DNA of 63,533 nucleotides, filler included, from Sphacelaria rigidula (Eukaryota): NCBI GenBank assembly GCA_964200075.2. It is 10 parts of 10 records of this genome, joined end to end, with 100 filler letters (N's around TTAATTAATTAA, not from the genome) between each part and the next. Parts side by side here need not be neighbours in the genome. Positions count along the whole stretch, not along the records: positions 6,365 to 12,628 come from CAXNAA020021139.1; 9 more parts are not named here. One strand, given 5' to 3'. The notes under the pieces are model-generated. The model did no database searches. It was given only the letters and a program-made list of their open reading frames with translations, and was not told where the DNA came from. This document shows, one piece after another, positions 1 through 63,533 of this stretch. Position numbers and translations under genes: made by a program. How positions within the stretch are numbered: position 1 is the first letter of the stretch; each line of letters begins with the position of its first letter.

Positions 1-653
1 ACTTAAAGCGAATGATCAAAGACACTCTCAATCGTATCATCTACTCTCAATCTCACGAAAACACTGTTAAAAAGTAGACTACGTTCTGAGACATCATATG
101 TACTAGAAATCCAGGCACGCGCTCAGATTCACTTTTTTCTTGATCGTCACTCCATCATCATCAGATTTTCTCCCAACTAATACATTTTTTTTTTCCTCAA
201 GATTGTTTTGGGGGCCAATCAAACTTCTCAAGTTTTTCTTGACCGTTAAAAAACTGTCGGCCACTTTCCCCTTCTCTTTGTGCGGCATCCTCTTCCCCTA
301 GATTCCGAGATCGAAATTCGAAGGGGTAAAAACTTTCTCCCGAGAAAGCTTAACCCTTTTGGAACTCGCGGAAAACAGTACAGAGTCCCACATGCGAGCT
401 CCCGTCACCGGGGAAACGTCACTTCGAGTTCGGTGCACGAACCTGTCGCATTAGTTTCCTTGACCTTTGAGGGGTGCACCGTTTTTATGGGCTGCATTAT
501 CAACAGTCTAAGAAAAACAACCATATCTTACCCCAAGAGAAAGTCAACTGTAAATCATCATTTTCTTATCAGCGGCTCCAAAAGGGTCAATAACCAGAGC
601 GACAGCAGCGGTCCGCAATTTGTTTCTGGGGCTACGCACTTTGAAGACCTCTC

Positions 654-1104
654 AACACGGGATCTTACAAATTGGGGATGGATCTTTTATTATTGGGGAT
701 GAGAAACCCGGAGAACTAAAATCTTCGTATCCACATCAAATCTTCGAAATATAGTTCCATTTCTTCACCTACTGATAGCTATTGACAACTACTGCTACAG
801 GCCATAGGAACTTGGATTCCGATCACCGAAATGTTGGGATCCCAGGTGAGAAACCAATTTCGGAACCATTTTGGCGTCCGTTCGGACACCCGGAATTTTC
901 CAAAATTGTTTTTTTTACCTAGGACCCCAACATTTCGGTGATTGAATTCCAAATTTCTATGGCGTGTAGGAGTTGTCGATATCTATCAGTAGGTAAAGAA
1001 ATGGAACCATGTTTCGAAGATTAGGTGTGGATACGAATATTTTAATTCTCCGGGTTTCTCGTGCCCAATAAAAGATCCATCCTCAATTCGTAAGATCCCG
1101 TGTT
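654..1104. mobile_element. Foldback/MITE-like palindromic element (~450 bp)
   Basis: Left arm AACACGGGATCTTACAAATTGGGGATGGATCTTTTATT...GAGAAACCCGGAGAA...CCTACTGATAG... is the imperfect reverse complement of the right arm ending ...TAAGATCCCGTGTT. Centre GTCCG-TT-CGGAC near 876-887. No clear target-site duplication (TSD). Confidence 0.75.
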
Positions 1105-3116
1105 TCTCGATGACAAATATATGGGCTTTAGTGTGCAGCCTCAGTATTATGCAAGTTGCTGTGACCACGGGTTCGAGAGATCGGGCTAATATGCGGGAAC
1201 AAATTATACTGAGTGTAAAACCTCGATCATGATCCGATGTGGCTGAGAACTTCGAAAATCTCTGGAGAAGAAGAAAAAAAGTTCTTATGGCTGCCCATTG
1301 TTTTGTGTTACTACGTGCGGCGCTACCGACGAATGAATTGACCATCACTTCTCACTCACTTTGACCGGCCTCATATTATTATCATTAATTAACTCGTGTT
1401 CGAATTCGTGCGCCCAGCCAACGCCTGACCTACGCAGAAAGCCAAATGGGAAATGAAAAATATCGAAACGCTTTACGGAAGTCTCTGTGCATGGATGGAC
1501 GGTCACAATGTCGGTTGGTCACCATGTGTCAAACGCGCACGACTCGTCGGCACCACAAGCGGGTCGTTGTAGCGACCCGGTCCCATCGATTCCGGCACGG
1601 TTCCGGATCGCGGGTGAGCACGTACTGTACTGTAGCAGAGAAAAATTCAAGGATGAGCGCGATATGACGCCGCGTGTTTCACAATTTCCCTTGCCTACAT
1701 GATACCAACATAACAACCAGGAAAAAACGAAATAAGGAAAACATCGTGACAGATTTTTACTAATTTTGTTCTTCACCGCTTCCTCTCCCTTCCCGACCCT
1801 CCCCTTTTCTAGACACTGAATCTGGAGCTGTCGGGTGATCTTCTTGTTCCTTGGCTGACAATGCTATTCTCCCCGTTTCTTCTTTTTTCGGAGCAAAGCA
1901 AGGCCATGCACACTGGAACCATGCATCATGCCGGGTAATCTGTCCCCCCCCCCCCCCAACTTCCATCACCGTTTGCGATTTCAACTTTCCTTTTTTCTCG
2001 TTGTGTCGACCCACCCTCCCTGTGAAAAGACTGACTCATCTCTAAAAACAAATCGGCATTTTCATCTGCTTGCACACACGCGCGCGCGCATATCGTGTGC
2101 TCGACCCCCGCCCGCCCCACCCTGAACACAGCAGCATCCAGGAGGGGGGGGGGGCGTATTCATTTGTCGGGGAAGCGTCATAAATGAATACTCCATTGCC
2201 ACAAGGGCAAGCAGACCGTCGAATGGACCCCTCCCTACAATCGCTGTCGAGGCGTACTGAGTGTTTTCTTCAAGCCATCTTAAGACGCACTATACAAAAA
2301 TATATGTATGCATACATGTGAATGAATGTGCTCTAGCTTTCACACACACAGATTTCCGCAGATATGTCCACCCCACCATGAACAATCACAAAATGGGGGG
2401 GGGGAAAGAAGTCTGAGAACGGAAAACCTATGTACGAATATGCTTTTTACTGCACAGGAAAACCAAGAAAAAACAAAAGGTAGAAGACGAAGACATTACA
2501 GCGGGACTTGGGCATGTATAACTAACTCCCCCCGTCCCTGCCGTTGTTGTCGATGGCAAGCTCACGCGCGCGAAACACGCGTCCGTGCATCGAGCAGCGG
2601 CACAAACTTTTCTAATCCTTCTCACGAACGTCCTAACAATTACTACCTCACCCAACCTCCTGTTACTCATTTCGACTCAACGGCCACCCAAGGTGTACAG
2701 CAAGCGGCCTACATTAGGCGAATACCCTAAGGGTGCGGAGTCATCGCACAGGGGTGCGAATTAACTTCTCCGCCCGGTATTTCCACAACGGGAAGGGGTG
2801 TCAGCGTCGGAGAGGGCGCCATTGGCAAGATCTCGCCTAGGCCCCTTCCCTAAAATTGACGCGATCAAGGTCCGCACCCTGCTCATTGTCGAGAGGTCAA
2901 GCGAGGAAATTCGTTGGCATCCCTGTGCAACGACGTGCATCTTTGCGGTATAAATGGATTATACCCACCCGAAGGGCAAAAGTACAACCCCGACTCTTTG
3001 ATGTGCGACAATCAACGAATCAATTAATCAATCAATCTCGATGTGGGAGCCGCTCTAATGCATATGCGGAGTGATTTATTTGTACGACATGTAAAGCGGT
3101 CACGAGGCAGTTACAG

Positions 3117-3270
3117 GAGCAGGTCCAACCGTGAAACTGTTTGACTGTTTGAGAGGCCCGATACTCTCCTATCTATATAGTCGAACTTCCGGGACCCCAG
3201 GTAACCAGGTCTCGACGGTAGAACGAGTTCAACACAACAAGAGCCACCGTTGGGCCCCCTGGGGAGTCAC
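3117..3270 (+). repeat. Dispersed repeat family B, copy 1
   Basis: GAGCAGGTCCAACCGTG...CAGGTCTCGACGGTAGAA...ACAAGAGCCACCGT...GGGAGTCAC matches the reverse complement of 45124-45265 on another contig. Confidence 0.75.
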
Positions 3271-3878
3271 CCCTACTCTGTACCCGCTGCAGGTCGACTT
3301 CAACAGCCTACCACCCAGGTCACGGCCAATATGTGCCCAAATAACAAGAGAGAAAAGACGCCTCGCTTTTGGAGACCCTTCGGCAAAATCCGTCATACGT
3401 ACAACCTCGATTTTTTAATACTCGTGCAACTTCGACGGCCAAGCTGTCGCCACCGCCAAAAGCTGTGTCGTCGTCGTCAGATAAGAAAAAAAAAACACTA
3501 TTTCTGGGTACAAAAAAACGAGAACAAAAAACATCTTCATTTTTATGGCAAGTGTGCGGAAATGTTCTCCTTGCCACTACACCAACATCACATTATCGCA
3601 CGATCACACGATCAAACTTGTCTCCACATGAAAATCGAGCTCGGATTTCACAGTGTGTCGCTCTGTGTCATGCATGCTCCGCCAACCCATGACATGGCAT
3701 GCACTACAACATCATAAGCGCACTCCCCGTCATTCCTCACCGTCCCGCCCCAGCAACCTCTCAATAACCCACCCACCCACCCACCCACCCCGCGCGCCCT
3801 CCCCACACCCCTTCTACCGTGCAGACGCCGCTTTGAAGAGGATGAGTTAGATCCGCTATGTTCTTGCTAACCATCTCG

Positions 3879-4058
3879 TCATCGTGTCTCTGTGTCCACC
3901 ACGAGTCCCACGGCCACGGTGGTGCTTTTTTGTCTGAGAACAAATCGGCCCAGAGGACGACAGGCGCTGTACTTCTCCAGGCAGATGGGTCTCGAGCATG
4001 AGATGCGGATGTGGGCTGTCGATGCCGGTGGCACACATCTTGGCTTCGACTTCAGAAC
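3879..4058 (-). CDS. HBS1: Terminal coding exon of an HBS1-like (eEF1A/eRF3 family) translational GTPase, C-terminal domain III
   Basis: CAG acceptor (AG at 4060-4059), then VLKSKPRCVPPASTAHIRISCSRPICLEKYSACRPLGRFVLRQKSTTVAVGLVV...TGA. This matches the KPR...RPICLE...LGRF.LR...T.A.G C-terminus of HBS1/eRF3. Upstream exons not found in this contig; eRF3 cannot be fully excluded. Confidence 0.82.
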   Translation of the reverse strand, partial: VLKSKPRCVPPASTAHIRISCSRPICLEKYSACRPLGRFVLRQKSTTVAVGLVVDTETR

Positions 4059-4066
4059 CTGTTTTC

Positions 4067-4097
4067 GTTGTTGTTGTTGTTGTTGTTGTTGTTGTTG
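4067..4097 (+). repeat. (GTT)n microsatellite, intronic
   Basis: About 10 GTT units next to the HBS1 acceptor; further degenerate GTT/ATT runs extend to ~4300. Confidence 0.9.
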
Positions 4098-5794
4098 CTT
4101 TTGTAAATAATAATGACCAATTGTGTTCGTCATGATCCATTTTCCATCGCTGTCATCATTTTCTCATTGGCATTGTCATTGTTGTTGTTGTTGTTCATAA
4201 CGACCGATTGTTTTTGTCATAATCCATTTTCCATCACTGTGTCATCATTTTATCATCATCAAATTTGTTATTATTGTTGTTGTTGTTATTGTTGTTGTTA
4301 TCGCGGTCGTTATTTGCCATGTCAAGCGCGGATGATCGTTTACCAAAATTAGGTATCATCCACCCATTTTTTTTCTTCTTGTTTTTTTTTGGGGGGGGAG
4401 GAATACCCCGTACTGCAATAGAGTAGAACAATGAATGAATGAGTCGTACAGTTGTGCGCATGTGTGTATGAGTCCATGCGGATGTGAATGTGTGGGTATG
4501 TGTATGTTCGACGTAACCCTGCGGCCATACGTATATTGATGTACCATATACCTCATACCACTTAGACGAAAAAGCCCATTTATGCTACCGTGCGGTGTGC
4601 AAACATGTGTTTGAGGGTATTTCTTGGCAGCAAGAGCGACAGAGGGTTACGGGTTAGTTCGGTTTGCAGGATCACTTGGCACGAGCGCATTGGGCTGCAC
4701 GGGACGATGAGCCCATTGGCAGTTACATTCGCAAGAGGTTGAAAGAAAGGATGAAAAATAACCCAGGGGTTTTGACTATCAACAGGACTTATTTTTCCAG
4801 ACTTTTTCGAAATTTTCGAGGAAAAAAAAATGGATTATTTCCGATTTTTCGAGGAAAAAAATGCCGAACAGAAAAAATCGACGCAGGATCTTCGGAGCAA
4901 TATCTATATTCAGTCTTACATTGATCTGTATTCCCTGATGTGGTTGAAAGAGACCTCTCACATTTTTCGGGGGGGGAAAAAAAATGTCCGAAAATGCCCG
5001 ACATCTCACCTGGGAAAAATTCCCCGTTAACATCCCCAAGTAGCACATGTATGCGCCAACGCCATTTTTTGTCGCACTTTGGACTCTCATGTGTATCATC
5101 CCATCTCTCCCCCGGTACACGCCTTTCATTTTGGTCTCGTGGATTGGGTCAGCACTCCCCGCACCGCATCAACCTTACTTCAAACAAACTCAGTCGACTG
5201 CTTTGTTTACTCACGTTCTCACGCTTTCCACGGTGGAAATCGGATATTACCATCATGACATTTTGAATATTTCCGTTGAATGTATCTCACTACACCTTCA
5301 GCTTGACAGCTTCCGCTCGCACCAACGCTTTTTGCCCACATAAATATCGAGCGTACAGGTATGTACGTGCGCACCCGCAAACATCTTCCCCCGGACCTAT
5401 ATGCCTCATCGTCTCATCCTAGGAACAGGAGCCATGCGCAAAACAAAAACCGAATCAGTTTCCAACGCTTGAGTGCGGGCGACCTGGAGATCGTCTTCGG
5501 TACCCGAGATTTCCATATGTACTCGGTGTAGATAAGGTACGTACGCTCACGTACCCTCCATTTCACGGTATTTTTCGAGTAACCCAATGCTTGAGGGTAC
5601 GCAGGGCATCGACTGCTGCCGGAGCTAGTGAGAATCCAGTTACGTACTACCTCAAAACAAATATGGGCAGAAAAAAGACTGCTGTTGGTTTGTTTGTTTA
5701 TTCGTTCTTGCCTGTTTTTTTCTTCTTTTTTTTCTTCAGTCTACGCTGCCTGTTCTACCTTCTGTTTTTTTTTCTTCCCTTACCTTAAGCGAGT

Positions 5795-5876
5795 GTTTTG
5801 GTTTTGGTTTATCTCAGGTACGCTTATCAGGTGACCATGGATCTCTGGGAGCTCAGTTAATGTGCGACACACTCAA
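5795..5876 (+). mobile_element. Probable 3' end of a SINE/LINE retroposon (family C)
   Basis: TCTCAGGTACG...GGATCTCTGGGAGCTCAGTTAATGTGCGACA is shared with 54796-54899; the tail ATGTGCGACAATCAA also occurs at ~3001. Each copy is followed by a short A-rich simple-repeat tail. Confidence 0.55.
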
Positions 5877-6264
5877 TCAATAAATAATGAAATAATGAAA
5901 TAATGAAATAATGAAATAATGAAATAATGAAATAATGAAATAATGAAATAATTGAATAATGAAATAATTGAATAATGCAATAATTGAATAATGAAATAAT
6001 TGAATAATTGAATAATTGAATAATTGAATAATTGAATAATTGAATAATTGAATAATTGAATAATGAAATAATTGAATAATTGAATAATGCAATAATAAAA
6101 TAATGAAATAATGAAATAATGAAATAATGAAATAATGAAATAATGAAATAATGAAATAATGAAATAATGAAATAATGAAATAATGAAATAATGAAATAAT
6201 GAAATAATGAAATAATGAAATAATGAAATAATGAAATAATGAAATAATGAAATAATGAAATAAT
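5877..6264 (+). repeat. 8-bp tandem repeat (AATAATGA/AATAATTG)n running into the contig end
   Basis: About 48 units read directly. Confidence 0.97.
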
Positions 6265-6364
6265 NNNNNNNNNNNNNNNNNNNNNNNNNNNNNNNNNNNN
6301 NNNNNNNNTTAATTAATTAANNNNNNNNNNNNNNNNNNNNNNNNNNNNNNNNNNNNNNNNNNNN
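6265..6364. other. Artificial contig-joining linker (44 N + TTAATTAATTAA + 44 N); first of nine
   Basis: Identical 100-nt spacers with stops in all six frames at 6265-6364, 12629-12728, 18993-19092, 25356-25455, 31719-31818, 38082-38181, 44445-44544, 50808-50907 and 57171-57270. Intervening contigs are 6264 bp (first three) and 6263 bp (rest), i.e. length-sorted unplaced contigs. Confidence 0.98.
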
Positions 6365-6920
6365 TGTGTCATGGTAGGCACAACTCGTGGTACATCGTAA
6401 GTGAGAACGGACTGAAGGAAAGTGAGCTCCTTGGGCGGCCCAGCTCGTATGTAGCGGCTTATATAGCCACCGCAATAATACCTGCGGGAAATTAGATACA
6501 CGTCCGCTTTTGAGCCGTCCCATCCAAGAGTTCCACATCGCCGTGACCCATCTCCTAAGCCATGTACAGCCCGTGCATTTTTGCAGGCGGTGTTTCACAC
6601 AAACTTGCCCACCCTCCCCGACACGCAACCGTTCTTTGCTCACCTACGTGTATTGCGTATGTGGTGCTGCATAGCGATCGCTGAGTCTTTCGGTGATGCT
6701 GTCTGGCTCTTCAGTTTGCACAACGATTTCTAGCTGGCTCATACTGTCTGACGTACAATCCCTGGGTTTTGTATTATTGAATACATCAATGTCAGATATC
6801 ATTGATACGACTGAGCCTGCTTTAGCATTGGCGTTGTGCCTCACCTGTTTTGTGCAATAACCTTCCTGCTGTTGCCCTATACTAAAAATCCATCCGCTCT
6901 CGATCCGTTCCGCACTTTTG

Positions 6921-6928
6921 TATAAAAG
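6921..6928 (+). promoter_or_regulatory. Possible TATA box upstream of the EsV-1-7 repeat gene
   Basis: TATAAAAG ~250-370 nt upstream of the candidate start codons; motif match only. Confidence 0.25.
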
Positions 6929-7197
6929 GGTCCCATCCCTTGGAATCATTTTGCGAGTATGTTGGTAATTGTCGGGGTCAGCTGACATGGAGCGTCGTTT
7001 GCGCTGACTGCAGGCGGCTACATTTTCCCGGGAGAATTTGCCGTAGAAGTAACGCCACTTGTTCCGCAAAGCGTTTCGACTTACTTTTACCCGTGTCTAA
7101 CAAGGTATTTCTGCCGTCTTGGTATTTGTGCTTCCGTGAGCAGTTGGTTTTCGTGGAAGCATGACACGAAGGACATGGTGGTCGACCTAGCCAACAA

Positions 7198-10100
7198 GTG
7201 TGCATCACGAAGAGCTGCTCCAAGCTGCCATCTCACGGTCTGCAGGGCTACGAATCGGAGTTCTGCTCCAAGCACGTCAAGGTGGAAATGGTGGAGGTCG
7301 TGCAGGAGAAGTGCGGCTACGATGGCTGCTCCACGAAGTCGTCGTATGGTATTGCGGGAGGTAGGATAGCGGAGTTCTGCTCCAAGCATGCCAGATCGGG
7401 AATGACGGATGTGCTGCACAAGACGTGCGGCCACGAGGGCTGCTCGACGCATCCGTCGTATGGTGTGACGGGAAGTAAGAAGGTAGAGTTCTGCCCCAAG
7501 CATGCGAGGTCGGGAATGACAAATGTGCTGCACAAGACGTGCGGCCACGAGAGTTGCTCCACGAAGCCAGCGTATGGTGTGGCGGGAAGTAAGACGGCGG
7601 AGTTCTGCTCCGAGCATGCCAGGTCGGGAATGGTGAATGTGTGGGGCAAGACGTGCGGCCACGAGAGCTGCTCCACGAAGCCAGCGTATGGTGTGGCGGG
7701 AAGTACAAAGGCGGAGTTCTGCTTCAAGCATGCCAGGTCGGGAATGGTGAATGTGGTGCTGAAGAAGTGCGACCACGAGGGCTGCTCCACGAAGCCGTCG
7801 TATGGTGTGGCGGGCAGCAAGAAGGCGGAGTTCTGCTCCAAGCATGCGAGGTCGGGAATGGTGAATGTGGTGCTGAAGAAGTGCAACCACAAGAGCTGCT
7901 CCACGAAGCCGTCGTATGGTATGGTGGGCGGTAAGAAGGCGGAGTTCTGCTCCAAGCATGCCAGGTCGGGAATGGTGAATGTGGTGCTGAAGAAGTGCGA
8001 CCACGAGGGCTGCTCCACGCACCCGTCGTATGGTGTGGCGGGCAGCAAGAAGGCGGAGTTCTGCTCCAAGCATGCGAGGTCGGGAATGGTAGATGTGGTG
8101 AACAAGAAGTGCGGCCACGAGGGCTGCTCCACGAAGCCGTCGTATGGTGTGGCGGGGAGTAAGAAGGCGGAGTTCTGCTCCAAGCATGCGAGGTCGGGAA
8201 TGGTAGATGTGATGCACAGGAAGTGCGGGTACGAGGGCTGCTCCACGACGCCCTCGTATGGTGTGGCGCGAGGCAAGAAGGCGGAGTTCTGCTCCAAGCA
8301 TGCCAGGCCGGGAATGATGGATGTGGTGAACAAGAGGTGCGGCTTCGACGGCTGCTCAACGCATCCGTCGTATGGTGTGGCAGGAAGTAAGAAAGCAGAG
8401 TTCTGTCCCAAGCATGCCAAGTCGGGAATGGTGAATGTAGTGCAGAAGAAGTGCGGCTACGAGGGCTGCTCAACGAAGCCGTCGTATGGTGTGGCGGGCA
8501 GCAAAAAGGCGGAGTTCTGCTCCAAGCATGCGAGGTCGGGAATGGTAAATGTGGTGAACAAGAGGTGCGGCTACGACGGCTGCTCCACGCACCCGTCGTA
8601 TGGTGTGGCGGGCAGCAAGAAGGCGGAGTTCTGCTCCAAGCATGCCAGGTCGGGAATGGTAGATCTGGTGCACAAGAGGTGCAACCACGAGAGCTGCTCG
8701 ACGTACCCGTCGTATGGTGTGGCGCGAGGCAAGAAGGCAGAGTTCTGCTCCAAGCATGCGAGGTCGGGAATGACAAATGTGGTGAACAAGAAGTGCAGCC
8801 ACGAGGGCTGCTCAACGCATCCATCGTATGGTGTGGCGGGCAGCAAGACGGCGGAGTTCTGCTCCGAGCATGCCAGGTCGGGAATGGTGGATGTGGTGAA
8901 CAGGAAGTGCGGCCACGAGAGCTGCTCCACGAAGCCAGCGTATGGTGTAGCGGGAAGTACAAAGGCGGAGTTCTGCTTGAAGCATGCCAGGTCGGGAATG
9001 GTGAATGTGGTGCTGAAGAAGTGCGACCACGAGAGCTGCTCCATGAAGCCAGCGTATGGTGTGGCGGGCAGCAAGAAGGCGGAGTTCTGCTCCAAGCATG
9101 CCAGGTCGGGAATGGTAGATGTGGTGAACAAGAAGTGCAACCACGAGGGCTGCTCCACGAAGCCGTCGTATGGTGTGGCGGGGAGTAAGAAGGCGGAGTT
9201 CTGCTCCAAGCATGCGAGGTCGGGAATGGTGGATGTGATGCACAGGAAGTGCGGCTACGAGGGCTGCTCCACGACGCCCTCGTATGGTGTGGCGCGAGGC
9301 AAGAAGGCGGAGTTCTGCTCCAAGCATGCGAGGTCGGGAATGGTAGATGTGGTGAACAAGAGGTGCGGCTTCGACGGCTGCTCAACGCATCCGTCGTATG
9401 GTGTGGCGGGAAGTAAGAAAGCAGAATTCTGCTCCAAGCATGCCAGGTCGGGAATGGTGAATGTGGTGCACAAGAGGTGCAACCACGAGGGCTGCTCAAC
9501 GCAACCGTCGTATGGTGTGGCGGGAAGTACAAAGGCGGAGTTCTGCTCCAAGCATGCCAGGTCGGGAATGGTGAATGTGGTGCGCAAGAGGTGCAACCAC
9601 GAGGGCTGCTCCACGCTTCCGTCGTATGGTGTGGCGGGAAGTGAGAAAGCAGAGTTCTGCTCCAAGCATGCCAGGTCGGGAATGGTGAATGTGGTGCACA
9701 AGAGGTGCAACCACGAGGGCTGCTCCACTCTTCCGTCGTATGGTGTGGCGGGAAGTGAGAAAGCAGAGGTCTGCTTCAAGCATGCGAGGTCGGGAATGGT
9801 AAACGTGGTGCACAAGAGGTGCAACCACGAGGGCTGCTCCACTCTTCCGTCGTATGGTGTGGCGGAAAGTAACAGGGCGGATCTCTGCTCCAAGCATGCA
9901 CCAGCGATAACGATAAATGTGGTGCACAAGAAGTGCGGCAGAGAGGGCTGCTCCACGATGCCATCGTATGGTGTGGCGGGGAGTAACCAGGCGGGGTTCT
10001 GCTTCAAGCATTCCAGGGCGGGAATGGTAAACGTGGTGGGCGAGAAGTGCGGTGAAAAGGAATGGTCCAAGTTCACTGTCGATAAGAGGCACACCGTTGA

Positions 10101-20741: not shown

Positions 20742-23700
20742 CTGCCGCGGCGGTGAAGAGGGGTCAGGGTTGAGGGGGGCGGGGGGGGCGAGACCAAAGT
20801 GAAACACGCATGAGGATGTGCGCACGGGAGATGGTGGGGAATCATATGTGCGGCCTACATAATCTCTCGTGGACGGGGGCCCAATTTACCGGTGGGCCGT
20901 TCGTTGACTATGTTGATTAAGCTGAGAAAATGAAATGTAGATAAAAGGGGTAGGAAGGGTGTCACAAAAGAGAGATGTCCTCTCGGGGCGTTTTGGGAAC
21001 TTGTGTCAACGGAAATGGGCGGCTGGGTTGTCGAACACAAGCGCTTGCTTTCCGGCGAGCAAGCCGCACGGAGTATGGTTCGGCATGACCCCCACAGCTG
21101 AATGGTGCGGGAGCCAAACTATATACCATGTTTTCATCACGAAGTTTTTGGTGCGCTGCTGTGAATACATAAGAAAAAAACAACTCATGAAACGCGTTGT
21201 ACACAAGCCACTTCACCACGGGCCACAGACATGCCCACACAGGACGCTGCCAAATTTCAATGGGCCACAAATACGAAGACGATGATGAATTATTTGCTCG
21301 TGACCTGCACGAGCCAGTCGCTAATGTTTTGCGGTGTGCCTTAATTGTACATCAATGTATACATATGCTTGGAAGTACATGTTTGCAGTATGTTGCGTAT
21401 TGTGTGGCGATATCAGCACGGTCACGTCCGGCTCTTCGCGATTGGATGCACATGAGTAATGTGAGTTTTTTTGTCAGAACTCCCTGCATGTTCGATGCCT
21501 GCTTTCATCACAAAACTACAAACGAAAAAAAAACTGAAATGGCACCGTAGTTGTTGCCAATGAAGTGACGGAAGGTGCTCCATAAAACAAAACGCGAATA
21601 CATGTACTTATAAGCGTGATCCTCACCCCACACTTAGTTTGTACGATTTTTTTGTTGACAAATCGGGACTTTTTTTCAGGCTTGCGAAGTAGTTACAGTT
21701 ATGGGGGTGAATGAAGGCCTTACCGACCAAAGATCCGTTGTCAACAAAAAAAATATGAACGCGAAGAGATACAATATTGAAGACGTATTGAAGACGAATT
21801 GAAGACGTCATTGACTGGTTGAACCTGTGCCGAACCTCTACCGAACAGAACACACGCTCCATCCGATGTTACCTAGGTTTAGTATGCGACAGCGGTAATT
21901 TTTCATCGCGTCGTTCTCGAGACAGGAAGCAAACCGGCCTGTGGCACTTCACAGCCCCCGCGCACACACACTAGATCTATTCAGTGCCGCGGAGTATTTG
22001 CTCAATTCGCAACAGCGAATCCGAAAAGCCCCCGAACGTCGAAGAAAACGCCTTTTTCAGTACATTTTGGCGGTTTGCAAATTGCTGCGGGCTCCGCGGC
22101 ACGCGTTACGGAAGTCCGCCGCGCCACTGAATAGTTCTGGTGTATAGGAAGCACACGCATCAAATCGCAGTCCAATCCTCTGCTTCTTCGCCGATAAATC
22201 TGCGTTGAAAAATCGGCATTTGCGGCTTCAGGAACAGCAGCGTTTGTCGACGTGAAAAATGGGGAATTCTCAAAAGTCCGATGTTTCGAAGCTCAAGAGA
22301 AAAGCGAACTCCCGCGTAGCATGGACTAAGTACAAGGAAAAAAACGCTCGAGACTTATCCTGTGGCCTGACAGCCGCGCGCAAGGTCAAGGCGGCGTCTC
22401 AACGCGGAGAAGGCTGAAAAAAAACTCAAGGCGGCCACCGAAAGGCTCAACGCGGTCACCGAAAAGCTTGACGCGCCTGTTTCATGTCAGAGTACTGGGT
22501 CCAGCGCATAAGCTAAGCCGGTGCGCCCACTTTTCGTTGTGGTCCTTTCGCCCTTTCACAGTCGGGAGACAGCGATGATGTTTTCCGTAACTGACTGTGC
22601 ATACTAATAACAATATGTGAACAATGCAACGTGGGGCAAGCTTCGTTTTGAAGGGTATGTGTATGCATCTTCCGTCCTGCCATGTGGTGCTTATTTCTTG
22701 TATGCGCTTGTGTACAAGGGACAATTCGTTCTCCCAACATAGAGCACCACGAACCATATAGTTTGCTCTGATCAAAATTGGCTGTGTTGTGTCTACTCTG
22801 TCGAGCGCACAAGCCAGGGTCTCAAGCGCTGTATTTTCTTTGCTTGATGCACTGCCTTTGACAGACCGAAGACAGCCATGACGTTTGCTGTCACAACTGC
22901 CTGTGTACATTGATAACGAGATGACAGAAGAAAACTATAAGACTGGACAGGCGGGATGTAAGCCACGTGCTGGTTTCCTCTGTGTGGCTGTACAAAGCAC
23001 CTTCGTGTTACAACAGCAAGTACCGGTCACCTTTCGAATTGCAGTGGGCAACGTCACACATGGAAGTCACCTGAGCGTACGTCGGACGGATCGGGCGCAG
23101 GAACCCACGTGTGAAAAGCGGTTTTGACCACTATCGGTGTATCGCACTTCACTGACTAATAACAGCAGCCCTGATGTTTGTTGCCACTGCCGCCTGAGTA
23201 AACTAACAACAATATGTAAACATCGCGGTTGGCAAGTTGCACTTTCTATTGAATGCATCGTTCCGGGACTATATACTACAACATAAAAACAAGCAAGGGC
23301 ATTTGCACCAACATGCGCATTCCAGCACTTGTTCTGTGCCGATGTCATGTGAAATGGATATGTGGGGGCCTTGATTACGCAGCGCTCCTTTTGCGCCGCC
23401 GTGGTGGTCGGCATGACACAGAAAGCAACGTGACGGTTCAACGCTGATAGCTCCAAACGTCTCGTGTCTTGTGTCGCAGAGGTAGAGTTTGCCGTTGACG
23501 GTTTGCTTTTAGGAGTGAAGAACACAAAAGTGATTCCTTCCACTCGTGCCACAACCCTGAGCCCATCGGGCCCATGAAGAAGTTGCTCTCCAAACCCGCC
23601 ATCACAGAAAGGTGCAGGGTATGCAATGAGCAGCCCAGCCGCACAGCGTGAACCGCTTTATCGTCGTCAACGTCGTCTACATCATTCTCACTTGTTTCAC

Positions 23701-25284
23701 GATACTCGACACTCGTGCTCATTGTCTGAATATTCTATGCTACTTCGTTTTTGCGGTATGTGAGTAAAAGGATTAAGTAGGGTTGGTGTTGTGGATGACG
23801 CCCGCAACTTCTGCCACCTTTCGTGTTCTTGACTGCTGGTGTTGAGAAGAACGGTGAATGTGGGGTGGGACGTAGTGGGCGTGTGCTTCCCGAGAGCAAC
23901 AGCTACATGATACAAGCACACAACAATATGTCAGTGCAGTGGTCGGAGCAACTACATTTCCGCGACACCGACCTCTCACAGGCTTGTAAATATGTACTGA
24001 AGTGAGACTACATTTCATACGAGCGAGGTCGTTATTCGGAGATGACGCGTGTATTTGTGATTGATGCAATTGGCTCGATTACGGGTAATTTTTTCTGCAG
24101 TGAATAGTGGTCGGTCCATTTTACCGATGTATAGTGCCCAAAATCGGGCCTCATTCACCCCCATAACAGTGGGTCAGATAAATCCTGGTGCGGATTTTGA
24201 GCTCGATATAGAGTGCCCAGTCTGCGGAGCTGTGCAGGAGTAAGCTGGAAGCAGAGCCCGATAATTCGTTAGTACATGTTAGCATATGCTTCTCATGAGC
24301 TTTGAGCCTCGATTCCATCGCCCTACATGCGTCTTGAGCGCACTGTACCGGCTTTACAGCAGCAGGCATGTTCGTGTTGAAAAGAGTGAAAAAATGAGTG
24401 ATGAATACGCAAAACCGACATTCCATGTTGTGCTTTTGAATATCCTGAGCTTAGTCGATTCACGGCTCGAGCCAGATATTGTCCGAGAGCTGTACCCACC
24501 GACCTATTGCCGAAGATAGCTTCCCTGTAGGTGTCGCTATAATCTGCGAAAAAAGGCGTTTTTATTTGTTCCGGCATTGTTATTCGTGTTTCGGAGCCTT
24601 TGATCCTTGAATCACAACTTTTTTCAGGATTCGCCCATGAAAATGAGCTTATATTTGGTACGTAGTTCGATGCGTGGGGCGTACTCTACTACAACGATGG
24701 AACCCAGAACCCAGAGGTGCCTCAGCAGTCACGTGATGTATGTAACCTTGGTCGAATCAGCGACAGCCAGAGAAATTTTTGCATGTAACAGCAACCACCG
24801 TAAGGGCAAGACGACCCCTGTGAAGCCAATAGTTCACCACACCAATGAAGATGATGGCATAATGGAAACATACGCTCGAGCATGAATCCTACGGACTAGC
24901 AGCGAATCGACAGCAACAGGACTGTCTACACGCTGCCACTAGATTTTGATAAAACACTCGCGTATCTCGCCCACATACTGTTTGTTGGCATGCTGGTCAT
25001 GTCGTTATCGGACGTCGAGAGGTGGATTTCATCTCAGCTGTTCGCCAAAAAACGAAATCCGCGGTCGATTCTGATATGATTTCTTCGGTGGCGATCGAGC
25101 GTGTAGGGCCACACTGCTACGATGAAAAATCGGTTGAAAAAACAACCAACTCCTGCGTTCGCCCAAGCTAGCTAAGTACATTTGCCGTAGGCGTTGGGTT
25201 GATGTTGTATCGCAGCGTGGCATGTTATGCTCCAGAAGCGCGCTGACGCGCGCGGGAAGAGAGAGGCGCGCGCGAGCGCGCGAA

Positions 25285-25355
25285 GGGGGTGTACTCATGA
25301 CCATGCATGCCATAGTCATAAGACCATTGACCTCGCATCCCTACAAAGCCGGGAC
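25285..25355 (+). repeat. Dispersed repeat family A, copy truncated by contig end
   Basis: GGGGGTGTACTCATGACCATGCATGCCATAGTCATAAGACCATTGAC...CCCTACAAAG matches the reverse complements of ~51345-51417 and ~33895-33964. Confidence 0.85.
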
Positions 25356-26439
25356 NNNNNNNNNNNNNNNNNNNNNNNNNNNNNNNNNNNNNNNNNNNNT
25401 TAATTAATTAANNNNNNNNNNNNNNNNNNNNNNNNNNNNNNNNNNNNNNNNNNNNGTCTCCGGTTGCTGCGCATCTCTGGCCCGTCCGTCCGTCGTCTCG
25501 TCTGTGCTGGGTGTGTCTGTGGCTTGTCCGGGGGGGGGGGGGGGGAGGGGGAGTTGTGCCTGTTTGACTCGATCTTCGAAGATAGACCCCACCCTTATCT
25601 TCGTAGTAAGATTTGAAACCCAACCGACCCAGTGACAGCCTTCGAAGTGTCGATTTGCTCCTCTATTCGAATTTTCGGGCCGAAACTCTCAAACCTCGAG
25701 GGAGGAGTCCAGATACGTACATGCCCAACAACTTGGAAATCTCGTACATGATTGTTGAAGATGTTTCATTTTTCATATTTATGTTGGAAGCATGGCTATC
25801 GAACACGACCCGTCGAGGTGTCGAAACAGGTGTAGTTGTTATCATCTCCGTGCGATTCGGAGACGAATTCAGACATGTTGGTTTTCGCGTCAATCTATCG
25901 GCTAATCACTGCCACCTGGCCGTATTGGGCGCGTTGGTATACCGCACTGTGAAATGACGAATGCGCCCGAATGGCCGACAAGAGCGCGCGTTGATCTTTT
26001 TGGTGTTTTTGTGGCCCCAGGAAGCCTACTTTCTGTCTTGTGTTGTTGTGCTGTGTTCGTGCTGTTTACTCTGGACACACTCGTTTGTCTCACGTGATAA
26101 AATCAGCCTGTGGAGAGGAAAGCATCACTTCGCTCACAACGATCGTGTAAAAAGAAGCGGTGGACGGGTATCACGGGGCCCTACTCTCGGTAGTGGATCT
26201 ACCGCAAAAAACAGACGGTTTGTCGTGAGCCAGCAACCGGGAGCATCGAACCTTTCCGTCGTCGATAACGAGTTTCTCTCTCTCTCTCTCCACACCAGTG
26301 TTTGTTGCAACCGGTAGATAGTATATTTTCGGAGCCAAGCATCAGATAGGGTTGCTACGCCTCGCGATGATATACTTGCTCCGAGATGCACGAGCTATTG
26401 ACAACGGGGTACAGATGCACCCGCCGCATACGCCGGTCC

Positions 26440-26560
26440 ACATCCACGCGTTGGTTGGACGAAGGTCCGATATTATAGGTACCTCTTCTTTTCGCCATCG
26501 CATTAGCACTGGCCTTGAGGCGTCGCGTAAAGCCGCGAGTACCTCCACACCGTAGCACGA
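26440..26560 (-). CDS. DOT1-like methyltransferase, exon 4 (post-motif-I GxE); 3' boundary unresolved
   Basis: CCACAG acceptor then SCYGVEVLAALRDASRPVLMRWRKEE. Downstream donor and remaining exons could not be fixed; the lower coordinate is approximate. Confidence 0.7.
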
Positions 26561-26848
26561 CTGTGGTTTGTTAAGCGCATCAGTCATTGTGCGGGGAGAG
26601 GGGGCGAAAAGCGGGGAAGGGGCTTTGCTGGAGGAAACGGCAACCTCTATCAGTGCAAGTGTACGACAATCACACGAAATGGACGGAGATAATCTTGTTT
26701 CCGCCGCACAACGAATATAGGCGTAGAGAGAGTCTATCTGCACAAGGTGAGCGAAACCATGGTGACGGATCCTTGATTCCTCAACATTTCGACCACGAGC
26801 AAACATCGTTACGGCTGACGTACAGTACCGGAGCGCACGGCTACCCAC

Positions 26849-26968
26849 TTCAAAGTTGTGCCCCATGGCTGCAGCGATCACCAGCTTTCCGACGCCGGCG
26901 CCAAGGTCCCAAAAACTCCCTCCAGGTTCCATCATATGCCCGTGTATTCGCTTGAGTTTCACAAACAC
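26849..26968 (-). CDS. DOT1-like methyltransferase, exon 3 (SAM-binding motif I)
   Basis: AAG acceptor; VFVKLKRIHGHMMEPGGSFWDLGAGVGKLVIAAAMGHNFE; GTGGGT donor. F.DLG.G.GK glycine-rich loop. Confidence 0.88.
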
Positions 26969-27236
26969 CTTTCAGCGTAACATCACCCCCATACATTCGC
27001 GCAAGATGGGACAACGACAAACATGGAATAAATGCAGGGTCATTCGCCGCTCGCTTCGCATATCCTACATACTTGTGGATCGAGACAAACTCACTCCTGA
27101 AACACCTGCTCCAGTGCACGATTTGTCCTTCACAGAGTCCACCACGCTTGAAGGAGTTCTTACACTGCAAGTACTGACGCGTAGAGCTGGGCCATTCGGT
27201 TGCGTGGTGCTGGACGGAGTGAGGTGTCTAATTTAC

Positions 27237-27965
27237 CTTCACGAAGGATGCTATCTCCAGCTCTCCGTAGACGAGAGATTCTTGCTTCAGACCAGCACTT
27301 ATGCGGTTGTCCTGCGATACACCCTTCACAATCGCCGCGGGGAGGTCATCGTATAGCCGGCCCACGAGCGTCAGAGTCTTGTTCATAGTTTCCACTGCCT
27401 CTTCAGCCTCGAGCACCCGTGGACCCATCCTACTGTGGAGTCTGCGCATGTAGGCAAACACCTCGTACTTGGTGAGAGGCTGGTAAACGAAACCTTGTTC
27501 ATTTCCTTCGACACCACGACCCCCCCCTATTCTTGTTGGACTGGAGACTACTGGATTTTCTTCATCATCGATGTCCGACTCCGGTTCGGTGTCTGACTCG
27601 CCTGCCTCCTGGTCAACAGCGGTAGGTGTGTTGTTGTCAATGTCTGCCCTTGGTTTCCCGAACATGGACTTCCCACCGAATACCCCCCTTCTTTTCTGCG
27701 CAAGCGTATTTTCTACTGCTAACTCCTGCTTCGCCACGTTGGCTGCATTCTCGTCTACCCAGCACTGGGGCATAGTCGACCCTTCCTGCGCAAGGAGGGC
27801 TTTCAGCGGTTCGGCTGGTATTTCCTTCTGTCTCATCGTGCGGTTTAGTTTCTTCGTAATCTGTCCCCAGCGCTTAGTGCTGCCCGGGGCGTTGGCCTGA
27901 GCAAGCCTACATAGGATTTCGTCGATCCCTTCCGCCGCTAGCTCTGCTTCTTCTTCTCGTTCGAG
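27237..27965 (-). CDS. DOT1-like methyltransferase, exon 2
   Basis: AACAG acceptor; 243 open codons ending QESLVYGELEIASFVK (DOT1-type YGE motif); GTAAAT donor. Confidence 0.85.
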
Positions 27966-28320
27966 CTGTTTGAATTATATCCCATGATTCGATGCGTTAA
28001 AGTGGTCACAAAAAGGAAATAGTGCACTCTCGGCGTGGCGACGGTGGGCGACTTTTCTGTCGTTTCCTGGGCGTATTAGTTGGGAGCCCAATACACAACA
28101 CATCGTGCGCATGTATGCTTTGATGAAAGACGACAAAGGTTGTGGTGGATATGTGAGCTCGGAGGCACCACATCGTCCTCCGGTTGTATCACAGGTACAT
28201 CCCCCCTATATTATCTGTATGGTATTGAGACAAAGTACACCAAATACAACAGTGTCGCGAACAAAGACGGCGCCAGAGAGAACGTTCGAAGCCGAATCGG
28301 GGCCACGCTGAACCGCTTAC

Positions 28321-28446
28321 TTGGGCTGCTTCATTATCACCATCGAAGTCTGGCGCTTTCTCCGGGGCCGCAGCATCAGGCTTGACTTCTTCTGGAACCT
28401 TTACCGCATTATTTTTTTTCTTGAAAAATGAAGCCCCCGCGCCCAT
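28321..28446 (-). CDS. DOT1-like class I SAM-dependent methyltransferase, exon 1
   Basis: ATG at 28446, MGAGASFFKKK...DNEAAQ (42 codons), GTAAGC donor, phase 0 into exon 2. Confidence 0.75.
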
Positions 28447-28835
28447 CCTCGGGTGCGACGCCAATGGTGTTGCCTGCTGCGTGCAAACGGCAAAAGTGAT
28501 GATCTACCTTCTGATCGTATTTATTGATTGGTTCCCAATGTTCGGGAAGTGGAACCGGGAAATTTCCATTTTTTTTGGCGTTACATGATTCCACCTCTCT
28601 GTTGAAAGTGGCATGCCATATACCTCCGAACTTGAAGTAGGAGAAACAGCACATCGGTTATCCCCCGTAGATTTCCGACTACAGGGAATGCAGCTCGTTG
28701 CCAGAGGAGGTGGTGTGTATACTCAATAACTCCACGGGAATTTAAATGTTCCGATTGCTGAGCCATGGACCGCGGGTCTGAACACAGCGGTGCCGGGCAT
28801 AGAAAAAATGTACAACAAACGGGTACGAGAGAAAC

Positions 28836-29214
28836 ATGGCGCGCAGATCGAGTACTTTGACGGCACAAAGATCGTGCATGTTGACAACGTTCGGCTGTCT
28901 GGCCTTACTCAGCACGACAGCGCGTGGATTTACAGCTATTGGAAAAATTTGCCGTCCACCCTCAGCCTTCACTCAACGGCAACATCAACGCTGGCGAATC
29001 CCTGCTAGTCTTGAGGCACGCATCTCCGTCTCATCGTCGTGCAGACAAGCGCAATCAATAGGGAGGCGCAGCACGCGGCAAGCGGGCGGGATGCTCTCTG
29101 CTATGGCTAAAGCACACAGTAAAAATGGTTCTGAATTACGTGTGTCGACCCCAGAATGGTTCGCCAAGGAGCGTGTGAGAAGTATCACGAAAGCCCAAGT
29201 GCCAACGGATACCG
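28836..29214 (+). CDS. First exon of an organelle-targeted protein, possibly a class II CPD photolyase
   Basis: Hydrophobic signal-like MLTTFGCLALLSTTARG-F (ATG at 28836 or 28878) plus an S/R-rich transit-like stretch gives a heterokont bipartite plastid presequence. It ends in TPEWFAKERVRSIT...DT, resembling the R-V-R segment preceding the VYWM.RD motif of class II photolyases. G|GTGGGT donor. Next exon not found in the contig. Confidence 0.5.
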
Positions 29215-31579
29215 GTGGGTGACTCACTCGTATTTGTGCTAGCATGTCCAGCCCGACGATGTTCGGTTGTTTATGTTCTGATTTCCTCGTTGTGGAGGTG
29301 TGAGCTGTTATTCATCTGTCCGTTTCTATTCCCCGCACAAACAGCATAATGATAGAGTGACAGTGCGTGGAGATGCGAAGCTGAGCAATTAAATGTAGAG
29401 TTCGGCGCGCAATACTCGTACCTATAGTGCAGTACAGTCCTTGTGCTAACCTTCATTTTTTGTACTGAAGTACGTATGTTCACATACTCGTCAGTACACG
29501 TCATGTTCGTCGTAATAGTCACAACAACCAACAGTTGCAAAGTACGTGGTTCAAGGACCAGTGTTCCGCCGTCGATAAGGTCACCTTATTCAACACCCCT
29601 TGAAAGAAGGCACGGCGGGTTCAATGAGCTCGATCGAGCATGCACCCACCAATAAACGGTAATATTTGCGCAGAGGATCTCCAAAGGTAAGTCCTTAACG
29701 AACTTCGTGTCATTTCTGTCGACTACAATTGGCGCAAAAATTGGCGATGGACGTGTCCAACACCAGCTCTCAATATCTGTACAAGCCCGAAAGTCAATAT
29801 CCAGTTTATCCTTCGTAGACGCGAACGCAGGTAATCCACGACGGAAGAAGCTCTGCGTGGTGCCTCTACACATGTTACCACTTCTGACTATCAGCCGTCG
29901 TCTGAGACCGAGATCTCTGCTCATGACATGTAGTTCAATAGTTGTTGGTGGTGCTTTCGACTTCGAAATTCGTTCGCCACAAGGGTGTATATCGCAGCAG
30001 CACTGAGGTATCACGTGTGGCTGTTCAACAGCTTCACAGCGGGAGTTGAATAGTCTCAGTTGGCACCGGGTGAAGTTAAGATGTCATCGACTACGTGCAA
30101 AAGGTGCTTGGACGTCGAAGGTGCGATCGAAAAGATTGCTGAAAGCGGCATCACAAGCACCGCGATTTCGCCTCGCACGGCTCTCGGCGGTGAATCCAAG
30201 CTCTCTTGGCTTCGTACTATGATTATGTTCTCCAGTTTTGCTGCATATTGTACTCAAAGCTGGTATTATCTCATTTATGTAGACCAGCCTTGTCTTTGTG
30301 TTCGATAGCTAGCACTATTAATAGCACAGCACTGTAGTTTTGGATCAGGGATGTGTAGTAAAGCCACCTCAAGTACGCTTTGACGTCCAGATTATTGTAG
30401 GATTGTCCAACTTGTGTCGCGTTGTTCAACTTACGGCATGGGTGAGATACCGTCAAGATTTACATTCCGCAGTGGGTATCTCATAGTCTGTTAATACCGC
30501 AGTGTACTGTATTGTGCGTAGCGCAGGAGATGTTTGCCTCCGGTATCAGGACAGCGGTGTCCGGAACCGGTTCACCTAGGTATCGTTCGTACTGAAGTCA
30601 AGTCGAGTGGAGATTCTGAGACGACTTATTTGGGCATGCAAGCGGACCTCAACCGAGGTGTTCGGTTGACGAGGCTTTATGAACCCGGCAGATATTTGGC
30701 AATATACCGCCAGTGATTATGAGGTTATGTGCGTTGCCATGGGGACGGATGACGTGGTGTCAGGAGATCAGCAGTATCTCGCAACACCATGGGGCTAGTG
30801 CGCGCGGAGGCGATGTATTCACCAAAGCAGCGGCAAACGCCGCCTTCCGTCCTCTCACGCCACCTCATTTTGCTTGAAAGTGTCGACTATACCTTGCCCC
30901 TCACACATATACTATTTTTTAAGCGTTTCACAAGTAAGTTATCTCGCCGCGTGCTTGTATCTTACCTCGACAAAAATGGGGGTCAAGAGTGCACCGTACA
31001 GCCCCAAATTTCCGCGATATTCGTCATCATCTACGGAAACACGGAGGCGTTCAAACCAACATAGATACACATTTAAGCGAACGACTCAACACTGATGTTA
31101 AAAAATGGGGCTTTTCGAGTTGTTTGGGATCTCTACCGCGAAAACATTGAGAGGTACGATCCTTTGAATCCCCAAACCCACCATTAAAAGCTGAGCAGGC
31201 GGGCTTCGAGTGGGGTATCGAGCTGTGAAGCACAGTCAGTAGTGTACCCGTTTGAAGGTGGCATAGCGGGAGCTGAAAGTCCCCGCCTTGTATGTAGTCT
31301 TGCCCAAGGCGGATCTAAGACGGGTCGCGCGGTAAATGGGGTTTTGGCGCCGAATGCGAAAACGAGTGATGGATATCACGGGCGAGAGCTGTGTGTGCGC
31401 AGAGTCCGCGCAGAGCCCACTCCTTTTCCAACCTATCATGCGGCGGTAATCATTCACGACGGTTTTTGCCTTCATCGTTCCAGGGTACATACTACTCCGG
31501 TACCCTTTATTTTTTCGGTGTGGAGAAGAAAGAAAACAAGTTGCGTCATTCCTGTCTATTGGGTTACAGTACCTGCCGG

Positions 31580-31718
31580 TCGCCCCGGTGGCTCAGTTGC
31601 TAACCTCGAAACCTTCTGATGGTTGGGTTGTGGGTTCGAATCTCGGAGCGATCTGGGATTTTTCTCACACAATGCCCACCAGTGGAGAGCGACTATGTCG
31701 TGGGTACACAAACTTCGA
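31580..31718 (+). mobile_element. tRNA-derived SINE head or tRNA-like pseudogene, truncated by contig end
   Basis: Pol III A-box-like GGTGGCTCAGTTG and B-box GGTTCGAATC (31633-31642). Imperfect acceptor-stem pairing TCGCCCCGG/TCGGAGCGA; anticodon arm not canonical. Confidence 0.6.
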
Positions 31719-31830
31719 NNNNNNNNNNNNNNNNNNNNNNNNNNNNNNNNNNNNNNNNNNNNTTAATTAATTAANNNNNNNNNNNNNNNNNNNNNNNNNN
31801 NNNNNNNNNNNNNNNNNNCTGCTCCGTTCT

Positions 31831-32357
31831 GTCATGGCCATGCAGCTCAACCGTCAAAGCTTCGGCGGCTTTGACGGCAGCTTCTGCCTTCGCATGCTCT
31901 TTCCGCGCGGTAGCGCGCGTGACCGCAGCGACGGCAGCGACCAGTTTGAGCACGGTCACCCCTGCGGTCATGCGCGCTACCGCGCGGAAAGAGCATGCGA
32001 AGGCAGAAGCTGCCGTCAAAGCCGCCGAAGCTTTGACGGTTGAGCTGCATGGCCATGACTCAATGATGCAGGTGTTCCTTGGCGGTACGACTGCGTTTTC
32101 CCTGGCAAGTGTGGTGGGATTGTGCCGAGCCAAGAAAAAAACCCGTAAGTCCCACCATCTCTGTTCCTGGTCGCTGCCGTCGCTGCGGTCACGCGCGCTA
32201 CCGCGCGGAAAGAGCGTGCGAAGGCAGAAGCTGCCGTCAAAGCCGCCGAAGCTTTGACGGTTGAGCTGCATGGCCATGACTCAATGATGCAGGTGTTCCT
32301 TGGCGGTACGACTGCGTTTTCCCTGGCGAGTGTGGTGGGATTGTGCCGAGCCAAGAA
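31831..32357. repeat. Inverted plus direct duplication of coding sequence
   Basis: 98-bp arms 31831-31928 and 31962-32059 are near-perfect reverse complements. 31962-32136 is repeated directly at 32183-32357. Confidence 0.92.
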
Positions 32358-32388
32358 GAGGATCAACGAGCTCGATTTGGGCGCACAG
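32183..32388 (+). CDS. Coiled-coil protein, exon A (5' boundary obscured by rearrangement)
   Basis: ATARKERAKAEAAVKAAEALTVELHGHD...KKRINELDLGAQ then CAG|GTGACT donor, phase 0. Confidence 0.5.
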
Positions 32389-33136
32389 GTGACTGACTGC
32401 TCTTTCGGCCGTGAAGGGCTTTCACGTACACATTCTGCAGCCTTCTCCTTCTCGATTCGCAGCAGTGAGTAAGTATCGCGTGCAGTCTGTACTGTGGTGG
32501 CGACATGGCGGACGTCCGCAGCAGTCCTGCTATAGATATGCCTGCCGCGTAAGCCCTTCAGTGCGAGGCATTTGCTTGTAGAGATGAGCATCGATCCATG
32601 CTCCGTGAACCCCACATGGCACAGCCTTCGCAATGGACATACTATACATGGACCCAGTGTGATATTGAGCCTTCGCAGCCAAAGGGTTGTGTGGAGAACA
32701 TGTTCGCAGCCAATGGGATTGCGAAGCTCTTATCGCCTATCATTCCGCAGAGAATCTCCAGAACCTTCCACACGTTCACACGGCACACGTGTACCTACCC
32801 CACCTCACTGTGAAACCGGATGGAAAGTGTATTTCAAGGTTTTGCTGAAAACTATCGTACCATCGTTCGTTTCATCACTGAAAGGTGTTGGTTCCCGTTG
32901 GAGATTCGGTGGGCACATGCGTATTGTGGACGCTTCGGCAAGAAAGTGCTTGAAGACTCGTGACTCTCTTCTATTCATTGACTTCCAGTCGCTCTGAGGT
33001 TCCATGTGCTGTGTTTGACCATGTTTTTCTTGTCGGGCTTGGCACATCATCAGCATTGATGTATAGGTATAGAGAAACGTGTAAGCCGGCAAGCCCCTAC
33101 GATTCCTCATGTGCGTCGTGGTCTTTGATGCCCCAG

Positions 33137-33331
33137 GTCCGAGATCTTCGCGCCCACGCCCTCTGTGGGAGGCTGGCCAACCAGGAGCGGCAGTCCGCCA
33201 TCCGCGTCGCCGGGCTGCAGGGCGCCCTGGACTCCTCTCGAGTGCAGGTCAGGCTCCTGGAATATGTAACGGACTGGCTGGACTCAAAGAACGATAACCT
33301 CCGTCACAGCAACGCAGTAGCAAGAGGGGAG
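33137..33331 (+). CDS. Coiled-coil protein, exon B
   Basis: CCCAG acceptor; 65 codons VRDLRAHALCGRLANQERQSAIRVAGLQGALDSSR...ARGE; GTGAGA donor; phase 0/0. Confidence 0.65.
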
Positions 33332-33534
33332 GTGAGAAAAGTCTTGTTATGGAGACGTCGAGGTATACGGTGGTGGTGGCGATACTCGCTGTAGTGCGGA
33401 CGAGTGGTGGTGTTGAGAAAATGTCGTTAGACTGTGCTTTGAAATTGTACTTGATTGATATTAGCAACAGCATGTCGTGAACATTTGCGCCACAGGAGGG
33501 TTCTGAACCTCCTTCAAAGTGTACTGCTCCTCCC

Positions 33535-33964
33535 CTAGGTCATCGTTTTTTATTCTCACGTTCTTTTCCTTGACGGAAACCATGATTGTGAGTGAGTTAG
33601 ATCATGTTGTGCGGGGTGGAGAACATTAACTCCGCGAAATGAGGGTGATCGTACTGCGTAGTGGTTAGTTGGTGAGGCACCCATGAGGCAGTTCCACCCG
33701 TGCCTGCCTCTGGAAGTGGCAGTACCAAAATTGACTCAATTGAGGTTGTCATCCATATTGAAGATACGTAGTGCGCCTCAGGTCGAAGAATCTCAGCAGG
33801 ATGCAGATCACTCGTGAGGCGACTCGCCGAACACATCACGGCCCTTCGTGCTTGGTCATTGCGCACCTGGTCCGGCGGAAACGCGGCGTGCTTCATCCCA
33901 GCTTTGTAGTGATGCGAAGTCAATGGTCTTATGACTACGGCATGCAAACTTGTCAGTGGCCCCC
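33535..33964 (-). mobile_element. Dispersed repeat family A, ~430-bp copy in the intron between exons B and C
   Basis: Colinear with 50953-51417 (AACCATGA, GGAGAAC, CATGAGGCAG, GGAAGTGGC, GGATGCAG, GCGACTCGCCGA, CTTTGTAG, CTTATGAC). Confidence 0.8.
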
Positions 33965-34011
33965 TCCCCCACTCCCCGCGCCCTCGATAAAGCAACACCC
34001 ATGTCGCCCAG

Positions 34012-34437
34012 GCCATCCAAGCCGCCGACGTCCACCGTCAAGTCGTGGAGAGGTGTCACCGCGAGCGCGTTGCCGGGGAATTCCAACTGCGTCATGAGCG
34101 TGCTGAGTGGGCATCCAAGCTGCGCCGGGAGCACGTCGCTGTGCAGCGAGCGGAGAAGGCACGGCGAAGAGCAGACGAGGCGGTCGAGCTGCGCCAAGAG
34201 CGCGCAGCTGTGCAGCGAGCGGAGGACAAGGCGGCGGCGGCGGAACGCGAGGTGGACAAGGCACGGCGAAGAGCAGACGTGACGGTCGAGCTGCGCCAGG
34301 AGCGCGCCGCTGTGCAGCGAGCGGAGAACAGGGCGGCGGCGGCGCAACACGAGGTGGACAAGACAAGGCGAAGAGCAGACGAGGCGGTCGATGCGGCGGA
34401 GGCTTGGAGAAAGGATCGCGCTGAGATCGCAGTCCAG
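34012..34437 (+). CDS. Coiled-coil protein, exon C with internal 34-aa tandem repeats
   Basis: CCCAG acceptor; 142 codons AIQAADVHRQVVERCHRE...ELRQERAAVQRAEDKAAAAEREVDKARRRAD (two near-identical units)...EIAVQ; GTGGGA donor. Confidence 0.7.
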
Positions 34438-35107
34438 GTGGGAAAGTGGTGGAAAACGGGGGGTACGGTAGGCAGGTGCGGCGGGCTGGGGTACAAACAA
34501 GCGGTTGTCCCATGCAGATCGAAAGTGCTGTGCACATCAAGTGTAGAGCGTTGTTCTTGAAACAAAGCCGCTCGTGTGCCCACCGTGGTGGATGCGGAGG
34601 TTAGCATCTTGTCCGAATGTGCATAGTTGTTAAGGTTATATATCCCAAATTTAGCACGAGTGCTCATGGCGATCAGACGAGAGCGGCATGTGCCAACAGA
34701 GGAGATAAAGAGTCCAACGTCTGTGACGAACGAAATAGCAACGAAAACAGCGAGGCACGTCCTGGCATGCGAGTACTTGTGCTTCGGAGCTGGTGTAGAC
34801 ACACTTGCAGCAAGGGGGCAAAGCATGGCCTACGGGTAACTTGATACAAGCTCCACAGAAATCCGTCAATTCGATTTGGGTGCAGCACCTTGCAGTAGTC
34901 GTCGTATTTTTGCGTCATGTACCGCACTTGCCAGGGTGCTCGCACCACGCTTCGCGGAGCTCACAAACGTTCGCAGTGGTTGTAGTCCTGTAGAGTAAGC
35001 GCGGCTCCACCTTGCAGAGCGTTTTGCCTTTGGTCTTGGGCTAGAGTACTTCTCCTATCCAACAGCGTCTGTCCCGTTGCTATTTATCCAACAGGTGCAT
35101 TTCATTG

Positions 35108-35436
35108 GAACCGCCGACTAGGAAAATCTGTTTTCATAGACAACCGAAAGCTCTCCTCCTACCACATCGCAAAAGCCGACTGCTTGGTCGCGTAGACAGT
35201 GCCCCTCCGCCTCCAAGTGCCAGACTTGCCCCACTCGGTCCCGCACTTGTCACCGCTCGGCCTCCACCTCTTGCTACAGACCACGCGACATTTTTCGAAG
35301 AACACGCACCTCTGCTACTCGTGCCCTCGGCGCTTCCTGTATCTCTCCCAACCATGACGGAGAAGCGGGCTTCCGGGATGCGGGGAGAGGACAGTCTCAG
35401 ATGTCCATGAAAACAGATTTTCCTAGTCGGCCGTTC
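35108..35436. mobile_element. MITE with ~35-bp terminal inverted repeats
   Basis: GAACCGCCGACTAGGAAAATCTGTTTTCATAGACA ... TGTCCATGAAAACAGATTTTCCTAGTCGGCCGTTC (2 mismatches); no clear TSD. Confidence 0.8.
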
Positions 35437-36830
35437 GTACGGAGTGCAGCTATCCTCGAGAAGTGTTGACATTAGGCTATCATTCATACCCGCGGCCTAA
35501 CGGTAGCGAACATCCCTAGCCAGAACCCAAGGAAATCAAACAGGAAAGGAGCACGCATGCACGCACGCACGCACGAACACATCCTCTGGTGGCAACTGTG
35601 TTCTGCATTAGCCACCGGCAGAGAATGCGCGCTCGCCTTCCTTCCCCCACCCACTTGGAAACACGTGACCATCTACACCTTTGAGCACAATTTCCCGAAC
35701 GCTCGAGTCGCCTACCTCAATGACTGCCCCGAGGCGGTCTATCCAAGCCTCGGGGTAATCGGCACACAAAGCCGCTTTTGGGATAGGTGTTGGGTGAGGT
35801 TTCCTCCTTCCTTCAAGAGAAAGCAAAAATTTCACGCTCCCAACAAAGCGAAGCCGTTTGTGTACACGCTGTACAGGCTGGTCCGAGACAGGATCCAAAA
35901 TTTTCGTCGGCGTTCATTTCCCACGCCACTTTCAAGAGTTACTAGACCGAATTCGACACATGTGTCCCCGAAAGCAAGCCCGAGATCGTCAACGTAGTTG
36001 CTCATCGAGTTTCGCTCTGTTTTCCAGCCGCGGACCCTTGGACATTGATGAGACCAAGCGAAAGTCCGTAGGCACCAACACCGGGGACGTCGGTTTTGTC
36101 TCCAAGAACGCGGTGGAATTGCGTCTCTGGACTTTTGACGGTGGCGTGAGAGATGAAGCATAGGTGAAGTGATTCGAGAGTGTGGAGGTTACACAGGTAC
36201 TTTCGACGGCTCATGACCCCAAGAACTGCGTTAATCGGACAGAGCCTCCGAACGATCAAACACCTCCGGCTTTCCTACTGGAGCACTCGCGTGATTTATG
36301 ACGCGAACGAGTATTTTTTCCGAGAATGTGAGGTCTCCGGGCACTCCCGGCGTCTCGTGACCCCATGAAGTAGGCTCATACTACCGAACCTCCAACCAGA
36401 ACCCGAGGATATGAAACAGAAAAACAAGCGTGCTATCATGCGTACCCCCTCCAGCTAACGGCAGGGGGCGCCGCTAAGAAAAACATGACATACATGTCTC
36501 GGGTACGGTGAGTGAGATGTTGAGTGTTGTGCCCCGCCCACTTTACGCATGTGTTCGAGAGACATTATTGAACGCCGGTATCTTGTGTTGGGGGAGTGGT
36601 CGTCGGCTCTGTTCTCAGCGTGCTTCGTTAGATTTGCGAAGCAGTGTAGTATGGAGTTGGCAACAAGCTGCGCCTGCGTCTTTGTCGCCACTGCCAGAGA
36701 GCACTAGAGTAATTCGTTCACGTCTGTGTGGGGCGGTTATTTGTAGTATTTTCACAGGTCGGACAACTGAACTGGCCCGAACTCGAATTCACTCATGTTC
36801 GCACAACTCAGCGCCGAGTCTAATGTTTTT

Positions 36831-37010
36831 GCTCAGCGGCATCTTTTCCCGTTGAGTGATGGCTGAGCTATACGGTATATCTCAGCGGGACTTTTTTCAC
36901 CGCATAACTCTGTGGGACCTTTGTCCCCCTGATGAGATATACAGTGTAACTCAGCGGTACCTTTTCCCATCAGGTGAGTAACACGGTACATGTCAGCGGT
37001 CCCCCCGCTG
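36831..37010 (+). repeat. Degenerate short tandem repeat (core TCAGCGGnACCTTTTCCC)
   Basis: 4-5 irregularly spaced copies of the core. Confidence 0.6.
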
Positions 37011-37803
37011 AATGGGTTACACCACACAAATGAGTTAACTCATGAGTTGTCCGACGTGTGAACAATTCTGAAGGTGGCTATTTTCTAAAGTTTTTTCGCG
37101 GGCCACCGATTATCACAGTGAACGTAACATGCTAGAACTTTGGGGGTCGGCAGACACTAGTATCTGCTATACATTCCGGATGGGAAAACATAGATGCAAT
37201 CAATGTGGAAAGACTCATGGGCTAATCAGTCCTCTGGGGTCCTGCGACTAGATGACCCCAGGCTGTTATTATCCGGTACTTTTGCTCTATGAACGCAATC
37301 CCGATCGTTCTCGTGGACAAATGTACAAGACGCCTTCTTATATAACTTGCTGTCTTTTTATTTTGCTCTAGAGTTATAGCTCTGTGTTTTCTGGACCAAT
37401 GACGGTCAATAACACCCCCTGACGAACGAGGTCTTTACTTCGTGTTACCCCAACAATGCCAACTCGAGGATTGTGTGCTGAGCATGACCTGCTCTCTTCG
37501 TAATACCTGCTAACTCCAGCTCTCTGGAGTGCTGATGAAATATGGTGTGCGAACAAATTGAAAAATTGTACTCAACTATGAAAATTGACAGGGGGTGTTA
37601 CTGACCGTTTTTGTTCGGAAAACATTTGTTTCCGACTCTAACGCAATACATAGCTGCATCCTTCTATGAACTAAGTCGCCATTGTGTTGGGACTCTTCAC
37701 GTGTCCATGTTCCTTGATGGATTCCAAGATATTTATCACGTGAAAAAACGCCTGCTTATTGTACCCTGTCTCTCTCTCGTGTCCACCCGAATGTTGAGCT
37801 GGA

Positions 37804-38012
37804 GGCGAGGCTTGATGCCTCCAGAGCGAAACCTGCAATCGGAGGTGCGCAGAGTGCAATATGACTTCCGAAAAGCCAGCGTAGAGGTCTCGCTGAAACC
37901 TGTCACCCCTGCGCTAGCATTCCGGGCGTAGTCTCTGCGAACCTCCGATTGCAGGCTTCGCTTGTCTGCTGACAAGCTCCACGACTATGCTCTGGAGGCA
38001 TCGAGCCTCGCC
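37804..38012. repeat. Nested inverted repeat / small foldback element
   Basis: GGCGAGGCTTGATGCCTCCAGAGC pairs with GCTCTGGAGGCATCGAGCCTCGCC. Inner GCGAAACCTGCAATCGGAGGTGCGCAGAG pairs with CTCTGCGAACCTCCGATTGCAGGCTTCGC. Confidence 0.8.
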
Positions 38013-39469
38013 CTAACCCTTTTGGGACTGGGCCTCCAGAACGACCAACGAGGCTGGTTAGGAATGACGTGTCCTGCATATNNNNNNNNNNNNNNNNNNN
38101 NNNNNNNNNNNNNNNNNNNNNNNNNTTAATTAATTAANNNNNNNNNNNNNNNNNNNNNNNNNNNNNNNNNNNNNNNNNNNNTTGAAACCTCGGAGCCAAG
38201 CGAATCTGGAAAGTGGGCTGGGCTCCTCTCTGTGGGGTGATGCAAAGTGTCCAAGACGTGTGTTGGCGATTTTGCCTCTTTGGGGGTCAAAAACCTTGTC
38301 AAATGTCCTAAAGGTGAACAATCCGTGGGCCAAAAATCTGTTTGCCATAACATCCGGCCTAACTCCACGAGTCGGCTTGAACATTTATTTGTGGATGAGT
38401 GAATTTTGCGTCGAAAGCGTGAACCAGCCTGTATCGGTCGCGTATTCACATCTTGAAAGGAATTTCGTATATGGTATCTTTAATTGTCGAAACTACACCG
38501 CAAACAAATAACGATAGATAGATACAGTACCGCAGAAATCGACGCCTGGCTCGTGCAGCAGTGCAAGTTGCCTTCTCGGAATCAGACTATCTATCGGCCG
38601 CGTACTCACGTCTAGAATATTCACCCGTGTAGCCCTTGCTACCAGCAGCTTGTGGCCAAGAGTTCCGTGTACAGTAAGTAGTGAGAGTGCGAATGTTGTC
38701 GTTCGAATGATATCATTGTTGTGGGTATGCATTTTCTTCGGATTGCGCCATGCCCGCCCGGACTCGGTTGAGCGATGTATTATTGTTGATGACCAAATAT
38801 ACCACAATGTTACGTAAAACCCCTCCAGTAAGGAGTGAGGGAAGAATCGCGACGTTCCTGCTGCTTTGTCGTGTCAAAGCCGCCGTACAGCCCGGGAATC
38901 CCCTGAGCACAAGGCACCAAATGCCGGTGCTTGAAAGAGGGGTGGAGTACTATTGCAAAGCATTCATAGATTATTCACGTTTTCCCGGCGGCAGTGTGTT
39001 CTCTCCCGAGTAGCCTGCGAGCTGCATGGTGAACTCAGTGTGACGGAACACCGCGCCTGGAAACATATGCAGTTGCAGGGTACGCGCTATACGCCGACTT
39101 CACGGTGAGCATTTGCGACACGCAGCTTTCAGAAGAATCTTACGGTATGCAGTCGCGAAACTACGAGTTGTTTCGGGCTGTTTTTATATTATCATTTCCC
39201 CTGTTTTAACCAAATGATTTACCTTGTACGAAAAAGGCGACTGCCAAATGCATGCTCAAGAGAAGACCAGCTTGAGGCCAGGAATTTGAACTTATAAAAT
39301 CCACTGAGGAATTTTCGTCCTAGAAGGGAGACGCTTTTTCGAAGATTGTCTTCTTGCGCACAAAAGCACGGGAGACCAGTCCTTAGAATAAACGTAAAGT
39401 ACGAGAAAGACACACAAAATACGACACTCCGACAGGTAACTCGACAATACTACTCTTAAAAAACACACA

Positions 39470-40000
39470 TTCACAGCGCCTTGACCCCATACGTTTCACC
39501 GCCTTCAACAAGAGCACAGCTGTAAAAATCACGAAAAGAAATTGCAAACATCGTGGAAGCACGCCACATCTTGACATAATACAACATCCCATCCAGCCGT
39601 GAGGCTAGTATGTACAGCCTCAGGGGCATCAATTAACTTTACTTCTTCTACTGAAGGAACACCGGCAGCTCTTTGCCCCAACACGTTTTACCGCTTTCGA
39701 GAAGAACACAGGTGTGCATCTTGTGGAGAAGCTGCAAACATCATAGTAACGCCCCACCTGGAGGAATAATATATCATCTTGCCCAACCCTACGGCTAGTA
39801 TGTACAACCTCGGGGGTGTCAATTTTACTTATACTGAAGGAACATCAACAACAGCTCTTCGCACCAACACATTTCACCGTCATCGACCAGAACAACGGTA
39901 TACATTGTGCGGAGGAATTGCAAACATCATGGAAGCACCCCGCTTCTTTCATAGTACGATCCTGGTCAGCCTTACGGTTACCATGTACAGCTTCAAGGCC
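39470..40000 (+). repeat. Degenerate tandem repeat, ~185-190-bp period, ~3 units
   Basis: GGCTAGTATGTACA at ~39603 and ~39793 (variant at ~39976); TGCAAACATC at ~39543, ~39734, ~39919. Confidence 0.75.
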
Positions 40001-40570
40001 GTTTTGGCTGATGAGTATCTGAAGTACTTCCAGGCAGTCCTCCACCTAACACTCAGCCCTGGACATGAGACGTTTTGTGGTCCGAATTAACTTTGCCCTT
40101 ACCGAAATACTCGTTTCTCTCCAATTACTTCAAGATATGCACGCCCTGTGAAACATGTCTGTCGTGCAATACCAAACAAACATCACGAATAGACAACATA
40201 TAACAATTTTCTCAGAGTACGTAGCCATCACCATTTTTGCCGCTTTTCGGGGGGGGGGGGGGGTTACCAGGCAAAGCGTGTCGTGTATTAATTACAACAC
40301 ACGTCGGTAGGAAACTGCCCCAACACCGTAGGGCCACACTGGCTCTGTCTCTCATTATTTACATCCATCACCTCTGCATACCACGAGCGAAGCAAAGTCT
40401 TCCCCACCTCCTACAACATGTAGACTCCACGGTAGAACATATCGGCAGGAGAAAGCTCCCACGCATTCCACCGCCAAGAGGCGCGCGGAGATTTCCTGGC
40501 TTCTCGTCGAATCTTACGGCATGTACCAGACAACATGACACTATTTTACATCTTGCATGAAGTATTACTA

Positions 40571-40856
40571 CTACACATAGGGGTCACGATAGGTGGCCTG
40601 TCCGGTGGCCATGTCAACCCAGTACTTCTTCCCATAACCGTCCCTACGCTCATCCCAGGCCGTGGCCAAAGTGCGCCGGGACAGAAGAGATGATTGGAGG
40701 CCACCACCGTAGCTACCATAGGCGGGGGCGCTGAGGCTGAGCTGAGGGGGGCTCGAGCCGTAGCCGTGCAGCTGTTGCATAGGAGCGAGGGTGGGGCTGA
40801 CAACGGGGGTGCTGCCAAGCCACTGATACGTCGTCTGGCCGGTAAAGTTGTTCACC
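40571..40856 (-). CDS. Small double-WW-domain protein, coding exon 2
   Basis: CCCCAG acceptor completes the Trp codon, giving W-VNNFTGQTTYQW (WW1), a P/S-rich linker, then WDERRDGYGKKYWVDMATGQATYRDP (WW2) and TAG. Total 114 aa. Confidence 0.85.
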
Positions 40857-41543
40857 CTGGGGAAGTTGTTTGGCGGCATATTCGAGGGTAGCGTGTAAAG
40901 GGGATTCCGACACGCACAAAAGGTCAGGGGGATGAGATACGCAGGTATGCGAGTGTTAGTATATGTACTATGTAGCGTAGCGACTTGTTGGTAGATGTTG
41001 GATAGCAGAAGATCTTGGTGGCCGATTCAGCTACAGTACGTAGGTTGGCATCAAAATTACTACTACTGTGCTTCACACGAAGTGCTTGGTTGATCTAATC
41101 TGTTGCGCAGTGTGCTGTTGATACAAACTTGAACGGCCAGGTCGGGTAGCGTATTATAGTCTTTACCCGTGTATCTCGACAAGTACTGTACCCGGACATT
41201 GCTGACATTACTTGTCCACAATTTCGAGATAAATCTATCGTCAGGACATCAGGTGAAGATGGGCTGATTCGGAATGTTTTCTCGCATGCGGCAGAGGCGT
41301 TTGAGAGGCGAACCTGGAGTATCCAGACTTCGACCGGGAACGCCTCCGCAAAAGGTAAATGCAGACACGTCAAGTGCAACATGAGAGAACATTTATTTCT
41401 CCCTGCGTGTATCCTGCTGAAACGTTTGTTCGTGAATAGAACGGTTTTACTCTACTTGTATGGGTACACATTTTGTTTCTAGGGCTCCTCACTTTAAGAG
41501 CATCTCGATGACGAATATCCGAGCCTTATTATATGTGCATAAG

Positions 41544-41632
41544 AGAGGCATATCTCAATCTCGGAGTTCCCGGTATATTTGACTATAAATTACTGTCAAA
41601 TATACCGGGAACTCCGAGATTGAGATACCTCT
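41544..41632. repeat. Near-perfect hairpin inside the WW-gene intron (candidate pre-miRNA or mini-MITE)
   Basis: 33-bp perfect stem 41551-41583 / 41595-41627, 11-nt loop, outer AGAGG/CCTCT extension. Confidence refers to the hairpin, not to its function. Confidence 0.9.
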
Positions 41633-42069
41633 AAGAAAACATTTGGCCTGAAAAGTGCACACCTATACCGTAGAATAACTGAAAAATAAGCCATACTTGC
41701 ATTCTACTGCAGAATACTGAGCAAGAACATCCGAAATATGCACTCATCGTAGGGGACATAGAAGCGCTTGAAATTGGCAGGTGACCTGTGAGTATCACAC
41801 CCATCATTTGATTTGAGTTGTGTTTCGCTCATCTTTCCACTGCTGCTGCTGCTACCATCTATATGTCTCCAAGCCATCGCCTTCTGGAAAGTGCCATAGT
41901 CTATCGTATACACTATTATTTATATATATTTCCACGAGCACCAGCTTTGTCTCTTGAGGCACAAGTCATGTTTCGACAGCGATTGATCGTCACGCGAGGT
42001 CCTCCTTGGTGCTTGCGCAAGAAGAACTCAACGTCTTGTTCCTTTTCATGTGTGGTATGCGGGTCTCAC

Positions 42070-42128
42070 CAGCATCGCCTGCCGTAGGTGTCAGTGGTGG
42101 TGATCCAAATGCCTCCGGCGGTCGCCAT
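42070..42128 (-). CDS. Small double-WW-domain protein, coding exon 1
   Basis: ATG at 42128, MATAGGIWITTTDTYGRRC+TG, GTGAGA donor (phase 2). A CAG acceptor 7 nt upstream of the ATG implies a 5'UTR intron; candidate donor AAG|GTGAGA near 43391. Confidence 0.8.
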
Positions 42129-45123
42129 TATTGTCCTGGGGGGCGGCACACAAGGAGAAGATATCATTGGAGACGGCGGCGGCAGAAAGTTAGCTTCCAA
42201 AACGCACAGCAGCAAGAAGATTGAAGATTGTCTGACTCAGCAAGATCGGTCGGTAACCTCTGTAATCAGTGCAAATTTAGTTGGTGATCGGCTTCGAAAA
42301 AAAAAAGGGTTTCAGGTACAAATCGCTGGAGAAACAATAATCGCGTTGCATTTCGGAGAGCAGAGGTGGTTTTACCGAAGACGATATGAAGAGCTGAGCG
42401 CGGTACGAGGTGTTCATTTCCATAGAAGGTGGGCTCTATCCGCCGGAGCACGCACGCACGTAGGAGCATTTCGTGTGCGTTGGTAGTCAGTAAATACACT
42501 GCAAAAAAAGTTGTACTACTCGTACGGTGTTGCTATTTTGTGAACGGTCATGTGTTGTTATGCCAGGAACGCCTCTTTACTACTTTGATGAAGGAGAAAG
42601 ATGACATCATCTTCTGTAATAGCGAGTAGATACTCGTCGTACATGTATAGGTCTATACAATGTATGCGGTCAGCACGGGTGTGGTCCGTATATGTACTGG
42701 GTCCGTTGGTTGGACCTTTGGACCGAGAGCGGCACCGACCTACCAGCGTCGTGATCAGCTTGTGCTCCAGCAAGCTCAGGTGGCACGTGCAACACGTACT
42801 GTACGTAACACCGCTGAGCCTCATCGATGATGACATTTATTCATCGGCGAGGATGTGTCGAAAGTCTACATCAGTGATTGTGACGGCAATCACAAGGTTT
42901 GCGCGATCATGATTTTCCGCGGTAGGACTGAGTAGGATTAGGATTCTAACCGTTCGATTTCGGTAGAACTACAATCTGCAATCAATCGTCCCATGTGTTC
43001 AGATTTCTCTGTCGATTGTTTGGTGTACAGTACGGTACGGTATCAATGCTCGTTCTGCTGCATGCCGCACACACAGCCTGAAGCACGGCACAGCAGCAAG
43101 CACAATCCGATTCAGACGTACAGAACTGGAGTTTGCGGACAGAACAATTCGGTACATAAAACTTGGAGTTGTCCTTCTCACAATGCGAGGGTTGTCTGCT
43201 CTTAGCAAGCAAGGTACGTACGATGGGAGTGCAAGCCACTTTCTCTAAAGCCGTAAGATACAAATACTGGGTGGGCGATATGAGCAGTAAGTGAATGCCC
43301 AAACCTTGGCGAACCTCTCTGCAGCTGCGATCGGCCCCGTACGACATGCTGCGGAGCACAAAAACATACATGGTACAAAAAGGCGTCTCACCTTCCTATT
43401 CACAGCCGGTATCGAGTGGTGGTGACTTCCCGTAGGTCTCGAAACGCTCCGCGGGCACGAAAGGGTCTATCTCGGACGTTACAGGATAGAGGATGTACGT
43501 GTTGAACTATTCAGCGAGGCGATAATCGACGTTTCTTGTTCAACTGCTGCTACTCCTAATCTCCGCTTGGGCCTCGGCTCGGGCTAACTCCGCAGCTGTG
43601 AATGTACGACGCGTTGTTGTGATGTAGTGTTGTCAAGCTTCAGCTTTGGCCGTCTATGGGGTAGCTTGCGTAGCTTAGGTAGGGGATTGCAAAGGAGGGG
43701 TGCTTGAGTGTGTGACAGAGTGGGGGGGCGGTCGAAGCTCAAGAGCGAGGATGCGTGATGCCAAGGCGTTACTTGCACTTCACAGCTTTCTTTCTATTGG
43801 TCGACGTTAGGTCCACAAGTGAAGATACTTGAGCAAGTTGCAGCATGAAATGTTGTCTGGGGATCCTGACTAAGTTGGCGTTTGTTTGCCCGAGAACACG
43901 GTATATATACAGTATGTTATCATGTCATCATGTGTACGAAGGTTCCCAGAGTTCATCCTCGACAAAAAAAACATCCTCATTTTGTATAATCCCGTGTTCG
44001 ACGTCTATCCAACACAGAGGAGGATGCTCACGGAGGCATTATTCGTGTAGCCCCTTGTGCCACACCATAGCGACCACAGCCGCGACCTAAAACCCCTGCT
44101 TTACAAGACATCTCCCAGCGCCAAGGTAGCGACGGGTATCATATTTTGGATATTTTCATGGGTTTCATGATATATACCCTTTCCTTGATGGAGGGTGTAC
44201 AAGTGTACGCGCAATATATCTCCTCTTTTTTTTCGCCAGTTTTTTGTAGTGGACATTCGGATTCCGAATCTGTGATTTAAATATCTCTCTGCCCCATGTC
44301 ACACATACATAATTTATATCGAGTACAGTTGAAAACAGTACAGTAGGTGGCCCTATATAGTGCGGGTATGGGGCAGGCGATTTCACCCGCACTAAACCGG
44401 GCACCCGCACAATATGTTTTTTGTCCTTTATTGTGCGCATCCCGNNNNNNNNNNNNNNNNNNNNNNNNNNNNNNNNNNNNNNNNNNNNTTAATTAATTAA
44501 NNNNNNNNNNNNNNNNNNNNNNNNNNNNNNNNNNNNNNNNNNNNCCGGCTGATGCGCCCACATATACCGAAAGGTGTAGACCGGCGTCCAGAATAGATGG
44601 GACGACATTAGTTGATCCCCAAGGGACCGAGCCGTGGCCACAAGGTGGACGTACCCAAGGAAAACAAAAGGGAAGCCCTCGCAGAGAAAAGAGAAATGAA
44701 AACATATGGAATAGCTCCACGTTTAAATAGTAGAAGCTAAATGATGACGGGTCGTCAAATCAAACGACAGAAAACCGGTGGCGCCAGTCCAGAGCGAAAC
44801 GGTTACTAACGGTAGCGAGCGTGTGGCATTGGCTTGTAGATGAATACTGGGATGTGACGCTTCACGCCGGTCAGACTGTTTCATCGCCTGGATAACGGAT
44901 AGATCACCACTATTGCGCGCTGCTGGTACTCGCAACAAAAGGGTGAAGAACTTTGTGAACGTGGGAAGTCTGTCTGTCGATGAACAATATGGGCATATAC
45001 AAGGTTTTCGGCGGCTTCCGCCACCACGCTCAGTCGATCGATTCCAAGATACTTGATGAAAAGATCTATTTCAAGTATATCGGGTAAAATAGGAGTTGTG
45101 TATTGTCAGTGTTGTTGTTCTGT

Positions 45124-45265
45124 TGTGACTCCCGAGGGCTCGACGGTGGCTCTTGTAATGTTGAGCTCTTCTATCGTCGAGACCTGTTTCCCAGGGTTCC
45201 GGAAATCCGGCTGTGCAGATATGAGACTTCCAGGCCTTTCGGAGAGGCCACGGTTGGACCCGCTC
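45124..45265 (-). repeat. Dispersed repeat family B, copy 2
   Basis: Reverse complement matches 3117-3270. Confidence 0.75.
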
Positions 45266-48200
45266 TTATGCTAGCCTAGTCATCGGTTTACATGTCATAG
45301 GAGTAATCTCTCCGTGCATGCAACACAGTAACCTCACCATTTGACTCCAAGCTTCACGTCGGGAACGTTTCGCCGACTGACAGTCCAAGGGGTTCCAGGG
45401 GGTTGGGGGGGGTATGGATTTTGAGGAGATGTCGGGTGTTTGTTCGCACAACAGCCGGGAAGTTTCCCGCGGAAGCTTACTGTGTTCTGTGGAGAGCGAT
45501 CGCGCGCTGACCGTTTTATACCGTTGTATTCCGCGGCCGAATAAAAAAGCTCGCATGTACGTACTACGGGCTAGAAGTAGCAGTAGCAGTAGAAGTAGTA
45601 CAGAGGCAGGATAAGAAAGGGAGGACATACGATTGGGACGATCTAGCATGCACGCAGAATCAAAAACACGTTTTAGGTGCGCTAGCCCTGCCCCAGATCT
45701 TCAGGACTGCTGAGAAAGCATGAATAGGAGGAGATAATTTATACTGCATATTGTTCGCATCTACCGCAGCGATGACGGCTGCTAGCGTGCGCATGATGAT
45801 ATGACGAGTATCTGTTACTCCAGCAGCACAGCTAGTCCTCGAAATTTACGAACTGCCGAGTATTGTTTCACCTTCGGCCGGCAGGTCATCTCCGTTTTTT
45901 CGAGGCTGTCACCTGCCAGCGGGCTATGGTCAAGACCTATGTGCAACAGATTTCATGTGAACAAGCTCATCGTGATGGCGTTGCGTAGGTGGTTTGTGAT
46001 CAGGTAGTGAGGCAGTGATGTGTATCTATCTTGAAACATTTTTCTTCGTTTTTCACGATTATTTCTCTCTCCCCCCCCCCACCCCCCCGTTCTAGTGTCG
46101 AAACTGCACTAGTTCATCGTACAGGGAAAAGTCGGCTCCCCGCAACCGAACTAACCAACTTTCTAGGGCACAGCAACAGCGAGAGGAATCTTAAAAACAG
46201 CAGCCACGCCCCATACAACTCAGAGACATTCAAGAACAAGCTAGGATCTACGCGGACTTAATCACGTCAGCCAACTCGATAAACCTCGAAGACCAAATAA
46301 AGACATGGGCACACGGCGGTTCTCTGTATTTCGATGCAAAATACTTATTTAACCCTCTATGAAAGCAAGCTAAGGGCCCCCTTTGAGGCGAACGTGGACA
46401 AGGCACACTCGTCATCTCTCTCAACCCGCTCGAGCTGATATGGATGACCCCAGAACAAGGAGCTGGCCGGGAACCCCCTCAGGATGCCGTCAACCAAAGT
46501 TCTCAGACACAAAAAATGCCCATTTTCTCACTACCGTCAATCGCAGTAGTGCCGTTATATAACATCCGTTACCGATTGCCCGATAACCCCCCTCCCCTCC
46601 CCGTCTCCCGAACAAGCCAGTTTTGACCGTGCACATTCTGCGGTGATTTGATCAGGTTGTCTCGCAGCGAAAGCGACAGCGAAAGGAGCGCTAGGCGCAC
46701 GCACCCAGCATATTCCCAGGGGTGGCGGGCACAAGACATTCAAGCATTTCCTCGAATCCGTCACCCCAGAAATTCACTGGAAATAGCAAGAAAAAACATC
46801 AAACACAACAAATGGACACACGGAGACATGGACGGGAGCGGGGCGAAACGCGCGAAGAGCACAACGGTGACACGCGCAGACAAGACATGATCGGGCGTGA
46901 AAGGATTATTACCGCGCGGTGCTCGCGCGAACATCGTCCGCGAGCAGCTGGAGGTGACCCCGCTTATTCATGCCTACGACCTCCACGCGTGCGGGCACAA
47001 GTAACAGCAAAACACCCCTTACGCCGTCACCGTTTTCCGTGACGACATAGACCACGACCGATTAGACTCTATTTTCTACCCCGCTCGCCTGTGACCAAAA
47101 AAAAAAAAAGGGAGAGCCACGAGAACAAATTACAAGCACATGTACACAAGCCAAGCTGGGCAGCATTGCTGCTAGCATGAGGACAAATATGGGAGGACCG
47201 GAGGTGGCTTTGGCCGCATAATGATGGGCAACGTGAACTGGACACAATGAACCACACGTACAAGAAACAAACTCCGACATTTTGGCTGTCGAACCGGGGG
47301 AGAGGATGCACGGCACCCGGTACATGTTGTACGGGGCATACACGTACATGCAGAGATGTAAGTCACTGGTGGGTATTTAGAAAAAACGAAAGGTTCCGTG
47401 GGCCACAACAAAGTGCGTACGCAGGGAGGAACGATACACCCTTCTTTTGGACGGTGAGCTTGCGTAATACCTCAAGTGCCAAGTAGATCGTTGTATGCGC
47501 AAGTCACCCACTGGTTGGACATTGCAAAAGGGCAGCCGACAGATGCAGCCGGTGCGACTGCAACGATTGGACAGCTGAACGATGATTCACGATCATCAGT
47601 AAATTTCACAACACGTTCTTGGATAATGACAAGACAAATCAAGGATGGGGAAAACAGACACGGGATACACACACTAGACTGAGAAAGACACCGGAAGAGG
47701 CGAAGCAAAGAGACACCGAAAAGGTAGACACCCCAAAGCAGAGCAACCACACCGGCAGCCGAGACATCTAACGACAACGTCCCTCATGGTTTCCGTCCGC
47801 TAAACGGCACTAACCGAACGAGCTCCTTACAACGGTGCACTTGACCGCTCCTCTAGGCAGAGCTTCTTGTTCACAACGACAAAAAAACGAAACAAGACAA
47901 GGAATGAAGTGGGGAGTAGTGAAAACCCCCGGACATACGTTGACAGGATATCGGCGCGGCGCACCGATGGTGTGTAAGCAAAGATGACGACAACCTCCCC
48001 ACCAAAGTGTGTGTTGCTACAATACCGCTGGCGTGATTTGTCGAAAAAATGGAGTGCGTGGAGCTAAAACGAGTGAGAACCTGCGACGTACAATAAGATG
48101 TTGTGACAGACACATAGAGTGAAAGGCTATGAAAACAATAACATAGCACATCACATCCCAACCCTACCGAATCACAGAGTGAGTGACGGAAATGACAAAC

Positions 48201-49438
48201 AGCCCACATGCATGCATACATTTGAGCGAAGAAAAAAGAAGAGAGAGAACACTACTCCTTTAGAAAAAACATGTCCAATCGTCGGTTTGTCATCGGACGG
48301 TCAACGGATTCGATGTCCCATTTCACCCATCTGGGGCAATAAATACTGTTGACTCCGTTCGGCCATGTACCAACTATACGGACCCCATGAAAAACGGCGA
48401 AACTACTCATTCTCTTGACGGAGGGGTCGACTTATTCACAGCCCCTACTGGAACCCATGTAAACCGTGGTGGATCGTACTACATTGATGTATGTCTCTAT
48501 TCCGGTCTGATTTCGAAAACATCACAGAGGACAATAAATTTTCTGTACCACACGAAACAAACCACCACAAGGACAAAAACAACAAGATGCACATACGCGA
48601 GTGAGATCGACGCATGCGCAATATATCGGAAGATATATCGAAAAGACACGGTCCCACTCATTGCCGCAGTCCCTACTATTAGTTTTACCAAGACGTCGAC
48701 AAAGACAACGCTTGCTTTTTCTCACACGCGAGCACCGAATGCTGCTCCATACACAAATGTGGACATACATCATGTCAAACGAAACGTCACACATACAGAC
48801 CCATGGCAAACATGGTAACTTTCCATCGGTCACCATCATATTTACACCCAGAGATGGGAGTGATGGGAAACACGAGTGAAACACGTAAGTCGGCCTGGGA
48901 AATGAGACGCGATGGCTCTACTCTTGCATACGTTAAAACGAACCAAGCCCTGAGTTTAGACAGCATGTGTCGTTCCCCTGTAGAAGGCAAGGCTGGAACA
49001 AAAGACACAAAATGAAGATGACTGCGTGCGTGAAATACTTACTGCACTGTACCCCCTCCCCGGGCTATGCATATTTTTCCGGTGTGCCTTCCCAACCCTG
49101 AGGACCCAAAATACACTGTCCTAAATTCAACATAAAATGTCGTCATCCATGCCAAATGTCAAAGCGGATCGAGCGGCCTCGCAACGTCGTCACTCAGTTG
49201 ATGGCAGAGCGCATACAACACGTTGTCAAAGGTGTCGATCGATGTATCGACAAATAGGTAGATGGGAAAACCTTCGGTCACTCCATCGGTGACTCAACCT
49301 ACACTCTCACCCACCCACCTAACAAACCATTACAGATCAATCCATAAAATACCGCAATATGTCAATGCTTGCCCTCCTCAACGAGTCCTGGGTAATAGTG
49401 AGCCCTGCATGACGTAGTGGCGTAGTTTCGTCGCTCAC

Positions 49439-49604
49439 CGAGGATTCTCCTCGCATGCTTGTGTGGGTGGGCAGGCCGCTCTCTTCGTCCCTGGTGAGGG
49501 GGTAGTGTGCTACACGGCTGAAAAGCGCCGCCCTCTGCTTGCGCGTCATGTTCGGGAAGGCGTCGGCCGAGCACAGGTTGTAGACCTGGTAATCTCCGGT
49601 CCAA
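49439..49604 (-). CDS. Exon with a PTEN/tensin-type phosphatase-like segment
   Basis: WTGDYQVYNLCSADAFPNMTRKQRAALFSRVAHYPL resembles PTEN HYKIYNLC...RVAQYPF. AAG acceptor, GTGAGC donor. Catalytic HCxxGxxR motif not found in the contig. Confidence 0.5.
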
Positions 49605-50393
49605 CTTCAGGGCACGCGACCATGTAGGAGCACGGGGAGGGGAGGGAGGACACACATGAAAACTCAGAGAATTCTCGAGTCATACTTGCGATATGCACAT
49701 ATGTACGGTCACGCATCACACGACCCACAATCCAGTCCTCCATCTATGGGACACTACAGTTACATTGCGACAGTTTTTGTGAGAGACAGCTGGGGGAGGG
49801 GGAGGCAAACTTTCACGAGAATACATACTGACAGGAGTGCGCCTCAATAATGCAGTTGGGACGTCTCCTTGAAACAGAGCTCGATCCAGCCGGTACATGA
49901 TTGTTCTCGGAAATTTTGAAGTATAACAACACGAGAATCCCGTCCACAAACTGGTGCCTACCATCCACCATCCCAGTGGTCGCTGCTAACCTGTGGTCCT
50001 TGCTAACACGATAAGTCATGCTCCAGTAGAAAATAATAGTGGCTGTATGTGACAGAGAGGTGCGTCATAAACCAACCTACGCTGCTTGAAATAGCTGGGG
50101 AGCACGAGATGACATGACGACATGGACACTTGCAAACAAGTGGAACGGCTTTGACAGTGCAAAAAGCTTCACGAGCCGAACGAGCACTGAAACCTAATGC
50201 CTCACTCGCGTCCGGCGAACCACGTTCCGAAAAAAAGGACTCTGGCTCGAGTCATCCGTGTACGCGTTATTGAGGACAGTGGGAACGAGCCTGGCCCCTC
50301 AGTCAGCCGTACAGTGCGCGCATGCTGTTGCTGACGACAACCAGCGACCGCTTTACTTCCTCCACAAGACACGAGCGGCGAAGATATCATCAC

Positions 50394-50464
50394 CTTATGT
50401 GGTCAGTGTTCACGTGGCTCAGGTCCGTGGCGAGCAGCGGGTGTGGTCGCTTCGGATCTCGCAC
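50394..50464 (-). CDS. Candidate exon splicing in phase to the PTEN-like exon
   Basis: TTCCAG acceptor; VRDPKRPHPLLATDLSHVNTDHI+AG; GTGATG donor; phase 2 is compatible with the exon starting at 49604. Confidence 0.45.
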
Positions 50465-50952
50465 CTGGAACATGACACACCAGAACAAGCAACACACAAA
50501 CGTGCAAAAAAAGAGGGGTCTGAAACAAACCAGCCTCATGACTAGGAGACGAAAAAAGGGGGTGTTCTGTGCATCTGCGCAATCAACAAAAAAGGTTGGG
50601 AGAAGCATCTTCCTGATTACAAAGAAGCATCTTCTTTAGACGGCGGTGGCGGGAGGGGCACGAGGGGGAGACGGGGGGAGACGGGGGGGCATACTCATTT
50701 GTTGCTTGTCTAAGTCGTTCGACCATTGACCACGTATCCCTTTCGAGACGGAGCACGGGGGGTGCGGGATCGGAATAGCGTGCTTGCCTTAAAGGGTGTA
50801 CCGTTGGNNNNNNNNNNNNNNNNNNNNNNNNNNNNNNNNNNNNNNNNNNNNTTAATTAATTAANNNNNNNNNNNNNNNNNNNNNNNNNNNNNNNNNNNNN
50901 NNNNNNNGGCGATGACGCTATAAAACACGCCACTCACTGCGTAAGCCAGGCA

Positions 50953-51417
50953 ACCAGGTTGCTGATTTTGTTTTGCGCGCTTGCGTTTTTTTGCGGTAAC
51001 CATGATGGTAGACGAGGTAGATTATGTTGTACGGCGTAGGAGAACCTCAATTCCGCACAATGGGGATGATTGTGCCACGTAGGGTTTGAATGGTGAGACA
51101 CTCATGAGGCAGTAGACACCCATGAGGCAGAGTATAAGCCGTGGCTGTCTCCGGAAGTGGCGATACCAGATAATAAAGCAACTCATTGTAGGCTGTCATC
51201 CCAGTGTAAGATAATCAGTAGGCGTCGGGGCAATCAATCTTAGTAGGATGCAGCTCACCCTTCATGCGACTCGCCGAGCACACCACGGCGCTTCGCGCTT
51301 GGCGATAGAGTGCGAGCCTGATCCGGCGAAAACCCGGGATGCTCCGTCCCGTCTTTGTAGGGATATGGGGTGAATGATCTTATGACCATGGCATGCATGG
51401 TCATGAGTACACCCCCC
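50953..51417 (-). mobile_element. Dispersed repeat family A, ~460-bp copy
   Basis: Colinear with 33535-33964. Partial copies at 25285-25355, ~18510-18610 and ~50686-50760. One end reads GGGGGTGTACTCA. Confidence 0.8.
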
Positions 51418-51539
51418 GTCTCCCGGGCGTTTTTCGGGCAAGCCGGGATTTTGTAGCGTATCTGCCCTCCTGAGGATTGTGGGTACGAGCTCACCTGCTG
51501 CCTTTCTGTTCTCGAGTTTAGCTAGACACTCCTTTTACT

Positions 51540-53600
51540 TCGTCTCTGCTTAATTCTCTCCGCGATTCTTTGGGGCCACTACCCTCCCGTTTGACCCCAC
51601 TACAATTGCCTCTGCCCACGTGTTGGTTCCGTTTTCGGATTCCGTATCGAATTCATTGTTAGTTTTCAGTGTTCCTAGTTTACGGCAGTGCTCTACTAGC
51701 ACTTCTCTCTTACCCCTCGAACAACTAACCAGTATACCGTTCTGTGCCTGGAGTATGGCTATCCCCTTGTCCATCTCTCCTGCTTGATTTCCCCTCATCC
51801 CTTTTATCCCTACCCACATTTGTTCATCCCGCCACCGAAATCTTGATTTTTCTCTCGACTACTTCTTCCCATGTTCCCCTTTATTTTTCTTTTCCACCAT
51901 ATTTTTAGTTTCTTACGAATTTTAGCGTACTTCTCCCATCCTGCCGTATTTGTACTCGATATGCATCTCGCATGGGCCTTTCTCCTTACTATTGACGCCT
52001 CTTTCACTTCCTCATCCCACTATTTGACTGCTCTGTTGCATACGATCAGTTTCTTCTCTATGACTTCACTCGCTGTGTTCTTGACCAGCTGTTCTCACCC
52101 TTCTGTGATCTTCGCTCCTGCCCGATCCCTTTCCATTTCGGTATTTACTGTACTTTCGCTGTCCAACATCTCCAAAATATTCACTACGTTTTTGACCATC
52201 TCTTCTCAGAACTTCTGCCGTTTTCCTTACATTTCTAGCATATCTATTCTTCATTTGTACAACTTCTTACCCCACCTATTTCTTGTAGCTCTCGTCTGTT
52301 GGCTTTCTGTCCATATTAGGCAATGATCTGTTGTTCCCAGGTCCTCTGCGCATACATGTACTTCCACTTCCGTACTATTTCCATGCTCTGCCACTATGTA
52401 ATCAAGAACGGAGCGTTGTCTCTCTTCTTTGCAGTTTCTAGTCCATATCCGCTGCTCTTCTGGCTTCTGTGCGCTATCGTTCAGCGTCTTCATCTCGTCA
52501 TTCTCAAGGAACTTCAGCATTTCTGCCCCATTCGTGTTCTTCTTCTCTTTCCCGTATTGCCTAATGATATAATCTGTTTGACCTTCTCGCCTAACCCTTG
52601 CATTAAAATCTCCCATCAACATTATTTTCCTTGACTGTTATGCTTATGTACATCGGCTGCTATCTCTCCGAACCTCCGGTGTATATCGTTTGCCATACTC
52701 TTCGATTCTGGGGGCATAGAGATGTTCCCTACGAAGAAGACCTCCGTCCCCCGCTCTCCTGGTACCCTTGTTCACATGCTCTCGTCGAATTTCGTGTCAT
52801 CGATCACATCTATGAAGTGACACAGGTATTCCTTGACTAAAAATCGTACTCCCGCCCCTCCCCTGCTCTTGGGGTTCTGTCCCTTCAGCTTTTCCCCTAT
52901 CCATGCGTACTCTTCAACTTGCATCCTATTTTTGCCCCCTCTTTCCCATGGCTCTTGGAATTCCACTATATCTAGGTCACGTTTACTTACTTTTCATGGT
53001 ATTTCTATTCTTTTGCGCTCGCCTGTGGTGAATCCACACACGTTCCACGATCCCATCCTCAACTTCTTTTCCGAATCGTTGTCTGCTTTTTTTTTGTCTA
53101 CTGTTCTCTCTCCGTCGTTTTTACTTCCATTTTCCCTTGCTTGATTCTTCTTCCCCTTTCCGGTTTGGCGTTTGTACGTTTGCTTCTGGCCGCTATTTCC
53201 CCTCCCCTTCCCCTTCCGGACAACTACTTGTTCGTGCTTCTCTTCTCGCCCGTTTACCCGTGCACCATGTCTTAGGTTTGCTGTTCCATTGGCTATGCAT
53301 ACTTTCCATCCTACCCTTCTAACCTATGCCGACACCTTACTCGTCTCTATCTTTTCCCACTCCTTGCTCGCGCTCTGTTTTAGCGCGACTCGGACGTGTT
53401 TTCCCTCCCTTTCTACTTTTGCCATTGCCAAACAGTGTGGTCCTACTTCCTCTACCCTCTTCATACCGCTTCGGACTCCGGATACCAGCACTACTAGTGC
53501 TTTAGCCGTCCACTCTTTGCTTCGCCATCCGCTCTTCCTCACCGTCTGTTTCTCGATCTCTTTCGAGAGTATCTCCAGCTTGTTTGTTTTTGGTGTTGTG
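51540..53600 (-). mobile_element. Decayed non-LTR retrotransposon (LINE): APE endonuclease region of ORF2 plus probable ORF1 remnant; RT core absent
   Basis: Fragments across frames: MGSWNVCG, DIVEFQEPW, GGAGV.FLVK, LMGDFNARV, SVLDYIV, TDHCLIW. Many stops and frameshifts; boundaries approximate. Confidence 0.85.
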
Positions 53601-54537
53601 GTGGGGGTGTGGTCAAGGTACTGGGATATCCCAATCCTGGTACTTGTTGGGAGGTCTGGTGCCTTTCACTTACTTTGCTGGTTCACCGACACTGAATACT
53701 GCGTCCGACACGGGCTCGTAGCCTGAAGTCAAGTTCAACATCTTTGACACAAGTACCCCACGTTTTTGCCAGGCGATCTTCATGGTTAACCATCCAGGCG
53801 TCTCAAGACTGTATCTTCTATCTTCTTGCCCCGCTGCTGTACTGGTTACTTTTTCCCAGGGAGGTCATTTTTTCCGTGTAAGGTTCCAGGACGGTTTGCG
53901 TAACACAAGGTCTCCATCACACATCGGGATGTCCCATATATCATCACTTTCTCCCACTCCGTGTACGGTTCACCATGGGTCGCTGCTCTACTAATACTTC
54001 CGAGTAGACCTTCGCTGCCGGAAGCTTGGCCAACGATTCCTCCACACTTTGTACCAGCTTCTATCCTTCAAGATCTCAATAAGTCTACATACCGCTTGGT
54101 GCTCCTTCTCGTAGCTCACGTGGTCGGTCATTGGTAAGGTGTTTGTTTCATGACTGCAGTAGGTCTTGACGCTCATGTCATGCATCATTCACCACCTCCC
54201 TTCATCAGACGCCCGTGCACCTAATGTCGGAAATTTCAGCAAAATACCTGACCAAATTTCCACCACCCAATGGAAACCGGTAAGGTTTTACGGGTATCTC
54301 ACCACGAAACCCAACCTCCATATGAATTTAACATGCCGGGGGTGATGACCCTACCCCATTCGTACTCTTTATGCGTTTTGTACTCTCAAAGTGCATGTGG
54401 TCAACCTTCACGCTATTACCCACTTGTCTGGGTTTCGGTTCCATTATTGTCTTACCTTTGTTATGGCATGGGGGAAGAACCTCGGTGGTTTTCTGAGTTG
54501 ATATGGGGAAATAAAACTGTCTTCTTCTCGCTATTTC

Positions 54538-55050
54538 GTGTCTGTATCCTGGTTGTGCTCTGGTTGACCCAAAATAAGACGGTTCGCTTCGTTATTTTAT
54601 GTCTATATCTGGGCTGTGTTGTGGTAGGTTAAACGAGAAGGATTGTTAGCTCCCTAACCTTTTGTCTATGTCCGGCCTGTGCTATAGTAGGGTAAAGAAA
54701 AATAATGGTTAGCTTTTTTACTCCATGTCTATATCCGGGCTGTGTTATTGTAGGGCAAAGAAAAATGATAGTACATTCTCTACTTCATGTCTATGTTTTG
54801 TTTTGTTTTGTCTCAGGTACGTCTATCATGTGGATAATGACCACGGCTGGATCCCTGGGGGGGTCAGTTAAAGTACGACAATCAACCAGATTAATTCAAG
54901 TCCGGGCTGTGTTATGGTAGGCTAGAGAAAAAAAGATGGTCGTTTTTATATTTCATGTTCATGCCTGGGCTGTGTTATGGTAGGTTCAAGAGTAAGGATG
55001 GCTAGAGTCGCCATTCCGTGTCTATATCCGGGCTGTGCTATGGTAGGTTG
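54538..55050 (+). repeat. ~62-bp minisatellite, 7 units, conserved ~30-bp core plus variable half
   Basis: Core RTGTCTATATCCGGGCTGTGTTATGGTAGG at ~54538, 54599, 54662, 54725, 54787 (interrupted), 54955 and 55018. Confidence 0.85.
54796..54899 (+). mobile_element. Family C retroposon 3' fragment inserted into minisatellite unit 5
   Basis: Splits the core ATGTCTAT|GTCCGGGCTG; homologous to 5795-5876. Confidence 0.7.
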
Positions 55051-55932
55051 AAAAAAAACGCGGGGGGAGGAATTACTTTTTCGCACAATTTTGAGCCTGC
55101 CGCCGCTTTTCGTCAGAATACGGGAATTGTTCAATTGTGCCACCTCTGAAAGACTCACTGCATTCTCCGAGAGGGTTCTAGCGCACTTTGCCGATCTTTC
55201 GTGGGCCCGGTTTGGCTTCGGACGGAAAAAAACAATCTCTCGAATCATCCGGCAAAAATAAGTATTTCTCTTAGATCGACATGTGTTTTTGCAAGAGCTC
55301 TAAAGTTATCGTGAGATTTTTTGCGCAATCGTTTGTCCCGTCAAAAGTCATACTGAGCGTACGAAAGATCGGAAACGTGGCCTGGAACTCTCACGGACAG
55401 AACAGCAAGTCTTCACGAGGTGGCACGATCCGCAAAGCGTCGTCTTTCGCCAAAATTGGCCCTCGAACACCACGATTTACATTTTTGGAGATAATTTTAG
55501 CACGAAGTGAAGTGCGTTCAAGCTGCTTGTCGTAGCCAATTTCTTAAGTCTCTGTTTCGTCAGCCTGCTCAGTCAAGGATCGGTCTGAAATCTTACAAGC
55601 CTTGTACTTCGCGCTCGCGACCTTTTGTACCGAGCACCAGATCTCGAAAAGTCTCGCTAGCTTGTGGAGGATGACCATACCACATTTAGGCATAGGTAGC
55701 CGCTAGTAGGAAGGGTCGGCACTAAAAATGAATGGCCGCGATTTCTGGTCTTGCCCAGCCGTTGCAACCGCCCAGATAACATAGCTGGGCAGGCGAGGCT
55801 GTCAGGCATGTTCTTGTAGCCTACAAGTAGCACGCTAAGAACACAAACAAGGCCGACGTCGGTTCGCGATCCTTCTTTAGCTCTCAACCCCCACTTGGGC
55901 AGCAGGAAACAGATTTTTCGACATGGGGTTAA

Positions 55933-56029
55933 CCCTTAGACCGCGAGGTTAGTCTTCTGTTGAACCGGCATCAATTTCAAGTGAAAAAAGTATGCATGAT
56001 CCAGAAAGACTAATCTCGCGGTCTAAGGG
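55933..56029. mobile_element. piggyBac-type MITE (97 bp)
   Basis: TTAA|CCCTTAGACCGCGAGGTTAGTCTT ... AAGACTAATCTCGCGGTCTAAGGG|TTTA: 24-bp TIRs (1 mismatch), CCC/GGG termini, TTAA target on the left and a one-base variant on the right. Confidence 0.75.
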
Positions 56030-57306
56030 TTTAGCCTCAATATGAGGCATAACTCTGACATAACGTGTTCCATAACCGACGACCTTAAACTCATCATTGC
56101 CACGACCAACCACCTTTTCTCCGACCCGAGGCCCCTCGATCTCACCGATGCTTGTCACGTTACTCTTCATTAGCACCTTTCGGGAAGAGCTTACTTGTAC
56201 ACACAGCGATGAGATGAAGCCATTCCGTCTGCTGAAATCATTCTCACGTCATGGCGACAGGATGTTGTTTGTGCTCAGCACTGTGTACAGCACGTACACC
56301 CCCACCGAATACGCCTCGCGGTTCAGCTGCACTTCAACGGCTTTTTTTTGGTTGAATGTCTTGATTAACAAAGGAAGAAGCCGGGTTGAAAAGTGACGTT
56401 AGACCCCCTAACCAATGCTTTCCCCAACTCAGAAATAGAGTTTATGGCCGGTGACTTATTTCTTCACGTACAGCCCCTCGATGGCGTGCTAATTACCCCT
56501 GTTCTGGTTGGCCATTTGCACAAGTAGGTCAACTCTATACGCCTACATCGCTGAGCAAATGTGACTTTCGCTCCTGATTTCGCCGCCTCAAAGGATGAAG
56601 CGCGCTTTAGTCCACCGCTGATAGCGTTCAGAGTTGGTCCAGACAACGGGCTAAACAGAGAGATATTCATCATGCGGTCGGAGGACGGCTTGAGCTCTTT
56701 CCAAACCCGTTGGCCATATCAAGTATTTAGGTGAGGGAAAGTGCCTCATATTTGAGCTGAACCTCATTTTGGGGGAAAAAGAAGAAAAAGGTGGATTGAA
56801 CATGTATATTATTCATACTATATACTAGGGTGTCGCGCGCGGGAAGCTCGGGTCAGGCGAAAGGGCATGATTTTCTCCACAGTCGGTACCCCAGGGAACG
56901 AGAAAGTCAGCAACGAGCTGTGGCCTATTCGAAGAGAAAGAGGTCGGCAGGTGCTGCACGCGAGGGGAGGGGGGGATCTGTAACGACACTCATTATCCCT
57001 TAAATCCGTCAGTGCCTCGGACGTGTCTCTGAAGGAGATTTTACAGCTGTACAGAATTTCGAGCGAGTGATCGGGAGGGGGGGGGGGGGGGGGGGAAATC
57101 TTTTTTTGGGTGGCCTTGGGGGGGGGAAAGTAGCACCCCCATCCCGGCTGAGAGGGGGAAGCACCCTTCCNNNNNNNNNNNNNNNNNNNNNNNNNNNNNN
57201 NNNNNNNNNNNNNNTTAATTAATTAANNNNNNNNNNNNNNNNNNNNNNNNNNNNNNNNNNNNNNNNNNNNAGCTGGTTTTGGGGGGGGGGCTATTGTAGA
57301 AAGTGC

Positions 57307-57464
57307 CTAGGTTGATACCTTGGCGTGTCTAGGAGGCTGCACCTACGAGGGCACTCCTGAATAGTGAGAATCTTGTGAGGCTGACCACTGAAATTGAGGC
57401 CAGCAAGACTGGGGAGTCCCTCAACAGCAGTGATCCAACAGTGCTTCCACTGGCTGGCGTCACA
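57307..57464 (+). repeat. 5' LTR (5'-truncated near contig start)
   Basis: Aligns to 62946-63104 and ends CGTCACA. Confidence 0.92.
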
Positions 57465-57769
57465 ATATCGATATTGGTGCTAGTGCTAGTGTTAGTGCTA
57501 GGAACCTGCTGGAAAGGATTTCAGTAGGAGTCTGGTAGCTGTGGACAACCTGATACACCACGGACGTGTGGAGAGGGTTCCCGCTGAGGTAGCTGCAGAA
57601 AGGCGGCTGCCCTGTGATTGATCTAGACTGGAGACTTGCTGAAGCTGCGTCCAGCGGGAATTTGGAGGCTCCTACGACTGTGTGGTGCGGCGACGAAGCA
57701 AGGAAAGGGCCATTCGCGAAGGTCTGCTGGCCTGCAGAGGTTCGCAGGTAGCCGGTTACAGCTACAGCT

Positions 57770-59110
57770 ATGGCTACCAGCTCACGAGGTACGTCCACCG
57801 TGACACCCGTGGTCATGCGGGAAGAATTGCGACCTCCCCAATACGGGGACAGGTACTCAGAGAGTGCATCTCGCACTTTTTACACGAGGTATTTGGAATA
57901 CAAGAAGCATGTTGAGCACGCTAATGCAGGGGGTGCCGTGCGGCATCAGGTGGTGACAATGGCTCAACAAAGGCCAACTCATGTACAGAGAGTGTTCGCT
58001 CGTTTGGAACATAATGAGAGCACTGTCACCTCGTCGCACTTGGTTGCGGCGATCAAAAAGCATGCTGGGCATGCGGCGGGCGCCGAGGTACATCTGACCC
58101 AAGCGTCCGCGGCCGTGGCGAAAGCTGTCGCAATGGATTCTCGGGGGAAAACAATGTTGGAGCGGGTGGAGTCCATCCTGTCCAATTCGGAGGAGTACTC
58201 CACGGAAAATCCGAATCTGGAAGTAGTATATCGTTCCCCTGATGGTGAATTCATTCCCGGCCCGGCTGCAGTAATCACTAAGGCTTTGGTGGAGGGGTTG
58301 GCATCGGAAAAATTTGAGCTAGTTGTGCTTATCAAGCCGCAGCACCAAACAGACTGAAAGGCCGACCCGCACATGGTGATGAGCACCGTCGTGGCCGAGG
58401 CCAAGGAGTGGCGGAAAATAGAGATATTCGGCCAGTCGTTCACCCCCTCGCCGAAATCTTTGCGCAATTATGGCTCGAAATCGGCCGGTCGCGCCGCGAG
58501 TATTACTTGCCACCGCTGTGGCCAGGTCGACCATTACGCGCGCGATTGCCCAACGTTTTCCGGTGGAGAGTCTGGGCAGTCACGTGCCGCGCGCCATCAG
58601 CATCGTCAGCACAAGAGCAAAATACGAGGTAATCGTGGTGACGGCGGCAAATCCTCCGGCGGGGGCGGATCCTCCGGCGATTGAGGATCGCAGGCGAGCC
58701 CTCCGCAGCAGCCGCAGCAGCAGCAGAATCAGCAGCAGCAGGGGCAGCGGCGTCAGCATGGGCCTGGCTCTGGGTCCGGCGCCGCAGTAGGTGCTGTTGC
58801 TCAGCAGCGGGCGGTGCAGGTGAGCCCGACTTATACCGTGTCGAACACTACGCCGTCGCCGGTGGTGGCGCCGGCGTCGACACCGGCAGCAGCGCCAGGC
58901 GCAACACCTGTTGATGCGCTGGTGGGAGGGTCGCCAAATTCTTGGTTTGCTGGCTGGGGGACGTACCCGCCGGCGGTGCTGTTTGAACCTGCCGGGGCAT
59001 CTTTGCCTGCGCCGCTTGCGCAGACGTGGCGTCAAGTGGGATTAGTGGCGCATAGGTCAGCGGAAGAGGTTCCCGTGGAGCTTGCCGAAAGATACATTCC
59101 GGCGGAGTGA
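57770..59110 (+). pseudogene. gag: Gypsy gag (disrupted)
   Basis: One frame broken by in-frame TGA at 58355-58357 and 58682-58684; zinc knuckle CHRCGQVDHYARDC. Confidence 0.88.
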
Positions 59111-62100
59111 TGTCTTCCGAATCAACGGCAGCGTGGAGCCATTGTGGTTTGGTCTGTGTTGGATTCTTGCACCCATTTCACTATTCTGCCGGTGCAGATG
59201 GTTGAGACGCTGGAGCGGCAACTCCCGGGTGTGCCGCTGCGCATCCCGTTTTCGCTCGGGGCGCGGCAGGCAGTCACCGCGTCGGGTCAGCATGTTTCAG
59301 TCACGGAGCATACTGTTCCGTAGCAGCTAGCCTTCAGGACTGCTTGGGGGCTGGCGCCGTTGCCTCCGATCTCATTTGCGATTGTGCCAGGGTCGGATGG
59401 CGTTGTTCTTCTGGGGCTGCCGACGCTACAGGATCTAGGAGTCGACCCGTATGAACGATTGAAGGACTCCATCAAGACGCGGATGTCTCCGCCTGGTCCG
59501 CACGTGGAGACTCCCGCTTTTGAGGGCAGTGGTCGCGTGAGCTTGTCGATGGATGCTTTTCAGGAGGGTAGGGGGCAGGTGACCGAGGAGCGGGATGCGG
59601 CGGTGGAATGCTTAGTAGAGCGTGGCCCGGATATGTTCATGGACCCGGCGGAAGAGGAGTCCGCTCGGAATGGCGCGCTGGAGGAGAGCGTGACGGATGC
59701 TGTGGCGAAAGGCCTCAGCGTCCCCGAAGCGGAACGCCTGCGCGGCATCTTGCATCGCCGCGTCAACGCGTTTCGTCGTGTGATGCGGGGTGATCCCCCT
59801 GCGCGCGTGGAGCCCATGCGTGTCCAGCTGAACCTGGGGCATCCGCGGTGAAGGCGAAGCCGCGACGGTACGATCCTGTGAAGTCAAGTTGGTTGGCGTC
59901 GTGTATGGCGGCTTTTTTGGCGCTTGGGTTGGTAGTGCGGTACCTCCAGGCGGTATAGTTCAGCCCGGCGATGGCGGTTCCCAAGAAAGACCCGTTTCGC
60001 CTGGTTAGCGGCTACAAGGCCGTAAATGATCAGGTGGAGAAGTCGCCGGGTGTGATGCCCAATCAAGAGTCGGACATGCGTGATCTCTTGAGTGCTCGTT
60101 GTTTTGGCAAGTTGGACCTCCTGCAAGGTTATTGGCAGATTCCGTTGGCGGAGGAGGCGCAGGAGATTTTCCCAATCACGACGCCGTTAGCCTTGTTTAC
60201 CCTGAAGCGAGTATCGCAAGGCGTGTTGAACGTCACGGCATATTTTCAAGGTATCATGACAGACCTGCTTGTCGGCTTGAAATGCAAGATATGGGTGGAT
60301 GATGTATTTTTTTTTGCGGATACGGAAGACGAACTTTTAGACACGCTTGATGCTGTCTTGGTCCGTTTAGAAAATGTTGGTTTATTTGCAGCGGCGCACA
60401 AATGCACTTTCTTTGCTTGAACTCGTATGGTGTGGGAAAGTGTATTCACACGGACGCGTATCTCATGACCCCATCAGATTGCAAGGCTTGTCTGACATGC
60501 GGCGCCCGGAGACGGCCGCAGAACTCATGCAATTCTTGCAGGCCGTGAATTGGCTGTGTACCTCGTTGCCGCGTACGGCAGAAACCGTAGCTCCCTCGCG
60601 TTTTTTCCTCGAAGAACTCATGGCGGATGCTGCGAGGCGGACGAAGCGTGTTGTAAAAAACCGCGCGATTCCGTCTGCATCGTGGACGGAGGGTAGCTTG
60701 CAGGCGTGGGAGGCAGCGAAGGATCTGGTGGCTCACGCCGTGGCGCTGTTCCATCCTTGTCCTAATCGTCAGGTGCTAATGTTTCCGGATGCATCTGAGT
60801 GTCATTGGGGTAGTTTCGTCACGCAGGTGCCTAAAGCGGAAATGCAAAGACGCTTGCCAGTTGAGGACATGACGCATGAAGCGCTGGCTTTCCTCAGTGA
60901 TAATTTTATGGGTTCACAGTTGCGTTGGGTCACAATTGATAAGGAAGGTTTTGCTATCGTAAGCACTCTTCGTCGTTTGGAGCATCTGTTGTGGGATGGC
61001 GGGCACATCTTCACGGATCACCGGAATCTCGTGTATATCTTCAACCCGGAAGCGTGCGTTACGTCTGTGTCGAAAGTATTCGCACAACGTTTGGAGGGTT
61101 GGAAAGCTGTTCTTGGCCGGTACCGTTACTCGATTTGCCATATTTCGGGTGACCGTAACGCGTGGGGTGACTTTCTTTCGCGCTGGGTAAGTATTCCGGT
61201 TTTACCTGTGCGCGCTATGGCTGTAAATAGTCCGTGTGAACCTGATGACTCGATGCCGTCCAAATCTGTTGTCCGCCAAGCGCAACGAAAATACCTTGGG
61301 GCCGAAGATGCGGATGTGCAATCTTTCGAGTCGGACGTTGATACTGCTATCTTGGACAATGGAGGTGTGTTTCGTGTGCATTTGCGTGGCCGAAACGTTT
61401 TGTGGATTTCGAGTTCTGACAAGCAGTTGCAGGGACGTCTGATGATTTGCGCGCACATGCGCGACGCTGGGCATCGTGGTGTGGCTGCGACGCTCGTGCG
61501 TTTGCGAGAGTTTTGTGTCTGGCGGGGGATAGAAACTCATGTGCGCGAATTTGTCCGCCAGTGTCTTCTTCACTGTGCTGACTCGAGGGCGGGCGATGTT
61601 GTTCCCCGCCCGCTCGGCGAAACGGTCCATGGGACCACGCCGAATGAAGTCGTCCATTTTGACTTCTTGAACGTGGGCGAGAGTGGCCCGCTAGCTGTCC
61701 AAGCTTTGTCGGAGGATGCTGGGTTTCGATACATTTTGCTAACCATGAATGATTTGAGCGACGTTGTGGCTCTGGAACCAGTAGCAGTGTGCACTGCTGA
61801 ATCGACCGCTGCATCTTTGCTGAATTGGTGCAAAACTCTGGGGGTGCCGCGTGTGTGGGTGAGTGATACCGCCACGCATTTCAAGAATGCGATCTTGGCC
61901 CGATTGCGAGAGGCTGTGCGCGTTGATCACCAGTTTGCGATAGCGTATTCTCCGTGGTGTAACGGTACGTGCGAACGCATGGTCAAGGAAGTAGTTCGTG
62001 ATCTTCGCTCTATTCTTCTCGAGCAGCGGAGAGCGGTTTCCGAGTGGGTGGACGTGTTGCCGGCAGTGAAGTGGGAGCTAAATGCAGTGTATCGTCGTCG

Positions 62101-62812
62101 TTACGATAGTACGCCGTACCACGTGATGTTTGGTCGTGCCCCTCGGACGTCTTTCTCGGTGCTGGCGTCTTCGTTGGCGGGGGAATACAAGCGTGATGTT
62201 TTGGACGATGTTCAAATAAAGAGTGCATTGCAAGGAGTCTTGGACTTGCAAGAACGTTTCCACGTTCAAGTGCAGGAACGTGTTTCCACTGAACGTGCGC
62301 GTAGACGGGAGGGGTCCTCGTCGGGACTGGAATTGCCGAATTTTGAGGTAGGAGACTATGTCTTGTATGCACGCGTGCGTCGTTCGGGTGTTCCGCCCAA
62401 GTTGATGGCGACTTGGACTGGTCCATGGAAAGTGGTTGGTGCTCACAACCCGCACGTGTTCGAGATTCAAAACATTGTTTTCGGTCGTGTTCAGACTGCC
62501 CATGTAGCTCGTATGCATTTTTATGCAGACTCGCAGCTTAATGTTACGGCTGACGTTAAGGACATGTTCCAGCATGCTTTCAATCAGGGGCAATTTCAGA
62601 TGGCTGGTATTGTCCGAGTGGCAAAATCAGGCGATCGTCGGTTGATCGTGTTGGTCGACTGGGTTGGTTTCGAAGTTGAGGAGCGTACGTGGGAACATTT
62701 CAAGGATATTTTTGAGGCCGGTCCGGATTTCCTTAGGAAGGAGTTGCGTAAATTGCGCGTGACTCGTGCCGGTGCTGCTCGCATTTCGAATGAGTTTGGT
62801 ATTCAGTTGTGA
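59110..62812 (+). pseudogene. pol: Gypsy pol (protease, RT, RNase H, integrase, chromodomain), disrupted
   Basis: Protease-like LDSCTHFTIL (~59160). RT LDLLQGYWQ and KIWVDD (WVDD at 60292-60303). RNase H FPDAS...KEGFAI...TDHRNL. Integrase H-x4-H..C-x3-C with HFDF, VSDTATHF, NGTCER. Chromodomain LVDWVGFE..ERTWE. TAG at 59956, frameshifts near 59840 and 60415; last ~800 codons open. Confidence 0.93.
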
Positions 62813-62886
62813 CTTACTCATCGTTTTGGCGTTTTCTATGTTTCAAGCTTGTTGATCGATTTTCGTCCAACGCGCTTTGGGGGTGC

Positions 62887-63104
62887 TGTGACGAAATAAT
62901 GCCGTTACGTTGAGTTGGTAGTGATGATCTGGATGACCAGGGACACTAGGTTGATACCCTGGCGTGTCTAGGACGCTGTGTCTACGAGGGCACTCCTGAG
63001 TAATGAGAATGTTGTAAAGGCTGACAACTGAGACTGAGGCCAGTGGGACCGGGGAGTCCCTCAACAGCAGTGATTCAACAGTGCTTTCACTGGCTGGCGT
63101 CACA
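62887..63104 (+). repeat. 3' LTR (218 bp)
   Basis: TGTGACG...CGTCACA terminal inverted repeats, preceded by a short G-rich polypurine-tract-like run (62879-62883). Confidence 0.95.
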
Positions 63105-63533
63105 GTGCAGATCTGAGGTTCGATCTGTGCAAAACTGCTTCTCGATAAGACTCGAAACTTGGTGTGGTTGGGGCAATCCCCTTTGAAAAAGGTATGTTGA
63201 AAAAGGGGAATATCCCCTTCGATAAGAAGAGCCGTCACCCCAGCGAAGGCATACCGAGAAACGTCGGGCAAGGGCGGGATGCAAAGTGTATCCTAGGCAA
63301 AGTGTGCGTTGCCAGACCTCAATTCGGAGCCTGCGGCGCCGATTCTGATAAAACCGCGTTCTGTGCACGCTATTATAGGAGGGGCACAATCCCGACCGAA
63401 GGTCCGGATTTTTTCCAATGCCTACCAAGCAAGTGCTACTGCTGAAGGATAGATAACTAAGAGTGGATCCTCGAAAATGGGGTTCATACAAAAAATGAGG
63501 TTGAAGTGGCATTTCTCTTTTGCAGGGAAGACG

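Follow-up and report, generated by a model that had tools for sequence, protein, structure and literature searches.

The window, a stretch of 63,533 nucleotides from Sphacelaria rigidula, contains an open reading frame (ORF) that encodes a long tandem array of EsV-1-7 modules and adjoins a CLN3-like gene and a retrotransposon pol fragment (Table 1). The pattern C-x4-C-x16-C-x2-H matched this ORF 24 times, from 7312 to 9934, in exact 114-nt steps. Tandem Repeats Finder returned a single array at 7256-10052 with a period of 114 nt and 24.5 copies (86% matches, 0% indels, score 3644), and the Pfam family PF19114 (EsV_1_7_cys) matched the ORF in 25 stretches with E = 0 and a score of 1230.3 bits (cut-off 25). 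An earlier interpretation made from the DNA alone, hereafter the sequence-only reading, had described 24 exact 38-aa modules and a further degenerate one, and the pattern, the step length and the Pfam search all confirmed this count. When the motif was relaxed and searched for in all six frames of the window, 25 matches were obtained, all of them inside the array ORF and none elsewhere. The array exceeds chance by far. Matches of DUF1490 and Phe_ZIP to the same ORF were discarded, as no stretch passed on its own.

Table 1. Coordinates of the gene and its parts, counted along the whole window
Feature	Position	Strand	Remarks
ORF with EsV-1-7 array	7198-10668	+	holds 24 exact modules and 1 degenerate module
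Candidate 3' splice acceptor (cAG)	7141..7143	+	array exon would begin at about 7143/7144
Probable 5' untranslated part of exon	7144..7287	+	direct reading of the sequence
Degenerate module 0	7198..7311	+	C-x4-C-x15-C-x2-H, shorter by one residue (translation)
EsV-1-7 modules, 24 in tandem	7312..10047	+	38 aa (114 nt) each; scaffold C1, C6, C23, H26
Non-repeat C-terminal tail	10048..10668	+	206 aa and stop codon; conserved in a paralogue
RGTKRKH basic motif	10234..10254	+	resembles a nuclear localisation signal

The frame is closed upstream by an in-frame TGA at 7162-7164, and the stop-to-stop frame opens at 7165; the ORF is open over 1,156 codons. Its first ATG lies at 7288 and yields MVEVVQEK, the final 8 codons of module 0. 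This peptide is likely to be the N terminus of the protein, and four paralogue models of S. rigidula (P0030, P0107, P0154 and P0040) start in the same manner, with MVNV(V/M/K)xxx ahead of the first cysteine. Two other ATGs precede it, at 7161 (9 codons) and at 7175 (64 codons, in another frame). Contigs from two sequencing runs, X1 and X2, start to match the window at 7143 and bear 135 and 251 additional letters that were placed nowhere in the window; a 30-mer from these unplaced letters had no site in the window even when 2 mismatches were allowed. Both runs come from one study whose type is only guessed as RNA, with no run recorded as RNA, and contigs from two further runs, X5 and X7, continue unbroken across 7110-7242, so that the contig ends give a weak hint of a splice acceptor. 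Because of the two upstream ATGs, the in-frame stop and a 5' exon that was not located, efficient translation of the frame is uncertain. Runs X1 and X2 showed zero cover over 6473-7120 and partial depth in the 7121-7156 bin, which was set aside as evidence.

At the other end of the gene, the tail matched no Pfam family; it aligned with the C terminus of P0154 at 64% identity (E 6e-77), reaching the last residues. The basic motif in the tail is also kept in the paralogues: P0154 and P0107 have VRGTKRK(R/H), and P0040 has VRGAKRKR. RGTKRKH is a putative nuclear localisation signal (NLS) that resembles signals of the K-R-K-R type, and it would place the protein in the nucleus.

The gene is a cellular member, of brown-alga type, of the known EsV-1-7 family. 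According to the accessible passages of the literature, this family is virus-related, ranks among the largest gene-family expansions of brown algae and includes IMMEDIATE UPRIGHT (IMM), so that the Pfam result and the literature together bore out the assignment made by the sequence-only reading. In the same passages, the EsV-1-7 domain is described as perhaps a novel type of zinc finger, zinc binding by its CCCH set is a proposal, IMM is a developmental regulator of unknown function, and no ligand is named, as the sequence-only reading had also held. PF19114 was matched in all 70 members of our alignment of homologues; Pfam matches of Zf_WRKY19 (5/70) and SBP (2/70) in this alignment were too weak and were set aside. 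The gene shares with the family and with IMM the tandem repeat C-x4-C-x16-C-x2-H-x12 and carries no other Pfam domain, just as no further Pfam domain is reported for any member in the available text on the Ectocarpus EsV-1-7 genes. It differs from IMM in module number (24-25, versus the 5 modules given for IMM in a methods passage) and from the family at large in that its modules are unusually uniform, with 86% nucleotide matches, and that its tail is common to Sphacelaria-type paralogues only. The closest relatives were S. rigidula proteins. Among the 177 homologues retrieved, the number of modules had a median of 7 and a maximum of 12, and the 24 modules found here are thus at least twice the number in any of them. 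In a search of homologues of 635-2023 aa, the best one was 51% identical over 37% of the query and 71% identical over five modules, and no close orthologue was found.

Within the array, C1, C6, Y12, G13, C23 and H26 are invariant in 24/24 modules and K25 is present in 22/24, in agreement with the near-invariance of YG and KH that had been claimed. Amino-acid entropy over the 24 modules was highest at position 9 (2.27 bits) and then at position 36 (2.16 bits), which lie 27 residues apart, and the residue lists given earlier for these two positions were reproduced letter for letter. The next values were found at positions 2 (1.56 bits), 18 (1.55), 38 (1.38), 3 (1.35), 24 (1.18), 19 (1.14) and 35 (1.06), and positions 32 and 33 vary too. 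These values confirm the lesser variation described for positions 2-5 and 16-19 and add positions 38, 24, 35, 32 and 33, which had gone unmentioned. The array is basic, as had been supposed, with a pI of 9.39 and a net charge of about +3.25 per module. Modules 4 and 15 are identical at 112 of 114 nt, and the pairs 8/17, 9/18, 7/16 and 10/19 at 111, 109, 107 and 106, respectively. Such pairs indicate that blocks of several modules were duplicated within the array, and the 24 modules do not count as independent observations.

The six invariant residues showed zero non-synonymous changes, while synonymous changes piled up elsewhere (8 synonymous and 1 non-synonymous at position 27, 5 and 0 at position 7, and 5 and 1 at position 10). 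The omega value was 0.57 for the whole array and 0.51 for the array outside sites 9 and 36; the scaffold is under purifying selection. For sites 9 and 36 pooled, omega was 1.82 when compared with the array-wide dS (P 0.0098) and 1.29 when compared with the synonymous changes of these sites themselves (P 0.35). The dN/dS ratio at these sites thus exceeds the background, as the sequence-only reading required of its proposal, but it is not clearly greater than 1. None of the 38 sites was significant individually after correction.

The sequence-only reading had proposed a strict modular code, in which residues 9 and 36 of each module would largely determine the single base or short motif that it recognises, in the manner of TALE RVDs or C2H2 contact residues. 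Its claim that variation is concentrated at fixed slots also applied to other proteins, as seen in a survey of 76 further arrays. Of these, 47 had position 9 and 26 had position 36 among their five most variable sites, and the two had the top two mean ranks for variability within an array. Among 20 highly variable positions, the agreement between adjacent modules was lowest at positions 9 and 36 (kappa 0.08 and 0.11), compared with 0.22-0.46 at 16 other positions; in these proteins, adjacent modules were least alike at the variable positions 9, 36, 11 and 35. Family-wide, position 9 is mostly R, Q, H or K and position 36 mostly S, N, H or K, residue types that often read bases. All of these observations, together with the pooled omega of 1.82, are in favour of such a code. 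However, the omega of 1.29 against local synonymous changes and the correction over 38 sites argue against it, and non-synonymous changes were no rarer at position 2 (12) than at position 9 (11). Between collinear related proteins, the mismatch at positions 9 and 36 (0.62 and 0.58) was no higher than at positions 4, 11, 25 and 29 (0.63-0.67), and in 11 close protein pairs the changes were distributed across about 13 positions. The general evolutionary rate predicted the difference between modules with r = 0.89, leaving residuals at positions 9 and 36 with z of only 1.4-1.6, and no coupling was detected between the two positions (z 0.3). A TALE-like code at positions 9 and 36 was thus not upheld, and we regard a strict code of this kind as very unlikely. 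Orphan half-sites at array ends, which might tell zinc sites within modules from zinc sites between modules, occurred in 53 and 71 of 218 arrays, and degenerate end modules blur the pattern.

A different possibility is that the array is a young runaway expansion with little or no function, in which positions 9 and 36, as the surface sites under the least constraint, would simply drift in the intervals between unequal crossing-over events. Its excess over the longest of the 177 homologues, the recent block duplications, an omega compatible with 1 for sites 9 and 36, the share of the pattern accounted for by evolutionary rate and the awkward translation start are all consistent with such an origin. 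Nevertheless, a frame that is open over 1,156 codons, a scaffold free of non-synonymous changes within an array whose remaining sites are constrained, and a tail kept to its final residue in a paralogue all speak against it, and this scenario appears quite improbable.

The AlphaFold2 model of modules 5-10, which contains no metal, had a pLDDT of 89.4 and a pTM of 0.52, and the local fold of this model is confident. Short strands are predicted at residues 12-14 and 31-33 of every module. All secondary structure that DSSP assigned to the model was three residues long, namely the strands and two helical turns, and helices of at least 4 residues were absent. A TALE repeat, of 33-35 aa, is a metal-free helical hairpin. 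The array resembles TALE arrays in its tandem, nearly identical modules of about 34-38 aa with few module-specific residues, whereas it differs in its modelled lack of helices and in its four invariant zinc-ligand residues. The helical superhelix that is the hallmark of TALEs was not present in the model, no TAL-effector Pfam family matched the ORF, and variation was not confined to two adjacent residues but extended to positions 2, 18, 38, 3, 24, 19 and 35. Arrays of C2H2 fingers, such as those of KRAB-ZNF proteins, are likewise basic tandem zinc modules with variable positions of contact type, and both families have expanded through lineage-specific tandem amplification. The C2H2 spacing is C-x2-4-C-x12-H-x3-5-H, whereas the EsV-1-7 ligands are CCCH with x4/x16/x2 spacing; the model has no recognition helix and no beta-beta-alpha fold, and zf-C2H2 gave no Pfam match on the ORF.

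Structural comparison of the array model with the PDB using Foldseek gave 0 matches at E <= 0.001 (best E 1.1), and VIA found a single chain at Z >= 2 among 48,161, a RING domain with Z 2.3. The non-significant resemblances were to the nsp13 ZBD and to LIM, PHD, B-box and RING domains, which are protein-binding zinc domains. These resemblances, the only ones found and all weak, would fit an array that binds proteins or otherwise serves as a scaffold, an adaptor comparable to LIM, RING, B-box or PHD domains in which the variable loop tunes the choice of partner. The description of IMM as a regulator of unknown function and the absence of other Pfam domains from the Ectocarpus genes, both as given in the accessible passages, are also in line with an adaptor. 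Against it stand the non-significance of every structural match, the strong positive charge of the array and two independent fusions of EsV-1-7 repeats to enzymes acting on DNA, which are described below. We therefore consider a scaffold of this kind unlikely.

The first of these fusions was found in giant viruses. In 91 of 170 retrieved homologues, the array is followed at the C terminus by a Zn-ribbon and then by the motifs RPD, ExDExQH and FIRxNPD. At least 543 loci with a confirmed array and domain were present in IMG/VR, many of them from giant-virus MAGs, and array and nuclease-like domain lay within one ORF in 71 of 74 parsed loci. In sequence searches, the nuclease-like domain gave nothing significant (best E 0.043 in Pfam and 0.14 in the PDB), and PHROGs returned only weak matches, to 'homing endonuclease' for 2/12 members (E 0.0076) and to HNH for 1/12 (E 0.0027). 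Its structural model was of middling confidence (pLDDT 70.7, pTM 0.69). The best fold match of this model was the Vsr endonuclease 1cw0_A (Z 9.3, rmsd 3.3, 112 aligned residues), the sole chain at Z >= 8 among 48,161; lower matches included the catalytic domain of I-Bth0305I (3r3p_B, Z 7.4), ngo0050 (6.9) and Hjc (6.2). The top rows of Foldseek were mainly nucleases and endonucleases of PD-(D/E)xK type, with a probability of 0.98-0.99 for McrC, and all had E >= 3e-3. The C-terminal domain of the viral homologues is thus predicted, on the basis of this model, to have a Vsr-like fold. Nine residues (D78, E91, D93, E94, H97, E105, R108, N127 and D129) were invariant in 12/12 aligned domains; the residues named for Vsr in the accessible part of PMC3239194 are D51, H64, H69 and D97. 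We found no description of an EsV-1-7/Vsr-like fusion in the literature, where Macaisne et al. 2017 or its supplements may mention viral architectures, and the giant-virus fusion is new here.

The layout of the viral proteins is similar to that of I-Bth0305I, one of the EDxHD or Vsr-like homing endonucleases, for which the part of PMC3239194 available to us describes a modular DNA-binding N terminus and a Vsr-like C terminus. The targeting modules differ, being NUMOD/HTH motifs in I-Bth0305I (same passages) and zinc knuckles in the viral proteins, and so does the motif of the viral domain, ExDExQH in place of EDxHD, with cleavage by the modelled domain remaining putative. A second fusion is reported in the accessible text of PMC12477816, where an Ectocarpus Tc1/mariner transposase bears an N-terminal EsV-1-7 domain. 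The viral fusion to an endonuclease fold and this published transposase fusion support a DNA-binding role of the array. The array might instead bind RNA, as CCCH and CCHC knuckles and PPR and PUF repeats would suggest by analogy, and its basic charge and cysteine-rich knuckles would suit this role. However, no RNA-binding zinc family was matched in Pfam, and the repeats of its relatives are joined to a transposase and an endonuclease fold that belong to DNA-acting enzymes; an RNA-binding array has little probability in our view.

The arrays of the giant-virus proteins are homologous to that of the window's gene through PF19114, whereas the Zn-ribbon and the endonuclease-like domain are missing from the latter: an HMM built from the 91 domains and searched against all six frames of the window reached an E of 0.66 at best (-2.1 bits). 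Since the gene has no nuclease domain, we infer DNA binding by its array from its relatives alone. The best overall explanation, which we hold tentatively and at slightly under even chances, is that the array binds DNA and is a nuclease-less relative of the targeting arrays of giant viruses. The protein would consist of a short N terminus, 24 recently amplified zinc-knuckle modules and a conserved NLS-like tail. Each module would hold one zinc through C1, C6, C23 and H26, and the chain would be a series of short strands spaced at 19 residues, with two kinds of loop between them. The module-specific residues 35 and 36, together with residues 2-4, 7, 9 and 11 of the next module, would lie in the loop around the C-x4-C knuckle. 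Through this variable loop every module might contribute contacts with DNA, so that a long array would read a long stretch of DNA. The nucleic-acid reader envisaged by the sequence-only reading is accordingly backed by the fusions as to its role with nucleic acids, but not as to a code for each module, nor as to a part in virus or transposon surveillance.

A wider proposal, which we consider doubtful, is that EsV-1-7 repeats form an unrecognised class of modular, sequence-reading DNA-binding zinc modules, serving as targeting arms in viruses and as nuclear regulators such as IMM in algae. The giant-virus proteins would then be natural zinc-array nucleases, in which EsV-1-7 arrays direct Vsr-like endonucleases of homing type, and brown algae would have retained arrays without the nuclease as nuclear regulators, IMM being one. 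The loop formed by residues 35/36, 2-4, 7, 9 and 11 would set the target of a module, and an array of 24 modules might read a very long or repeated target. If such a modular rule exists, it would provide a new programmable DNA-binding scaffold and would account for the change of a domain of viral origin into a developmental regulator; failing such a rule, EsV-1-7 is another lineage-specific expansion of zinc fingers. The nuclease fusion offers a testable answer, DNA targeting, to the question of the biochemical role of EsV-1-7. In the 47 arrays with a nuclease-like domain, the module-specific positions were identical to those found elsewhere. The viral fusions are short natural arrays, usually of 5-12 modules, most commonly of 8 in the parsed loci and at most of 17 by motif count, and they carry in cleavage a built-in read-out for module recognition.

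Tandem Repeats Finder (TRF) resolved a single tandem array at 7256-10052 with a period of 114 nt (24.5 copies, 86% matches, 0 indels). In the array-bearing frame of the plus strand, open from 7165 to the stop codon at 10666-10668, the motif C-x4-C-x16-C-x2-H occurred 24 times in exact 114-nt steps starting at 7312, and the unit preceding 7312 showed x15 instead of x16. These results bear out the sequence-only reading, which had counted 24 exact modules and one degenerate module, and the residues it listed for positions 9 and 36 of the 38-aa module were identical on re-reading. The Pfam profile PF19114 (EsV_1_7_cys) matched 25 stretches with a score of 1230 bits, where the cut-off is 25, and a motif scan found no EsV-1-7 motif elsewhere in the window. 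The nearest proteins were three Sphacelaria rigidula products showing 67-71% identity across five modules. Within the known EsV-1-7 family the gene is a new member of unusual length: the paralogues sharing its tail possess 3-6 modules, and because the 177 retrieved homologues have a median of 7 and a maximum of 12, the 24-module array is an outlier. The repeat is also open in several further frames of either strand, among them 7087-10472 on the minus strand, with ORFs of up to 683 aa; since the repeat unit is stop-free, these frames provide no evidence for further genes.

Contigs from two runs of one study, guessed to be RNA, began to match at 7143, directly after CAG, and carried 135 and 251 extra letters off the stretch; the 30 letters adjoining this junction were not found in the window. 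Contigs from two further runs were continuous across the same point. These observations hint weakly at a splice acceptor (7141-7143), preceded by a 5' exon that would lie beyond the window or be masked. The array frame contains a TGA at 7162-7164, and its earliest ATG is at 7288; two other upstream ATGs lie at 7161 and 7175. In view of the splice-acceptor hint, the ATG at 7288 is regarded as the likely start codon, giving MVEVVQEK ahead of the first complete module. The same kind of N-terminus, with MVNV and four residues before the first C, is seen in four S. rigidula paralogue models. The C-terminal tail of 206 aa shows 64% identity to that of one paralogue model, P0154 (E 6e-77), reaching the last residues, and carries the conserved motif VRGTKRK(H/R), which resembles a nuclear localization signal.

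The array grew in part by duplication of blocks of modules. Modules 4 and 15 have 112 of 114 nt in common, 8 and 17 have 111, 9 and 18 have 109, 7 and 16 have 107, and 10 and 19 have 106. Changes were counted by parsimony on a FastTree phylogeny of the 24 modules, a tree built from 114 nt with recombination ignored, which yielded 59.3 synonymous and 121.7 non-synonymous changes over the array (omega 0.57). No non-synonymous change was found at C1, C6, Y12, G13, C23 or H26. Relative to the array-wide dS, positions 2, 9 and 36 had omega values of 2.19 (P 0.011), 1.82 (P 0.045) and 1.83 (P 0.068), respectively; no value held up after correction for 38 sites. The sequence-only reading had proposed checking whether dN/dS at positions 9 and 36 exceeds the background. 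Pooled, the two positions gave an omega of 1.82 against the global dS (P 0.0098), compared with 0.51 for the rest of the array, and their ratio of non-synonymous to synonymous changes differed from that of the rest (Fisher P 0.029), which marks them as clearly less constrained than the background. However, against their own synonymous changes omega was 1.29 (P 0.35), which makes diversifying selection at the two positions possible rather than shown.

The same reading had also held that variation is concentrated at fixed slots, chiefly these two, with less of it at positions 2-5 and 16-19. In the window array, positions 9 and 36 had entropies of 2.27 and 2.16 bits, followed in variability by positions 2, 18, 38, 3, 24, 19 and 35. 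Within 76 arrays, 47 of them with a nuclease-like domain (at least 5 modules per array, no module with more than 2 gaps, and C1, C6 and C23 present in every module), this part of the claim stood: position 9 had the best mean rank (5.9; top five in 47 arrays) and position 36 the second (9.5; top five in 26), followed by positions 7, 11 and 35. It did not stand when 117 modules of 27 homologues were pooled, where 14 positions exceeded 3 bits and neither 9 nor 36 was outstanding. In 170 proteins, with the window left out, 622 pairs of adjacent modules in exact register were compared; chance-corrected neighbour agreement was lowest at positions 9 (0.08), 36 (0.11), 11 (0.13) and 35 (0.17), and ranged from 0.22 to 0.46 at the other 16 positions above 2.5 bits. 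Mutual information indicated that most variable positions are array-specific, each being coupled to its counterpart in the following module; no such coupling was detected for positions 9 and 36 (z 1.7 and 1.8), nor between the two (z 0.3).

If residues 9 and 36 carried a strict code, these positions would have a special role; we consider such a code quite improbable. Among collinear related proteins (65 pairs of 60-97% identity kept from 200 candidates, which provide 341 non-independent module pairs), the mismatch was 0.62 at position 9 and 0.58 at position 36, against 0.63-0.67 at positions 4, 11, 25 and 29. The rate of change between proteins predicted the difference between neighbouring modules across positions (r 0.89), leaving residuals of only z 1.4-1.6 at positions 9, 35 and 36, and in 11 more closely related pairs (58 module pairs) the changes were distributed across about 13 positions. 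Read most simply, 9, 36, 11 and 35 are part of a larger exposed, fast-evolving set, of which they are the positions least held in step along the array.

An AlphaFold2 model of modules 5-10, built from a 70-sequence alignment, reached a pLDDT of 89.4 and a pTM of 0.52; with a pTM this low, the model does not predict how the modules are arranged relative to one another. Its only regular elements were two strands per module, each of 3 residues, at positions 12-14 and 31-33. These strands lie 19 residues apart, which fits a weak 57-nt sub-period in the array (61-63% matches, TRF). In the model, the 38-aa module splits into halves of 19 residues that both consist of a knuckle and a short strand after it, and on the strength of these halves and the 57-nt period the module may have arisen by an older half-unit duplication. 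Going by their order in the sequence, the module-specific positions (35, 36 and the next module's 2-4, 7, 9 and 11) would all fall in the C-x4-C knuckle loop, and the C-x2-H loop seems steadier. Structural searches found no solved structure resembling the array model.

A C-terminal domain of about 190 aa was present in 91 of 170 retrieved homologues, with a CxxC...CxxC ribbon followed by RPD, hhhhExDExQH, CxCE..R and FIRxNPDxY. Scanning IMG/VR with this nuclease-like domain matched at least 605 stretches, of which at least 543 were confirmed, many from giant-virus MAGs. We kept 80 loci and parsed 74, and in 71 of these the domain and at least one upstream EsV-1-7 module, most often 8 modules, shared one ORF (for example the free-standing 681-aa ORF at L015:2576-4621). 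In several MAGs, separate contigs each carry a copy, as in the locus pairs L030/L032, L023/L072 and L043/L046. In the ESM Atlas the domain occurs among Nucleocytoviricota clusters with PF19114, one auto-named 'Endonuclease (Fragment)'. By sequence, it had no significant match in Pfam or PDB. Its model (pLDDT 70.7, pTM 0.69) has the order alpha-beta-beta-beta-alpha-beta, and the top Foldseek matches, with weak E-values, were mostly PD-(D/E)xK-type nucleases and endonucleases, including McrC, cap-snatching endonucleases, BspD6I, Hjc and R2. An independent all-against-all structural search placed the Vsr endonuclease 1cw0_A first (Z 9.3, rmsd 3.3, 112 residues), the only one of 48,161 chains at Z >= 8; below it came the catalytic domain of the homing endonuclease I-Bth0305I (Z 7.4), ngo0050 (6.9), a RAP module (6.7) and Hjc (6.2). 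This large giant-virus gene family combines 1-17 EsV-1-7 modules, the ribbon and a predicted Vsr-like endonuclease fold in one ORF. The literature searched, which did not extend to Macaisne et al. 2017 (the founding EsV-1-7 paper) or to preprint supplements, yielded no description of an EsV-1-7/nuclease fusion or of module-specific EsV-1-7 positions; the only paper in it that mentions both EsV-1-7 and an endonuclease does not connect the two.

I-Bth0305I, whose catalytic domain the modelled viral domain resembles, is described in PMC3239194 as having a modular DNA-binding N-terminus and a Vsr-like C-terminus. The window gene shares the EsV-1-7 array with the viral homologues, but the nuclease-like domain is found only in the latter, and no Vsr-like domain was detected in the window. 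In Ectocarpus, the TcMar-2_Ec32 transposase gained an N-terminal EsV-1-7 domain, according to PMC12477816. The array is strongly positive (pI 9.39), as the sequence-only reading had supposed. Because of the two independent fusions to DNA-acting enzymes, the strong positive charge and the tail motif, DNA binding is the likeliest function of the array, to which we give slightly less than an even chance. The rival readings are that the array scaffolds proteins, that it binds RNA, or that it is the product of near-neutral runaway expansion. If DNA binding holds, the genes of brown algae would descend from, or be related to, a viral targeting arm and lack its nuclease.

The neighbourhood of the array is cellular and not viral: it contains the CLN3-like ORF, probably a single exon of some host gene, and the retrotransposon frame, which is an LTR-retrotransposon pol fragment. 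The regular pairs of N runs seem to reflect masking and not assembly gaps, and the pair just upstream of the array gene may cover some of its 5' region. The segment of very high depth is probably a high-copy repeat or transposon end.

Features of the window outside the array gene
Feature	Position	Strand	Details
Microsatellite (AAATAATG)n	5882-6264		~48 copies, up to first N run
Paired 44-nt N runs	6265-6308, 6321-6364, then every ~6364 nt (12629, 18993, 25356 ... 57171)
High-depth segment	6401-6472		summed contig depth very high in all four runs; run X5 47,902 vs ~50-280 in flanks
10-nt N runs	13382, 16249, 18394		three
CLN3-like ORF	19622-20851	-	Pfam CLN3 (battenin), E 9.7e-31, part of profile
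Long overlapping open frames	33856-34829	-	enclose the 102-nt repeat; no Pfam family
102-nt tandem repeat	34152-34391		2.4 copies, 90% matches
Strand-asymmetric segment	52001-54000		GC skew -0.295, AT skew -0.39; rest of window unlike
Retrotransposon RNase H/integrase fragment	60371-62809	+	813-aa open frame; RT_RNaseH, RT_RNaseH_2, Integrase_H2C2
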